Below, piece after piece: positions 1 through 64,000 of a stretch of DNA of 64,000 nucleotides. Source of the stretch: Methanotrichaceae archaeon. GTDB lineage: Archaea > Halobacteriota > Methanosarcinia > Methanotrichales > Methanotrichaceae. The notes beneath the pieces are model-generated. The model saw only the letters and a list, made by a program, of their open reading frames with translations. It ran no database searches and had not been told where the DNA came from. The stretch covers positions 34,560-98,559 of the forward strand of contig CAVVKN010000021.1 of the NCBI GenBank assembly GCA_963748825.1, in the 5' to 3' direction. The position numbers were made by a program, and so were the translations under genes. Numbering within the stretch: the first letter of the stretch is position 1; each line of letters starts with the position of its first letter.

Positions 1-71
1 AGCGCCTGGAGATGCAGGCTAAAGCGGCTGAGGCTGGCCTTAGGGTGCTCAATCCCAAGGGTGGTGCCTAG
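1..71 (+). CDS. rpl32e: 50S ribosomal protein L32e, 3' end (partial)
   Basis: Frame from base 3 reads RLEMQAKAAEAGLRVLNPKGGA*, the typical L32e C-terminus; lies directly before L19e. Confidence 0.85.
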   Translation, partial: RLEMQAKAAEAGLRVLNPKGGA

Positions 72-73
72 AA

Positions 74-535
74 ATGCCGGGCTTAACAACGCAGCGGCGC
101 CTCGCCGCAGCGGAGCTTAAAATCGGCGAGAGCCGGGTCTGGATCAATCCCGATCCAGAGGTGGCAAGCGAGCTTTCCGATGCCATTACCCGAGAGGACA
201 TTCGCTCCCAGGTAGAGGCAGGAAATATCAAGGCCAAGCCCAAGAAGGGCAACAGCCGAGGCAGAATTAGGGCCAGAGCAGCAAAGCGCGCCTATGGTCA
301 CTGCAAAGGAGCGGGACATAGAAGAGGTGCCAAAGGTGCCCGATGCCCGAGAAAAGAGCAGTGGATGACCAAAATCCGGGCTCTGCGAAAGAAGCTTCGG
401 GAGCTTCGTGAAGGCGGCCAGATAGATCGCCATGCCTACCGCTTGCTTTATCGCAAATCCAAAGGCGGCGAGTATAGGAGTTTGGCGCACATGAACTCTT
501 TCATCAAGGCTAAGGGCCTTGCCAGGAGTGAATAA
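74..535 (+). CDS. rpl19e: 50S ribosomal protein L19e
   Basis: QRRLAA..LKIGESRVWINP, AITREDIR, GHRRGAKGAR motifs; spc operon position. Confidence 0.97.
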   Translation: MPGLTTQRRLAAAELKIGESRVWINPDPEVASELSDAITREDIRSQVEAGNIKAKPKKGNSRGRIRARAAKRAYGHCKGAGHRRGAKGARCPRKEQWMTKIRALRKKLRELREGGQIDRHAYRLLYRKSKGGEYRSLAHMNSFIKAKGLARSE

Positions 536-536
536 C

Positions 537-1046
537 TTGGCTACAGGACCGAGATATAGAGTCCCCTTCCGAAGAAGAAGAGAGGGCAAGACCAACTATC
601 ACGTCAGATATAAGCTAATACTATCGAAGAAACCCCGCGTTGTTGTCAGGAAGAGCAATGCCAACACATTGCTGCAATTGGTGCTGGCGGAGCAAAAAGG
701 CGATAAAACCCTCCTGACGGTTAATTCCCTAGAGCTGCAGGACTATGGATATACCTTTAGCAGGAGCAATATACCTGCTGCCTACCTTACCGGCCTTCTC
801 TTCGGCAAGAAGATGCTGGCCCTGGGCATTGATGAGGGTATCGCAGATATTGGTCTGCATGCCTCCACTAAAGGCAACAGAATCTATGCTGCCATCAAAG
901 GCATCGTAGATGCAGGTGTAAATGTGCCTCATGGCCCGGAGATCTTCCCCGATGAGAAGAGGATTTGTGGCGAGCACATAAAGAAACACACGGGAGCAGA
1001 TATCGTGGCCCAATTCGAGCAGGTTCGAGAGAAGATACTGGGGTGA
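537..1046 (+). CDS. rpl18: 50S ribosomal protein L18
   Basis: (M)[20 protein letters not shown]; TTG start at 537 after GGAGTG RBS. Confidence 0.96.
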
Positions 1047-1050
1047 ACTT

Positions 1051-1674
1051 ATGGATCGGAAAAAGAAGCGTGATTTTTACCAGGAAGAGTGGGTCCCCAG
1101 GACAAGGCTGGGCAAGCTCGTCTTTGAGGGCCAAATAACCTCTTTCGATGAGGCAATTGCCTCAGGTCTGCCCATTAAGGAGGCCGGCCTGATAGATGCA
1201 TTGATACCGGGACTTGAGGATGAAGTTCTGGATATCAACATGGTTCAGAGGATGACGGACTCCGGAAGGAGAGTCAAATTCAGAACCACGGTAATTGTGG
1301 GAAACAGAGACGGCTATATTGGACTTGGCGAAGGAAAGGATGTTCAGGTGGGCAAAGCCATCAAGAAGGGCATCGATAGTGCCAAGCGAAATATCGTGAA
1401 GGTGAAGCGAGGTTGCGGAAGCTGGGAATGCGGCTGCGGCCAGGCGCACACTGTGCCTTATCAGGTAATCGGCGAGTCAGGAAGCGTCAGGGTAGTACTT
1501 ATCCCAGCGCCCCGGGGCTTGGGCATCGCTGCAGGCGATACATCCAAGAAGGTCATGGACATGGCCGGCATCAAGGATGTGTGGACAAGAACGGCAGGTT
1601 CGACCAGGACGACTATCAATTTCGCCAAGGCCACCTACAATGCACTCATCAATACCGTAACTGTGAGGGCTTGA
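1051..1674 (+). CDS. rps5: 30S ribosomal protein S5
   Basis: [34 protein letters not shown]. Confidence 0.97.
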
Positions 1675-1676
1675 AG

Positions 1677-2132
1677 ATGTTTGCCATAGTGAGATTGAGA
1701 GGCGAGGTGAACGTTCGGCCAGGGATCAAGTCCACTTTAGCGATGCTGCATATGCACAGAGTCAACCATTGCATCGTCGTCAAGGAAGATGAGCATTACC
1801 GGGGCATGATCCAGAAGGTAAAGGACTATGTTGCCTGGGGCAAGATAGACGATGATACTCTGGCCTTGCTCCTCGAGAAGCGGGGACGGCTGAGTGCAAA
1901 CAGGCGGCTGACAGAGCAGTTCTTGAAAGAGAATACATCCTATAGCTCCTTCAAGGAATTGGCCAGTGCTATCACCTCTGGGGCCACAAGCCTGAAGGAT
2001 CTGGAAATCAAGCCCATATTCCGGCTCCATCCGGCTCGCAAGGGTTTAAAGACCATCAAGAAGACCGCGCAACAGGGCGGAGATCTGGGCTTCCGCGCGG
2101 ATTTGGCGGATCTTATCAAGAGGATGAGGTAA
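1677..2132 (+). CDS. rpl30: 50S ribosomal protein L30
   Basis: MFAIVRLRGEVNV, FRLHPARKG; true ATG at 1677 inside the 1413..2132 ORF. Confidence 0.95.
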   Translation: MFAIVRLRGEVNVRPGIKSTLAMLHMHRVNHCIVVKEDEHYRGMIQKVKDYVAWGKIDDDTLALLLEKRGRLSANRRLTEQFLKENTSYSSFKELASAITSGATSLKDLEIKPIFRLHPARKGLKTIKKTAQQGGDLGFRADLADLIKRMR

Positions 2133-2138
2133 GAAACC

Positions 2139-2516
2139 ATGGTTAGACCAAAGACGAAGGAAAAGAGAGGGCATAGAACCTACCACGGCAAGCATAAGAA
2201 TGCGCGCGGAGGCGGGTCTCGCGGCGGCCGTGGAGATTCAGGGAAGTGCAAACATCACTTCATGCGCTCTATGCTTCTCGGAACTCAGATGGGCAAGCAT
2301 GGATTCGTCAAGCTGCCTCTTTCCGAGGAGCTTGAAGTGGTCAACGTGGACGTGCTGGACCAGATGGCAGGCCCGGATGGCAAAATTGAGCTTTCCGAGA
2401 TGAAGGTTCTGGGTCGCGGCAAGGTAACTAGAACGCTTAACGTTAGCGCGGCTGGATTCACTGCGACGGCGAAAAGCAAAATTGAGGCTGCTGGTGGTCA
2501 GGCAGTAGTAGTATGA
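2139..2516 (+). CDS. rpl15: 50S ribosomal protein L15
   Basis: RGGGSRGGRG, KVLGRG, AKSKIEAAGG. Confidence 0.95.
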   Translation: MVRPKTKEKRGHRTYHGKHKNARGGGSRGGRGDSGKCKHHFMRSMLLGTQMGKHGFVKLPLSEELEVVNVDVLDQMAGPDGKIELSEMKVLGRGKVTRTLNVSAAGFTATAKSKIEAAGGQAVVV

Positions 2517-4124
2517 ACCAGCAGAGTTTCTTTTATGCGATAGAGCCCTTTGTGCGCCGGCTCCCCTCCGTGGAGCGGCCCACTGGGCACGTCCATTTTA
2601 AGAGAAAGCTAAGCTGGACTTTAGCCATACTGATTCTCTACTTCACCCTGGGAAACATACCCCTCTTTGGGCTTTCCACAGCATCCATAGATATTTTCAG
2701 TGCTTATCGTGCCTTCTTTGCCGGATCCTTCGGCTCGATGATGCTCCTTGGCATCGGTCCAATTGTTACTGCATCCATCGTATTGCAGCTTCTCGTGGGC
2801 GCCCAGATCATCAAGCTCAATCTGAGCGAACCCCGCGATCAGGCTATTTATCAGGGCACGCAAAAAGCGCTGGTATTCGTTATGGTCGCAGTTGAGGCCC
2901 TTCCGCAGGTGTTGGGTGGCTATCTGCTACCTGATGCCGGTTTAGCTGGGACTCTCGGCGTTTCCCTGGGCATGATATCATTATTGATCTTTATTCAGGT
3001 CTTCGTAGGCGGATCACTCATCGTTTATATGGATGAGGTCGTCTCAAAATGGGGCGTCGGCTCGGGAGTGGGGCTCTTTATCGTAGCTGGAATAAGCCAG
3101 CAGCTGGTCACGGGCATCATCAATCCGGCAAGCGGCGATGCTGGGCTTCCTGTGGGCATCATACCCAAATGGATCGATATCATCAGGCTGCAGCTCATCG
3201 GCTTTGATACCCTCTTCACATCGGAAGGGCTGAGATTCATTCTGGTCACGGGCGGAATTTTGGCGCTCATATCTACTATAACGATCATTTTACTGGTCGT
3301 TTTGGTGGAGTCCACCAGAATTGAGATCCCACTGGCCCACAGCCGTGTGCGGGGCGCGCGGGGACGGTTCCCTGTCAAGCTGGTTTACGCCTCAGTTCTT
3401 CCCATGATCCTGGTGCGGGCCATTCAGGCCAACATCGAGATGATTGGTGCATTGCTGGCAGGCAAGATCGGCACAATAACCTCGGCCACGGTAACCGGCC
3501 AGGGCGTAACCACGATTTATACCGGCTACTCCAGCATTCTGGGAACACTTCATCTCGGAAGCTAAAATTAATTCAGCTACGGGAGCGGCCATGAGCGGCT
3601 CTTCGCCTCAGCCGGTATCGGGCTTGATGTACTATCTATCTGCCTTGCGAGGTCCCAGTGACTGGATGCCGGGAATGGTACAGAACCATCCAGGCATGAC
3701 GGAATTGGGATTCGCGGCTCTGGCCGGCTGGCAGATATTTCTGCATGTGCTCGTGGACGCTTCATTCTTGATCATTGGCGGCATTATCTTCGCCATCTTC
3801 TGGATTGAGACCACGGGCATGGGCCCCAAGAGCGTGGCTGCCAAGATCCACAACTCTGGCCTACAGGTTCCGGGCTACAGAAGAAACCCGGCCTCCATTG
3901 AGAAGCTGATGGAGAGGTATATTCCCAAGGTGACTGTGATTGGCGGCGTGATCATAGGCGTTTTAACCTTGATCGCCAGCCTATTGGGCACACTGGGAGG
4001 CGCGGGCGGCACGGGACTGCTCTTGGCTGTGAGCATTGTCTATCGGCTCTATGAGCAGGTAGCCAGCGAGCAGATCCAGGAGATGTACCCCATGATGCAG
4101 AAGTTCTTCGGAGCGTCGGCATGA
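2513..4124 (+). CDS. secY: Preprotein translocase SecY (split by an apparent +1 indel near 3544)
   Basis: LGIGPIVTASIVLQLL, WGVGSGVGLFI, GTGLLLAV; removing one A in GGGAACAC (3541-3548) joins ORFs 2513..3565 and 3591..4124. Confidence 0.95.
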
Positions 4125-4729
4125 ATGCCCAGCTGACCAAGTCCCTGGACAAAGCCGCCATGGCGGTGGGCTTTGTCCTCTTTTTTGGGGTAATGATCAG
4201 CACTGAACTTAGAACTGGCCTGGGAGAGGCTACAGGTTTCTTGCTGGGATGGCTACCAGAAATTCTGCCTTTCCACGTGGTGCTCTTCATTTTGGCTGCC
4301 ATCACAGGCCTATACGCCAGCCTGATTCAGAAATACACCATGGACTGGGAGTTCCTGCGCAGCTCGCAAGAGAGGATGAAGAAGCTGCAAAGAAATATGA
4401 AAGAAGCGCAGCTATCCGGAGATCAGTCCAGGATTCAAGCCGCGCAAAACGAGCAGATGAAGGCGGTGGCCGATCAGGGCAAGATGATGCAGATGCAGTT
4501 CAAACCCATGCTCTACATCGGTATCGTCTCCATACCACTCTTCATGTGGGCTTACAGTTACATATCCGCTAACCCTAACATGATGATGACCTTTCCCTTT
4601 TGGGGGACGCATCCTATCAATTCCACGGTCTTGGGGCCGATCCTTTACTGGTTCTACTGGTACTTTATCTGCTCACTGCCTGTATCGCAGATTATCCGTA
4701 AGGCTCTGGACATTGGGAGCATGAGCTAG
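4121..4729 (+). CDS. DUF106 / EMC3-TMCO1 (Oxa1 superfamily) membrane protein
   Basis: TM-coiled coil-TM layout, QFKPMLY, W..WYFICS; conserved position after secY. Confidence 0.9.
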   Translation: MNAQLTKSLDKAAMAVGFVLFFGVMISTELRTGLGEATGFLLGWLPEILPFHVVLFILAAITGLYASLIQKYTMDWEFLRSSQERMKKLQRNMKEAQLSGDQSRIQAAQNEQMKAVADQGKMMQMQFKPMLYIGIVSIPLFMWAYSYISANPNMMMTFPFWGTHPINSTVLGPILYWFYWYFICSLPVSQIIRKALDIGSMS

Positions 4730-4731
4730 AG

Positions 4732-5247
4732 ATGATAGTAACCATCAGCGGTGCGCCGGGAACGGGCACCTCAACTCTTGCTCGCTCTCTCTCCGCGCAG
4801 CTAAAACTGCGCTGGGTAAACTCCGGGGATCTTTTTCGCAAGATCGCAGGCGAGAAGAATATCTCCGTTCGGGATATGAACCGTCTGGCCGAGAAGGGTC
4901 CGGAGATCGACTATCTCATTGATGATGCCCAAAAGGCCCTGGCTAAAGAGGGGGACGGCATCTTTGAGGGCCGGCTGTCCGGGCATCTGCTGCCGGCTGA
5001 TTTGAAGGTTCTTTTAAAGGCTGATTTGCGCACAAGAGCTGAGCGCATCGCCAAACGCGAGGCAAAGCTGACTGAGGACGCCATGCAGGAGACACGCGTT
5101 CGAGAGGAGAGCGAGGCCCGGCGGTATAAGATGTACTACAATATTGATATCAGCGACTTTTCCGCTTATGATCTTGTAGTGGATAGCGGCAAGCTCGATG
5201 AAGCAGCCACGCTGGCAATTGTGCTGGCAGCAGTGAGGGGCCGTTAG
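4732..5247 (+). CDS. cmk: Cytidylate kinase
   Basis: ISGAPGTGTST P-loop, EGRLSG, RYKMYYNID. Confidence 0.92.
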   Translation: MIVTISGAPGTGTSTLARSLSAQLKLRWVNSGDLFRKIAGEKNISVRDMNRLAEKGPEIDYLIDDAQKALAKEGDGIFEGRLSGHLLPADLKVLLKADLRTRAERIAKREAKLTEDAMQETRVREESEARRYKMYYNIDISDFSAYDLVVDSGKLDEAATLAIVLAAVRGR

Positions 5248-6422
5248 TGTCCGTGATCCATCGCGCTGAGAGGGCTGAGAAAGCTGAGAAAAGACCTGAA
5301 CGCGGATCACCGCGCTATTCAGCTAGCTCGCCCGCTGCCTCCTCCTCATCTACTCCATCACCTACTACCTCGTCTGCTTCCACATATCCGCAAATTCTTC
5401 CTTCTGACAAGGTCAGGTCCGTGCTGATAAAGCGAAGCGGCAAGACCAATTCTTCCTATGGCATCCCGCCCGAGAAGCGCAGCCTAGAGATGCACATGTC
5501 TTTAGGGGCCATCAATCTGGACAAGACCTCTGGGCCGACCAGCCACGAAGTGGCCGCCTGGGTGAAACGCATTTTGGAAGTAGAGAAAGCGGGGCACAGC
5601 GGTACTCTTGACCCAAAGGTGACGGGAATTCTGCCTGTTCTCCTGGGAGACGCAACGAGGATTATGGATACTCTTCTCCTGGCGGGAAAGGAGTACATCT
5701 GCCTCATGCGTGTGCATAAGCCCCAGCCAAAGAAGCGCCTCTCCGATGTATGCGGAGAGTTCATGGGCCCCATTTTCCAAAAGCCGCCCCTGAAGAGCTC
5801 GGTGGTAAAGGAACTACGCATTCGCACCATTTATTATCTGGATGTCCTGGAGATTGAGGAGCAGCGTGTGCTCATGCGCGTGGGCTGCCAGGCGGGCACC
5901 TACATCCGCAAGCTTTGCTTTGATATTGGTCTGGCTTTAGGCACGGGCGCGAACATGGAGGAGCTGCGCCGCACGCGCGCGGGGCCATTCCGGGAGGATG
6001 AGACGCTGGTCACGCTGCATCAACTCATTGATGCCTATGCCGCCTGGAAGGAGACCGGCGATGAGTCTGGCCTTCGGCGTGTCATTTTGCCAGTGGAGGC
6101 GGCTTTGCGGCATCTGCCCCGGCTGGTTATTGCTGATAATGCCGTGGATGCCATCTGTCACGGCGCGCCCCTGGCCCTGCCCGGGCTCCTTCGCCTGGAG
6201 ACAGATATTAGTAAGGGCGACATTGTTGCCCTCTTTACCCTGAAAGGAGAAGCTGTGGGCATTGGTCGGGCCGATATGAACAGCCGGGAGATGCTCGACG
6301 GCAAGACGGGCATTGCCGTTCTGACCGAAAGGGTAATAATGGAGCCGGGCACGTATCCCAAGGCGTGGAAGCTGGCCGAGAGGGAAGCTTCCGAGGCAGC
6401 GAAAAGAGCTGCCAAGCGCTAA
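5247..6422 (+). CDS. cbf5: RNA-guided pseudouridine synthase Cbf5 (TruB family with PUA domain)
   Basis: GPTSHEV, GHSGTLDPKVTG, GTYIRKLC, LRRTRAG; start codon uncertain. Confidence 0.95.
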   Translation: MSVIHRAERAEKAEKRPERGSPRYSASSPAASSSSTPSPTTSSASTYPQILPSDKVRSVLIKRSGKTNSSYGIPPEKRSLEMHMSLGAINLDKTSGPTSHEVAAWVKRILEVEKAGHSGTLDPKVTGILPVLLGDATRIMDTLLLAGKEYICLMRVHKPQPKKRLSDVCGEFMGPIFQKPPLKSSVVKELRIRTIYYLDVLEIEEQRVLMRVGCQAGTYIRKLCFDIGLALGTGANMEELRRTRAGPFREDETLVTLHQLIDAYAAWKETGDESGLRRVILPVEAALRHLPRLVIADNAVDAICHGAPLALPGLLRLETDISKGDIVALFTLKGEAVGIGRADMNSREMLDGKTGIAVLTERVIMEPGTYPKAWKLAEREASEAAKRAAKR

Positions 6423-6442
6423 AACCTGAAATCTAAATCTGT

Positions 6443-6541
6443 GCCGAGGTCGTCTAGCGGTAGGGCGCCAGCCTGGAGTGAGTTCTCCTAGATAGCTGGT
6501 GATCCGCAAGGGTCTCGTGAGTTCGAATCTCACCCTCGGCG
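6443..6541 (+). tRNA. tRNA-Ser(GGA) with a 15-nt intron (6479-6493)
   Basis: GCCGAGG/CCTCGGC acceptor stem, CCAGC/GCTGG anticodon stem, long variable arm, TTCGAAT T-loop; intron at 37/38 forms a bulge-helix-bulge (CTGG/CTAG helix). Confidence 0.95.
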
Positions 6542-7355
6542 CTTTTCTTATCTGCAGGCAACAGTTGACTTTTTCAGAGTTTTTCTGAGCGCAGGCAATC
6601 GCGGTTTTTCATACCACGGCTTGGCAGTGTCTTGTGAAATATGCCCCCCCGTCTCCAAATTTGCCACCATCTCTTTTCCCATGGCCGGTGAATAAGAGCG
6701 CTTGCAGGCCCATTCCCACAAATTTTCCTAATGCTCCGGTTCCGTCGTAAAATGGGTATCTATTCTTTCTCATTATGGTCGCTGTGGTGCTTCTTTTTCA
6801 CGAACCACAAGAGAGCCAGCAAACCAATCACGAATAGCTTTATTTTTATAATCTTCTTGATAAGTTTTAACATAATCGATTTCACCAGAGCTATATACGT
6901 CTTAAAACTATAAAAATGTGACCTCTTCATGGCCTGCTTGGTCCGGGCTGCCCACAGCGTCATAAACATTATCGCCCATATCCAATCGGCCCTGGGCCTC
7001 ATGCTATTTCTTCAAATAGTTTGATTTTTTCCGGGCCATAATCGAAAAGAAAATAATTCATGTTTGTTGCTTAGAGATTCTTGGTGGAGAGGGACTTATA
7101 TTCCCCTATCCAAGTCGTCCCTCCTCTCCATCCGCCCCCGTACCTGTTAAGTCGCCCATGGCCGTGGTCCGGTAGTTCATCAGTCAGGAGATCAAGAGCA
7201 TCAAGGCTGGAGTCCGCATTAAGAAGGCTTTAGTCCGTTTCATGGTTTCATTCATTTCTTTGTATCTTATTCAAGCTCTCCCTTTATGTAAAAATGCTTT
7301 CCTGCTATCTTTTTCCGGCGAAGGTACTTATTCTTACACGTAGGATAGACATACT

Positions 7356-7583
7356 ATGACAGGAGTCCTCGAGCAGCTAATAAGGCCACAAAAGAAGGCT
7401 ATGCATCGCTCTGATCTAAAGGCTATGGAACTCCAGACAGCCAAGGAGATCCTAGCCGAGGTCTTCCGGGTCAGGCTCTCTGAAGTGGATGAGATGATCC
7501 AGAACCGATTTGAAGCCGACGGTTCCAAAGGTATAGTCGCTAAAGAAGAGGGCCTATGGCCGCAGGAGTTCTGGCTGGATTAG
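7356..7583 (+). CDS. Small hypothetical protein
   Basis: 75-aa ORF with protein-like helical sequence (ELQTAKEILAEVFRVRLSEVDEMIQNRF). Confidence 0.55.
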   Translation: MTGVLEQLIRPQKKAMHRSDLKAMELQTAKEILAEVFRVRLSEVDEMIQNRFEADGSKGIVAKEEGLWPQEFWLD

Positions 7584-7589
7584 CTTCTG

Positions 7590-7770
7590 CTATCTTTCTT
7601 TTAAGATTATCATCACTTTGCCTGTCGGTAAGGATTGCTGGATGATCCGGCCTTCCTTCTCGAGATCTTCTGGGATCGGGTCTCAGATCGCTCCACACCA
7701 TATTTCTTGTGCTATTCGCAAGCGTCCAAAGGATACGATCACGCGGAGACTGTGAATATTTAGGTACACC
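7590..7770 (-). pseudogene. Degenerate small winged-helix-like gene
   Basis: SPRDRILWTLANS..WSDLR in one frame continues as PIPEDLEKEGRIIQQSLPTGKVMIILKER* in another. Confidence 0.35.
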
Positions 7771-8215
7771 TCTCACCTTTCAATTTCTTCCACTCATTGT
7801 ATAGTGCTTGGATTTGCCTATCCCTGATCATAATGAGGGTTTTTATATCTGGAATCAAGAAGGTTATGCCATCAAATGTGAGCGAATCGCAATGGGCCGC
7901 TTCCAGAAGTTGGTACTCATCGCCCATCCATATTTCTCTAATGAAGATCTGCACTGAGAATGATTTAAAAATTATTCTAAGGAAATGAGTATCATTGATT
8001 CCGGTGACCGACTCCATATTACCGAACATCCTGAGTGCAGATATAACCCTATCTGCTTCTTCATATGAGCAACAGATATCGATATCTTTAGTGGCATCTT
8101 TCAAGCCATGCCACATAAAAGCTGCACCTGCGAATACGTACACATTGGTTTTTGCTTGAACTTTCGAGCCAATGTAGGCCAAATCGGCCAAGAGCTGTGC
8201 CTTATTTTCGATCAT
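7760..8215 (-). CDS. Nucleotidyltransferase-fold protein (DUF6036/AbiEii-like)
   Basis: GAAFMWHGLKDATKDIDI resembles the GG.A...G.K..T.D.D signature. Confidence 0.65.
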   Translation of the reverse strand: MIENKAQLLADLAYIGSKVQAKTNVYVFAGAAFMWHGLKDATKDIDICCSYEEADRVISALRMFGNMESVTGINDTHFLRIIFKSFSVQIFIREIWMGDEYQLLEAAHCDSLTFDGITFLIPDIKTLIMIRDRQIQALYNEWKKLKGERCT

Positions 8216-8300
8216 GTTTCTCCTACCACCTGAGATTGTCTATATCGGGTAATTGCTGTTCATTCATAGGCACGCATCTTTCCATGCTTTTTTCATTTTC

Positions 8301-8579
8301 TCAAACTCCCAAATATCTGCCTTGCATCCTCTTGGATGATCCAGGATGATCCACCAGATCAATCGTGGCAATGGCGTGCTTGAAGACCAGTAGTTGCCCT
8401 TTTACCGTCTGGAACAGGATCTCATAGGGGTTGCTTATCCTTCTTGGGTCCCTGTAACTGGCCTGCCTCCTGAAATTAGGCATATAGATACCTTCTTGCC
8501 TTTGCGCTTTGGGATAAACTGGGGGGCCTTGCGTTGTTGTCTTCTTCTCCTCTTCGTTCATCAGGGACAATTTGGACAT
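8301..8579 (-). pseudogene. Hfq-like (Sm-fold) protein gene with internal frameshifts
   Basis: NPYEILFQTVKGQLLVFKHAIATI (Sm2 motif [YF]KHAI); Sm1-like KGKKVSICLISGGRPVTGT in an adjacent frame. Confidence 0.7.
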
Positions 8580-8585
8580 TTGGAA

Positions 8586-8819
8586 TCACTTCAGAACCGA
8601 CGTATCCTCTTCTGCCATCCTCTTTTGTGCTGCAGCGCTAGCTAAGGCTATTCTCTCGATATCCTTCTTGCTCAGTTCGTGTTTTACATCACCGAGGAGC
8701 CCGGCATGAAATGCGCTTATAAACCCAAATCCGAGATAGCCCAATCCTAACGTGAAGATCCCTATAGAGAACGCGAGGATGAGGTAAAGAAATCCCCATC
8801 CCCAACGGCCTTGTGCCAT
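8586..8819 (-). CDS. Small membrane protein or gene fragment
   Basis: Two hydrophobic Gly-rich segments; start codon uncertain. Confidence 0.4.
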   Translation of the reverse strand: MAQGRWGWGFLYLILAFSIGIFTLGLGYLGFGFISAFHAGLLGDVKHELSKKDIERIALASAAAQKRMAEEDTSVLK

Positions 8820-8926
8820 GAAGCCCGATCCAGGAACGAGTATGTTAAGGATAATGCCTTTAATTCTGCCAGACGTATCAATCCCTCACAATCTACTTCA
8901 AGATTGAAGGATCTAATGAAAAAGGT

Positions 8927-9448
8927 TTGGGTCATACCTGTCAAAAATGTGGCCCGGAGAAGGACCGCTCCAAGGAATCAGCCTAACTCACATCCCCTAA
9001 ACAATCCTGATCTCCTCTTCCGTCATCCCATCAAGCTCGTAGACCAGGGCGTCTATCTGGCGGTCGGTGGCCTTTATGTCTACGGACGGCTTTTTTGTCT
9101 AAAGGAAGAATTTGCGCTGGCCGCCAGCGAAAAGAGTAATTCGGGATGGTGGCTGCTCCTCCCTCGATGGTGTCCTCGTGGATGACGTCCTTGTAGGCCT
9201 CGGAAAAACTTTGTTCGTTGTCCATATCCCACCCCAGGGCCTTGAAGAAAGGATCAACGAATTTTCTTCTGACTTGAGTTTCATTTTTACCCCAATACCC
9301 CGATGTTTGCATCGGGGATAACGGCATGAGTATTCAACTTAGGTTTAGATCTGCTTATCCTGATTCCGCTTACGCGAAATAGTATTGGGTAACACCTGTC
9401 AAAAAGCGAACCCGAAAGATCGCCTCTTTCAAGGATTAAGGTAATTCA
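8927..9448. repeat. Two imperfect direct repeats of about 63 bp (8927-8990, 9385-9448)
   Basis: TTGGGT.A.ACCTGTCAAAAA is 19/21 identical; shared CAAGGA.T.AG..TAA.TCA at the other end. Confidence 0.65.
8988..9327 (-). pseudogene. Internally deleted type IIG (Eco57I-like) restriction-modification gene
   Basis: N-terminal NETQVRRKFVDPFFKALGWD..DVIHED..RKFFL..KKPSVDIK runs directly into C-terminal ATDRQIDALVYEL.GMTEEEIRIV. Confidence 0.75.
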
Positions 9449-10056
9449 CTGTCGCTGTGGTACAGACCTCTTCCGGGCTGATCGGTGCTGTCTCACTTTC
9501 TTTGCTTCCTGTTTCGTTGCCTGGGCCGCTTGCTTTGCCGCCTTCTTTTCCACTTCAGTCATTTTCATAACATCTCTGATTAGGTCCTATCTGTCTCCAT
9601 CTATCATTTCCGTCACGTGCCGCCAAATATCTCTCCCTCGAGTGCTACTACCATCGCTCACACGAAAAAGCTTGCGGAGGAAAATCTCTTTGAAACATAG
9701 CCATGAGCTAATTTAAACTTGATCCGCTGGACCACACGGCTGCGTGTCTAGGCTCAAAGGATTACTTTTCGCTTTGGTGCTTTGGTTTAGGTTATATTAT
9801 TATTTGACAATTATGCGCCTTTGAAGGATTTAGGTTTTTTCCTGGTGGCCTTCATATTTAGCTAAAATTATCCCTGGATGAAAATATCCCTTTGCGCAAG
9901 TATGTGGTCAAAAAATCTTTAATACCTTTGGCAGTCTAACTACAATGTGTCCGGCATTACTATTAGCTTTGGCTTCTCACCCAGGCCACTTTGATTTCAG
10001 ATTAAAGGCCTGTACGAAAGTAATATTGCCCTCAGTTCTCCCAGGTTTAACCGTCT

Positions 10057-10566
10057 TTAGCTTTGCCCCTGCTTAGTCTGGCTTTTTGCCTTGGCAGGAG
10101 TTGCCAATGGTTTCGCCGCCTGGGAAAAGACGTTCTGCGTGGCTGTTACATTATAAAAAGTCCTGACCCGCCCTCCCGGATACACAACCGAGAACCGGGC
10201 AATTCCTTCCTTCAGGGGCTTATCCTTGCTGCCGAAGGGCATGGAATCGAAAAGATAATAGCCGCTATTATATTTGCCTGCACCCACTACCTGCAGGGCC
10301 GCGCTGTCAATATCTGCCTTAACCAGCCTGACATCGCCGTATCCTCCCAGGAAGGAGATCAATTCCGGCTCCAGATATCTGCATCCCAGAGTCGTGACAT
10401 AGAAGCGAGTAAAAGTATCCAGGGTGTAGTTCAGCTCAAAAGTGGCATTGTCGCCCTCCAGGCGCATGGTCACTTCCTTTATGTCGACGTACTCGCTGCC
10501 GACGGCTGAGCCGGCAGATAAGGCGCAGAGAGTGAGAACGGCAAAGATTGCAGCTAGGTAACGCAT
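10057..10566 (-). CDS. Secreted hypothetical protein
   Basis: N-terminal signal peptide, 169-aa ORF. Confidence 0.75.
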   Translation of the reverse strand: MRYLAAIFAVLTLCALSAGSAVGSEYVDIKEVTMRLEGDNATFELNYTLDTFTRFYVTTLGCRYLEPELISFLGGYGDVRLVKADIDSAALQVVGAGKYNSGYYLFDSMPFGSKDKPLKEGIARFSVVYPGGRVRTFYNVTATQNVFSQAAKPLATPAKAKSQTKQGQS

Positions 10567-10569
10567 CCT

Positions 10570-10764
10570 TCACCCATACATCTTAAGGATTGACGGCAGG
10601 AACAAAACCAGTCCCATTATGGCAAGAAATACCAGGAAAAGCAACTGCTGCTTTCTTTGAGCCGATTTGAACTTCGACTCGCATATCTCGTCGCAGAAGT
10701 TCTCGTCCGGGCGTACGGCATTGCCGCAGACCATGCAGTGTTTATGCGGCATAATATCTGTCAT
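10570..10764 (-). CDS. DUF2116 family Zn-ribbon membrane protein
   Basis: PHKHCMVCGNAV...FCDEIC plus a C-terminal TM helix. Confidence 0.85.
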   Translation of the reverse strand: MTDIMPHKHCMVCGNAVRPDENFCDEICESKFKSAQRKQQLLFLVFLAIMGLVLFLPSILKMYG

Positions 10765-11234
10765 CCTATCACCATAAACGGTTTTGGAAGAGAGAGTAAA
10801 TAAGGTTTTGCCTGGGCCACATACATTCTTGGGCCGGGAAAAGTGGCTCTGCAAGTGAAGTAATGTGTCAAGTCGAGCTGAGAATTGATTGATAGACGTT
10901 AGGGCCATGGATTTTGAATATTTCAGACATTTTATTTCCGCTGTGGCAGGAGGCGGGTTGTAGCATTAATTGAAAGTCGCGAAAGCCATTCTTTTTCCTG
11001 ATTGCTGCCCTATCCGGATGGAAAAGTCCTGTAGTCATGCTTATAAGATATATAACTTTTAAAATAACATTATTATCACGAACATGCAGTTTGATTCTTT
11101 TCGAGGCTGTCTCTTATCCAAGGACGAAAAAATTCGAGGTTTATTTTTCCACTGGAAATAAAGGGGTCAATGCAGGGGATATCCTCCCCGGATTTTGCAT
11201 TAACTATAAAAGGTTCCTGGCAAATTAGCTTCTC

Positions 11235-13229
11235 ATGCTTAGAATTCAGATGATCATCTTCATGGCCTTGCTCATATGGCTTATGCCAATTGAAGGAGCA
11301 AGAACGTATATCGTTGACGACAGCGGCTTTGCTAATTTTAATACTATCCAAGAGGCCGTTGTTGCTGCCAGTAATGGAGATACCATATACATCAAGCCGG
11401 GAGAGTACAATGAAGAGGTAATCCTGAACAGGAGCCTGACGCTAATGCCTCTCACCGGCGAGAACGGGCCTATAATCCTCAAAGGAGATGGCCTGGAGAC
11501 GGGGATCACAATAACCGCAGAGGGCTGCTCTCTGCAGGGCTTGACTATACAAGACTTTGCCGGGCCAGCAATATATGTTCAATCCAGCCGAAACTCCATC
11601 AAGAAAAACGTGTTTAAAAACGCCAATCCGGCCATACTGGTGCGCGGTTCGCACGAGAACACTATTGCCGGAAACACAATAATTGACAGTCAGGGGGCAG
11701 TGGCCCTCTGGGAGAACTCCAGCGATAACCTGGTTTCAGAAAACGATATCTTGGGATGCAATGTATCCATTATCGTACGGGAAGCTGCGAAAAATGAAAT
11801 CCTCAGCAACAAAATATCTGATGCTTACTGGGGCATCTGGCTTGAAAATGCTGCAAGCTGCCAGATCGAAAGCAACGATGTAAAAAGCAAAAGGTTCGGC
11901 ATCTGGCTTTTAAACAGCAGCACCATCAATGTTTCCCAAAATAAAGTTCGCATCGACAATTCTGCCTCCAGCATCACGAACGGCATAAATCTCGCGAATG
12001 CCAGCGGAGCTCTATTGCAGAGCAATGAAATCAATGGTGGTGCAATCGGGCTGCTAATTTCGAGCAGCAAGAACAGCAGAATGATAGATAACTCAATTTC
12101 CGGCAGCACAAATGCCATCTTTATCAAGGACTCATACTCACAAGAGCTGAAGAATAACCGCATCAGTGCAGCGGAATACGGCATAAGAATGGAAAATTCC
12201 AGCAAAAATTCCCTAATTCAAAATAGGATAGAAAACGGCACCATTGGCTTTGAACTGGGCATGAGCCGACAGAACAATATTTCCGAAAACCAGCTCTCCG
12301 GCATAACGGACACGGCTGTGCAGATTTCATCCTCTAACGAAAACACCCTCTCCGGCAATCAGATCGCTGATAGTCCTAAAGGAATCATCTTATTGGAATC
12401 ATCCGCCAATCGACTGACGGCTAATCGCTTCCAGAATGTGGAGTGGAGCCTTTACGCAGAGGCTGAGACCAAGGAGGGCTTTAATAATTCCATAGATGAA
12501 TCCAACGTAGTGGATTCTGTCCCCATAGTCTATCTCTTTGGCCGTTTTGGCGGGCAGATTCAGGATAGGGATATCGCTCATCTCACTTTAGCATACTGTG
12601 AAAATGTCACAGTAAAGAATACTGCCATCACCAACGATGCCGTATTTCTCTTCGATTCAAAGAAAAACAGGATCCAGGAGAACAACATATCCGGGAGCTT
12701 TGGCATGCGTCTCGTGCAGTCCGATGAAAATGAGATATCAGGCAACCGCCTGCTGGGCAATAAATTTAGCGGCATGTTCCTGTATGCCTCGGATTTGAAT
12801 CAAATTGCAGGAAATGATGCCTCGCGAAACAGCCAGAACGGCATATCGCTCCTATCCTGCAACCAGAACATCATTCGCGACAATGTGGTAGATGAAAACG
12901 CTGCCACAGGTATCTGGCTAAACCTTTCCCATGATAACCAGGTATATCAGAATAACATCAGTCGCAATCCATTGGGTCTGCAGGTAATGCTCTCCACAGG
13001 AAACAAAATATTCCACAATAACTTCCTCGGCAATAAGGAGCATTCGCAAGATCTAGGCGGCAACAATAGTTGGGACAAAGGCAATGTCACAGGCGGCAAC
13101 TACTGGGAGGGTCACGTGGCCAAAGGCAATCCCAGCCAGAATTGGCCAAGGATGATCAAAGGCGGAAGCATGCTGGACGGCTATCCCTTCCAGGATGAGA
13201 GCGGCTGGCTGAGGGCAGCCGCCGCTTGA
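11235..13229 (+). CDS. NosD/CASH parallel beta-helix surface protein
   Basis: Signal peptide, TIQEAV..A..GDTIYIKPGEY, many SxxNxIxxN repeats, GGNYW. Confidence 0.9.
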   Translation: MLRIQMIIFMALLIWLMPIEGARTYIVDDSGFANFNTIQEAVVAASNGDTIYIKPGEYNEEVILNRSLTLMPLTGENGPIILKGDGLETGITITAEGCSLQGLTIQDFAGPAIYVQSSRNSIKKNVFKNANPAILVRGSHENTIAGNTIIDSQGAVALWENSSDNLVSENDILGCNVSIIVREAAKNEILSNKISDAYWGIWLENAASCQIESNDVKSKRFGIWLLNSSTINVSQNKVRIDNSASSITNGINLANASGALLQSNEINGGAIGLLISSSKNSRMIDNSISGSTNAIFIKDSYSQELKNNRISAAEYGIRMENSSKNSLIQNRIENGTIGFELGMSRQNNISENQLSGITDTAVQISSSNENTLSGNQIADSPKGIILLESSANRLTANRFQNVEWSLYAEAETKEGFNNSIDESNVVDSVPIVYLFGRFGGQIQDRDIAHLTLAYCENVTVKNTAITNDAVFLFDSKKNRIQENNISGSFGMRLVQSDENEISGNRLLGNKFSGMFLYASDLNQIAGNDASRNSQNGISLLSCNQNIIRDNVVDENAATGIWLNLSHDNQVYQNNISRNPLGLQVMLSTGNKIFHNNFLGNKEHSQDLGGNNSWDKGNVTGGNYWEGHVAKGNPSQNWPRMIKGGSMLDGYPFQDESGWLRAAAA

Positions 13230-13270
13230 AGCCGCAATACTTAAGATGATGAAGAAAGAAGGAGATAGAT

Positions 13271-13444
13271 ATGGCAAAGAATAAGAATGAAGGCAGCGGT
13301 CTTCAGTCATCAGCAGGCCTCATGAGGTACTTCGAGGCTGATGATACTGCAATAAAGCTCAATCCTAAGATGGTGCTCGGAGCCTGTATAGGTGCAGGTG
13401 CAGTAGTAATGGGACTTAATATCGCCTTTGGCCTCTGGCCTTAG
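13271..13444 (+). CDS. secG: Preprotein translocase subunit Sec61beta
   Basis: 57-aa ORF absent from the track: GLQSSAGLMRYFEAD..IKLNP plus TM helix; GGAG RBS. Confidence 0.92.
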   Translation: MAKNKNEGSGLQSSAGLMRYFEADDTAIKLNPKMVLGACIGAGAVVMGLNIAFGLWP

Positions 13445-13609
13445 GCAATAATGCTTTTTCATCCACTGGATTTCCCAGGATTAGCTTCCTTATTTTGCAC
13501 TTAGCACACCTGATGAGGTCGCAGCCCAAGGAACTGCCAAGCCGTGCCTAGCTTTGTCTTTGAACTTTGCCCTTTTGTAGCTTGTATTTGTAGCTTGCAA
13601 GGGGAATCT

Positions 13610-13921
13610 TCATCGAGGCGATGAAGTCTCGGCTGCCATCTCATCGACCTCTTTTGCTCCCTTTGCCAGCAGAGCATCTTCGTCTCCTGTGAGAATTGAG
13701 ATCAGCCGGGCAAACTCACCTGCATGAACCCGTTCCTCATTGGCGATATCTATCAGCACCTTCTTGGCGAGAGGGTTGTCCGTGGCCTCGGCGTGAGCCA
13801 TGTAGAGGTGAACTGCTTCATGCTCTGCGGCCAGATCAAGTCGGATGGCTCGGATCAGTTCTTGCATGGTCAGCTTTCTTTCTGGCACTTTACCGCTGAA
13901 TGGGTTAAGAAACTCTGGCAT
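13610..13921 (-). CDS. Short ferritin-like (EncFtn/rubrerythrin-like) protein
   Basis: RAIRLDLAAEHEAVHLY and IANEERVHAGEF (ExxH) diiron half-sites. Confidence 0.85.
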   Translation of the reverse strand: MPEFLNPFSGKVPERKLTMQELIRAIRLDLAAEHEAVHLYMAHAEATDNPLAKKVLIDIANEERVHAGEFARLISILTGDEDALLAKGAKEVDEMAAETSSPR

Positions 13922-14179
13922 TATTTTATCTCCTCGCTTGCGCTGCCTGGGAGTGGATTATTCATTGTAGGTTTCGGATCCATTTCCGCCAGGCTCAATG
14001 ATTTGCCTATAATAGAAATAGCCCAAAGTAAATATGTCTTTTGGGGTGTGGTTTTGGCTTTCCCAAGGCTCTATTAAGGCTCTATTGCCTCCTTTATGGG
14101 GTAGAAGGAAATGAGTAATAATAAATAAAAACGTGTTGTGTCCAATCAGCTTGATGCTCAAACCAGCCCCTGTTTTCCG

Positions 14180-14797
14180 CTACTTTATCTGCTTGATTTT
14201 AACCGAATTAATAAATCGTTCTGTGGCTTCTTGACTATAGGTGGAGAGAATCAATCCTACTGCCGTGGATGCCAGAACGCCTCCCGGTCGATCCAGATGA
14301 TATTCTACAGGATAGACCGCAACGTAGACCGGCTCACTCATTGGACACTTTAGGCCACTGGCAAATATCCCTGATTGACCGTCTATCACTCTCTCAGCTA
14401 TATTGATCTCTTTGCATACTTTGGATTTGGTGAGGGTACCATTGGCAAGGGCTTTCAAGCTGGATTGGTTGATAAGAGATACATCGTTTTTGGAGTACAT
14501 TATGACCGAGACCTTCAGGATCTTGGCCTTATCAGATGCCGACGCCAGTGTCAAAGCATCTGTCGCGATGGCCACTTTTCCGGAGGCGCTGTCTCCATGC
14601 GACACGCTGCTTTTGTACTCATCCATCTCCGACCAGTTGAAGCTTACCTTCCACTTGCCGCTGTCCTCTGAGACGGAGGTGACGGACAATTCATCCATCA
14701 TAAAGCCATGCCCCTGCATGGTAAGCAAGAGTGCCATGCCAAGTGCCAGACCGAGCATGAAAAGCTTTGAGCAATATTTGTCCCTCACCAATAACAC
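14180..14797 (-). CDS. Secreted hypothetical protein
   Basis: Hydrophobic N-terminal leader; contiguous with the upstream ORF. Confidence 0.7.
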   Translation of the reverse strand: MLLVRDKYCSKLFMLGLALGMALLLTMQGHGFMMDELSVTSVSEDSGKWKVSFNWSEMDEYKSSVSHGDSASGKVAIATDALTLASASDKAKILKVSVIMYSKNDVSLINQSSLKALANGTLTKSKVCKEINIAERVIDGQSGIFASGLKCPMSEPVYVAVYPVEYHLDRPGGVLASTAVGLILSTYSQEATERFINSVKIKQIK

Positions 14798-15445
14798 CTA
14801 CAGTGGAGCCATCCGGGGCAATATGTTGGGATTGATTCCCTTTGCCAGCTTTGTAACATCCTTGAATCTGCTCGCACTCTCCAAAATAGCGGTCGGCTCT
14901 TCCTTGGAGGGTACCTCATTCATCTGCTCAGTGCTAACTTGCTCCGTCTGGACTGCCGGCATAGGAGCAGTTGTGACCACGGCTGGGGTGTAGCTGGATG
15001 TATCCGGGCTGATCATGATAGCGGTGAAATCGCCCCGGCTGGCTTTTCCGTTGCTGTCCGATCGGATGAAAAATCCATTCATGGTGTCGCCTTCCAGGGT
15101 AGCGCTAATGTAGGTGGATGCCAGCACCCCGACCTCCATGGCTGCCAGGGAAAAGGAGACTGCATTTGCAGAAAGTGATCCTGCTATAGCTGCATTCCAG
15201 GGATTGTCGCCCTCGAATTTAGCCAGGCCGAAGACGGATTGGGCAGATTGGTTCACGGCCATGATAATCTCCTTCTCTCCTAAAGTGGCTTTCCAGATGC
15301 CCTGCACGCTGGCTGAAGCCGTGGCCGTGCCCTCTTCGGTTGTCGCATTATTTTCCATTGATGAGGAATCCGAAGCCGGTACCAAAGATATGGACGCGGA
15401 GAGTGTCAAAAGAAGAATTGCCATCAAACAAAAATTTCTGATCAT
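14798..15445 (-). CDS. Secreted hypothetical beta-rich protein
   Basis: Signal peptide MIRNFCLMAILLL, SVQGIWKATL beta domain, Thr/Pro linker. Confidence 0.75.
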   Translation of the reverse strand: MIRNFCLMAILLLTLSASISLVPASDSSSMENNATTEEGTATASASVQGIWKATLGEKEIIMAVNQSAQSVFGLAKFEGDNPWNAAIAGSLSANAVSFSLAAMEVGVLASTYISATLEGDTMNGFFIRSDSNGKASRGDFTAIMISPDTSSYTPAVVTTAPMPAVQTEQVSTEQMNEVPSKEEPTAILESASRFKDVTKLAKGINPNILPRMAPL

Positions 15446-15733
15446 CAAGCCCCAAACCTCCATTATTGTCATTTGAGCCAGGTCTAATTGAGTCCTTATC
15501 ATATTAATATAGATTGCCGATTGCCGAAGCGAAAAGAAGTGCCGAGGCAAAAATAGGGGAATTCTGCTATGACGAGTCTCCAGGGCTGGGGCCCTCTGGC
15601 ATTTCGATTCTGTTAGTGCTGCAGTCAATAGCATCTTCGATAAATCCAGGCATGTCGAAACTCTCGCACCATCAGCTGCTATCTGCCCTTACCGATCCCA
15701 CAAGCTAAATATATGAATCGAACTTATTGATAG

Positions 15734-16606
15734 ATGATGGATCCACTTCAAGCCCAGATAGGCGGAGAATTCACCAGTGTTCTGATCAACAATATCTGGT
15801 TTCTCTTATTCATATTCCTCTTTCTGGTTCCCATGGTGCAGAGGTACTACCTGCAGACGGCGAGAAAGAGCGTCCTGGCAAAGCTGGGCAAGACGCGGGG
15901 CACGCAGGTCATAACGCTAATTCATCGCCAGGAGACTATCAGCTTTCTTGGCATCCCTTTAGCCCGCTACATTGATATCGATGACAGCGAGCGGGTAATG
16001 CGGGCCATTCGTGCAGCTCAGAAGGATGTGCCCATCGACATCATTCTGCATACACCGGGAGGGCTTGCTCTGGCAGCCACGCAAATCGCCATGGCGCTAA
16101 AGGCCCATCCCGCCAAGAAGACGGTAATTGTGCCCCATTACGCCATGAGCGGCGGAACTCTCATTGCATTTGCCGCCGACAAGATAATCATGGACCCACA
16201 TGCTGCCCTGGGTCCGGTGGACCCGCAACTGGGAGATATGCAGGGCAGTTATCCGGCGACATCGCTCATCGCGGTCGTAGGCAAGAAGAAGATTGACGAG
16301 ATAGACGACAAGACTCTCATCTACGCCGAAGAGGCGCGAAAAGCCATGAGCCAGATGAGGAATCTCTTGAAAAAGATACTGGAGGGAAAGTGTGGCGGCG
16401 AGAAGATGGATGGCATCATCGAGGAGTTTGTCTCGGGAAAATATACTCACGACCATCCCTTTATGGCCGAGCAGGCCCAATCTCTCCTGGGCGAATGCGT
16501 ACAGACCGATGTCCCGGAAGAGGTCTATGCCCTGATGGACCTATATCGCATGGAAGCAGGAAGGAGCCGCCCGGGCGTAGAGTATGTGCCCCTGATAAAG
16601 CATTAG
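15734..16606 (+). CDS. SDH family Clp-fold serine protease
   Basis: LIHRQE, ILHTPGG, PHYAMSGGTLIA, LGPVDPQ, YTHDHP. Confidence 0.92.
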   Translation: MMDPLQAQIGGEFTSVLINNIWFLLFIFLFLVPMVQRYYLQTARKSVLAKLGKTRGTQVITLIHRQETISFLGIPLARYIDIDDSERVMRAIRAAQKDVPIDIILHTPGGLALAATQIAMALKAHPAKKTVIVPHYAMSGGTLIAFAADKIIMDPHAALGPVDPQLGDMQGSYPATSLIAVVGKKKIDEIDDKTLIYAEEARKAMSQMRNLLKKILEGKCGGEKMDGIIEEFVSGKYTHDHPFMAEQAQSLLGECVQTDVPEEVYALMDLYRMEAGRSRPGVEYVPLIKH

Positions 16607-17146
16607 GGGATTTCAACTCTAACGCGGCTGATTAGCGCCTCTGGTATTGATTCATTCGGGATCTACTGCATAGACTTGCGCCTCGGAATATCTCCTTGTG
16701 TTCCAATCGTGGAGAATCAGGCATTGCTCGTATGTTTTGTCATCCATCCAACCTCGTTATACGCGTGAAATTCTTCTTCGAAAATCTCCCTCCAGTTAAC
16801 GAGGACTTTTTTCGAATTTGATTCGCTTTGCGATCTCTTGAGCCATTCAAATGGATGTTCGTCTACTACAATGCTATCGAAAAGTTGCTTTACCAAATCG
16901 CTTATTTATATATGTTATAATATTAATCAATTGAACGTATTTCATAAGAAGCCTTTTGATGAAAGCTGGATTTTAAGGGTCTCCAATCTCAGAAAAAAAT
17001 CTTACAAAATCCCCTACATATATTATTAGGGAAAAGTGTACGATCTTTATCCGGGATATTGAAGTGCGATTCCTTGGTTGGCTAATCCTATATCAGTCAA
17101 TTGACTTAAATATAATCAAGACTAAATAGTTGCAGAGGTGTTTGAA

Positions 17147-17320
17147 ATGGTGTTTGAAATGGTCGGAGCATGTCCCAGATGCGGGAAAGATACAAGTGTG
17201 GAAATTGGAGAGTCCCTTCTTAAAATTGGAAAGACAAGGGAGCAACCTGTAAGGATTGCATCATGTGGTAACTGTGGGCTGATCTTCTACGAGATGATCG
17301 ATAAAATAAAGGAGTTCTGA
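17147..17320 (+). CDS. Small zinc-ribbon protein
   Basis: CPRCG...CGNCG; GAGGTG RBS; start region has a 12-bp tandem duplication GGTGTTTGAAAT. Confidence 0.7.
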   Translation: MVFEMVGACPRCGKDTSVEIGESLLKIGKTREQPVRIASCGNCGLIFYEMIDKIKEF

Positions 17321-17422
17321 AAGGAACTCCCTACTCATATCATAGACGTGTGGGGTTCCTATCCCCGCACTGGTACTATCTCCCGAAGCGATCATGAGTA
17401 CAACCCGGTACCACGTGTCCGC

Positions 17423-17611
17423 TTAATTCGCGACGATATTTGCCGATTGGGACATGATATCTATATCGGCGAGGCGTCCTTCTACTTCCATAGAATCCCC
17501 GAAGATGCCTTCCATGAGCACCTTGCCGTTGTGGGCCATTAGCCTGACTACGCCTTCCATTGCCTTTTCGCGGGCATTGCCTTTCAAAATGTAAACTGTA
17601 AGTTCGCACAT
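17423..17611 (-). CDS. CooT family nickel-binding protein
   Basis: MCE N-terminus, MEGV, GIFGD, IDIMS; 62 aa. Confidence 0.85.
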   Translation of the reverse strand: MCELTVYILKGNAREKAMEGVVRLMAHNGKVLMEGIFGDSMEVEGRLADIDIMSQSANIVAN

Positions 17612-17643
17612 AGTCCCTCTTAAAATGATAATTATAATAATAA

Positions 17644-17720
<77 letters not shown>

Positions 17721-17731
17721 GCAAATGGATT

Positions 17732-18094
17732 TTAGCCGCCCTTGGGCGGCATCTGACCTAATGACATTTTGAGCTGCTCTTGAAGCTGAGTGAACCGGCC
17801 CTGAATGCGCTCTTCTTGCTTGGCCATGGTCTTCAGCCGGATATCCATCATATCCTTTCTCTCTTTAAGCTCCTCTGTCAGCTTGGGCTTATCAGCCTTA
17901 AAGAAGAGTTCCCCGACGCTCTTGTATATAACTGCGTCGTCTGCGCTCTTCTCCAGTTCTTTAAGCGCCGCCTCAGTCTCCCTGATCAGACCCTCGATCT
18001 GACCCTTCTGAGTCATAACGGCCTGCGCCTGCTGCTGAAGCTGCTGGAGCTGAGCCAACTGATTTTGTATCTGCGGAGGCAATTCGCCACTCAT
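17732..18094 (-). CDS. pfdB: Prefoldin beta subunit
   Basis: LPPQIQNQLAQLQQLQQQ, IYKSVG. Confidence 0.95.
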   Translation of the reverse strand: MSGELPPQIQNQLAQLQQLQQQAQAVMTQKGQIEGLIRETEAALKELEKSADDAVIYKSVGELFFKADKPKLTEELKERKDMMDIRLKTMAKQEERIQGRFTQLQEQLKMSLGQMPPKGG

Positions 18095-18318
18095 AAACTC
18101 ACCATCTCAAACGCGATCTTAACCAACCTTATCCAGGTATTTAAGGCTGCCCGGAGAGAGACTGTATCCTCGCCCCGGATCTTCAATCGAATAGAACCGT
18201 CTTCCAGGCCCAGCAATACATTGGACCGATGCAGCTCGTCTTCAAGTTCGGGTGCAAGCGCCTGATAGATCACTCCGGCATGATTGCTTTCAAACACGAA
18301 CTCTGCACAGCCTTTCAT
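18091..18318 (-). CDS. pcc1: KEOPS complex subunit Pcc1
   Basis: ALAPE, D..SLRAALNTWIRLV; superoperon position. Confidence 0.9.
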   Translation of the reverse strand: MKGCAEFVFESNHAGVIYQALAPELEDELHRSNVLLGLEDGSIRLKIRGEDTVSLRAALNTWIRLVKIAFEMVSL

Positions 18319-18728
18319 ATCTTCAGCCTGAATTTGGCCTGGCCCTCATCGATGAAATCGATATTACTAGATGCAACCCAGATTATGCGCCCCTGAGCCG
18401 GGACGGCCTCGCCGAGCCACTCCAGCTCAAAGAACTGTGCAAGCGGAAGAGCAACTATGCCCTCGCCGGCAACCTTCGGCAAGCTCCTCTTGAGCCGTCT
18501 TGCTTCCGTTTCTCCAGAGAGCCGGAAGTTCAATTGCTCCTCTTTTTCCGAGGAGCGTTTGACCAGACCTGCCGGATTGCCGTGATCCTCTATCACCACC
18601 AGCCATGTTTCGTCCTCTCCCGTCTTTTGCTTTCCTCTATTCACATAAGGCAGAGACAGGAACGAAGCCAGAGCCCTGGCAAACCGCCTTGCCTTCGCAG
18701 ACGGGTCTCGCGAAGTGGTGACGATCAT
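18315..18728 (-). CDS. Brix-domain (Imp4-like) protein
   Basis: [25 protein letters not shown]. Confidence 0.85.
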   Translation of the reverse strand: MIVTTSRDPSAKARRFARALASFLSLPYVNRGKQKTGEDETWLVVIEDHGNPAGLVKRSSEKEEQLNFRLSGETEARRLKRSLPKVAGEGIVALPLAQFFELEWLGEAVPAQGRIIWVASSNIDFIDEGQAKFRLKI

Positions 18729-18865
18729 CAGACGGCTTTCATCTTCTTGACCGTGGTGGGCCGCTCCTTCATCAGGATCCTATGCCCGCAATAAGGACAG
18801 CGTATGCCGCTGTACTCGTAATCTATCTCCACGGTCTTCTTGCATCTGGTGCATTTATAAGCCAT
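18728..18865 (-). CDS. rpoP: DNA-directed RNA polymerase subunit P (Rpo12)
   Basis: 45-aa ORF absent from the track: YKCTRC...[16 protein letters not shown]. Confidence 0.95.
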
Positions 18866-18868
18866 CTT

Positions 18869-19150
18869 CTAATCAGCCTCAAGAGTCTTCTTGAGAGACC
18901 TTAGCACTGAGCGGCCCAAAGACGTTTCAGGCAGGAAAGAGCCGCCGGCAAAGGTGTAGCCGCATTTGCTGCAGCTCCAGATGGCTGTACTTGTCCTTCT
19001 TACTCTATTCCGATTGCACGAAGGGCAGTCATACGAAGCCTTGCTCTTTTCTTCCAAATCTGCAACGAGCTTTCGTGATTTGCGGCCGTACCTGGGACCA
19101 AACCGGGCTGCGGACCTGCTCTTCCTTCCTTTTGTAGTCTGCTTTGCCAT
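18869..19150 (-). CDS. rpl37ae: 50S ribosomal protein L37ae
   Basis: [25 protein letters not shown]. Confidence 0.96.
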
Positions 19151-19165
19151 GATCGTAACTTCCGT

Positions 19166-19948
19166 TTATGCTTCCAGAAACTTTTCCCGGATTTCTTTCG
19201 CCTTCTCACATGCTATATCAATGATGCGGTAGACCTGCTCAGGTTTGAGCATTCCTGTGCCGCTCTTCTGCGAGCCGCAGATGTTGCCATTCATCGTAGA
19301 TATAATTGTGAGACGGGTGTTGGCAATGGCCTCTTCATCCACACCGGGATCAAACATCAAGACGTCATTGAACTCAATAGCCGTCGTAGCTATGGGAAGA
19401 TCCCTTATGGGCAAGATGTAGTCCTCGCCCAGGCCATACCGGGCTGCCGGCACCTTGGTGGACAGCAGCGCGGCGATAGCGCCAAGCGACGCTGCATCGA
19501 GTATATTTCCGCAGTCATCCAAGACATGCACATCGATGAATATAATCCAGACCTGCTTGCCGGGCACAATGCAAAGCGCCTCCAGATCCACTGCCTTGGA
19601 TTCGCGCACGCCGCGATCCACGAGGCGTGCCAGCTCAATTCCCACCTCATTGGGCGGACCCGGCTCAAAGGAGGGTGAGGCAAGCGGCACCAGCTCGGCA
19701 TTGGTGATGATAACACCCTTATTGGGCGTATCCTGGAAAGGCTCTCCTGGCTGCATCTTCACGCCCACCAGCACCTGGCTGGAGCCTAATTTAACAAGCG
19801 CACTGCCTTCCGCCTTGCGGATCACATCCCTCTGGATGGATATCTCTCTGTACTGATCAAAGGTACGGCCATCGATCCTCTCTCCTTTGAGCAGCAGATT
19901 GTAAATAAAGTCCTTTTTTATCTCGGAGATGACGTTAGTCACAGACAT
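19166..19948 (-). CDS. rrp42: Exosome subunit Rrp42
   Basis: [30 protein letters not shown]. Confidence 0.96.
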
Positions 19949-20687
19949 GCACCTCCTCTCGCCCGGGCTGTTCTACCATCTGGCTGTATTTCTTCACCAG
20001 GGCATCTCTTTGCAGCTCGTAGATGTCTTTCGCTCCCTTCATGGCCATCTCCACTGCCCTCTGAAACTCGTCCGTAGTGAGGTTGCCGTCCATTTGCAGC
20101 AAGGTGATGTCTCCGCCCGGAGTCATGGCAATGGGCAGGTCAGCCTGGCCGAAGTTGTCTTCCTCTTTCATGGGATCAAGAATTATGGTATCTGCCACTT
20201 TCCCTGCAGCACAGGACGATATCATGCTCTTCATGGGAATTCCCGCATCAGCTAGAGCCACTGCAGCTGCATTTATACCGGCAGTCCTGGTTCCCGCATC
20301 GGCCTGAAGCACCTCTACAAAGACGTCTATGACCGATCGGGGGAAGAAGCTGGTCAGAATCACGGGCTCCAGTGCCTCCCGGCTGACCTTGGAAAGCTCT
20401 TGTGACCTTCGGTCCGGCCCCGGTCGTTTTCGGTCCTCAACGGAGAAGGAGGCCATATTGTACCGGAAGCGCACAATGGCCCTGGTTGATTCCTGCAAGT
20501 GTCTGGGATGTACCTCCCTGGGCCCGTATACTGCCGCAATGACCTTATTTCCACCCATCTCGATGTAGCATGAGCCGTCTGCTCTGGCCAGGACTCCCAC
20601 CTCGATTTTCACAGGTCGGAGCTGATCTGCCCTTCGGCCATCCAGGCGCAGTCCATCTTTGAAAAATGATATATCAGTCTCATCCAT
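19935..20687 (-). CDS. rrp41: Exosome subunit Rrp41
   Basis: [34 protein letters not shown]. Confidence 0.96.
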
Positions 20688-20692
20688 AGCGA

Positions 20693-21358
20693 TCAACTTC
20701 TGGCCCCTTTCTCCGTCTTTAGGAAGTCCACAACCCTGTCCGTGAGACCATTGGTATGGGCTTCTCTCTCAATCAGAGTTATGGTCTTCAGAGCCAGATC
20801 CATATCCTCTGCACCCCCGTAGATCCAGATTCTGCCGTTCTGGCCAACGAAGATGTTGCAGTTTACCTCTTTCTTCAGCATGCTGATCATGGAGCCGCCC
20901 TTGCCGATGAGCCTGGGAACTCTAGTATGACTTATTTCGATGACCTGGCCGGCTTTGATCTCGCCGAGCTTTTTGTCATTCAAAGTAAGCTCCACCTTCA
21001 TTGTGGGATCTACATCAGACACACGTGTCATGATAGAGCTGCCGATGCGCAAATGCTTGGACATCTCATCCGATTCGATCCTTTTCGGGAACTCAGAGAT
21101 GTGCAGCAGCCCGTCGTAGGGCGAATTTATATCCACGATCCAATTGGAGAAGGTTATATCCTTCACCACACCTATGACGTTGTCCCCCGGTCCGGGTACA
21201 TACTTTCCCGCCAGGGGTATGACATTTATCTTATCCCTAAAGTTCGCAAGACCATATAGCAAGGAGTAGACGCTTCCATTCTTTACATACGTCCCCTCGC
21301 CCGACCTCTTGGCATCCTCAGAGAGAAGATCACCTGGTACTACCACCTTGCGATCCAT
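20693..21358 (-). CDS. rrp4: Exosome subunit Rrp4
   Basis: VVPGD, S1 and KH domains, [20 protein letters not shown]. Confidence 0.96.
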
Positions 21359-21377
21359 GCGCTTTTAACTCCCACCT

Positions 21378-22076
21378 TCAATGCTTAAGAAGCTTCGTCT
21401 CAGCTTCGCCTTTGGTCAGCCGGTTGATAAGGGCGTAGAATTCTGTCTGCATGCCCGCCGGTATCTCGACCACGCCGATCCAAGAGCCATCGTTCTGCCA
21501 TGCCTCCCGACTGAGCTTGCCAAAGGCTGCAACTTCGCCGTAAGCCTTGGGAGCATACGCGGGAGGGATTTTTACCGCCACATCTACCACCTCGAATCTT
21601 ATGGGGATGAGGGGGCGGATGGCCTTCATGGCGATCTTGACCAACTCATCGATGGATTTCGTGGGGTCTATATTGACGCGAGCCTCGGTCATGGCCTGCT
21701 CGATCCTCGTCGGCGGGTGAGGTGTTTTGGTCTGGGGATTGATAGCATTTCTGGCTATGACCTCGATGACCTGGCGACGTTTATTCTCGATGAACTGCTT
21801 TCTCTGCTCAGCCGTCAGGCTGATATCGCCCTTTTTAATGATGATCTCGGCAATGGGCAGGACTTCCAACGTGCCGAAGGCCTTTTGCAGATCTTCTTCC
21901 GGGCTTCTGTCTCCGCGGGAGGCATTTTCGAAGATATCTTCTACTGCCAGGATATCTTCCAGGTTGACGCGCTCTCCCCTCTTCAGGGCCAGGGCCCCAT
22001 CGGGATCCACCAAAACCTCAAAGGTGGTGCCGTGGGTCTTGAGTCTGGCAGGAACGGCGTCATCCAGTCTGACCAT
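21378..22076 (-). CDS. Ribosome assembly factor SBDS/Sdo1
   Basis: FEVLVDP, INPQTKTPHPP.RIE, W..DGSW. Confidence 0.95.
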   Translation of the reverse strand: MVRLDDAVPARLKTHGTTFEVLVDPDGALALKRGERVNLEDILAVEDIFENASRGDRSPEEDLQKAFGTLEVLPIAEIIIKKGDISLTAEQRKQFIENKRRQVIEVIARNAINPQTKTPHPPTRIEQAMTEARVNIDPTKSIDELVKIAMKAIRPLIPIRFEVVDVAVKIPPAYAPKAYGEVAAFGKLSREAWQNDGSWIGVVEIPAGMQTEFYALINRLTKGEAETKLLKH

Positions 22077-22078
22077 TC

Positions 22079-22846
22079 CTATGCCTCTCCTTTTTCTCCC
22101 TTCTCAACTTTGCCGGCGGCGACGGCAGCCTTCATCCTTTCAACGTAAGAGGCTACTTCTTTCTCAGTCAGCTTGTAAAACTTCTTGTCGCCCAATTTGA
22201 TGATGCCAATCTCTGTTGTGGCCGCTTCTACTTTGCCTTCCGCGGCCTTGTAGAGCGCCTCCAGGCCCATGAGCACGGCTTCATCCATGTTCAGGTCTTC
22301 TCTGTACTTCTCCTCGAAGAGCTCCATCACTGCCGATCTGCCGGCTCCAATGCCCGTAGCCTTGTATTCCAATAAAGCGCCGGACGGGTCGGTCTCAAAG
22401 AGGCGAGTTCTATCCTCCTCTGCGCCAATGATGAGCAGCGCCGTTCCAAAGGGCCGAACTCCGCCGTACTGAGTATATTGCTGCTTGAAGTCGCAGATCT
22501 TCTTGGCCAGGGCCTCTACACCAATGGGCTCGTCGTAGACCAGTCGGTTTATCTGGCTCTCTACCCTGGCTCTGTCGATCAGGACTCTGGCGTCTGCTAC
22601 CAGGCCTGAGGTGGCGGCGCCGATGTGCGTGTCTATCTGAAAGATCTTCTCAATGGACTTGGGCTCCATGAGCCTGCTGGTGATCCTCTTGTCTACCAGC
22701 ACAGCCACGCCGTCTTTTCCCTTGATGCCCACAGCCGTCGTTCCTCTTCGCACGGCCTCGCGGGCATATTCAACTTGAAATAATCTGCCGTCAGGGCTGA
22801 ATACGGTAATAGCCCTGTCATAACCCATCTGCGGTGCCATCTGCAT
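22079..22846 (-). CDS. psmA: Proteasome alpha subunit
   Basis: [25 protein letters not shown]. Confidence 0.98.
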
Positions 22847-23357
22847 CCTCGTGTCCTCCACTTAAATCAAAAGAGGTCAGCCCCAGGTATTGGGTGTCTG
22901 ATCCTATGCACTTATTGCGGTCGTCCGGGCAGAGATCGACTTTTACACCATGGGTGCGGATAATACACCCGGAAACGTCTTTCAGCTCGATTCTTCTTCC
23001 GTCGCTTTCAGCACATATTTTACTCAGTCTTGGTAAATACTTTTCTGTAGCGGATTTGATTGTTCCCGAGACGCCTTTTGTATGGAGAGCGACTCGGATC
23101 CCGTGAATGGAATGAACCACGGCCAGTGTCGCTCGTGTCTCCTGGTCATGAATATGGGAAAAACGGATCAGGCCATAGCGGCCATTGAAAGCGATCATTT
23201 TGAGCCGGTTTTTCGCCGCCCCCTCATCTCCAAAAAGGGAAAACTGAGTTGAGTAAATCTCGTTCATCAGATCTTTGGGTGAAATTTCGCCTTCAGACTG
23301 CAGCTCGAAGATCATGTACCGTCTTCTGCCCCGCAGCACGGGAAGTCTGCTTCTCAT
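22818..23357 (-). CDS. rnp2: RNase P protein Pop5/Rpp14
   Basis: LR.RRRYM.F, GVSGTIK. Confidence 0.9.
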
Positions 23358-24031
23358 AGAAGCTCTACTCCCGGGCCCACCCATTTTCTGCGATTGAGTG
23401 CCAGCAGTATTCCCGGCCGACGGAGAGCTTCTTGTGCCTCATCCTGCTCAAAGCCTGCTACCTGTGCCATAGCGACCAGGTCGCGGGGAGAGTGCAGGTC
23501 AAGGTGAGAATTCGCGCTCGCGGTGATAACCGGGTGTAGCTCGAACTTTCTTACCAGCTGCAGATTGCGCCGAACAGCTTCCAGCCAGCGAGCACGCGGG
23601 TTGCCGCGAAGACGCACCAGGGGACTCAGGTCAAAGCCGATAGAGACCTGATTTAGCTTAGCCGCCCGCGCTGTGGCAATGCCCAAAGGGCGCCGTACTT
23701 CGCAGGGGTGTATGAGAAGGTCCACATTGGGGTCTTCAGAGGCTACCCGGATTGTCTCCTCTGTCGCGGCCCGAACCACGAGAAATGGATATCTGGCACG
23801 TAGAGCCGAGATGCGGCTTTTGAGTGCCTTGCTGCCGGAGGCGGTCACCTCTACGCCGAAGGCCACTTCAATTCCCTTGATCATCTCGGTTGCCTGGGGC
23901 ATGAAGATCCTGCCCGGTTCGCAGTTGCAGATGATTATGCCCTGATAGCCCAGCCCCTTTGCAGTCAGGGCCATGCGGCTGGCAGAGGCTGCACCTTCGG
24001 GAAAGGCTCTAAGGCATTCGTAAAAGCTCAT
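23354..24031 (-). CDS. rnp3: RNase P protein Rpp30
   Basis: PHP-like fold, VDLLIHP, SHLDLHSPRD. Confidence 0.9.
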   Translation of the reverse strand: MSFYECLRAFPEGAASASRMALTAKGLGYQGIIICNCEPGRIFMPQATEMIKGIEVAFGVEVTASGSKALKSRISALRARYPFLVVRAATEETIRVASEDPNVDLLIHPCEVRRPLGIATARAAKLNQVSIGFDLSPLVRLRGNPRARWLEAVRRNLQLVRKFELHPVITASANSHLDLHSPRDLVAMAQVAGFEQDEAQEALRRPGILLALNRRKWVGPGVELL

Positions 24032-24444
24032 ATGAGCTCGCTGATGATCTTCAAGGCAGACTCGCGCCTGGCTGGATAGGTTTTGACGAGAATTGTTGTG
24101 TCCAGGGCGTCCTTGGAGTCGGTCAGGCGCAGCAGCCCTTTGTAGGCGGCCTGTTTGTCCAGGCGCAGGTGGAAGTGGCTTTCGCCCTCCAACCGGTCCG
24201 GGATCTCCCGGCGCAGCCGCTGTAAGTCTTCTGCGGGGAGCTGCTCGCGAAGAATTTGAAAGAAGGCGGCAGCCTCACGCTTTCGTAGCGCCGCCTCCAG
24301 TATTTTTATCTCGTTTCCGAAATGGCCTTCTGCAGTGAGTGCGGATATCCTGTCCAGAGGAACGAAGACGGCGAGCGCCTCGCGCACGCGGCCCTCGTCT
24401 TCCGTTGCTGCCACAAAGGCCCGGAAAGAGACCTTGTCAATCAC
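24028..24444 (-). CDS. DUF54 family RNA-binding protein
   Basis: ATEDE.RV, GHFGN.I, LRLDKQAAY. Confidence 0.88.
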   Translation of the reverse strand: MIDKVSFRAFVAATEDEGRVREALAVFVPLDRISALTAEGHFGNEIKILEAALRKREAAAFFQILREQLPAEDLQRLRREIPDRLEGESHFHLRLDKQAAYKGLLRLTDSKDALDTTILVKTYPARRESALKIISELI

Positions 24445-25032
24445 TTACTTTCCTTTTCCGTCGTGGGCTCTGATGCCGGGCCTGGTCTTCTCAGTGCCGA
24501 AGCCCTTGTGCCTCTGGCCTCTGCCCTTGCGACCGGCTGAGGTTTTGCCGCGTACTGCTCTACCGCGATGAACATCATTGCAGACCCAGTTAAGGTTCTT
24601 ATCATTCATGATGGAGGGAGCGCACGGGTCCACTAAAATGACCTCGTAGAACTTCTGCTTGCCGTCCTCTGCCACCCAGTAAGAGTTAAGGACTTCCATG
24701 TTGCGGTACCGCCTTCCGGCCCTTTCCTCGGCGATCCTCTGAATGGACTTGCCCATGCTGATGGCGTTCACGCCCATCTTGCTGGTCTTTCTGTTTCTCT
24801 CGTAACGGGACTTCTTGCGGCCACCGCGTCTTACCTTGACACGTGCCACGATAATGCCCTGCTTGGCCTTGTAGCCGAGAGCGCGCGCTCTGTCCAGGCG
24901 AGTGGGCCTCTCGATCCTCTGCACGGTGCTTTCCTGGCGCCAGGCCTTGAGCCTTTCCTGCCGCAGTGCGCCCACGTATCCCTCTCGGGGAGAGGACCAG
25001 GCATCACTGATATAACCGTAAAAAGACTTCAT
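24445..25032 (-). CDS. rpl15e: 50S ribosomal protein L15e
   Basis: [39 protein letters not shown]. Confidence 0.98.
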
Positions 25033-25047
25033 TTCTTTTCACCTTTA

Positions 25048-25075
25048 CCGGTTCGACCAAATGGTCACATTCCGG
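25048..25075 (-). promoter_or_regulatory. Putative eL15 leader hairpin in the rpl15e 5' UTR
   Basis: CCGG-AATGT-GACC-ATTT-GGTC-GAA-CCGG just upstream of the AGGTGA RBS; TATA-like TTTATCT near 25103-25109. Confidence 0.65.
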
Positions 25076-25077
25076 AA

Positions 25078-25833
25078 CTAGAGGGGGGAAGAGGTGATAG
25101 GAGATAAAGGTTTGGGAGATGGTAACGCATTAGGGTTCGACGGGGATCTTAAGGCATTTAGAAATTCGTCTCGATGTTCAAAAATCAATCTATCTAATTC
25201 CCAGCCCTCTATTCCCGCTTCTTTTGCAATATTCAAATAGAATTTTTCATGATCCGAGTACCTTTTTAGATTCAGCCCCAACTCGCTTGATATGGACCGG
25301 ATGCGTGAATCGAGCGCTATCTTCTCATGGAAAAAAGGATGATAGCAATCCATCATAATATTGTTCGCATACTTCGGACCTATTCCCGGAAAATCGTCCA
25401 GGAATTGCGTCATTTCTGCTGCGCATTTTTTATTGAGTAGTATTTCATTGGCCTGCTCTAATCCACCCATCTCTTCAATTTTCTCAAAGCATAGCGCAAG
25501 CATCGGAGCTTTTTTCTTATAGTAGTGTACCTTTGCATCTTTCATGATTTGCCGCAGCCTATTCACACGGTCTTCATTGCTGAGGTTCTTCAGTTCAGCA
25601 TAAGTGATCTGTTGATTTTTATTTTTGTCTGTGACCATATCTTCGTTTCTGCTTATGCCGCCCCAAGTTGAATAACTCACTAATAACTCATGCCACAAGA
25701 AATCAGGTCTCTTGAGTATAGCATGTCCTTTTTCCTTCTTGCACTCCAATTCACCTTTATATTTGTTTTGAAGATTTTTGGCCATTGCCACTAAAGTCTC
25801 AACTTGTTGATCCGTTGCATCAGCAATTGTCAT
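25078..25833 (-). CDS. HhH-GPD superfamily DNA glycosylase-like protein
   Basis: FPGIGPKYANNI helix-hairpin-helix, IALDSRI catalytic-Asp region, WELDRLIF; AT-rich. Confidence 0.7.
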   Translation of the reverse strand: MTIADATDQQVETLVAMAKNLQNKYKGELECKKEKGHAILKRPDFLWHELLVSYSTWGGISRNEDMVTDKNKNQQITYAELKNLSNEDRVNRLRQIMKDAKVHYYKKKAPMLALCFEKIEEMGGLEQANEILLNKKCAAEMTQFLDDFPGIGPKYANNIMMDCYHPFFHEKIALDSRIRSISSELGLNLKRYSDHEKFYLNIAKEAGIEGWELDRLIFEHRDEFLNALRSPSNPNALPSPKPLSPITSSPL

Positions 25834-25941
25834 GAAGTTCACTTCATATCGCAAAGCTTTAAAATGTTTTCATGAATGGCCTTAATGCAATCACTTTAAC
25901 TTTTCATATCTGTATGGGCAATGCAACAGAGAGGATAAAAA

Positions 25942-26676
25942 ATGAAGGTTGCCATAACTACAGTCGGGTGCAAAGGGCCTGAAGATGAATCCAAAAATGA
26001 AGGACGACTAAAAGCCGGAAAACTGGCGATAGCAAAGGCGAAATCATTGGGTGCTGATATATTAGTACTTCCCGGGGGATTCGTAGTTGGTAATGACTCT
26101 AGATCAAGGCAACGAATATCGGATGCACTCATAGATGAAGCTCGTAGCTTAGAGCTTGCGGTGGTTTTTGGCGTGGACGATCATAGTTGGCCCCAAGCAT
26201 ATGGATATGCCTGGAGTCCAGTTGACAAAATGGCATATAGTTGGGAACAAAGATCATCTACCAGACACTGGAATAAACGGAGTGAGCAGCCAATTACACT
26301 AACCGACAATCAATGGGAAGCCAAACTGAAGAGTTACGATGATGTTCGTCTTCTTACGACAGAGGGTGGGGTTGTTGGTGTTCTGCTATGTGGCGAACTT
26401 TTCAATGAACGCATAAGGGATGCATTGATAAAAAGGAGGCCTAAGATTGTTGTTGATCTCATTCATAGAGGCCATGGCTTCAGATCAACGGGCGCAATGA
26501 AGAGGCTCTGTCATTATGGCATTACATCGGCTTGTTCTGCACACGTACAGAAAGTTGGTGCTATGAAGCGCTGCTATATTCCAGGTAAAGGAAATGATGG
26601 AAATGCATCCACCATAGGATTAGATGACAGAATCGAAGGACCACCAAGGATAGAACTCAAGCTATTTGAGGTTTGA
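25942..26676 (+). CDS. Carbon-nitrogen hydrolase (nitrilase-fold)-like protein with atypical active site
   Basis: MKVAI, GADILVLPGG (canonical PE), GVLLCGELF nucleophile motif. Confidence 0.65.
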   Translation: MKVAITTVGCKGPEDESKNEGRLKAGKLAIAKAKSLGADILVLPGGFVVGNDSRSRQRISDALIDEARSLELAVVFGVDDHSWPQAYGYAWSPVDKMAYSWEQRSSTRHWNKRSEQPITLTDNQWEAKLKSYDDVRLLTTEGGVVGVLLCGELFNERIRDALIKRRPKIVVDLIHRGHGFRSTGAMKRLCHYGITSACSAHVQKVGAMKRCYIPGKGNDGNASTIGLDDRIEGPPRIELKLFEV

Positions 26677-26681
26677 AGGAA

Positions 26682-26904
26682 GTCTCGAACCTTCGTTAAG
26701 GGGTCGTCTCTGTGCGTCCTCCGTGCGCTCTGTGCCTCTGTGGTGGGATCGTTAGTTGTTCTGTTATAATTATCGGCTAATAGTAATGGCGAGATGCAGC
26801 ATCTTCCAAAATCCCGCGCCCGGAAAAGCACCCAGCCAAGCCCACAGCAGGCTACCCACGCGGGCACAAGCGTCCCCGCACGAGCGCACGCATGCGGGGC
26901 CGAT
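26682..26904. repeat. Repeat family A, copy 1
   Basis: Near-identical to 27659-27884 and related to 28906-29104. Confidence 0.92.
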
Positions 26905-26998
26905 CCTTTTCTCGTGTTGCCAAGGTGTGGAATCGCATCTTTGTACGCGCAGACATCATTGAGTAGTATTATATGCAAATAGGACTAAGTAATTCCTG

Positions 26999-27229
26999 AT
27001 GAAACGCCTTTATGACTACACAATAGTGCTCCGTCCTGAAGACAACGGCACCTATGCAGCCTACGTCCCTGCTATTCCAGGCTGCCACTCCTGGGGCCAA
27101 ACACCCGAAGAGGCACAATCTGAGCTGATAAACGTCTTCGAGATGATCCTGGAAGAGTACAACGAAGAAGGTCGCATGCTTCCGGAAGATATCGATGTGA
27201 AGGCCGTTCATGCCTGCCAAAGCTCGTGA
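26999..27229 (+). CDS. hicB: HicB family antitoxin
   Basis: YAAYVPAIPGCHSWGQTPEEA. Confidence 0.9.
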   Translation: MKRLYDYTIVLRPEDNGTYAAYVPAIPGCHSWGQTPEEAQSELINVFEMILEEYNEEGRMLPEDIDVKAVHACQSS

Positions 27230-27425
27230 CCTGCAAAAGGTCGCAAAGAAGCTCGGATTTCATATGGTGAGGCAGAAAGGAAGCCACGCCAGATGGAAGC
27301 ATCCCGATGGTCGAGCGACAACGATTCCTATCCACGGCAATAGCGAAATAGGCAACTGGCTGTTCTACGAAATTCTCAAGCAGTTGGACATAACTGAAGA
27401 GGATTTCTTGAAGCATCTCGGATAG
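27210..27425 (+). CDS. hicA: HicA family toxin
   Basis: LGF..VRQKGSHARWKHPDGRATTIPIH..EI. Confidence 0.92.
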   Translation: MPAKARDLQKVAKKLGFHMVRQKGSHARWKHPDGRATTIPIHGNSEIGNWLFYEILKQLDITEEDFLKHLG

Positions 27426-27461
27426 CATCAATTCGAAAGACATATTTCAACCTGGCATCGG

Positions 27462-27651
27462 GGCCCAACCGGCCTCCTGCCCTCCAGAAAGACCGCCGCA
27501 TGCATCCCGGCCCGCCTGGCGAGCAGCGCCGCAGTCCCGGATGGCCCGGCCCTCGGACAACGGACAAGATGCCCAGCCGGAACCCGGTCAAAGATGCTGC
27601 CCACAGGCTGTCGGACACTGCTTCCGGTAGCCCGCAAGGATCGTCAAGCTG
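27462..27651. repeat. Repeat family B, copy 1
   Basis: Shares GGCGAGCAGCGCCGCAGTC.CGGATGGCCCGGCCCTCGG and an identical 26-mer end with 28587-28779. Confidence 0.9.
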
Positions 27652-27658
27652 GAGAACG

Positions 27659-27884
27659 GTCCCGAACCTTTGTTATAGGGAGTCGTCTCTGTGCGTCCTC
27701 CGTGCGCTCTGTGCCTCTGTGGTGGGATCGTTAGTTGTTCTGTTATAATTATCGGCTAATAGTAATGGCGAGATGCAGCATCTTCCAAATCCCGCGCCCG
27801 GAAAAGCACCCAGTCAAGCCCACGGGCGGCTGCCCATGCGGGCAGCAGCGCCCCCCCCGCACGAGCGCACGCACATGGGCCGAT
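27659..27884. repeat. Repeat family A, copy 2
   Basis: About 105 bp identical to copy 1 from GTCGTCTCTGTG to CATCTTCCAAA. Confidence 0.92.
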
Positions 27885-27953
27885 GTCTACTGCAAAATGG
27901 TTCTCCGCCCAAGGGTTAAACACTTAAATAAAAAGAGAGCAACATATGTTCCC

Positions 27954-28538
27954 ATGCAAAGGCTAACCGCTTACATCTCCGGCAAGGTCCAGAAGACCGG
28001 CTACAGAGCCAGAGTTCTCACCATTGCTCGTGACTTCGGTCTGAAGGGTTACGTGCAGAACCTGGATGATGGGCGAGTCAAGGTGGTAGCGGAGGGCGAA
28101 ATCGGTGATCTGGAGAGCTTGCTCGGGGCCTTGGATATCAAGAACACAATTATCAATGTGGTTGATATCAAGAGCGAGTATTCTTCTGCAACAGGGGATT
28201 TTGACAGCTTCGTCAAGGTTGTATCCGGAGGCGAGACGGATCAGAGACTCGATGTGGCTGCAGAATTGCTCACGAAGCTTATCGTAGTAAACGAAAAGAT
28301 ATTAGATGAAATCCGGGCGACTCGCCAGGAATTGACGGAGACCCATAAAGAATTGACGGCTACCCATCAAGAACTGACGGGGACTCACGAAGACCTTAAT
28401 GGGGCGATTAATGAGTCGCGTGATGCCATTGTAAACGAGATTAGAGAGCTTCGCATTGATTTAAAGGAAAACCTGGAAGGCAGGTTGATAAGAATAGAAT
28501 CCGACGTCTCCCAAATAAAAGCAAAGATCGCCCTCTAG
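27954..28538 (+). CDS. Acylphosphatase domain with coiled-coil tail
   Basis: SGKVQKTGYR, GYVQNLDDGRV; 21-bp heptad repeats at 28317-28400. Confidence 0.88.
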   Translation: MQRLTAYISGKVQKTGYRARVLTIARDFGLKGYVQNLDDGRVKVVAEGEIGDLESLLGALDIKNTIINVVDIKSEYSSATGDFDSFVKVVSGGETDQRLDVAAELLTKLIVVNEKILDEIRATRQELTETHKELTATHQELTGTHEDLNGAINESRDAIVNEIRELRIDLKENLEGRLIRIESDVSQIKAKIAL

Positions 28539-28586
28539 TTATTTATTTTAGTGATCTGCAGCTTTCCTTAAGCGCCTCCTGATCCC

Positions 28587-28779
28587 GGCCCGCCCGGCCT
28601 CCTTCCCCCCGAAGAGACGGTCGCATGCATCCGGTCCCACCAGGCGAGCAGCGCCGCAGTCTCGGATGGCCCGGCCCTCGGGCAACGGAACAGAAGCGCA
28701 ATCGGTATCCCGCCAACGATGCCGCACGAGCGACGGGCTGCCGGGCTTCTTCTGGTAGCCCGCAAGGATCGTCAAGCTG
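28587..28779. repeat. Repeat family B, copy 2
   Basis: Homologous to 27462-27651. Confidence 0.9.
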
Positions 28780-28819
28780 AAGACTGCATCGAAATCAGCT
28801 AAAACGTCTTACGATTATT

Positions 28820-28952
28820 AACCGCAGAGTCGCAGAGTTCGCAGAGCCGTTCAATCTGCTTATTTGTCAACACTTGAAAAAAAGGTGCTCTGCTTCTGAG
28901 CAATAGTCGTCTCCGTCCGTTCGTCCTCTGCGTGCTCTGCGCCTCTGCGGTT
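28820..28952. repeat. Long inverted repeat built from CGCAGAG units
   Basis: 27-bp arms at 28820-28846 and 28926-28952 pair at 24/27 positions; 79-bp loop. Confidence 0.88.
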
Positions 28953-29104
28953 CGATCCGCAGTTGTTAGGTTATAATTATATGCTAATAGTAATAGCGAA
29001 ATGCCACCGCGTCCCAAATCTTGCGCCCGGAAAAACGCCCTGCCAAGCCCACGGGCAGCTTCCCACGCGGGCACAAGCGCCCCCCGCACGAACGCACGCA
29101 TGCG
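28906..29104. repeat. Repeat family A, copy 3 (diverged)
   Basis: GTTATAATTAT...CTAATAGTAAT core, GCGCCCGGAAAA, CCAAGCCCAC, CCCACGCGGGCACAAGCG. Confidence 0.88.
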
Positions 29105-29217
29105 AATGGCCTGCGGCCCGGCAACCGCCCCTGCATCAGCATCTTTGCCAGCTTCGATGTGCTTCAAAAAGCAATAGCGTAAGGAATATTTCCATTACCT
29201 CTCTATAGAAGCCCCAT

Positions 29218-29436
29218 ATGTTTGCCGAGTATATTGAGGCGGCTCTAGAAAGGGCTGTTTACAAAACCATCGAAGATGACGGTCCTATCTTTGTTTCAGT
29301 ACCCGAGCTTCCGGGCGCCTGGGCTGCGGGCAAAACTGTTGAAGAGGCCTGCAAAGAGCTTATCTCGGTTATTGACGGCTGGATCGCTCTTAGGCTTCGG
29401 ATGGTACGGTCGATTCCATCAATCGGCGGCCACTGA
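29218..29436 (+). CDS. hicB: HicB family antitoxin (orphan)
   Basis: EYIEAAL..A.Y, VPELPGAWAAGKTVEEA..EL..VIDGWI; no HicA follows. Confidence 0.85.
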   Translation: MFAEYIEAALERAVYKTIEDDGPIFVSVPELPGAWAAGKTVEEACKELISVIDGWIALRLRMVRSIPSIGGH

Positions 29437-29608
29437 ACGCCTCGCCGATTGGCTTCCCTTAGTTCTTGCAGCACAAAACACGGCAAACTGTTTATATAAT
29501 CGTTATAGATGAGTGCTAATTGGAGGGAAAGGCTATTAGTGCATCATCCACTATTCTGAGAAAGCTCGGCCAAAGACGCCTGTCCTGGCCGATGGAGCTC
29601 TGAAAGAA

Positions 29609-29851
29609 TTGGCTAAGAAAGCGAAGCATAGTGATGCCATCATGACCGGCATTCTCGTTACCAAGTTCAAGATGGGCCAGATCGATGTCGAGGATCTGGT
29701 GCAGATGGCAGCCGATGCCACCAAGGTGGAGAGGTGCTCGGCAGCAAAGAAGGTGCTGGAGGCGGTGAGGGATTCGCCCGACTTTCTGCGCCAAGAAGCT
29801 TTGCTGGCAAACAGCAATGACATCATTATCACAGAATCGAAAATAGAGTAA
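29609..29851 (+). CDS. Hypothetical protein, possibly 5'-frameshifted
   Basis: Protein-like helical sequence, no recognised motif. Confidence 0.4.
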   Translation: MAKKAKHSDAIMTGILVTKFKMGQIDVEDLVQMAADATKVERCSAAKKVLEAVRDSPDFLRQEALLANSNDIIITESKIE

Positions 29852-29876
29852 TTAGTCTAAAATTTGGGGAATTAAT

Positions 29877-30725
29877 TTGAAAACAACGATAGGCGGAGAA
29901 ATAGTTGAGTTTAACTTGACCAAGCTATTGCCATTGCTTGTGATTTTTGGAATTGTTATAGTTGTGTTCTTTGGTCCAATTTATACTATTGATGCAACAG
30001 AACGTGGTGTGCTTCTGACCTGGGGAAAAGTCAGTGACAAATCCATCGATCCAGGAATACATTTCCGAATTCCAGTCATGCAGACCGTTGAGCGTTTCAA
30101 TGTAAAAACTCAGAAGTATGAAGCAGAAGGGACAGCAGCTTCTAAGGATTTGCAGACGGTTAACACCAAGGTGGCTGTAATTTACCATCTGAGGCCGGAA
30201 AGCGTGCCGAAGATCTATGCAGACCTGGGACAGTTTTACGGTGAGAGCATAATTCAGCCCACCGTGCAAGAAGTGCTGAAGGCAAGCGCGGCAAGATTTA
30301 GCGCAGAACAATTGATCACAAACCGGTCAACAGTGGCCAGTACCATCCAGGATTTGTTATATCAGAGACTTCATCCCTATGGAATTATTGTAGAGTCAAC
30401 CGCAATCACTGACTTTAAGTTCAGTGAGTCTTTTACGCAGGCCATCGAAGCAAAGGTGACAGCTTCGCAACAGATGCTCAAGTCGGAAACTGATCTAAAG
30501 CGCATTCAGGTTGAGGCACAGCAAAAAGTCACTCAGGCACAAGCAGAAGCAGACGCATTAAATTTGCAGAAGCAGGCCATTACTCCAGAACTGATTGAAC
30601 TGCGCAAAGTTGAGATGCAAACCAAAGCCGTTGAGAAGTGGGATGGCAAATTGCCCATGTACACTGGTGGAGCTATCCCCTTTGTGGATATAGCATCGAT
30701 AACATCAGCGGCTAAAACAGCGTAG
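29877..30725 (+). CDS. Prohibitin/SPFH (band 7) family protein
   Basis: N-terminal TM, PGIHFRIP, ASKDLQ, F..AIEAK, EKWDGKLP. Confidence 0.92.
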   Translation: MKTTIGGEIVEFNLTKLLPLLVIFGIVIVVFFGPIYTIDATERGVLLTWGKVSDKSIDPGIHFRIPVMQTVERFNVKTQKYEAEGTAASKDLQTVNTKVAVIYHLRPESVPKIYADLGQFYGESIIQPTVQEVLKASAARFSAEQLITNRSTVASTIQDLLYQRLHPYGIIVESTAITDFKFSESFTQAIEAKVTASQQMLKSETDLKRIQVEAQQKVTQAQAEADALNLQKQAITPELIELRKVEMQTKAVEKWDGKLPMYTGGAIPFVDIASITSAAKTA

Positions 30726-31145
30726 CTGCTTGTTACCATCATGTATGAAAATTAAAAAAAACCCGGGCATTAAAGCATGTGTTTGAGCCCGGATCGAATC
30801 TGAAGAAGGCATCGACTGCCAGAAGGAGGGCCTCCTGCTACTCTAAACTAGTTATCCGTAATGAGAGTATAGCTGGTGGGCGGCCCATTTTTTGATTTGC
30901 GACATATCGCGAGCTCTCCAAAGTTGCTTAGCTATGGATGGCGATTCATTGAAGAACCCCCCTCCTCTTAACAACTAAAAAGTATTATCAATGGACTTGG
31001 AATGTTTAATTTACAGAAATTTCGGCACACTACCCTATTGGTTCTAACGGTACCATCAATTGCGCGGATGAATCTAAGAAAAAATAGAACGGAAAGCTTA
31101 AACAATATGGACCTGTATCTCCTCTTTCGTAGGAGATGAATCTAA

Positions 31146-31322
31146 ATGGCTGATTGCGAACTATGTACCCGTGCACGACCACTGCTCTTTCCCATAAAGG
31201 CCCCCGTCCACAACCTAACCTACCCCGAAGGCGCATACAAGGGCGTATGCGACATCTGCCTGGATAACCTGGAGAAGGGCTGGCAGGAGCGCTTTGGGCC
31301 GAAGCCTGAGGCTAAGAAATAG
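31146..31322 (+). CDS. fpoO: F420H2 dehydrogenase subunit FpoO-like protein
   Basis: 58-aa ORF absent from the track: MADCELC...YPEGAYKGVCDICLD; GGAG RBS. Confidence 0.78.
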   Translation: MADCELCTRARPLLFPIKAPVHNLTYPEGAYKGVCDICLDNLEKGWQERFGPKPEAKK

Positions 31323-31421
31323 AATAATAATATCATTATCCGCGAAAATCTTAAAACCATTTTTGGAATAATCGCGCAGAGCTTGCAGCATAGCTTGGGC
31401 TCTGGCGCAGGGTGAGTGATC

Positions 31422-31799
31422 ATGAGGATGCAAAAGGAGGAGAAGATCGTAGCAGTATTGCTCCTCATGGCCCTGGGATCTCTGGCCGTGGCATTCTGGG
31501 CGTTTGGTCCAGAAGATGAGGCGGCAAAAAGTCCTTCCGAATCCGGATCCCTGAACGCCGGCCTCTCTGTGGAGGGAATGGTTACAGAGATAAATCCCAC
31601 CAGGACAGGAGAGAATCTTCTGATCCGCCTTGATTCAACGTCCATTCCCATTTTTATTCCTCGTACTTCCGGCGCAAAAGAACTGTCAAGCATCCTAAAA
31701 AAAGGAGATCGAGTAAGGGTAAAAGGAATACAAAAAGAGTTCCAGGGCCAGGAAGAGATCGAAGTATCGCGATCCTCGGATGTGCAGATCTTAAATTAG
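31422..31799 (+). CDS. Membrane-anchored OB-fold protein
   Basis: TM helix then VEG.V..I..T.TG, GDRVRVKG...EFQG..EI. Confidence 0.8.
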   Translation: MRMQKEEKIVAVLLLMALGSLAVAFWAFGPEDEAAKSPSESGSLNAGLSVEGMVTEINPTRTGENLLIRLDSTSIPIFIPRTSGAKELSSILKKGDRVRVKGIQKEFQGQEEIEVSRSSDVQILN

Positions 31800-31877
31800 G
31801 AAGATCGCAGATAAATGCAAAAATAGTTATAGGTTAAAAAGAATTTCTTTATTGAGTATATTCGTGCTCATTGGCGG

Positions 31878-34800
31878 ATGTTTCAGGAAAAGTTTTATCG
31901 CTTTTGGAGAGAGAGCATGACGAAGAAAGGCCCGGCGATATCCACATTGTTCTTTTTAATTGCCATTGAGTTTCTGGTCTGCAGCCTGGTTGTGAGCGCT
32001 TTAGTCTGGCTATGCAATGTAATGCATGAATGGCTAATAGATATTCCCTGGCTGCCCAATACATCGTGGCCGCCTAATGCTTCCTGGATTCCGTTTTTAA
32101 TATTTATTACTTCTCTGATCTTGTTAGGTATCAGCATTTATTCTTATTCGTTGATATCTAGGATCTGGATAATTTTTCCCAAACATATTGCTTGGTTGAC
32201 TTTACCTGTATTCTGGCTTTCTGTGATTGTCTTTTACATTCTCGTAGTGGATCTTTTTATACGCCAATTCTCACAACTCCTTCCCTTGGCTATGGTCATT
32301 CTTAGCGTACTTCTCATGGCCTTTTATTTTTTAATTGAATTCTTTTTATTAAAATATAGCACGAAATGGACTCCCATTAGGATCATCCTATATCATCGAT
32401 TCGTAATGCTTGGATATATTATCCCCCGGTTGGAGAGCGGCTGGCTATCAGTGGCCGTCAAGTTCTTCGATGTTCTTTTCGCAACCTGGCTGGTGCAGAG
32501 CCTCTCCCGAATCCTCTGGAAAAGAATGGAGTCAGGAAGTCTCTTCAACATTGCATATTCAGAGAGTCTTACCTCACCGGCGGACCCAACAAAAGGAACC
32601 ATCTTCAACAGTTTCTCTGAGGCAAATCAGAACGTCTCGCTTCCAATATATTATTCCGGGCATCACTTTGGTATGGACATTATATCAAGCATATTTTCCC
32701 TACTCTGGAACCACGTGGTAGAGTTATTGGCACTGTGGTTTATTCTAGAAGCCCTCGGCTACCTTTGGGCCAGCTCCAGCAGGCTGGTCATCGTAGATAC
32801 TTCCAGTGGCGGTGAGAAGCAGGACACGAAAGAAAAAAAGGACGACTCTAAAAAAGCAGAGCCTTCTGGGCCGAATCTGGCCGACCTTCTAGCCACAAAG
32901 CTGGACCGAATCAAGGATATTTACCAGGCAGTTGATGAAAAAAGGCCCATTCAGTCCGCATGCGGAGCTGGCGAGCCTATTGATGCAGCCGTTAAAGTAG
33001 AGAGACTGGATGACATCACCCTTAGCAGCACCTCTGAGATCAAGCTGGGTCCTTTTGGTATCCCTGTGAGCTCTGTATCTGCTTTGATCTCGCACATTCT
33101 AAATGGCCCGAAGATTACAGTCGGGCTTTATCGCCGGGAACAGGAAAGTGACGGAACTGAGACGGAAAAAGAAAAGAGCAGTGGGACGGAAAAAGAGAGA
33201 TCAAAACTGGTCCTGATTGCGAGCTCGAGCGGCAATATGGGCACGAAGAGGTGGGTGATAGAATGCAGTGAATCTCTGGAAGAGGACTCAAGGGGAAAGG
33301 AGAGAAGCATTGAGGATATGGTCACAGAATTGGCTAACAGGGTTCATGCCAGCTATGCCGACATGCAGTCGGAAAAAAAGGGCCAGAGCGTTTCCTGGAG
33401 GGCCTTGTGGAACTTCAGTGAGGGCCTGAGAGCCTACAGGGACAGCCTAAAATCAAAAAATAAGCGTAAATACTATTTATATCGTGCTGAGAAAAAGTTC
33501 ATAGATGCGCTTAAAGAGGACTACAACTATAGCCTGGCTCATTATAACCTGGGTGTGGTATATGCCGAGCTGAATCAAGCTGACTCTGCTGAGGCATGCT
33601 TTCAAAAGGCTATCGATTCAAATCCCAATTTATCGGAGGCATACTACGCACTGGGAATTGCCATCTTCCGGCGGGCGAAAGATGTCCAGCAGTCATATGA
33701 AATTCTATGCGTAGATATGGAGCCGGAAGAAAGGGAACGGATTAAGGATGATTACGATAAAGTGATCAAACTATGTAAGAGGGGACTTATTGAAAAAAAT
33801 TTTTCAGTTAAGGCCAGAACTTATGATCTGATGGGAAACACATGGGCACGCCTGGCCTGCATGCATCGAAAAGGAGAATTTGATGGGGATCGTGTTCATC
33901 CCAAAGAATATGATGTTAACTTGATGAAGAATGCTGAAAGGTGCCTGGAGAAGTCTGTAAACTACTCATGGATGGCTTTGATCAAAGGATCTGTGCTGCA
34001 TGAAACAGCAGAAGATAAAACCAAGATTGTCTCAGAGTGCACTCTGGATCTCGCCCACGTCTATCTGAAGTTGAGCGAACGCGGATGCGGTGATAAGAGG
34101 CATAAAATGAGAGCTGTTCTCATGCAGGCCATTTACATCAATCCCAAGGATTCCTGTCTATATTATCTGCTGGCCAGGGTCGGAGAGAGTGAAAAATGCT
34201 CTAATTATATGAGGAAGGTTTACAAGCAAATTCAACTCATGAATCCGAACAGCTCCCGAATTAAGGCTCATATCAGTTCGATTAAATTTGGGAAAACAAA
34301 TGTACCAGCTTCTTGGCTGTCAGAATGCGAGGATTGTTGCGATGAAGAGACTTATGAAAGAGTCTATCATTTTCTGGTTTGTGCCATTAAGGATGAAGAT
34401 AGTACTTGCGCCAGGAGATTTTGCTTTAAAAGGGAGAAACTGAATTCTGATCTGAAAAGAGTGGAAGGGAAGAAAGAAAGCGCAATTCCTGCACTCAAGA
34501 AGAAAGAAAATAAACGCTCTCGGGTGGAGTATCCCAGGGTATTCTTATCACTAATCAGTTTATCTGAATCTCTCGCCATTCTTGGCGGCAGCAGGATGTC
34601 CTTAAGTTTGAGCAATGACAATATGAAGAAACTTGATGTATCCAGTATTCTGCTTAATGGCGTTTGCGCTAACGAGTGTATTACGAAGAAAAATTATTAC
34701 TGTGTCCTCAATTTTGCAGAACATCTTTACGTTGTGGGGTCAATAATTTTAAAATTGGCAAAAATTAAGGCAGATGAATATATAACTGGCATAGACAAGA

Positions 34801-36824
34801 GGGTAATTGAGTCAAATTTTGAAAATATTTTTGATGAAAAGATGGATATCAAAGGGAAATATAAATCAAGGGAATACTGCAGGATATTTTTGAACTTATC
34901 CCAAAGATGCATGTTTCGAATGAAGGAAATCCTGATCAGCGCTGCCAAATTGAATGAATTGTATGTGTTTAGCTGGAAGAAAGTACCAGGGACCGAGGAT
35001 AATAAACTCAGAGAGTTTCTAAGCAAGACATATCATATTGATTGGGTATATACTGCAGGAATTGTTAAGAGCGAAGACGGTAAGGCCATCAATATATCTA
35101 AAGAGGATAAAAATCTTTCACTAACGCTCAACAATGAAGACACTGAAGTAATCCTGAAAATCGGCAATATTGTAACTAATAACTACTTGGCAAAGAAAGA
35201 AAATGGTGAGCTAAACGTATACAATGAATTAAACAATTTTCTCAAAAAGGAGATCTGTTATTATCTGGTTGAAGCGGGCAAAACCATACTAGAGATAGAC
35301 GAGACTAGACGCTTTCTGGACCTCGACAACAATAAACCTATAGAATTGTCGGTAAAAACAAAAAATGGAGAGCTAAACACATACGATGCAGAGGCTTTCT
35401 TCAAAGAGGCCTTGAGTATTCTTGAAGGATTTGATACAGAAGAGGAAGAGATCAAACGCAACAAGATACACTTGCATCTGGCCCGAGCTGACATTGCCTC
35501 AGAAAATTTGGCTGATGCCCTTAAGGAGGCACAGAAGGCCAGGGAATTGAATCCCCTCAGCTACGAGGAGCGAGAGGTACTTGGCAAGATATTCTGCAAG
35601 CTGAAGGAATTCAAGTATGGCCTCTCTGAGCTGAACACTGCCGTAACTTATAGGCCCGATGATCCGGATCTGCTTCTCTGCGCCGGCAGAGCTTACTTAT
35701 CGGCTGGAAAAGACTGCAAGAAAAAGGGAGATGACAGAAACCGCATTCTAAGAAATGCCAGGGACAGACTGAGAGAAGCCCTTGAGATCGTAGATAGGTC
35801 AGACATAATGAAGCGGGGTAAGATCCGCTATTGGATTGGCAAAACTCTGCTGGAGCTGGGAGGTTATGAAGAGGCAATTCCCCATTTCAGAATTCTGGTT
35901 AAGAAGGAGAATTATAAAGATCCTCTGCCGGCACTTTATCTCGGATATGCTTTCCTGAAATGCAATTCCCACCAAGAATGCGAAAGTACACTTTATAGAT
36001 TGATTAGAAGTCTGAAATCAATGGAAGATAAGTCGACAATCGACAAATTCTACGGCCAGCAATACGATGACAAGAGGCATGTCAACGATATTCTGGCCCG
36101 TGCCTATATATATCTGGCTTATTCCTTCGCCGAGAGGGATGCCAATCCATGCGACTCATGGATGCTTGCAGGTGAATCTCAAAGCTACATAAAGAATTTA
36201 CGGGAAAAGATTGGCTTTGGGGAGGAGTGGACAAGAGACGGCGTGTTGCCCAAAAATTCACAATTATTATGTGCCAAGAGAGGATATGGGTTCTTGTCGA
36301 TTTCTGCTTCGGAAGACTCTGGTAAGTTGCATAAAAAATCCGCTGTGAGCCATTCGCTAGACGGAATAATGATTGAGGTCAAATTTGATCCAACGGATGG
36401 GCCGAGGAAGAGAAAGAGCAAAGCCCACCTGGCGGAGTGCGCGGGAACCATCTGCTATAAGATGGGTGAACTGTCTAAGGCTGTTGATTATTTGAATGCA
36501 TCCATAGCTTTGGATCCTGATGCTGGCGCCTATATCAACCTGGCCAAGGCTTATGAAAGAATGATTCTTTGCGGAGTTGCTGAGGATTCTGATAAAGATC
36601 TGATAGGCCGAACTATCAGAGACCTCTGCCGTCATGCAGAAGCACTGGATCTCAGGAATGAGCACAAAGAAGATCTCATATATTTCCGGAAGATTTACCT
36701 GGATCGAGAGACGGGATCGAATGGCCGTGACGGAGATCCTTCAAAGTCCGGAGATAAGGCTGGCGAGGCTAAAGCAGGAGAAGCCAAAGACGGAGAGGCA
36801 TGTAAGGAGAAAAGCGGCAAGTGA
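31878..36824 (+). CDS. Large multi-pass membrane protein with TPR repeats
   Basis: N-terminal hydrophobic helices; AHYNLGVVY, KAIDSNPNLSEAYYALG, AYINLAKAY TPRs; lower GC than flanks. Confidence 0.85.
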   Translation: MFQEKFYRFWRESMTKKGPAISTLFFLIAIEFLVCSLVVSALVWLCNVMHEWLIDIPWLPNTSWPPNASWIPFLIFITSLILLGISIYSYSLISRIWIIFPKHIAWLTLPVFWLSVIVFYILVVDLFIRQFSQLLPLAMVILSVLLMAFYFLIEFFLLKYSTKWTPIRIILYHRFVMLGYIIPRLESGWLSVAVKFFDVLFATWLVQSLSRILWKRMESGSLFNIAYSESLTSPADPTKGTIFNSFSEANQNVSLPIYYSGHHFGMDIISSIFSLLWNHVVELLALWFILEALGYLWASSSRLVIVDTSSGGEKQDTKEKKDDSKKAEPSGPNLADLLATKLDRIKDIYQAVDEKRPIQSACGAGEPIDAAVKVERLDDITLSSTSEIKLGPFGIPVSSVSALISHILNGPKITVGLYRREQESDGTETEKEKSSGTEKERSKLVLIASSSGNMGTKRWVIECSESLEEDSRGKERSIEDMVTELANRVHASYADMQSEKKGQSVSWRALWNFSEGLRAYRDSLKSKNKRKYYLYRAEKKFIDALKEDYNYSLAHYNLGVVYAELNQADSAEACFQKAIDSNPNLSEAYYALGIAIFRRAKDVQQSYEILCVDMEPEERERIKDDYDKVIKLCKRGLIEKNFSVKARTYDLMGNTWARLACMHRKGEFDGDRVHPKEYDVNLMKNAERCLEKSVNYSWMALIKGSVLHETAEDKTKIVSECTLDLAHVYLKLSERGCGDKRHKMRAVLMQAIYINPKDSCLYYLLARVGESEKCSNYMRKVYKQIQLMNPNSSRIKAHISSIKFGKTNVPASWLSECEDCCDEETYERVYHFLVCAIKDEDSTCARRFCFKREKLNSDLKRVEGKKESAIPALKKKENKRSRVEYPRVFLSLISLSESLAILGGSRMSLSLSNDNMKKLDVSSILLNGVCANECITKKNYYCVLNFAEHLYVVGSIILKLAKIKADEYITGIDKRVIESNFENIFDEKMDIKGKYKSREYCRIFLNLSQRCMFRMKEILISAAKLNELYVFSWKKVPGTEDNKLREFLSKTYHIDWVYTAGIVKSEDGKAINISKEDKNLSLTLNNEDTEVILKIGNIVTNNYLAKKENGELNVYNELNNFLKKEICYYLVEAGKTILEIDETRRFLDLDNNKPIELSVKTKNGELNTYDAEAFFKEALSILEGFDTEEEEIKRNKIHLHLARADIASENLADALKEAQKARELNPLSYEEREVLGKIFCKLKEFKYGLSELNTAVTYRPDDPDLLLCAGRAYLSAGKDCKKKGDDRNRILRNARDRLREALEIVDRSDIMKRGKIRYWIGKTLLELGGYEEAIPHFRILVKKENYKDPLPALYLGYAFLKCNSHQECESTLYRLIRSLKSMEDKSTIDKFYGQQYDDKRHVNDILARAYIYLAYSFAERDANPCDSWMLAGESQSYIKNLREKIGFGEEWTRDGVLPKNSQLLCAKRGYGFLSISASEDSGKLHKKSAVSHSLDGIMIEVKFDPTDGPRKRKSKAHLAECAGTICYKMGELSKAVDYLNASIALDPDAGAYINLAKAYERMILCGVAEDSDKDLIGRTIRDLCRHAEALDLRNEHKEDLIYFRKIYLDRETGSNGRDGDPSKSGDKAGEAKAGEAKDGEACKEKSGK

Positions 36825-36882
36825 TGATTGGATAGTGATGACTGGATTAATGTTAAATCGAAAAGGCAAAGATAATGGCATA

Positions 36883-38629
<1,747 letters not shown>

Positions 38630-38646
38630 AGGTTTTTTTGAAAATC

Positions 38647-39180
38647 ATGCGCGGGCTGTACATTGGGCGCTTCCAGCCCTATCACCTGGGGCATCAGGCG
38701 GTCTTAAAGAAGATCGCAGAAGAGGTAGAAGAGATTGTGATAGTAATCGGCAGCGCCCAGGATAGCCACACCTCCGAAAATCCCTTCACTGGCGGCGAGA
38801 GGGTGGAGATGATTTATGCGGCTTTAAGCGAAAGCCATCTGAGAGAGCGGTGCTACGTCACTCCTTTGCAGGATATCAAACGCAACTCCGTTTGGGTCTC
38901 ACATCTACAATCCATGGCTCCGAGCTTTGATGTGGTCTATTCCAACAATCCTCTGGTGGTCCAGCTCGTCGGCGAAGCGGGCATTCAGATAAGAAAGCCG
39001 CCCATGTACCAGAGAGATTTGTATTCCGGGACGGCGATTAGGAAGCTGATGAGGGAGAATGGCGATTGGGCCGGGCTGGTGCCAGCCGCAGTGGCCAGGT
39101 TCATCGAGGAGAAGGGCGGTGTGGAGCGCCTGATATCCGTGTCCAAGAGCGACAGCGACCCACCGGGCGACAGCTTATAG
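38647..39180 (+). CDS. nadM: Nicotinamide-nucleotide adenylyltransferase
   Basis: GRFQPYHLGH, GSAQ, NPFT.GER, SGTAIR. Confidence 0.95.
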   Translation: MRGLYIGRFQPYHLGHQAVLKKIAEEVEEIVIVIGSAQDSHTSENPFTGGERVEMIYAALSESHLRERCYVTPLQDIKRNSVWVSHLQSMAPSFDVVYSNNPLVVQLVGEAGIQIRKPPMYQRDLYSGTAIRKLMRENGDWAGLVPAAVARFIEEKGGVERLISVSKSDSDPPGDSL

Positions 39181-39622
39181 AAAAGCAGGCAGAAGACCCG
39201 CTCCCTTTAGGGGGCGGGATGCCGTACGCTCTCTAGTTACTTTCGCGTCGCGCTACTAAACTATATATCCATTCTGGCACAAACCATTATTTGCAATAAA
39301 AACTGCCTACAAGTTCAGGATGTATCCTAATCGGCTACAAGAAGTCGCATTAGATCTAACCTGGATACTTGCAGACATACCTCTCAGAAATGCTCCCTGT
39401 GTGGTATAATAGTTCCTAAGACGCTGGCAGATCGAGTCCATCATTGCCCTAACGGTGGCTTGGAGATTGACAGGGACATCAATGCCGGCTTGAACATTCT
39501 CACCCTCGGACTGAGGGAAGTGCCTACCAAGATCTGACCCCCACCGTTGAGCAAACTGTTAAAGCAAGTTAGATCGATGACGTAGGAAGCCCTGCCCCTT
39601 CAGGGTCAAGGGAGGAAGTCAC
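39179..39622 (+). mobile_element. tnpB: Non-autonomous IS200/IS605 element (internally deleted tnpB, both ends retained)
   Basis: Left-end hairpin CCCGCTCCCTTTAGGGGGCGGG; KTAYKFRMYP N-terminus fused to TSQKCSLCG..DRDINAGLNIL; right-end hairpin ending GTCAC. Confidence 0.88.
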
Positions 39623-39670
39623 ATTGTTGGATAAATAGCAACGAGGATGATTGAACTAGAGGTCGGATAA

Positions 39671-40147
39671 ATGGAGCAGGAAAAACTTCGTATAATAATT
39701 ACTGGCCCTAAGGTCCATGAGGTTGGTTATAGATACTGGCTGATGAATCAGGCAAAGGCCCTGGGAATTGAAGGATTCAATGCCACCAATGTGATAGATG
39801 CAGATAAGCATCAAAAAGTAGTAGTAATGCTAGAAGATTATCCCGAAGCTCTGGACGCATTTAAAGCATTGATAAAAGAAAACAAGCCGGAGAGAGCAAT
39901 AGTCTCTAGAATCGAATTTGAAGACTATCCCGGTAAAGTTACACGACTCAGTAACTTTGCTCAGGCCATCACGGCAGGTCAATTGTTGAAGGCCGTACCG
40001 ATTTTGCAGGATATCCAGGATCAAGTAAAGGTTTTGCCGGAGATAAGGGATCACACAGCGGAAACCGCGGAGAATCTGCGAGAAGACAGGCTAGCTAGAA
40101 TGGAAAGAGACATCAGGACGATAAAGGCGAAATTGGGAATGGCTTGA
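39671..40147 (+). CDS. Acylphosphatase-like domain with coiled-coil tail
   Basis: GPKVHEVGYRYWL, tail RLARMERDIRTIKAKLG. Confidence 0.8.
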   Translation: MEQEKLRIIITGPKVHEVGYRYWLMNQAKALGIEGFNATNVIDADKHQKVVVMLEDYPEALDAFKALIKENKPERAIVSRIEFEDYPGKVTRLSNFAQAITAGQLLKAVPILQDIQDQVKVLPEIRDHTAETAENLREDRLARMERDIRTIKAKLGMA

Positions 40148-40399
40148 TCCTGTCGCAAACGAGTCTTGCGTCCAGTTTGTCGCAACGTTTTTGCTCCATT
40201 CCATACCACTCTTTTCCTATGGGCGACCTTTCGCTATCACAGTTCGTTTTGAATTCAGCAGACCAGAACTTCGATATCTACAACGTTAGAGATCTCAAAC
40301 TGATTCAAAATTTTGATCTTTTGCAAGATAGAAATTCTCGCCTTGCTCTGCGTAATTATTTATCAGTCAACAGCACATTATCTATTATTCGGTGATTTC

Positions 40400-40675
40400 A
40401 TGAATTTCGAACACGTGGCAGGAAAAGATAAAGGCAAAATCAGGCTCTTTGCCCTCAGCACCTGCATCTGGTGCAAGAAGACCCGAGAGCTCTTATCATC
40501 TTTGGGCGTGGCCTTCGACTACATTTATGTGGACCTATTAAAAGGAGAGGAAAGAGCCGAGGCCGTAGCCGAGGTTAAAAAATACAATCCAAGCACCTCT
40601 TTTCCCACGCTTGTCATCGGCGAGAAATGCATTGTGGGCCTGAGAGAAAAAGAAATCAAGGAGGCGCTGGCCTGA
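40400..40675 (+). CDS. Glutaredoxin (methanoredoxin-like)
   Basis: LSTCIWCKKT, NP..SFPT.VI. Confidence 0.9.
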   Translation: MNFEHVAGKDKGKIRLFALSTCIWCKKTRELLSSLGVAFDYIYVDLLKGEERAEAVAEVKKYNPSTSFPTLVIGEKCIVGLREKEIKEALA

Positions 40676-41220
40676 TGGAAAAAGACTTTACCGAGCCTTC
40701 GGTCGAGGAAGTGGACAAATTATACTCCCAACTGGATAAAGATGCCAAGCAGGGTGGATACAATCTCAATCCCGATGCTGATTTTGTGAGAGGCCTGATA
40801 AAAGGGCTCCTCATAAACGAGAAGCGCTACGGCTACCGTGCCTGTCCTTGCCGCCTGGCTTCCGGCGACAAATCCGAGGACCTGGATCTCATCTGCCCCT
40901 GCGACTACAGAGATGCAGACGTTACTGAATTCGGCGCCTGCTACTGTGCGCTTTATGTATCGAAAGCCGTCCTGAAGGGCGGACAGGCGCTGTCTTCCAT
41001 TCCAGAAAGAAGACTGCCACTGGAAGAGAGGGAGAAACTGAGGCAAAAGCAAAAAGCACCTGTAGAGGGACTAGGTTCTGATATAGCAAAAGTGGCCCTC
41101 AAGCTTTCCGTGCCCGTGTGGAGATGTACAGTCTGCGGCTACCTCTGCGCTCGGGAGGGACCTCCGGAGGTCTGTCCTATCTGTAAGGTCGGCAAGGAGA
41201 GATTTGAGCGGTTTATTTAG
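40675..41220 (+). CDS. Ferredoxin:thioredoxin reductase-like (ferredoxin:disulfide reductase) with C-terminal rubredoxin domain
   Basis: CPCR, ICPC, CYCALY; WRCTVCGY..PPEVCPIC. Confidence 0.92.
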   Translation: MEKDFTEPSVEEVDKLYSQLDKDAKQGGYNLNPDADFVRGLIKGLLINEKRYGYRACPCRLASGDKSEDLDLICPCDYRDADVTEFGACYCALYVSKAVLKGGQALSSIPERRLPLEEREKLRQKQKAPVEGLGSDIAKVALKLSVPVWRCTVCGYLCAREGPPEVCPICKVGKERFERFI

Positions 41221-41290
41221 CTTTCATTTTTTATTTTACAAATGGAAAAAATGGCGTCAAAAATTGGGGTACATTCAGCACAGCGAATCC

Positions 41291-41361
41291 AAACTGATGA
41301 ACTTAGCCAAACCTGATAAATTGAACAGAACCCGATGAATTAACAAAAACCTCATGAATTG
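41291..41361. repeat. Four imperfect 18-19-bp tandem repeats upstream of copA
   Basis: Consensus about AAACCTGATGAATT, four copies. Confidence 0.6.
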
Positions 41362-41378
41362 TATCCGAAGGACAATCT

Positions 41379-43859
41379 ATGGCCGGAAATAAAAAGTCGG
41401 AGCTGAAGGTAGCGGGCATGGTTTGCGCCGCCTGCACGCAGGCAATCGAGAAGTCTCTGCGCAATCTGGACGGAGTCGTATCCGCTCAGGTCAACCTGGG
41501 GACGGAGACGGCATCGGTAGAATACGATCCAGAGAAGCTGCGCCTTGTCGATCTTGAAAAGGCGATAAGGGACACGGGCTACGATGTGATTGATGAGAAG
41601 GTAGTGCTCAGAATAGGCGGCATGGTCTGCGCCATGTGTGTGGGGGCGCTGGAGATTGCCCTCAAGAAGCTGGACGGCGTAGTGGACGTGCGCGTGAACC
41701 TGGCTTCAGAAAAAGCCTACATCACTTTCAATCCCCGCATGGTTGGCCTGGAGGACATGAAGAAGGCCGTTCTTGATACTGGCTATCAATTTCTGGGCCT
41801 CGCTGGAGAAGAAGCTCTGGCTGATCGAGAGAAAGAGGCCCTTCTAAAGGATTTGAAAGACAAGAAGCGGCGCATCATCATCGGCTTTGCCACCAGCTTC
41901 TTTCTCATGGCTCTGATGTATCTGCCTGTGCACAAAGTCGTCCCCATGCAGTTCGCCATGGCCGTCCCCAATTTTATGGGCCTCTTCATGCTCATAGTAT
42001 CGGCTCCTGTCTTTGTCTATGTGAGCTACCCCATCTTCCGGGCCGCTCTGCGGGCGCTTTCTAACAGGAATCTGGACATGGATGTCATGTACGGCATGGG
42101 CATTGGCGTGGCCTATGGCTCCAGCATTCTAGGAACCTTCGCAGTTGTGCTCACATCCGATTTCATGTTTTATGAGACGGCGGTCATGCTGGCCACTTTC
42201 CTCACGCTGGGCCGCTACTTAGAAGCCAGGGCAAAAGGCCGCACCTCGGAGGCCATCAAAAAGCTGGTGGGCCTTGTGCCCAAGAGGGCCACCATTCTAA
42301 AGGAAGGGCGAGAGATTGAGGTGGCCGTGGAAGAGGTGTTAGTGGGCGATGTTCTCCTGGTCAAGCCCGGCGAAAAGATTCCGGCGGACGGCGTGGTTAT
42401 GGAGGGAGAAAGCTACGTGGATGAAGCCATGATCACGGGCGAGAGCATTCCTGCCCTGAAAGAGCCGGGTAGCAAGGTAGTGGGCGGCACCCTCAACAAA
42501 AACGGCTCTCTCAAGTTCACTGCCAACCGGGTAGGAAGAGACACCGTCCTGGCGCAGATCATCTCCCTGGTGGAGGAAGCACAGGGGTCAAGGCCCGCCG
42601 TGCAGAGGATCGCCGACCGGGCTGTGGCTTATTTCATCCCCACCATCCTTGCAATTGCTTTCGCGGCATTTGTTTACTGGTATTTTGTGGCCCATAATAC
42701 TCTGCTCTTCTCCCTTACCGCACTGATATCCGTATTAGTAGTAGCCTGCCCCTGTGCTCTGGGCCTGGCCACTCCCACTGCCATTACGGTTGGCATTGGC
42801 AGGGGCGCGGAGCTTGGCATTCTCATCAAGAGCGGCGAGGCTTTAGAGTCCTCAGAGAAGCTCAACGTCGTCGCCTTCGATAAGACCGGCACTCTGACGG
42901 TGGGCAGACCGGATGTTACAGACATAGCGGCTCTGGGAGTAGACGAAAAGGAGATGCTGCGCCTGGCAGCTTCAGCAGAAAAGCCTTCGGAGCACCCACT
43001 GGCGGAAGCTGTCGTCCGCAAAGCCCAGGAGCAGGGGCTTGATCTGGCCAATGCGGAAAAATTCGAGGCCCGGCCGGGAAAAGGCGTACTGGCCCAGGTT
43101 GAAGGGAGGAGCGTGATAGCTGGAAACAGGATGCTTTTCACGGATGTGGGCATTGAAATCATCCCCGAGCTGCTCGAAAAAGCTTCGGGCTATGAAGAGC
43201 AGGGAAAGACGGCCATGCTCATCGCCCTGGACGGCCGGGCCTGCGCAGTTTTGGCCATTTCTGACCGGCTAAAGGCATCTGCCCAGGAAGCAGTATCTGA
43301 TCTTCAGAGGATGAATTTGTCTGTGGTGATGATCACCGGCGACAATGCACGAAGTGCGGCAGCGGTAGCTGGCCTGCTGGGCATAAAAACCGTTCTCTCA
43401 GAGGTTTTGCCGGAAGATAAATCCAATGAGATCAAGAGACTGCAACAGAGTGGAAGCAGGGTGGCCTTTGTGGGCGACGGCATCAATGATGCTCCGGCTC
43501 TGGCCCAGGCCGATGTGGGCATTGCGATTGGCAGCGGCACAGATGTGGCCATTGAGACCGGCGAGATTGTATTGATGAAAGACGACCTGCTGGATGTCGT
43601 GGCAGCCATTGAGCTCAGTCGCAAGGTGATCTCGCGAATCAAGCTGAACATCTTCTGGGCCTTTGCCTACAACGTGGCCCTGGTTCCAGTGGCAGCGGGC
43701 GCGCTCTATCCGGCATTCGGCATAACCTTCCGCCCAGAGCTGGCGGGTCTCGCCATGGCCCTCAGCTCTGTGACCGTCATCTCCTTCTCGCTCCTGCTCA
43801 AAAAGTATATACCGCCGGCAATACAAAATAGAAACATAGGCAAGAAAATAGGAGGCTAA
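41379..43859 (+). CDS. copA: Cu(I)-translocating P1B ATPase
   Basis: Two GMxCxxC HMA domains, TGES, CPCALGLA, DKTGT, SEHPL, GDGINDAP, YN and MALSS. Confidence 0.95.
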   Translation: MAGNKKSELKVAGMVCAACTQAIEKSLRNLDGVVSAQVNLGTETASVEYDPEKLRLVDLEKAIRDTGYDVIDEKVVLRIGGMVCAMCVGALEIALKKLDGVVDVRVNLASEKAYITFNPRMVGLEDMKKAVLDTGYQFLGLAGEEALADREKEALLKDLKDKKRRIIIGFATSFFLMALMYLPVHKVVPMQFAMAVPNFMGLFMLIVSAPVFVYVSYPIFRAALRALSNRNLDMDVMYGMGIGVAYGSSILGTFAVVLTSDFMFYETAVMLATFLTLGRYLEARAKGRTSEAIKKLVGLVPKRATILKEGREIEVAVEEVLVGDVLLVKPGEKIPADGVVMEGESYVDEAMITGESIPALKEPGSKVVGGTLNKNGSLKFTANRVGRDTVLAQIISLVEEAQGSRPAVQRIADRAVAYFIPTILAIAFAAFVYWYFVAHNTLLFSLTALISVLVVACPCALGLATPTAITVGIGRGAELGILIKSGEALESSEKLNVVAFDKTGTLTVGRPDVTDIAALGVDEKEMLRLAASAEKPSEHPLAEAVVRKAQEQGLDLANAEKFEARPGKGVLAQVEGRSVIAGNRMLFTDVGIEIIPELLEKASGYEEQGKTAMLIALDGRACAVLAISDRLKASAQEAVSDLQRMNLSVVMITGDNARSAAAVAGLLGIKTVLSEVLPEDKSNEIKRLQQSGSRVAFVGDGINDAPALAQADVGIAIGSGTDVAIETGEIVLMKDDLLDVVAAIELSRKVISRIKLNIFWAFAYNVALVPVAAGALYPAFGITFRPELAGLAMALSSVTVISFSLLLKKYIPPAIQNRNIGKKIGG

Positions 43860-43862
43860 AAA

Positions 43863-44009
43863 ATGGCAATAGATCCGATATGCAAGATGACCGTCGACGA
43901 GAAGACTGCCAAGCTCAAGAGCGAGTATAAAGGCAAAACGTACTACTTCTGCGCGCCGGGATGCAAGAAGGCCTTTGAGGAAAATCCGGAAAAGTATCTG
44001 GGAAGCTAG
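43863..44009 (+). CDS. YHS/TRASH domain metal chaperone
   Basis: 48-aa ORF absent from the track: DPICKMTV...YKGKTYYFCAPGCK..F..NPEKY. Confidence 0.92.
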   Translation: MAIDPICKMTVDEKTAKLKSEYKGKTYYFCAPGCKKAFEENPEKYLGS

Positions 44010-44167
44010 GCGCGGCGTGGGATGGCGCTCGAAATTTTTGCTATTGAAGAGAATAATCCCAAATGAATCTTGAAAGGCCAGCAAGCAGGCCAAAGGCGCC
44101 GTGGAGTTCGTCATGACCGGCAAGCTTCCGGAGGAGAGAGGGCGTGCAACCGCTACGGCTCAAGCCC

Positions 44168-44331
44168 TATCTGCGCCAGTCCTTTGAGATCGATCCCGAG
44201 GACCCCAGACCGTGTACGGCCTCGCCTTCGCTTATATGGGGCTGAGAGATATCGAGCAGGCACAAAACCATTTCCAAAAGGTGTTGGCGATGGAGGCACC
44301 CGAGGACCTGCGCGGTCTGGCCAGGAATTAG
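44168..44331 (+). pseudogene. TPR gene fragment
   Basis: YLRQSFEIDPEDP / TVYGLAFAYMGLRDIEQAQNHFQKVL across a frameshift. Confidence 0.6.
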
Positions 44332-45783
44332 TCATGAACGATTGCTCTCAAGAAATAAACGCCCCTTTCCCGTAAGCCGGTATCTCTGTTTGCTGCTGTG
44401 CGGTTTATCGGGCAGCGTCATCTCTATCAAGTTATTCTTGATGGCTGGCAATAGGTATGCTTTTCTGAAGTGTTCGTCATCCTTCAGACCAAGAAGGCAC
44501 TGCAGATCTCGCCGCTGCATATCCCCCACAAATGCCCTAAGCATCTGCAAGACTTCCGGGGTAACTTGCAGGGCAACTTCCTGGGTGACTTCCGGGGTAA
44601 CTTCCGTGGTGACTTCCGGAGCAAAAAATGTCAGAGTTACACCTGTCTTTTCATCGGATGTCCAAACGGGCTCTGCAAGCCCCCTTTCTTTGCATTTTCT
44701 CAAGATTAGGACACTACCACGCCCTATCTTCTCCATAAAGCCACGTAAATAAAGAACATGTGCGATATCGGGGTTCCTAAGCACGGAAAGATGTCCGTTG
44801 ATCAGTGTCTCTGGGGTAATCCCTTCCGGCAAGCTGCCTGAGTTCCAGATTTCCAGTCGTTTTGGGTAAATATGCACCGCAATGCCGCCGGAAGAGTCGG
44901 TATAGTCCCGGTGTGCAAATGCATTGACCAAACCTTCACGTAACGCCTCCGGTGGATAGAGAAATTCATCCAGGCGTTGCAGCCCGTTCTTTGGAAACGT
45001 CGCAGTTGTCGGTGTATTGCGGATAATAAAATCGTATGCCTGTTCGAGCACAGGAACCAGCGGCCCCTCAAAAGACTTCATGTCTCTAAAGGTATTGCCG
45101 GCTTTGTCTGAAGCAAAATATGCAGCCCTTACGCGAACCTGCGGCAATCTTTTTGCAGGATTTCGGCCAAACAAAACGTCGCCACCGTTTGTCAGCCTTC
45201 CATACTTGGCAACTGATAGGTCTTCAAGTATTGCGTAGGGATTTTCTGCGTCCCTGAAAAAAGCACGCCTAACTTTTTGAATATTCGCTACAGCAGAACG
45301 GATTTCATCCGTATCAATATCGTGTTCTATATCGGCAGAAGAGAAGCGTCTCTCCCATCTTTCCGGTTCCACTTGCTTACGCAGCACCATATCACGGATG
45401 GTATCGATATCTGCCTTTTGGGTTGATTGGCCTACCCGAAGATAAATGGCATCTCGGAATGCATAGGGCAGATCTTTGCCGGCTGGAACCTCAATAACGA
45501 GCAAAGCCTTCCCTTCAACTTCTTGCACCTGGACGGAGACCAGTGATCTTGGGGAAAGATGCTCTTGCAGAATCTCTTCGATATTCTTTGCCATATTATT
45601 TGGATTATCGACACCGAGCAGTTGCCCCTGGTCACCCATACCGCATACCAGGTAACCGCCGACAGAATTAAGGAAACCGCAGATTGTCCGACCAATGACA
45701 TTGAGGTTTTCGCAATGAGATTTGAACTCGACGTTCCGACTCTTGCCAAGAAGAAGGATTTCTTTAAGCTCTTCTTTCTTCAT
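44332..45783 (-). CDS. AlbA_2 (Schlafen-like) + HATPase_c_4 + C-terminal HTH protein
   Basis: VEFKS, ICGFLNS.GG, REGLVNAFAHRDY, RNP.IA, GRG, PDKPHS.KQRYRLT; 12-bp EVT repeats at 44551-44620. Confidence 0.9.
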   Translation of the reverse strand: MKKEELKEILLLGKSRNVEFKSHCENLNVIGRTICGFLNSVGGYLVCGMGDQGQLLGVDNPNNMAKNIEEILQEHLSPRSLVSVQVQEVEGKALLVIEVPAGKDLPYAFRDAIYLRVGQSTQKADIDTIRDMVLRKQVEPERWERRFSSADIEHDIDTDEIRSAVANIQKVRRAFFRDAENPYAILEDLSVAKYGRLTNGGDVLFGRNPAKRLPQVRVRAAYFASDKAGNTFRDMKSFEGPLVPVLEQAYDFIIRNTPTTATFPKNGLQRLDEFLYPPEALREGLVNAFAHRDYTDSSGGIAVHIYPKRLEIWNSGSLPEGITPETLINGHLSVLRNPDIAHVLYLRGFMEKIGRGSVLILRKCKERGLAEPVWTSDEKTGVTLTFFAPEVTTEVTPEVTQEVALQVTPEVLQMLRAFVGDMQRRDLQCLLGLKDDEHFRKAYLLPAIKNNLIEMTLPDKPHSSKQRYRLTGKGRLFLESNRS

Positions 45784-46418
45784 GAATGTCCTCCATTATC
45801 CTGAAGCGTTCTGATGATGCGGTCTTTGTCGGAAAAGTTCTCCTGCAAAAACGCCTCAACCTCTTGATAGCGAGAAAACTGGGCAGTGGCGAATAGCGCA
45901 GCATCATCGTCCGTGGAGAATTTTTGAACCCAATCGCCCTGCCTATCTCGGATGGGCTTTTGGGAGAGAATGGCTTCTTCGTACATGTCGATAACGCGAA
46001 GATCATCCATTAATTGATTCTGCTTTAGCGAGAGCCTTTTTCGGCCTGTCCCACCCTCATAGATTATATTGTCCAGAAGCGATTTGGCAAAGACCACATG
46101 ATCATGCGCAAGAAGCCAGCGAGGTTTATTCAGCTCAATGGCTTTTCGAATCTCTCTTTGAGTGATGGAAAGTCCTGCCTCATCTTTTCCACTTCCGTAG
46201 TGAGGGGTAATGAGCCCAAAAAACAGGTCACATTTCTCTACCGCTGCCAGGCAGTTTTCGAAGGCCGAGATATTGGAAAAAACCGGCATTGTTCCTTTAT
46301 GCGACATCCAGACTTCGTAACCGAATGCGGTCAATAGTGTGTAGATTCGATCCAGTAGCTCTTCGTATCCATACACGGTGGATGAAACCATGACAATGAG
46401 CTTTTTGCCGTCCAACAT
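45780..46418 (-). CDS. DUF4062 domain protein
   Basis: VMVSSTV, CL.AVEKCDLF.G.I...YGS, SIT..E...A. Confidence 0.85.
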   Translation of the reverse strand: MLDGKKLIVMVSSTVYGYEELLDRIYTLLTAFGYEVWMSHKGTMPVFSNISAFENCLAAVEKCDLFFGLITPHYGSGKDEAGLSITQREIRKAIELNKPRWLLAHDHVVFAKSLLDNIIYEGGTGRKRLSLKQNQLMDDLRVIDMYEEAILSQKPIRDRQGDWVQKFSTDDDAALFATAQFSRYQEVEAFLQENFSDKDRIIRTLQDNGGHS

Positions 46419-46530
46419 CTTGTGTCTCCCTCGACCATCCTGCTATTTCCTTGTCCGCAGCCTAATCCTTTTGTCCCGACACACGTCATATCTCGAAACT
46501 TCAATATCTGGAAGCTATCACGAACGACCA

Positions 46531-46710
46531 CCTCATCCGCGCCCTTCAGCTCCTCCAGCTCGCGCCCCCGCCTCCGCGCGGCCCCGGCGCTCGGCTACCT
46601 GCGGGCGTGCGACCTCCTGCGGGCCAGGGAGTACACCATGCAGGCTCTGGCAGCCGATCCCAGGAATCGCGTGGCCCTTAGGAACCTGGGCGTCGTCTCG
46701 GTAAGGAGGG
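46531..46710 (+). pseudogene. TPR gene fragment
   Basis: ALGYLRACDLLRAREYTMQALAADPRNRVALRNLG; GC-rich, no proper start. Confidence 0.6.
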
Positions 46711-46856
46711 TGGCAGACTGCGGGTACCATGTACGCCGACTTCAAGAGGATGATCTTGCCTTGTGCAAATGGCAAGAATTTTTCTAAGGATCTCAATATT
46801 GGCAGGAAGTGCAGGAGTACTTCGATGTTCTCCTCCATTTTGAATTTCATTTTCTC

Positions 46857-48641
46857 TCATTCATAATTGTCATCATCTAATGAATCATTATCAGCATCGC
46901 AGTTAATATTTGTACTTCTTGTACCGCGATATTTTGCTAGGATCTCAGGCAGGAGTTGCGGATACGGCCATATCTTTATTACATCCTCAGCAAGAGTTTG
47001 AGCTCGCGCTCTGATCTCATGCTCATTCCAATGATCGTTGCGACCAAGTCCATTATTAAGACGCAGAGGGCAATTTCCCAATCCAATCGGATGATTATGT
47101 TCATCTACAAGGTCCCGTTTTTTTAAGAACGGACGATTAGAATATTCTGTGTTGTAAGCTGCTAAGGTCAGGTTACCGATATTATGGAGATAATTGCTAT
47201 GAATCTCTGCCCAATTTTCACCCAATTCCTCCTTCCATTCATCGGATAGAGTCTGGGGCATTATATGCTCCACTGTGCATTTATTGACATTGATGGCCTT
47301 ATTAGCATTGGGTTTTTCAAGCTTAGTCAGATAGTATCTGCAATTACGGAAGTGGTAGAGATCCTTAACCATCATTTCCCTTTTGAACTCATCGTCATCA
47401 GGAAAACGCCGATTGGATTCCTTTAGCATAAGGGCAGCCTTGAAACTCTCAAGATAATGTTCTCTATTTTTGGCTAATTCTTTGCTTAGTGTGGCAAAGG
47501 TTTTATTAAGTGAATTTGGTGGTATGCCGCAAATTGCCCTTCTGAAGACATAACTTTCTATAAGCTTTAGTATCTCGATAAACTCTTCTCTTGTAATCAT
47601 TTTCTGGCAAAAATCATCATAGATCTCCATGAGAAAAGTGTACGCAACATCGACTCTTAGATCCTTGATATCCTTTAAAATGCTCCCTATATCATCTTCT
47701 TCGTTTGATGAGGATAATTTGATATAATATCCAGAATATTTATAGATATCTTTCATAATATCTTTTATATCCAGATTTTTTGAACGAACATAGCGCTGGA
47801 ACTCAGCATAAACCTCCCTGAACGCAGGGATGATTCCCCCATTCATGATAGTAAGATAATCCCTAATGAAGCGATCAATCTGCTCCGATTGTCCGGAATC
47901 GAAAAAGCTCTTTTCCATTTTGGACCAGTAATTAATATAAAGATCCTCTTGCTCTTTTGGATCTAGGCCCATCAGGAAGAAGTTTCTTATTAAATCCGCT
48001 TTAGAGAGCCCTAAGCCTGTTGAGTTTAAGCTCTCGAATATACGTTGTGGATCGTCTTCACCATATTTTAAGGAAACGCTAACGATCATAAGCTTACTAA
48101 TTCCCTGATAGAGTTTGACCAAATCTACAGAATTTTCAAAAATTCTTTTCTCGAAAAAATTGTAATTTTCAATAATCCTTGATTGGGTTTTGGGTAACTC
48201 CTTTCCATCCAATAGAGCAAAATATATATCTCGATCGCTCTTTGTAGGTTTCAACCTATAATGCAGGTCACCACTTTCAAATTTATTGAATAATAAATGC
48301 TCATTGATCTTTTGACTGATATTTAGAGTATTATCGAATTTTTCCATATATTTGGCAAGAGATGCCAAGAGCAGTGAAACTGTTACAAGACGTTGTTGGC
48401 CATCTATTATTTGCAGCTCTGAGACTTCTAATGGGCTTTTTTCCTCACCACCTTGAATGTAAACTATAGATCCAATGAAGTGACCCGCGGCGCCTGGGTC
48501 ATTTGCAGCTCTCAGTATGTCCTTCCAAAGTTGCTTACAGTGATTTTCTTCCCAGCGATAAGTTCGTTGATATATTGGGATAACGAATTGCTTATTCTGA
48601 AGCTGAAGCAGCTCGAATAGATTTGTTCCTTCCGCTTTCAT
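46857..48641 (-). CDS. gmrSD: Fused GmrSD-type (DUF262 + DUF1524) modification-dependent endonuclease
   Basis: IPIYQR.Y.W, IIDGQQRL, IFESLNSTG, HNH-type VEHIMPQ..IGNLTL..N...SN. Confidence 0.9.
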   Translation of the reverse strand: MKAEGTNLFELLQLQNKQFVIPIYQRTYRWEENHCKQLWKDILRAANDPGAAGHFIGSIVYIQGGEEKSPLEVSELQIIDGQQRLVTVSLLLASLAKYMEKFDNTLNISQKINEHLLFNKFESGDLHYRLKPTKSDRDIYFALLDGKELPKTQSRIIENYNFFEKRIFENSVDLVKLYQGISKLMIVSVSLKYGEDDPQRIFESLNSTGLGLSKADLIRNFFLMGLDPKEQEDLYINYWSKMEKSFFDSGQSEQIDRFIRDYLTIMNGGIIPAFREVYAEFQRYVRSKNLDIKDIMKDIYKYSGYYIKLSSSNEEDDIGSILKDIKDLRVDVAYTFLMEIYDDFCQKMITREEFIEILKLIESYVFRRAICGIPPNSLNKTFATLSKELAKNREHYLESFKAALMLKESNRRFPDDDEFKREMMVKDLYHFRNCRYYLTKLEKPNANKAINVNKCTVEHIMPQTLSDEWKEELGENWAEIHSNYLHNIGNLTLAAYNTEYSNRPFLKKRDLVDEHNHPIGLGNCPLRLNNGLGRNDHWNEHEIRARAQTLAEDVIKIWPYPQLLPEILAKYRGTRSTNINCDADNDSLDDDNYE

Positions 48642-49116
48642 CTGATTATTTCCCCTTGATTAATTTCCCCGTCATGCTTCATACAATATCCACTATTTAC
48701 ATCTTGGGATAGTTTACCGAGTCGGACGATGAGATAATTTTCCCTGTTGAATGCTCCAGGCAACAGCTTGAATATATCGCACGTGTTTAGAACCCTCTTA
48801 ATCGCTCGCTTGATGCTTTTTTATCAACGAAGTTGTGCCGACCGAGCGCCTTTGTGCTTTTTGGTTTCATTCTTCACCCAGAAGACGTCCAGCCCCTCTT
48901 CCCATCCCGCCCTGATCTCTGCCGTGCGCCGCCCTCGGCCCGCGCAGTCTCTCGCCTTTCCCGCAGCCGGGCCCGGCTGTCCGCCGGCTCCCCCAGTCCC
49001 TCCAGATCTGCGACGACGACAAGGGCGACGCTGAGCTTGAGGCTCTCAGCCCGGTGCTGCTTGATGCGCTTGTCCATGTTCCAAGAATTACCAATGATCC
49101 ATAAATTGTTGGTAAA

Positions 49117-50553
49117 TTATTGGTATCCTGGCAAGTAGCGGGCGTCCCTATAGCGCCCCTCTTTTCGCAGTTGTCCCGCCTTCTGCATCTTCTGCAGCAG
49201 ATACCTTGCCCTAGCTTCGTTTACGTCCAGCATCTCCTGGGCATCAGCCCTTTTTATGAAGCCGTGCTTCTTTACGTAGGCGAGGATTCTTTGCTCTTCG
49301 TCTGCAAGAGGCGTTTCGATCTGGGTTTTTTGATAGAACTTCACCAGAAACGCCGTCCTCCTGTCCTCGAATACCGGCGCTGGCAGCCCCCTCTTCTGCA
49401 TGGCATCCAGCATGGCATCTATGCCGCTGCCCCTGTTCTCCACGAGGTGGACATCCTCCATCAGATGCATGAGCAGCCGGTTCCTGGTGGACTGTCCTTC
49501 CTGCAATTTATCGATGGTCACCCTGCCATAGAGCCCTCCTGGGTTCTCGACCTCCAGGCGATCGGCAAACATCCGCACCTGAATGTGGCTGCCGCGCACG
49601 AAGTGGCTGTAGTCCCGGTGGGCTACAGCATTGACTATGGCCTCCCGTAAGGCAACCTCCGGGTACTCATAAATGTCCTGCCTGGTAACGCCTCGGATAA
49701 GGCTGCCCTTGCGCATGCTGGCCATCACGTAGGCCACAGCGTCATCAATAATCTCTTTTATCGTGCCCTCGAACTTGCGGTTATCCAGGAAACGCTCTCC
49801 TGATGGGGCTTCCTCTGTCTTCGTGGTGCCATAAAATTGCAGATAAGCTATGAAGAGTTGAAGCTCAAAGATCTGGGGATAAACGCCGAACATCAGCATC
49901 CCGGCAAGTGTGGGATGCGGGACACCTTCGACTTCGGCGACAATCTGAAGCTGTTTCAAGATTTGCTCAAAGGGCAGATTCCAGTAAGGTGCATTGGGAC
50001 GAGCTTCCTTTCTCCGCACCAGGTATTCCTCCAGCTTCGCTCTGTCCAGGTCCTGCAGCGTGGCTCTGAGGATCGGTTCCTCGTCGAACATAGGCTGGGT
50101 GCGGGAGCTTATGAAGCTGAAAATCTCGTAGTCGCTCATCCGCCGGGTGGAGTTTCCCACGCGAATGAAGGATCCTTCCTGGAGACGGTGCGGGCGGTGG
50201 TAGCAGGGCTTCTGATCATAGGCGACCTCCGGAACTCCTACGGCCACCACAGTCCCTCCCTCGATCTCCTCCACAGAGAAGCTGGGGCGAAGAGGCGGCT
50301 CCATCTGGGCTGCCAGGCCGCTGAGGTCCTCCTGGAGCTTGCGGGGGTTGCCCACGCCCACGACCTTGAAGCCGGCGTCCTCGTCCAGGCCGAAGAGCAG
50401 TATCCCGCCTCCTGGCCGGTTGGCGAAGGCGGAAAGGGGCTTGAAGAGGTCTGCGGGGGTGCCTGTGTGGGCGGCCTTGGCCTCCACGCCCTCGAGCTCT
50501 CCGTGCCGGCGGCGCAGTTCGGAGACGAGGCGGAGGATTGAGACGTGGTCCAT
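49117..50553 (-). CDS. AlbA_2 (Schlafen-like) + HATPase_c_4 + wHTH protein
   Basis: VEAK, SAFANR.GG..LFG, ALREAIVNAVAHRDY, RN..L, VENRGSG. Confidence 0.9.
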   Translation of the reverse strand: MDHVSILRLVSELRRRHGELEGVEAKAAHTGTPADLFKPLSAFANRPGGGILLFGLDEDAGFKVVGVGNPRKLQEDLSGLAAQMEPPLRPSFSVEEIEGGTVVAVGVPEVAYDQKPCYHRPHRLQEGSFIRVGNSTRRMSDYEIFSFISSRTQPMFDEEPILRATLQDLDRAKLEEYLVRRKEARPNAPYWNLPFEQILKQLQIVAEVEGVPHPTLAGMLMFGVYPQIFELQLFIAYLQFYGTTKTEEAPSGERFLDNRKFEGTIKEIIDDAVAYVMASMRKGSLIRGVTRQDIYEYPEVALREAIVNAVAHRDYSHFVRGSHIQVRMFADRLEVENPGGLYGRVTIDKLQEGQSTRNRLLMHLMEDVHLVENRGSGIDAMLDAMQKRGLPAPVFEDRRTAFLVKFYQKTQIETPLADEEQRILAYVKKHGFIKRADAQEMLDVNEARARYLLQKMQKAGQLRKEGRYRDARYLPGYQ

Positions 50554-50683
50554 CTGATTGTCCTATGAATGTTGCTTCTTTATCTCGCTTTGGGAAAGAA
50601 GGTTCGCTCTATCCCAGCTCTTGCAATCCGCTTGAGCTGCAATAAAAATCAAAAACATGTATTTATAAAAAATATAAAATGAT

Positions 50684-51097
50684 TTATGCTTTTATCCGGT
50701 AAAGCCTATCAATGGCCACAGACGCATTTTCTCCATCCGCAAGATACATCAACTCCATCTCATCGTTGGAAATGATCGTCCCCAGGGAATAGCCCTTATC
50801 AAACTCGGCGATAGAGAGCGTTTTATTATCCAAACCAATGGCACCTGCAAAACCTTTGCCGCCCTCCGTCTCGTTATTCAGCTTGAATGTCATATTTCCG
50901 GCGAAGATGCGGCCCTCCTGCTCTGTGACAGTAAGAATGATGCTTCCGTTTTCTGTCGAATTGGAGTAACCTATTCCTTCATCATACGCACTCCACGAAC
51001 CAGTCCATTCCCCTAGCAGGTTTGGAACTTCCGCCGCACAGATACCCGTGGCCAAGAAGACCATGGCCAACATTGCAAAACACCAAATCTGTTTCAT
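50684..51097 (-). CDS. Secreted hypothetical beta-barrel-like protein
   Basis: Signal peptide, VPNLLGEWTG, EQEGRIFAG. Confidence 0.75.
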   Translation of the reverse strand: MKQIWCFAMLAMVFLATGICAAEVPNLLGEWTGSWSAYDEGIGYSNSTENGSIILTVTEQEGRIFAGNMTFKLNNETEGGKGFAGAIGLDNKTLSIAEFDKGYSLGTIISNDEMELMYLADGENASVAIDRLYRIKA

Positions 51098-51248
51098 AGA
51101 TATTTATCCGTCGTTCATATATTATAAATTTTTCTTAATGTAGATGGTGCTCAGCTCCTCCCCCCGGCCCTCCTGCTGGCAGGCCGCCCGCTCCCAGGTT
51201 TCCTGCTCCCTGCCCAGTGGCTGCTTCACGACATTTTATCTTTAATCA

Positions 51249-51276
51249 AGATCACATTTATATAGATTATTGATCT
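51249..51276 (+). promoter_or_regulatory. TATA box flanked by inverted AGATCA/TGATCT arms
   Basis: AGATCA-CATTTATATAGATTAT-TGATCT; TATA lies about 25 bp before ATG 51289 (leaderless spacing). Confidence 0.5.
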
Positions 51277-51288
51277 AATTTAAAGAGA

Positions 51289-52212
51289 ATGCCTTTAAGC
51301 CAGAACGACATCCGAGCGCTTGTCCTCATCACCGGATCTAAAGAGCCGATGAATCCCCGCACCCTCCAGGCGGAGCTGGGGCTTCGCAGGGAGACCGTCT
51401 CCCGGCTCATAACTCACCTGGTGGAGATGGGACTGGCAGAGCGGAGAGGGCGTGAAGTCGTCCTAGCCGGCACGCCCCCGGCAGAGGCCTTCAAGAAGCT
51501 CTACTTCAGCCACCGGGCCTCTCCTCTGCATAAGATCCTCTCCCTCCGGCGGGTGGAGCTGCTCGCCAGGCTGGACCGGACCCCCAGGAGCCTGGAGGCT
51601 CTGGCCGTGGAGACGGGCATCCCCAGTGATACCCTGTACGGCTATCTGAAGGGCTTTCTCTGGGTGGGCATCGTCAGCCGCTCCAAGCAGGGCAAGGCCT
51701 ATCTTTTCTCCTTCAACTACATCATCTGGCCGGAACTAAAGGAATTCGTTACCTCACTTCAGGAATATCAGGTCCTGCGCCTCGTCCCTCGTGAGGCTCT
51801 GCTCATCAAGAGCTACGAGACAAGCGTGCTCTTCAAGAGCCTGAGGCCGCAGGATGCCACATTCACCTCCTTTTCCGCCTACGAGGATTACGGGATCGAG
51901 CTGGGGCTGCGGGATAATTACTACACCCTGCCCAAGAGGGAGATGTCCATCCAGGAGGTTTTCATCCATTTCCTGGATTCGGCAGGGGAGTTCTCCCAGA
52001 AGCTTTTTTGCGTGCTATTCTATCTGAAGAACAGAGATAAATTGGAGGCTATCGATCATCCCATGATGAAAGATCTGAACGCAGTGCTGCAGGGCGAGAA
52101 GATCAAGGGCTATCCAACCCTGGAAGATATCGAGGACAGGACAGATCTCTATGATATTCCCATAGGCGACAAAATATCCCTTTTGGCCTCTGAATACCAC
52201 GAAAGACGATGA
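51289..52212 (+). CDS. Tandem winged-HTH protein (AbiEi-antitoxin-like)
   Basis: Two wHTH segments (LGLRRETVSRLI.HL.EMGL; LAVETGI...TLYGYL), C-terminal TSFSAYEDYGIEL. Confidence 0.75.
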   Translation: MPLSQNDIRALVLITGSKEPMNPRTLQAELGLRRETVSRLITHLVEMGLAERRGREVVLAGTPPAEAFKKLYFSHRASPLHKILSLRRVELLARLDRTPRSLEALAVETGIPSDTLYGYLKGFLWVGIVSRSKQGKAYLFSFNYIIWPELKEFVTSLQEYQVLRLVPREALLIKSYETSVLFKSLRPQDATFTSFSAYEDYGIELGLRDNYYTLPKREMSIQEVFIHFLDSAGEFSQKLFCVLFYLKNRDKLEAIDHPMMKDLNAVLQGEKIKGYPTLEDIEDRTDLYDIPIGDKISLLASEYHERR

Positions 52213-52396
52213 AAGGATCACGCCCACATAATCTACCGGATCGGTCTTCCAGTAGGCATTGTACCAGAACCGCCAGCCATCTTCTCTCTGCCAGCGCTCC
52301 AGAGCCGCCAGACCCCATTAGTCGTGAAGATGATTGGATTATCTACTGTAAAATTCCTGAAGATATTTAAGCCACAACCTCTATCTTACTACTACC

Positions 52397-53815
52397 ATGG
52401 ACAAATTCGACCTTATCGTCATCGGCTCCGGCGCGGGAACGCATGTGGCCTCTCAGGCCAGTCACGAGGGCCTAAAAGTCGCCCTGGTGGGTCATGGACC
52501 CACGGGCGGCACCTGTCTGAACAACGGCTGCATCCCTTCCAAGATGCTCATCTATCCGGCTGATGTTATCAGGACCATCCAGGATGCAAGAGCCGTGGGT
52601 GTGCACGCCGACGTCAACGAGATTGATTTTCCGGCCATAATGAGCCGCATGCACAAAGTGGTGGATAAAGCGCGCACCAACCTGGAAGAGGCTCTCAAAA
52701 GCAAAGAGAATTTGACCTATTATCAGGAAAAAGCGGAGTTCATCGACGACAATGTTTTGCAAGTGGGAAGCGAGAGCGGCAAGACTATTACCGCTCCAAA
52801 GATTGTAATCGCCTCTGGCGCCCGGGCCCGGGTGCCGCCTATCCCCGGCCTCCTGGAGACGGGCTTTTTGGACAACGTCTCTCTCCTCCAGCTGAAGGCA
52901 TTGCCAGCAAGCCTGATCATCATTGGAGCAGGCTACATCGGCTGCGAATTCGGACACTTCTTCTCTGCCATGGGAACGCATGTCACCATAATAGGCCGCA
53001 GCCCGCTTGTGCTCAAAGGCGAGGATCCGGAAGCGGCAGGATTGGTGCAAAAAGTGCTCTCCCTGTACATGCGGGTGATTACCGGCCATGAGGTAGTATC
53101 CGTGGAGAGAAGAGGCGACAAGAAGGTCGTCTCTGCCAAAAATATGGAGGACGGCAAGATCCATCAATTTGAAGCCGACGAGATCCTCCTGGCCGCAGGA
53201 CGCCGGTCCAACTCCGATCTGCTCCACCCGGAGAAGAGCGGCATAAAGACCGACCGCAATGGCTGGATTATTGTGAATGAGTTTCTGGAGACCAGCAAAA
53301 AGGATATCTGGGCATTTGGTGACGCCATCGGCAAGCACATGTTCCGGCATACGGCCAACTACGAGTCGGAGGTGGTATCTCATAATCTTCTGCGCTCCAA
53401 GGATAAGGATGATCGGGAAGCTGCAGACTACCATGCCGTGCCTTATGCCATCTTCACCCACCCCCAGGTGGCAGGCGTGGGTATGAAAGAAACGGACGCC
53501 CTTGCAGCCGGACTGAAAGTGCTGATCGGGCGGGCTAAGTATATGGATGTGGCCAAGGGTGTGGCCATGGCTGAAGAGCACGGCCTGGTCAAAGTGATTC
53601 TGGAGGAGGAGACGGGTCGCATCCTGGGAGCAACGGTTGTGGGTCCCATGGCGGCGGAGCTGGTGCAGCAGGTGGTCTACCTCATGAACACCGAGTATCA
53701 GGATTTGATGCCGGTTATAAAATCACAGGTAATTCACCCCACTATTAATGAGGTGCTGGTGCGGGCCTTCTCAGAACTGGAGCATCCTTATCATCAGCAT
53801 AGCAGGGGCCAGTAG
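52397..53815 (+). CDS. lpdA: Dihydrolipoamide dehydrogenase family flavoprotein
   Basis: GSGAG, GGTCLNNGCIPSK, GAGYIGCE, HPTINE. Confidence 0.9.
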   Translation: MDKFDLIVIGSGAGTHVASQASHEGLKVALVGHGPTGGTCLNNGCIPSKMLIYPADVIRTIQDARAVGVHADVNEIDFPAIMSRMHKVVDKARTNLEEALKSKENLTYYQEKAEFIDDNVLQVGSESGKTITAPKIVIASGARARVPPIPGLLETGFLDNVSLLQLKALPASLIIIGAGYIGCEFGHFFSAMGTHVTIIGRSPLVLKGEDPEAAGLVQKVLSLYMRVITGHEVVSVERRGDKKVVSAKNMEDGKIHQFEADEILLAAGRRSNSDLLHPEKSGIKTDRNGWIIVNEFLETSKKDIWAFGDAIGKHMFRHTANYESEVVSHNLLRSKDKDDREAADYHAVPYAIFTHPQVAGVGMKETDALAAGLKVLIGRAKYMDVAKGVAMAEEHGLVKVILEEETGRILGATVVGPMAAELVQQVVYLMNTEYQDLMPVIKSQVIHPTINEVLVRAFSELEHPYHQHSRGQ

Positions 53816-53911
53816 ATAAAAGAAGGGTAGCATGCCGGCCATAAAGATCAGAGCCTATTGGCGGCATGCTCCAAGGATTCTCATGCGGTGTATTATAATT
53901 ATAAAGACAGT

Positions 53912-54028
53912 TCAATTATCGTTATGATCCTCCATCAAGTGCAGTTTCAATTCTTCCTTTGATTCAAAGTTCATACGACAGATTTTGCATTTGAACTTGC
54001 CTTCTCGTTTGGATCCGGTGCCGGCCAT
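53912..54028 (-). CDS. C2H2 zinc-finger microprotein (38 aa)
   Basis: FKCKICRMNFESKEELKLHLMEDH; GAGGTG RBS. Confidence 0.75.
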   Translation of the reverse strand: MAGTGSKREGKFKCKICRMNFESKEELKLHLMEDHNDN

Positions 54029-54158
54029 TGTAACACCTCGAATCGTGCGCATCTATTGGAAGTCCTTATTATTTAGTTTTTCGTTGCGATTGGACTAAAT
54101 ACTTTGCAGACCGAATTTAACAAAGCAAAATAAAGAAAAAAAAGGAAAGTGGCGACTT

Positions 54159-54323
54159 ATGGCTCAAAAATATCAATGCACCATTTGCGGATATATTTAC
54201 GATCCAGAAAAAGGAGACCCAGACTCAGGAATAGCCCCAAAAACGCCCTTCGCAGATCTGCCCGAAACATGGACCTGCCCGCAGTGTGGCGCCGCGAAGG
54301 ATGATTTTAAAGAGATAAGATAA
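54159..54323 (+). CDS. Rubredoxin
   Basis: 54-aa ORF absent from the track: [17 protein letters not shown]...F.DLPE.W.CPQCG. Confidence 0.95.
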
Positions 54324-55501
54324 TGACGCTCGCAAGAGAGATCAAACCCGGCGTTAAGTGGGTAGGAGCAATAGACTGGGACCGCAGGCTCTTTGATGCT
54401 TTAATTCCCCTGCCCGATGGAACCAGTTATAACTCCTACCTGATCCAGGGCAGCGAGAAGACTGCACTTATTGACGCTGTGGACGAATCAATGGCCGATG
54501 TGCTGCTGGGCAACCTGAGTGCTCTGGGCATTAAGAAAATCGACTACATCATCGCCCAGCATGCCGAACAGGACCATTCGGGAAGCCTTAAACGGCTCCT
54601 TGAGATTTACCCCGATGCCAAAGTGATCGGCTCCGCCAAGTGTCTGGACCTGCTTATGCTGTTTGACCTGGTGAGCAAGGACAGAGTGCAAGAAGCAAAA
54701 GACGGCGAGAAGATCTCTCTTGGCGACAAAAGCCTGGAGTTCATTCATGCTCCCTGGGTGCACTGGCCGGACACGATCTTCACCTACCTGGCAGAGGATC
54801 GAATCCTATTTACCTGCGATTTTCTGGGCTCGCATCTGGCTACCAGCGACCTTTTTGCCGTTGACGAGGCTACAGTTTACAGGGCTGCCAAGAGGTATTA
54901 CGCCGAGATCATGATGCCCTTCCGGCAGAACATCAACCGGCACCTGGCCAGGATTGGGGATCTGCCCATGGATGTCATTGCCACCAGCCACGGCCCGCTT
55001 TACGGCAGGCCCAGGTTCATATTGGATGCTTACCGCGATTGGGCCTCGGATAAGGTGAAAAACCAGGTGGTTTTGCCTTACGTCTCCATGCACGGGTCCA
55101 CCCGCATCATGGTGGACTACTTCGTGGATGCTCTCATCAACAGAGGAGTCGAAGTGAAGCGATTCGATCTCACCAACTACGATGTTGGAGAGCTGGCCGA
55201 GTCTCTCGTGGACGCGGCAACCGTGGTCATTGGCACGCCTACCATTCTGGCCGGAGCGCATCCCCTGGCGCTTTATGCAGTCATCCTGGCCAATGCCCTG
55301 CGGCCCAAGACGAGGTATGCCTCCATCATCGGCTCCTTTGGCTGGGGAGGCAAGATGCTGGAACAGATCACTGTCGCCATGCCCAATCTGAAGCTGCAAT
55401 TATTCGATCCGGTAGTGGCCAAAGGCCGTCCCAAAGAGGCAGATTTCCAGGCCCTAGACCGGCTGGCGGATGAGATCGCAGCCAAACACCAGGAGCTATG
55501 A
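54323..55501 (+). CDS. fprA: Flavodiiron protein (FprA family)
   Basis: GTSYNSYL, HAEQDH, PWVHWPD, FTCDFLG, SHG, SMHGST flavodoxin domain. Confidence 0.93.
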   Translation: MTLAREIKPGVKWVGAIDWDRRLFDALIPLPDGTSYNSYLIQGSEKTALIDAVDESMADVLLGNLSALGIKKIDYIIAQHAEQDHSGSLKRLLEIYPDAKVIGSAKCLDLLMLFDLVSKDRVQEAKDGEKISLGDKSLEFIHAPWVHWPDTIFTYLAEDRILFTCDFLGSHLATSDLFAVDEATVYRAAKRYYAEIMMPFRQNINRHLARIGDLPMDVIATSHGPLYGRPRFILDAYRDWASDKVKNQVVLPYVSMHGSTRIMVDYFVDALINRGVEVKRFDLTNYDVGELAESLVDAATVVIGTPTILAGAHPLALYAVILANALRPKTRYASIIGSFGWGGKMLEQITVAMPNLKLQLFDPVVAKGRPKEADFQALDRLADEIAAKHQEL

Positions 55502-55529
55502 GGCCAATTCAAATCGGTCGCAGACGAAC

Positions 55530-56373
55530 TTGATCGAAACATCCTTTCTCGTCTATGTTTTGGTGCTCCTGGCCACAGGCATAGTCGTGGGATTTGCCTG
55601 TGGCCTGCTGGGCATCGGAGGCGGCTTTCTCATGGTGCCCGTGCAGATCTGGGCTGCTGACCTCTCAAGGAATCGATCCCACCCTGGCCACCAGGATTGC
55701 CTTCGGAACCTCTCTGGCCGTCGTTCTGCCCACGGCCCTCAGTGGATGTCGCGGCCATAGCTGCCGGGGTGTTGTCCTCTGGAGGCCGGGAATCATCATA
55801 GGCCTTTGTGGTATGCTGGGAGGCTTTTTGGGAGGGACCATTGCCACCCATGCTCCAGGAGATCTGCTCAGGATGGCCTTCGGATTTGTGATAATGATGG
55901 CTGCCCTGAGGATGCTATTCGCCCCGAGCCTGCAGCCCGGACAGGCTTCAGGCGAAAGGTCGAGGGAAAGCCTTCTACAGTACATTCTTTGGGGACTGGT
56001 GATAGGGGTTATATCCGGTCTGATTGGGATTGGCGGCGGCGTGATCCTGGTCCCTGTCATGGTAATTGCTATGGGGTTTGGCATGTATCAGGCCATCGGC
56101 ACCTCGTCAGTGACCATTGCCTTCAACGCCGTGGGCGGGGTCCTGGCCTATGTCATTAATGGATGGGGCGTGGCCGGGCTTCCAGTGTACTGTGTAGGCT
56201 ACATCGATCTTCTGCAGTTTGCTCTGCTGGCGGGAGCAAGCATCTTCACCGCCCAGTGGGGCGTAAAGGTCGCTCACAAGCTGCCGGCAGAGAAGCTGAA
56301 GTACATCTTTGTAGTGCTGATGATCTACTTCGGACTGAAGATGATCGGTGTCCTGGGATGGGTGGGACTCTAA
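55530..56373 (+). CDS. TauE/SafE family membrane protein (apparent +1 indel near 55652)
   Basis: Two GLxGIGGG repeats and AxGTS motifs; removing one G in ATCTGGG joins the frames. Confidence 0.85.
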
Positions 56374-56383
56374 AAAAAGGCTT

Positions 56384-57116
56384 TTAGATTATTCCTTTGG
56401 CTCTAAGAGCAGCTTTCATGTCGGACATATCGCTCTTGAGCTCTACAACATCTGTTTTATCCAAGACGCGATCCATTTTCTCATTTAGGCTGGCATTCAT
56501 ATCTTTGACCTCGACGATAAGATCATCCTGTTTTTGCAGCATTGAACCCATCTTTCCATCAATGCGGTCGATCTTTCCGCCGATTGTATCGATCTTTTCG
56601 CCCAGGTTGTCGATCTTTCCGCTCATTGTGTCAACTTTTTCGCCTAGGTTATCGATCTTTCCGCTCATTGTGTCAATTTTTTCGCCAAGATTATCGATCT
56701 TCGCTTCTGCCTAGAGATTCGAGTTCAATTTTTTCCCAAATGATGCCTCTGAGTTCGACATCCGTTTACATGGCCTGGACGTACAGCATCATGCTACCGA
56801 TTGTCTCAACGCCTTTATCCAGCCTGGCATCTGTCTCGTCCTCATCAACAACCTTACCGAACCTGCTAAACTCGCCACCTGCAGGATAATATGATTTCTC
56901 AATGGAGGAGACCTGGATTAGTGTGTTCTTTATATCGATGGCGCTTTCAAACCATTTTAGCTTCTCATCTTCGCCTTCGACGATGATCCTTACCCTGCCG
57001 TCCTCCAGGTTCTCGACTATTCCTTTCAGGCCAAAGGCTTTAGCTGTCTGCATGACTCTCTTTCTATAGCCGACCTTCTGGACCTGGCCTGAGACATAGG
57101 CAATAAGGCGCTTCAT
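56384..57116 (-). pseudogene. Acylphosphatase + coiled-coil gene, disrupted at about 56700-56768
   Basis: SGQVQKVGYR, GIVENLEDGRV, then a stop and a garbled segment of about 65 bp, then KIDNLGE/KIDTMSG heptads ending ALRAKGII. Confidence 0.8.
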
Positions 57117-57231
57117 TCAGTATGGTTTCAGATTTCTTTGTATTTGGCTTTATCCGTGCTGATGACATTGGTTAGCTAAATAAAGGAGGATAACATCCGA
57201 AAATACCGTTCCAACCATAAAGATTGAAGGA

Positions 57232-58422
57232 ATGGATGAGGTCAGCAAAATGGAGTATGTTCTTTCCCCAAAATCAGAGATCGAGAGCAGGATAAAGACG
57301 TTGCAGTCCCAGATGGGCGACATGGATGGCGCGCTCTTATTTCATGCCGTAGATATTTGCTACTTTTCCGGCACCGCTCAGGACGGGCTGGTCTACATCC
57401 CCAGAGACGGCGAGCCCGTGGTGATGATGAAGAGAAGCCTGGAGAGGGCAGTGAACGAATCGCCCCTCGAGGTCCGGCCGCTCAAGAACATGAGAAATTT
57501 AAAATCTGACCTGGGCATCCCGGCGAAGGCCACGGTCGGCCTGGAGATGGATGTGCTTCCCTGCAGCTTCTACTTCAAAGTGGACAAGGCCCTGGAGGAT
57601 GCCAAGTTCGTTGATGTTGCCGAAAAGATCAAGCACATCCGCTCTGTGAAGTCCGAATTTGAAGTTGGCCTGATAAAAGAGGCGGCCCGGATTTTGGAGG
57701 CCGGCTTTTCCTCCGTCCCTGACTTTCTGGAAGAAGGCATGCAGGAGGTAGACCTGATCTGCCGGATAGAGTCGGTGATGCGCTCCATGGGGCATCAGGG
57801 ATCCCTGCGTTTTCGCAGGTTCAACAGCATTGTTCCTCTGGGCCATGTCATGTCCGGAGCGGAGGCGGCCTTCCCCAGCTTCCTGGCCTCGCCCAGCGGC
57901 GGCCGGGGCACGTCTCTGATGTTTCCCCAGGGGGCAGGCTTTGCCAAGATAAAGAGAAATGAGCCGGTATTCGTGGACTGCGTGGGCATCTACAACGGCT
58001 ACATTGCGGATGCTACACGAATTTTCTCCCTGGGCAAGCTGGAGGCGGAGCTGGAAGATGCTTACCAGGCCGCCTGCCAGATCGAGGAGGCTGTGGCCGG
58101 AGAGCTTTCTGCGGGCAGGACGGGAAGGGAGTTGTTCGAGCTTTCCGAGTCGGAGGGAGCAAGGCTCGGCTACCAGGACTTTTTGGGCGGGACCAATGGC
58201 AATAAATGCGGCTTTGTGGGCCACGGCGTAGGGTTGGAGCTGGATGAGTACCCGGTGATCGGGCCCCTGGATCATGCGGTGCAGAGCAACATGACCATCG
58301 CCATCGAGCCCAAGATAATCTATCCTGACAAGGGCGTGCTGGGAATCGAGGACACATTCCTGACCACGACAAACGGAGCCAAGAGCCTCACCAATATGCC
58401 GAGAGATATTTGGCAGGTTTGA
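57232..58422 (+). CDS. M24 family Xaa-Pro peptidase
   Basis: RSVKS..E, GYIADATR, GHGVGLELDE.P, AIEP, GIED. Confidence 0.92.
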   Translation: MDEVSKMEYVLSPKSEIESRIKTLQSQMGDMDGALLFHAVDICYFSGTAQDGLVYIPRDGEPVVMMKRSLERAVNESPLEVRPLKNMRNLKSDLGIPAKATVGLEMDVLPCSFYFKVDKALEDAKFVDVAEKIKHIRSVKSEFEVGLIKEAARILEAGFSSVPDFLEEGMQEVDLICRIESVMRSMGHQGSLRFRRFNSIVPLGHVMSGAEAAFPSFLASPSGGRGTSLMFPQGAGFAKIKRNEPVFVDCVGIYNGYIADATRIFSLGKLEAELEDAYQAACQIEEAVAGELSAGRTGRELFELSESEGARLGYQDFLGGTNGNKCGFVGHGVGLELDEYPVIGPLDHAVQSNMTIAIEPKIIYPDKGVLGIEDTFLTTTNGAKSLTNMPRDIWQV

Positions 58423-58448
58423 AGCGAGTAATATAATCTAATTTTTAT

Positions 58449-59127
58449 TTATCCTGCCAGGGCAAAGTCAGTGATGTTCAGGAACCAGTAGCCGTCCTTG
58501 AAAACGGGATCGCTTCTCGTGATCGTTATCTTCTTTTTGAATATGGGCCCGTCGAGGACAAAGGTATGAAACTCTCCATTCTCACCGCAGGGATCGACAG
58601 TGCTATTGGCCTTTTTCAAATCGTCTAAGAATTCATCATCAATCCTGCGGCCAAGCCACTCCTTTCCCAGAAAACCGTCCCTCACGCTGACCAAAATTAC
58701 CTCAAATCCGGCATCGATGATCTCATTCACGATTTTTTCTGAGTTCTGTTTCCAGAGGGGCAGAATCAGATCGATATCCAGATCATGGCAGATCCTGTCC
58801 ACCAGCGCTTTATGAGTCTCGATGTGCCCGAAAACGGCGGCGTCAATTCTCTCGCCCTGTGCTCGCAGCTCCAGGGCCGCCTTCTTGAACTCCTCCTCGT
58901 AGGAGTGAAAATCCCGCTGCAGGAGAGGAAGGCCGAGGGCTTGGGATTGAGCCCTGGATGAGGGCAGGGTTTAGTTCGTGAGAGCCGGTCTTCTTCAGGT
59001 TGGTGAAATGCAGGAGATGGATGATCCTGTAGCCGTCGTTCATGGCTTTGTAGCAGGAGAGGCAGCCATCCTTTCCGCCCGTCCAGGAGACGACGGCGTT
59101 TTTCTTATTGGCCATATTTGGCACCAT
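58449..59127 (-). CDS. Diphthine-ammonia ligase family (Dph6/DUF71) protein (apparent +1 indel near 58957)
   Basis: SWTGGKD PP-loop, LPLW, DPCGENGEFHTFV.DGP.F; removing one C joins the frames. Confidence 0.85.
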
Positions 59128-59281
59128 GGTTTTGCTTTTAGGGCTCGCGGTTCATCTATTCTTCGGCTGGGAGCATAGCCGAGGCAGTGTTTAAAAGAAG
59201 CGAGAACTAAGGTATTAGTGGCTCATCAGGATATAGAAAGTGATATTTACTCTAGCAGTATCTAAGATCCACGAGGGAAGA

Positions 59282-62200
59282 ATGACCGGATTAACCTGGC
59301 TCCATCTATCGGACTGGCATCAAGGGGAAAAGGATTTTGACCGACAAATTGTTCTTGATGCTCTAATTGATGATATCAAAAACAGAGTTGCCATAGATTC
59401 AAACCTTGAACATATCGATTTTATTGTTTTTAGTGGTGATGTTGCCTTTAGTGGTAAGTCTGAGGAATATATAATAGCCAAAGAGCAATTATTTGAACCA
59501 CTTTTGAGAGAATGCAAAATAGATCCTGAAGGACTTTTTATAGTTCCTGGTAATCATGACCTTGATAGAACACAATTCGATAGGCTACCACAATCCCTTG
59601 CAAATCCTCTAGAATCGGTTGATGAGGCAAAGAAGTGGCTGTCTGATATTGAAAGAAGACCTGATGCATTAAAAATATTCAAAAATTTTGCAGACTTTGT
59701 TAGTCAATACACGAAGCAAGAGAATTCAAATTATTCTAATATTCGCTCGTTGACAGTTGGTGGAAAACGGATTGCTTTACTAGGCATAAACTCAGCTTGG
59801 ATGTGTGCTCGTCGAAAAAACTCCAAAAATGAGATAGATGATAAGGGCGTAGTTGTCATAGGCGAACCGCAGATATATGAATCCTTAAGGGATATTTCTG
59901 AATTTGATATAAAAATAGCAGTTCTACATCATCCGTTTGAATGGCTTGCAGAGTTCGAATCCAGCCAAATCAAAAGACGTCTTATTAGTGGCTGCAATTT
60001 CATTCTGCGCGGTCATCAGCACGAACCTCATGTAGAATTAATTCGCAGCTCATACGGAGATTGCATTATCATTCCCGCAGGAGCCAGCTTTAATCATCGC
60101 TCCTATGCGAACGCATATAATTTTGTCCATTTAGATCTCGAGAGCGGTGAGGGGATTATATTCCTTCGATGCTGGAATGGGCGAGACAAATGGAGAGAAG
60201 ATATTGATTCCTATCAAGGAGGAAAATTTTGTTTTCGCTTGTCTTTAGCCACTAACCATTTCCCAACTAGCCAGGTAGAGGAAGATCATAATATCTTGTC
60301 AGGCTCCGATGATGTCCCTTTAGCTAAAAAGTGTGTTGATAAGAAGACCGAACAACCGATGCAAATAGAGACACTTGATGCGCGTTGGGACATCTTGAGA
60401 AAAACTAGCTCACCACCTTTAATTCCAGAATTATTTCTAGCCAACCGTGAGGCTGCATGCGATAAAGTCAAAGAAGTATTTAGCGGCAAAGCACCCAAAC
60501 TAAGGTTTGATACATATTATCCTAATCAGGTGGCGGATTTCATTGCTGCCTACACCGAGACTTTAGATAAAGATACCAAGTCGGATGCTATCAGACGCTG
60601 TTTGATCATCCCATCTGCCGAAGTATGGTGTTATATTGCTGACCTAAGCGATCCACATATTTTGATCGCTGATTTCGATCTTGACAATGGCGTAGGGGCA
60701 AAACTCCTTGATAGAGCTCTCAAGGGACGCCATGCAGTTATTTTTCCAGGATTGTCCGGCGTTATTCCAAGCCCAAACAGAGCACCTCTTCCGAATCCCA
60801 GGAGTAATCAGATTAGAGATGCTCTTGAAAAAGCGGGCCATAATAAGGAGAGAGCTAGAACTTTGGCACAAAAGAGTAACGGTAATTTAGGTTCCCTCCT
60901 TAGGTTGCTCAAAAATCTTTCTGTCATTCCGGAATGGGCTCAAGGGACAGGTACTGGAGAGCTTTCAATCGCTGAAATCCTTGGCAGTTGGAGTGATAAT
61001 TTCGAAGCTGACAAGGCTGTTGTGGAGAGCCTAGCAAGAAAGCCATATGGGGAATGGATCAAGACAATACAGGAAATTGCACAGCGCCAGAATAATCCCC
61101 TTAACCATCGTGATAATACCTGGGAAGTTACCGCACGCTATGAGGGATGGTATGCACTCGGCCCTAAGCTATTAGATGATGATCTAGATCGTTTTAAGGT
61201 GGCTGCTGTTAGGGTTCTGAGAGAGACTGACCCAAAATACGAATTGCCATCCGAAAAGCGAGTTATGGCAAGCATCTATGGAAAAGTCTTGAATCATTCG
61301 TATTTATTGCGGAAAGGCCTCGCCGAAAGTCTTGCGCTTCTTGGCAGTTATCCCGATGCACTAAAATATTGCTCCTTGGGCAGAGCCGAGGCAACTGCCG
61401 TTATAGCTGTACGTGAAATTCTATATAATGCTGATTGGATTTTGTGGGCGAGCTTGGATTATCTACTGCCGCTGCTGGCAGAGGCCGCACCCGGAGAATT
61501 CCTTAACGCTGTGGAGAATGCATTAGATAGTAATCCATATCCCTTCGATACATTATTTGCACAAGAGAAGTCCGGGATCTTTGGCCAAAGTTATATGGCA
61601 GGCCTGCTTTGGGCACTGGAGACTCTAGCTTGGGACTCCAGATTATCTTATCCGCGTGGTTGTTTTACTTGGAGGGCTTGCTGCAAGAGATCCTGGTGGG
61701 AATTGGTCAAATCGTCCTGCAAATTCACTTTCCACAATTCTATTACCTTGGTTACCACAAACATGTGCTTCGGTGACAAAGAGAAAAGCATCAATTGAGG
61801 TACTTAATAATGAACATCCTCAAGTAGCATGGACTCTATTGCTAAGTCTTCTTCCCGAATCGCATGGGGTTTCTCTTGGTTCTCGCAAGCCAGAGTGGCG
61901 AAAGATAATCCCTGATGATTGGCCTGAAGGTATAACCCACCAAGAATATTGGGAGCAGATTACTGCATATGTAGAATTAGCAACAACTATAGCCAAGCGA
62001 GATCTTACAAAACTCGTTGATCTGATTGATCGTTTGGATGATCTTTGGCCAGAGGCTCGAAATCAGATTTTGGCCTATCTCGGATCTGATGCTATTGTCT
62101 TGATGCCAGAAGCTGACAGGGTCAAAATATGGACGCGACTTGTCAATCTGGTTTCGGAACATAGGAAATTTGCTGATGCCAAATGGGCGATGAAACCTAA

Positions 62201-63620
62201 TGAAGTAAACGAGATAGCAAGCATTGCTGAAAAGCTTGTTCCGACCACACCTATATATCGCTATCAACGCCTCTTCATCGAACGCGATTTCGATTTATTT
62301 GAAGAGAAGGGCGATTGGAGAGAACAACAAAAAATACTTGATGAGCATAGGCAGAAGGCAGTGGCTGAAGTCTTTAAAGAAGGGGGTATAGAGGAAGTTC
62401 TAGTGTTTGTCAGGATTGTCGAATCACCCTGGCGCGTGGGCTTTGCCTTTGGAGTAATTGCCCCAATTGAGGCTGAATCTGCGGTTGTGCCAAGATTACT
62501 GGATTCGGAAGACAAATCCATTATGCAATTTACTAGTGGATTCATCCGAGGAAGATTTCAGTCTCGCCAATGGCAATGGATCGATGAGATTGATACCAAA
62601 AAATGGACTCCATCTCAAATAGGACAACTTCTTGCTTTTCTGCCATTTGCCTCAGATACTTGGAAACGAGTAACTCAGCTCTTGCGAGAGGATGAGTCAC
62701 AGTACTGGTCCAAGACCAGCGTATTACCATATGGAGATGATCAGAACCTTGAAATGGCCATTGATCGCTTAGTCGAGCATGGAAGAGCGCGTGAAGCAAT
62801 CATGTGTTTTGAGCAGATGCGCTATAAAAAAAAGAAGTTGAATAGCCAGCAAGCGATTCGCGTGCTTCTAGCTCTGCTTCAGTCACCACAGGGATTTCAT
62901 GACCTGGATTTTCATGCTATCATTGAAGTTATAAAGGAGCTGCAAAATGATCCCGATACCAATCCTGATGACCTATTTCATATTGAATGGGCATTTCTTC
63001 CCCTACTTGATGGGTTTCATGGTGCATCCCCTGTGCTGCTGGAAAAGCGATTGGCAGAGGATCCTGTATTCTTTTGCGAGGTAATTCGCACTGCGTTTCG
63101 ATCAAAGAAGGAAGATCGTTCGGTTGAAGGACCTACAGAGCAACAAAAGTTAAACGGAGCAAATGCATATCGTTTACTTCATAATTGGAAGACTCCGCCT
63201 GGAAGTCAAAAAGATGGGATATATAATGGCGATGCTCTAACAGCATGGATAGAAAATGTCAACGAAATCTGTCGTGAGTCTGGACATTTAGAGGTTGCTC
63301 ACACAATGATTGGCCAGGTGCTTTTCAACACGCCGCCTGACACAGATGGATTTTGGATGAATCGTACAGCAGCAAATGTACTAAATGCTAAAGATGCCGA
63401 GAAAATGAGAAATGGATTTCAAACGGCCGTGATAGCCTCGCGTGGCGTCTATACATGCACAGGTGGTGAGGAAGAGAGAAGACTTACTGAAAAGTACCAT
63501 ATGCGTGCCGAAGAGGTAGATGCACAAAAATTTCATCGATTGGCCGAGACTTTTAGAGATATATCGGCTTTCTATAAACGAGAAGCTGAAAGGGAGGCGT
63601 CAAGAGACAAATGCAGTTAA
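59282..63620 (+). CDS. Metallophosphoesterase fused to a large helical region (about 1,445 aa; apparent +1 indel near 61637)
   Basis: HLSDWH, SGD, PGNHD, HHP, GHQH; removing T61637 gives WDPDYLIRVVVLLGGLAARDPGG and joins ORFs 59240..61798 and 61656..63620. Confidence 0.82.
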
Positions 63621-63698
63621 ACGAGGTTTTGAACGCTTAACTGTTCCCTCACCCGCCAGGGGGTCGGTGCCAGCTGGTCAATGTGCTTCCCCATCCCC

Positions 63699-64000
63699 TC
63701 AATCCTCCACCCTTGCCACTCCGTCCTCCACCATGACCCGAACCGATCCATAGCCTTTCAAGGACGGCCTGAAGAAGCGCCAGGAATTGGCCATTTGCGC
63801 CTTGACCAGTGGATCGTAGTACTCAATAATCCATGAACTGTTCTCTGAGGTGGCGTTTATGGCCACGGCATAAGCTCTCCAGCGAAAGAGCTTGATTTGA
63901 GTGAGTTTTTCGGCAGCATCTATCGCTATTTCTGCCTCTTTTACGCGGGATGCCATCGTTAGCTTGGGAAACGCCGATTCGCTGAACACTTTCATCTCGA
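63699..64000 (-). CDS. Hypothetical protein, 3' part (runs off the window)
   Basis: Frame open to the window edge. Confidence 0.5.
   Translation of the reverse strand, partial: EMKVFSESAFPKLTMASRVKEAEIAIDAAEKLTQIKLFRWRAYAVAINATSENSSWIIEYYDPLVKAQMANSWRFFRPSLKGYGSVRVMVEDGVARVED

Follow-up and report, generated by a model that had tools for sequence, protein, structure and literature searches.

How do small, unrelated genes come to lie one behind the other between copies of the same repeats in an archaeal chromosome? This question is raised by a stretch of 64,000 nucleotides from a Methanotrichaceae archaeon (assembly GCA_963748825.1, contig CAVVKN010000021.1, positions 34,560 to 98,559), which we refer to as the window. 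The original prediction described two non-coding repeat families, A and B, which bracket co-oriented cargo genes in a fixed A-cargo-B order, and saw in them a gene-capture or cassette platform. The features of this array are the following, with E and P being the repeat elements described below.

26682–26904, forward strand: A1, 5' part of E (nhmmer match to E model 19–152 at 26705–26833 and A1/A2/A3 alignment); by our own definition divided into S (26700–26752), T (26753–26815) and a GC-rich tail (26816–26904)
26999–27425, forward strand: cargo 1, hicB (26999–27229; Pfam HicB_lk_antitox, 6.3e-9) and hicA (27210–27425; Pfam HicA_toxin, 1.1e-19)
27444–27655, forward strand: B1, 3' part of E, ending in the common 26-mer (nhmmer, E model 165–372)
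27659–27884, forward strand: A2, 5' part of the next E with GC-rich tail (E model 16–166 at 27681–27818)
27954–28538, forward strand: cargo 2, Acylphosphatase-domain protein with a coiled-coil-like C-terminal half (Pfam Acylphosphatase, 1e-17)
28569–28784, forward strand: B2, 3' part of E (nhmmer, E model 163–373)
28809–28881, forward strand: fragment of P, reverse S arm and spacer (nhmmer, P 78–150)
28891–29107, forward strand: A3, 5' part of a third E (nhmmer, E model 2–220)
29218–29436, forward strand: cargo 3, solitary UPF0150/HicB-like antitoxin gene (Pfam UPF0150, 5.8e-23)

The three A and two B repeats are indeed present where they had been placed and none of 100 shuffles reproduced them. 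The identity between A1 and A2 amounts to 92% over 216 aligned nt, with A3 being about 80% identical to each of them, and B1 and B2 share 79.5% identity over 195 aligned nt. The longest unbroken identical stretch between A1 and A2 comprises about 105–108 nt as counted by eye on the alignment, in agreement with the roughly 105 bp proposed, and the 26-mer said to close both B copies occurs exactly twice in the window (27626–27651 and 28754–28779) with no match in 100 shuffles. Similarly, the AT-rich core of A is found three times against zero expected occurrences. What had to be given up is the division into two families or two ends, as A and B are the 5' part (the first ~160–220 positions) and the remaining 3' part of one single element E, which is also found uninterrupted, with copies aligning end to end, and stacked head to tail. 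E is ~375–420 bp long and consists, from 5' to 3', of an S block of short CTCTGTGCG-like sub-repeats, which is present at the 5' end only, an AT-rich and TATA-like T block, which is the best conserved of its blocks, and a GC-rich body (68% GC vs 51% in the genome) terminating near ..GGTAGC.CGCAAGGATCG.. The body shows neither a period-3 signal nor a common open frame, and of 176 gap runs 162 have lengths not divisible by three, confirming the repeats as non-coding and ruling out A and B as fragments of a coding gene. No structure beyond chance emerged when the spacer between B1 and A2 and the tail of A1 were folded as single strands (z-scores of 0.66 and 0.05); for the spacer (535 nt, folded as DNA, z = 0.66) 74 of 100 shuffles folded as well. 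RNAalifold on 13 near-full copies of E resulted in −6.87 kcal/mol with an unfavourable covariation term of +1.02 and compensatory changes in 4 of 26 pairs, and an Rfam search of positions 25000–31000 of the window gave no matches, with none at E up to an E-value of 1.

The hairpin postulated between B2 and A3 is a real fold as well (28805–28965, folded as DNA: −33.5 kcal/mol, z = −4.86, equalled by none of 200 shuffles), and it could further be identified as a piece of P, a palindromic relative of E with which E has the S arm and the T block in common. In the hairpin, the P fragment is paired to the S block within A3 through an inverted repeat of 27 nt with 89% complementarity.

Pfam also upheld the names given to the cargo genes. 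The hicBA pair is preceded by a TATA-like box at 26967–26975, ~28 nt upstream of the ATG, and the acylphosphatase gene, which we take from 27954 as the listed ORF start at 27735 extends back into A2, by another one at 27924–27934, ~25 nt upstream of its ATG. Both boxes probably represent the own promoters of these genes and, judged from them, the modules in the window appear to be self-promoted.

E was matched in 20 of 24 searched genomes of the same genus (taken as Methanothrix from how the public records that match are titled) and in none of 16 genomes from other genera. The T-block pattern pointed in the same direction: among the 80 loci listed, 44 belong to Methanothrix/Methanotrichaceae-type records, including all nine loci with more than one match. 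Plasmid and phage collections gave no match, and of the 25 single matches to the T pattern in IMG/VR none of the loci fitted the E or the P model.

Within a locus the orientation of E is strict, with 121 of 121 matches of at least 90 nt being co-oriented in 19 loci. Truncated copies and gene-free stacks are both frequent, and among 62 cargo-free E-E junctions 37 join a full 3' end to a 5' start. The cargo inside or between the copies amounts to 88 ORFs from 17 loci with a median length of 91.5 aa, mostly small toxin-antitoxin (TA) genes of type II, and the families include HicA, HicB/UPF0150, HepT, MNT, PIN, Phd, TumE, DUF4258 and acylphosphatase. All three cargoes of the window follow the direction of E, but over the 17 loci 46 ORFs are co-oriented and 42 anti-oriented. 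The predicted A-cargo-B polarity therefore holds for the order and orientation of the repeats and not, as a general rule, for the genes. A direct duplication of the E body (tens to >200 nt) flanks the cargo in 38 of 46 intervals, scored whenever the model position at which E breaks off ahead of the cargo lies beyond the one at which E resumes behind it, a count that includes related genomes with commonly inherited cassettes and is subject to the fuzzy ends of nhmmer alignments. In 10 of these 38 intervals the cargo is followed by a complete new copy of E.

That cargo does vary at an orthologous locus could be confirmed for the interval between the genes for L15e and Band_7 in five species, including an empty version: the genome of the window (G000) carries three cassettes, G015 at least five and G067 one, while G024 has a full E followed by an E 5' part without cargo and G061 no E at all. 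A1 begins ~6 nt behind the stop codon of a 244-aa gene, and this left junction is the same in the compared sequence of G024; in G015, according to its map position and not compared letter by letter, a copy of E lies within ~30 nt of the end of the 244-aa-like gene. The acylphosphatase cassette is also present in G001, G067 and, in three copies, in G015, where the counterpart of cargo 3 is mostly deleted with a remnant left. The arrays on contig C18 of G000 and contig C3 of G012 have the vapBC and 96-aa-gene cassettes in common and differ in cassette order. The hicBA module shows 82% identity to its homologue in G012, confined to ~26954–27420, and the break points in E around the two modules differ, showing that a cargo need not move together with its flanks as a fixed unit. 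The three acylphosphatase paralogues of G015 are only 82–94% identical to each other, and because of this their comparison yielded no sharp cassette ends and no recent cassette move is visible among them. Contigs from public sequencing runs (the best run covering 0.32 of the sampled words) did not catch a recombination event. Some of their joints skip from A2 to A3 or go back from B2 to B1 (by 1078 and 1125), which we do not count as evidence for circles or deletions, as the A/A and B/B homology of related copies may account for them on its own. In contigs from RNA runs, hicB and the acylphosphatase gene are covered and the B-body bins have little or no cover, which proves nothing.

From these data we tentatively regard the array as a local instance of a Methanothrix-specific repeat whose copies serve as portable homology by which cassettes are gained, lost and shuffled, a reading to which we assign a probability of roughly 45%. 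Recombination between directly repeated segments of E would pop a cassette out and restore an intact E, and cassettes would enter by the reverse, Campbell-type event or by unequal exchange between arrays, with the outcome being an integron-like gain, loss and shuffling that needs no dedicated integrase. Mosaic copies speak in favour of this, as hybrid S blocks mixing two subtypes are visible and 45 of 1830 copy pairs look recombinant. As genes between direct repeats are prone to deletion, addictive TA modules would be the ones to persist. E itself has likely been spread by a transposition route, since its S arm and its T block also occur in the MITE-like P. Homologous recombination alone leaves the conservation of T, the strict co-orientation and the arrival of E between housekeeping genes unexplained. 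Of the original platform idea we thus retain the cassette-like array, the cargo varying between species and the lack of IS or CRISPR hallmarks, and drop A and B as its two ends and the general A-cargo-B polarity of genes. The break points inside E are likewise spread out and do not fall at one site.

It could also be possible, although we are doubtful about it, that the E arrays are an independently evolved analogue of integrons in which a ~400-bp unstructured repeat acts as recombination site, either by host homologous recombination or by a trans-acting, unrecognised recombinase at T. Self-promoted TA or other small modules would then be excised as circles and re-inserted in any E, within or between Methanothrix genomes.

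Somewhat less probable, and in our opinion unlikely, is that E and P are selfish non-autonomous transposable elements (MITE-like or of the IS200/IS605-type, PATE-like) piling up in permissive accessory-gene islands, so that the A-cargo-B appearance would be a by-product of insertions in succession and of their decay, with TA genes being linked to it only passively. P with its ~40-nt inverted S arms and its ~40 sites in G000 (S/P sites among 61 matches to the E model), often in tandem, fits this idea, as do the S and T blocks that E shares with P, the cargo-free stacking of E and the P clusters of G005 and G012, which span tens of kb and enclose many other kinds of genes. IS200/IS605 elements transpose strand-specifically as single strands, which would agree with the strict co-orientation, and IS110, IS21, IS4/5-like and IS200/605 elements also gather in the E/P regions. 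However, the search for an autonomous partner with S ends was unsuccessful: at the loci examined no IS with such ends was seen, and the intact IS200/605 of G005, which lies ~3.2 kb away from the closest P copy in the stretch examined, has ends without a match to E or P. The only Y1_Tnp match in G000 is a broken gene on contig C12, just one of its eight TnpB loci is near S repeats, and none of Y1_Tnp, Phage_integrase, TnpB and IS110 consistently adjoins its E/P repeats. Moreover, E has one S arm only, copies of its body are limited to ~5 loci in G000 instead of being dispersed, and the long flanking duplications are unlike the traces of transposition.

We consider it improbable that a genuine site-specific cassette system uses E as its attachment site, with a recombinase (Xer-like or novel) encoded elsewhere and acting in trans at T, as in attC clusters without integrase. 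The direct co-oriented repeats between cassettes, the variable content at one locus and the conservation of T would suit such a system. So would cargo in either orientation with own promoters, as is the case for TA cassettes in the chromosomal integrons of bacteria. By eye, two 11-nt arms, matching at 8 of 11 positions, around a 6-nt centre can also be recognised in T, which is the layout given for Xer sites in PMC2958812. This dyad was set aside, as 8/11 is weak for AT-rich DNA, the centre is not clearly less conserved than the arms as would be expected, and the switch points of recombinant-looking copies have no focus on T. In the 45 recombinant-looking pairs the switch falls just before T in 19 cases and elsewhere along the element in the others, and the break points of E are dispersed over model positions ~100–320. 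A hairpin or attC-like fold is missing as well (z = 0.66). As had been predicted, no recombinase adjoins the array of the window: Phage_integrase matches in G000 are confined to contigs C20 and C5, not the contig of the window, and a TnpB fragment of 68 aa (window positions 39373–39498) lies ~10 kb away. Among 92 ORFs of at least 120 aa in or within 5 kb of the arrays (18 loci) Pfam revealed no recurrent recombinase; TnpB, with two ORFs, is the only transposase family among the 25 most frequent of 82 families, from which Phage_integrase is absent, although a single match could be hidden among the rarer ones.

Very improbable, finally, is a regulatory or RNA unit kept by selection beside TA genes, in which T would act as promoter of a leader, an antisense transcript or a small RNA rich in GC, or E as terminator or insulator, with the array reflecting repeated use. 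In favour of it, the well-conserved T resembles the TATA region of archaea, and for this genome a body so rich in GC is unusual. Against it, no conserved structure (RNAalifold), fold beyond chance (z-scores 0.05 and 0.66) or Rfam match was obtained, the cargo is oriented at random with respect to T (46 vs 42) and has TATA-like boxes of its own, and many copies of E are truncated or form gene-free stacks.

To our knowledge the movement of TA and other small accessory genes in archaea is largely obscure beyond plasmids, viruses and the archaeal integrons that have been reported recently. Methanothrix is an acetate-using methanogen of global importance, and we found no description of E or P in the literature searched, with most subscription journals lying outside the search. 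The arrays into which a genus-wide repeat arranges the TA genes of Methanothrix differ between species and offer a concrete, testable route of gene gain and loss. They also provide a natural example for the view that it is their place in deletion-prone repeat arrays that lets addictive modules survive.

With respect to known systems, chromosomal integrons and CALINs (attC clusters without integrase) have been reported in Archaea, in a publication whose main text makes no mention of Methanothrix, Methanosaeta or names beginning with Methanosarcin (PMC9668308). The E arrays resemble them in their co-oriented repeats separating small, mostly single-operon cassettes, in the prominence of TA modules and in cassette number and order differing between relatives, and the lack of an adjacent integrase is compatible with a CALIN, for which none is required. 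In contrast, no IntI is found near E arrays, E has no hairpin fold (z = 0.66; judged by folding and Rfam), it stacks without cargo, its interior break points are numerous, long repeat duplications flank the cargo and the cassettes are not mostly co-oriented behind a common promoter (46 vs 42). E is also larger, ~400 bp compared to roughly 60–150 bp for attC. The original prediction had thus been right in calling the array devoid of integrase, attC, IS and CRISPR hallmarks, as integrase profile, fold and Rfam checks revealed none.

MITE-like and palindromic intergenic repeats (REP/BIME, Correia elements, archaeal MITEs and PATEs) are similarly short, non-coding, genus-restricted, multi-copy and intergenic, and P shares with them long inverted arms and a strong hairpin. 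The insertion of an IS110-family element in an S arm resembles REP-targeting IS110/IS1111 members, which insert in REP-type repeats; an IS110 end motif was looked for in G000 and not found. The copies are old and nested, which obscures any target-site duplication. E differs from this class in having one arm only next to a 300-bp GC-rich body and in being clustered, strictly co-oriented and delimiting variable gene cassettes, and the searches in G000 found no RAYT-like or other matching transposase gene for E or P. From PATEs it is further set apart by ends without hairpin, by the broken state of the only Y1_Tnp gene in G000 and by the 1/8 TnpB loci near S repeats. Regarding the repeats of E arrays, they would themselves be the only candidate recombination substrate, which distinguishes the arrays from the Vibrio superintegron. 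In the latter, TA modules stabilise a repeat-rich array, and in E arrays, too, TA modules are enriched where direct repeats make the region prone to deletion.

The three A and two B repeats that the original prediction had described in the window at 26682-29436 all lie where it had placed them, and Pfam bore out the names given to the cargo (hicB, hicA and an acylphosphatase-domain protein with a coiled-coil-like C-terminal half), the last cargo being a solitary UPF0150/HicB-like gene. Over 216 nt the identity of A1 and A2 is 92%, A3 shows about 80% to each of them, and B1 and B2 reach 79.5% over 195 nt. The identical 26-mer at the 3' end of both B copies is present in exactly two places in the 64-kb window and has no match in shuffled sequences, and the AT-rich core of A is found three times with none expected. 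The hairpin between B2 and A3 was likewise recovered (-33.5 kcal/mol, z = -4.86). As TATA-like boxes can be read about 25–28 nt upstream of the start codons of hicB and the acylphosphatase gene, which is the spacing expected for archaeal promoters, the cargo seems to bring along its own promoter. Upstream the array is neighboured by genes for the RNase P p30 subunit and ribosomal protein L15e and by two unnamed genes, downstream by an 80-aa gene and a Band-7/SPFH protein. The two unnamed genes between L15e and the array (25078-26676) are variable too: the first (258 aa) has no Pfam match, the second (244 aa) has only a sub-threshold CN_hydrolase match and a low coding score, both are missing from the L15e/Band-7 interval in two related genomes (G067 and G061), and a third (G024) has only a truncated version of the 244-aa gene.

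A and B had been proposed as two repeat families, but they are parts of one element, here called E, as judged from uninterrupted copies and model positions. When the complete assembly was searched with A and B by BLAST, long matches were limited to a few other loci, which are likewise clusters of small toxin–antitoxin (TA) genes; there, and in further genomes of the genus, uninterrupted copies exist in which A runs directly into B. In the same search a piece of A of about 40 nt, S, made of four CTCTGTGCG-like sub-repeats, was scattered over many contigs and both strands, often as close inverted pairs. From 5' to 3' E consists of S, the most conserved block T with the core TATAATTATC..CTAATAGTAA, and a GC-rich body of about 300 nt ending near the 26-mer. 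In an HMM built on eight uninterrupted copies A1, A2 and A3 occupy positions 19-152, 16-166 and 2-220, and B1 and B2 positions 165-372 and 163-373. Since A and B map to consecutive parts of the model, each 'cassette' of the window has the appearance of a single E interrupted by cargo. Past position ~152 the A copies carry tails (26816-26904 and the corresponding stretches) that represent a diverged subtype of the following body segment; judged by eye, these tails extend to about position 215 and therefore overlap the start of B.

The E-delimited array is bigger than first noticed and genus-wide. Our map of E covers 11 genomes with 19 non-redundant loci; 12 smaller loci were left out (eight within larger ones, plus L010, L012, L013 and L015). 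Within their own locus all E hits of at least 90 nt (121/121) point in the same direction; 74 of 136 hits begin at the 5' end of the element and 53 reach its 3' end, and the interior ends are scattered over model positions ~100-320, starts being only slightly overrepresented at 140-180. In 37 of the 62 gene-free neighbouring pairs, one copy runs cleanly to its 3' end and the next begins at its 5' start. The 88 ORFs inside the arrays form 39 sequence clusters and have a median length of 91.5 aa; 46 of the ORFs are co-oriented with E and 42 anti-oriented, showing that the co-orientation seen for the three window cargoes is not a general rule. A Pfam scan of representatives of 22 clusters (20 of the 39 plus two more) gave mostly type II TA proteins (HicA, HicB/UPF0150, HepT, MNT, several PIN, Phd-like, TumE, DUF4258 and MqsA-like) and the acylphosphatase protein, with no match for eight of the 22. 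The arrays are flanked by varied housekeeping genes (leucyl-tRNA synthetase, ilv genes, ammonium transporter) and by defence-type genes (SIR2-like, OLD-family ATPase, AAA_21). A two-gene cassette of 96 aa and 173 aa without Pfam match (L001 6005-6834, contig C18 of the window's genome G000) recurs in E arrays of three genomes (G000, G012, G013) and may represent a TA or defence pair not described so far. Acylphosphatase-domain cargo, several with a long coiled-coil-like tail, recurs in arrays of E and of the related element P in at least five genomes, and in G015 and G001 the gene lies directly 3' of hicBA in the same cassette.

Acylphosphatase-domain cargo in the window and in extracted loci (L); four were checked with Pfam, the others judged from N-terminal sequence.
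Window 27954-28538
L023 814-1638
L023 2223-2684
L024 1485-2069
L134 1788-2303
L134 2696-3238
L130 4152-4538
L131 10172-10771
L132 16670-17290
L133 3005-3667

Variation of cargo at an orthologous locus, one of the checks named in the original prediction, was found between the L15e and Band-7 genes, which lie on a single contig in G000, G067, G024 and G061 and on two contigs in G015. The content differs among these five genomes, with an empty state in G024.

Content of the L15e/Band-7 interval in five genomes.
G000: two unnamed genes and three cassettes
G015: five or more cassettes, among them three acylphosphatase and two hicBA-type
G067: acylphosphatase-like gene and one acylphosphatase cassette
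G024: full E, then E 5' part, no cargo
G061: 1900-aa PKD/beta-propeller protein, no E

G000 and G024 have an identical junction between the 244-aa gene and the start of the first E, with which the G015 map is consistent, and in G000, G015, G024 and G067 the 80-aa gene comes after the last E 5' part; the content has therefore changed between fixed borders. Cassettes are also shared between species, as the arrays on G000 C18 and G012 C3 have the vapBC cassette and the 96-aa-gene cassette in common, in different order and with other cassettes in between. The window-type hicBA is present in the G012 C3 array as well, in a different genomic setting, with homology restricted to the promoter-plus-genes module (~26954-27420, 82%) and different E break points.

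For 46 cargo intervals we compared the last E model position before the cargo (y) with the first one after it (x). In 38 of these intervals, which are not independent as related genomes share inherited cassettes and whose alignment ends are approximate, y is larger than x; in 10 of the 38 the following E just begins from its own 5' end, and in the other 28 the cargo sits between direct duplications of the E body of tens to more than 200 nt. Six of the eight exceptions are cassettes of the window type, whose diverged A tail is not fully captured by the model. Such a flanking duplication is the pattern expected when a circle bearing a piece of E enters an intact E by a single crossover, and it supplies the repeats for deletion of the cargo and restoration of an intact E, the state as in G024. 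Our preferred reading, at a probability of roughly 0.45, is that E copies act as portable homology for gain, loss and shuffling of cassettes by host recombination. E would offer this homology to the host's recombination system, a crossover between direct E segments would remove a cassette, and the reverse reaction or unequal exchange between arrays would add and reorder them. Genes between direct repeats would readily be lost, leaving over addictive TA modules, and the same persistence argument has already been made for the TA cassettes of bacterial superintegrons. E copies are mosaic, with S blocks that are hybrids of two subtypes, and 45 pairs among the 1830 compared appear recombinant, their switch points being distributed over the length of the element. 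The kinship of E with the related element P, described below, points to some transposition route by which E would reach new sites. The cassette reading originally predicted is thus right in part: empty and occupied states and a variable cassette number and order are seen, the two families and the general gene polarity are not, and the mechanism is one that we infer.

That E and P are purely selfish repeats is possible, though unlikely. The hairpin region between B2 and A3 is a fragment of P, a family in which S is followed by a loop, a reverse S and a conserved spacer and which is present at about 40 sites in G000, often in tandem. The loop and right arm of P are visibly homologous to the T block of E. 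P and S repeats, mostly in one orientation, also punctuate regions of tens of kb at G005:C1 ~737-766 kb (L130, L131) and G012:C1 ~223-312 kb (L132, L133), containing TA pairs, insertion sequences (IS200/605, IS110, IS21, DDE_Tnp_1) and, judged by N-terminal sequence, duplicated sugar-metabolism gene fragments.

We consider it improbable that E is a site-specific cassette system served by a trans-acting recombinase. Among the families shown by Pfam for 92 ORFs of at least 120 aa in or within 5 kb of 18 loci there was no recurrent recombinase, and TnpB was the only transposase family shown, with two ORFs, both truncated and both in G012. G000 has a single, broken Y1 transposase gene and two tyrosine-recombinase matches, both on contigs other than that of the window. 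Its TnpB matches number eight, of which just one is close to S repeats, and IS110 transposases account for seven matches. A tandem row of four IS110-family matches on the same strand spans less than 6 kb (G000:C12:109643-115533), and a TnpB fragment (Cas12f1-like TNB domain, 68-aa open frame) is located about 10 kb downstream of the array at window 39373-39498. An IS110-family element in L130 (G005:C1) at 12996-14508, with the domains DEDD_Tnp_IS110 and Transposase_20, interrupts an S repeat between ...GTGACTC and TGTGG..., and a metagenome contig matches window A2 up to the equivalent spot (27717) and then continues with the same 30 letters as the L130 IS110 end; from these junctions S seems to be a specific target of this type of insertion sequence. 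A regulatory or RNA unit is very improbable, as E matches no known family in an Rfam search, RNAalifold gave no conserved fold (-6.9 kcal/mol over 433 columns, covariation term unfavourable), and single-strand folds of the B1-A2 spacer and the A tail were not better than shuffles. E was also rejected as coding sequence, with no period-3 variation (lag-3 autocorrelation 0.05), 162 of 176 gap runs not multiples of three and no reading frame open across all copies; its body has 68% GC compared to 51% for the genome.

The B1-A2 spacer has matches in 20 of 24 same-genus genomes and in none of the 16 that represent other genera of the class, several genomes without match being incomplete and thus no proof of absence. 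Scanning one genome per prokaryotic species for the exact T-block pattern gave 95 stretches; among the 80 listed, 44 belong to Methanothrix, Methanotrichaceae, Methanosaeta or 'Methanosarcinales archaeon' records and include all nine multi-match loci, and the remaining 36 come from unrelated organisms, most of them AT-rich, with a single match each. This bears out the assignment of the window to Methanotrichaceae. E was not found in plasmid records, phage records or IMG/VR contigs.

A full-text literature search found no published description of the E/P repeats, and the E arrays are a repeat-delimited cassette array, a variant without an earlier description found. In its logic the window array works like a chromosomal integron or CALIN (attC cluster without integrase). 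According to the paper on archaeal integrons (PMC9668308), the majority of these are CALINs and 10.5% of the annotated cassette proteins are TA proteins; its main text does not mention Methanothrix. In contrast, neither IntI nor an attC-like hairpin was found for E arrays, their cassettes share no common orientation, and E is several times longer than attC and stacks without cargo; on these four points they do not belong to the integron/CALIN class. As repeats E and P are similar to MITE/REP-type families, from which E differs by its one arm, its long GC-rich body, its clustering and its cassette-delimiting behaviour.
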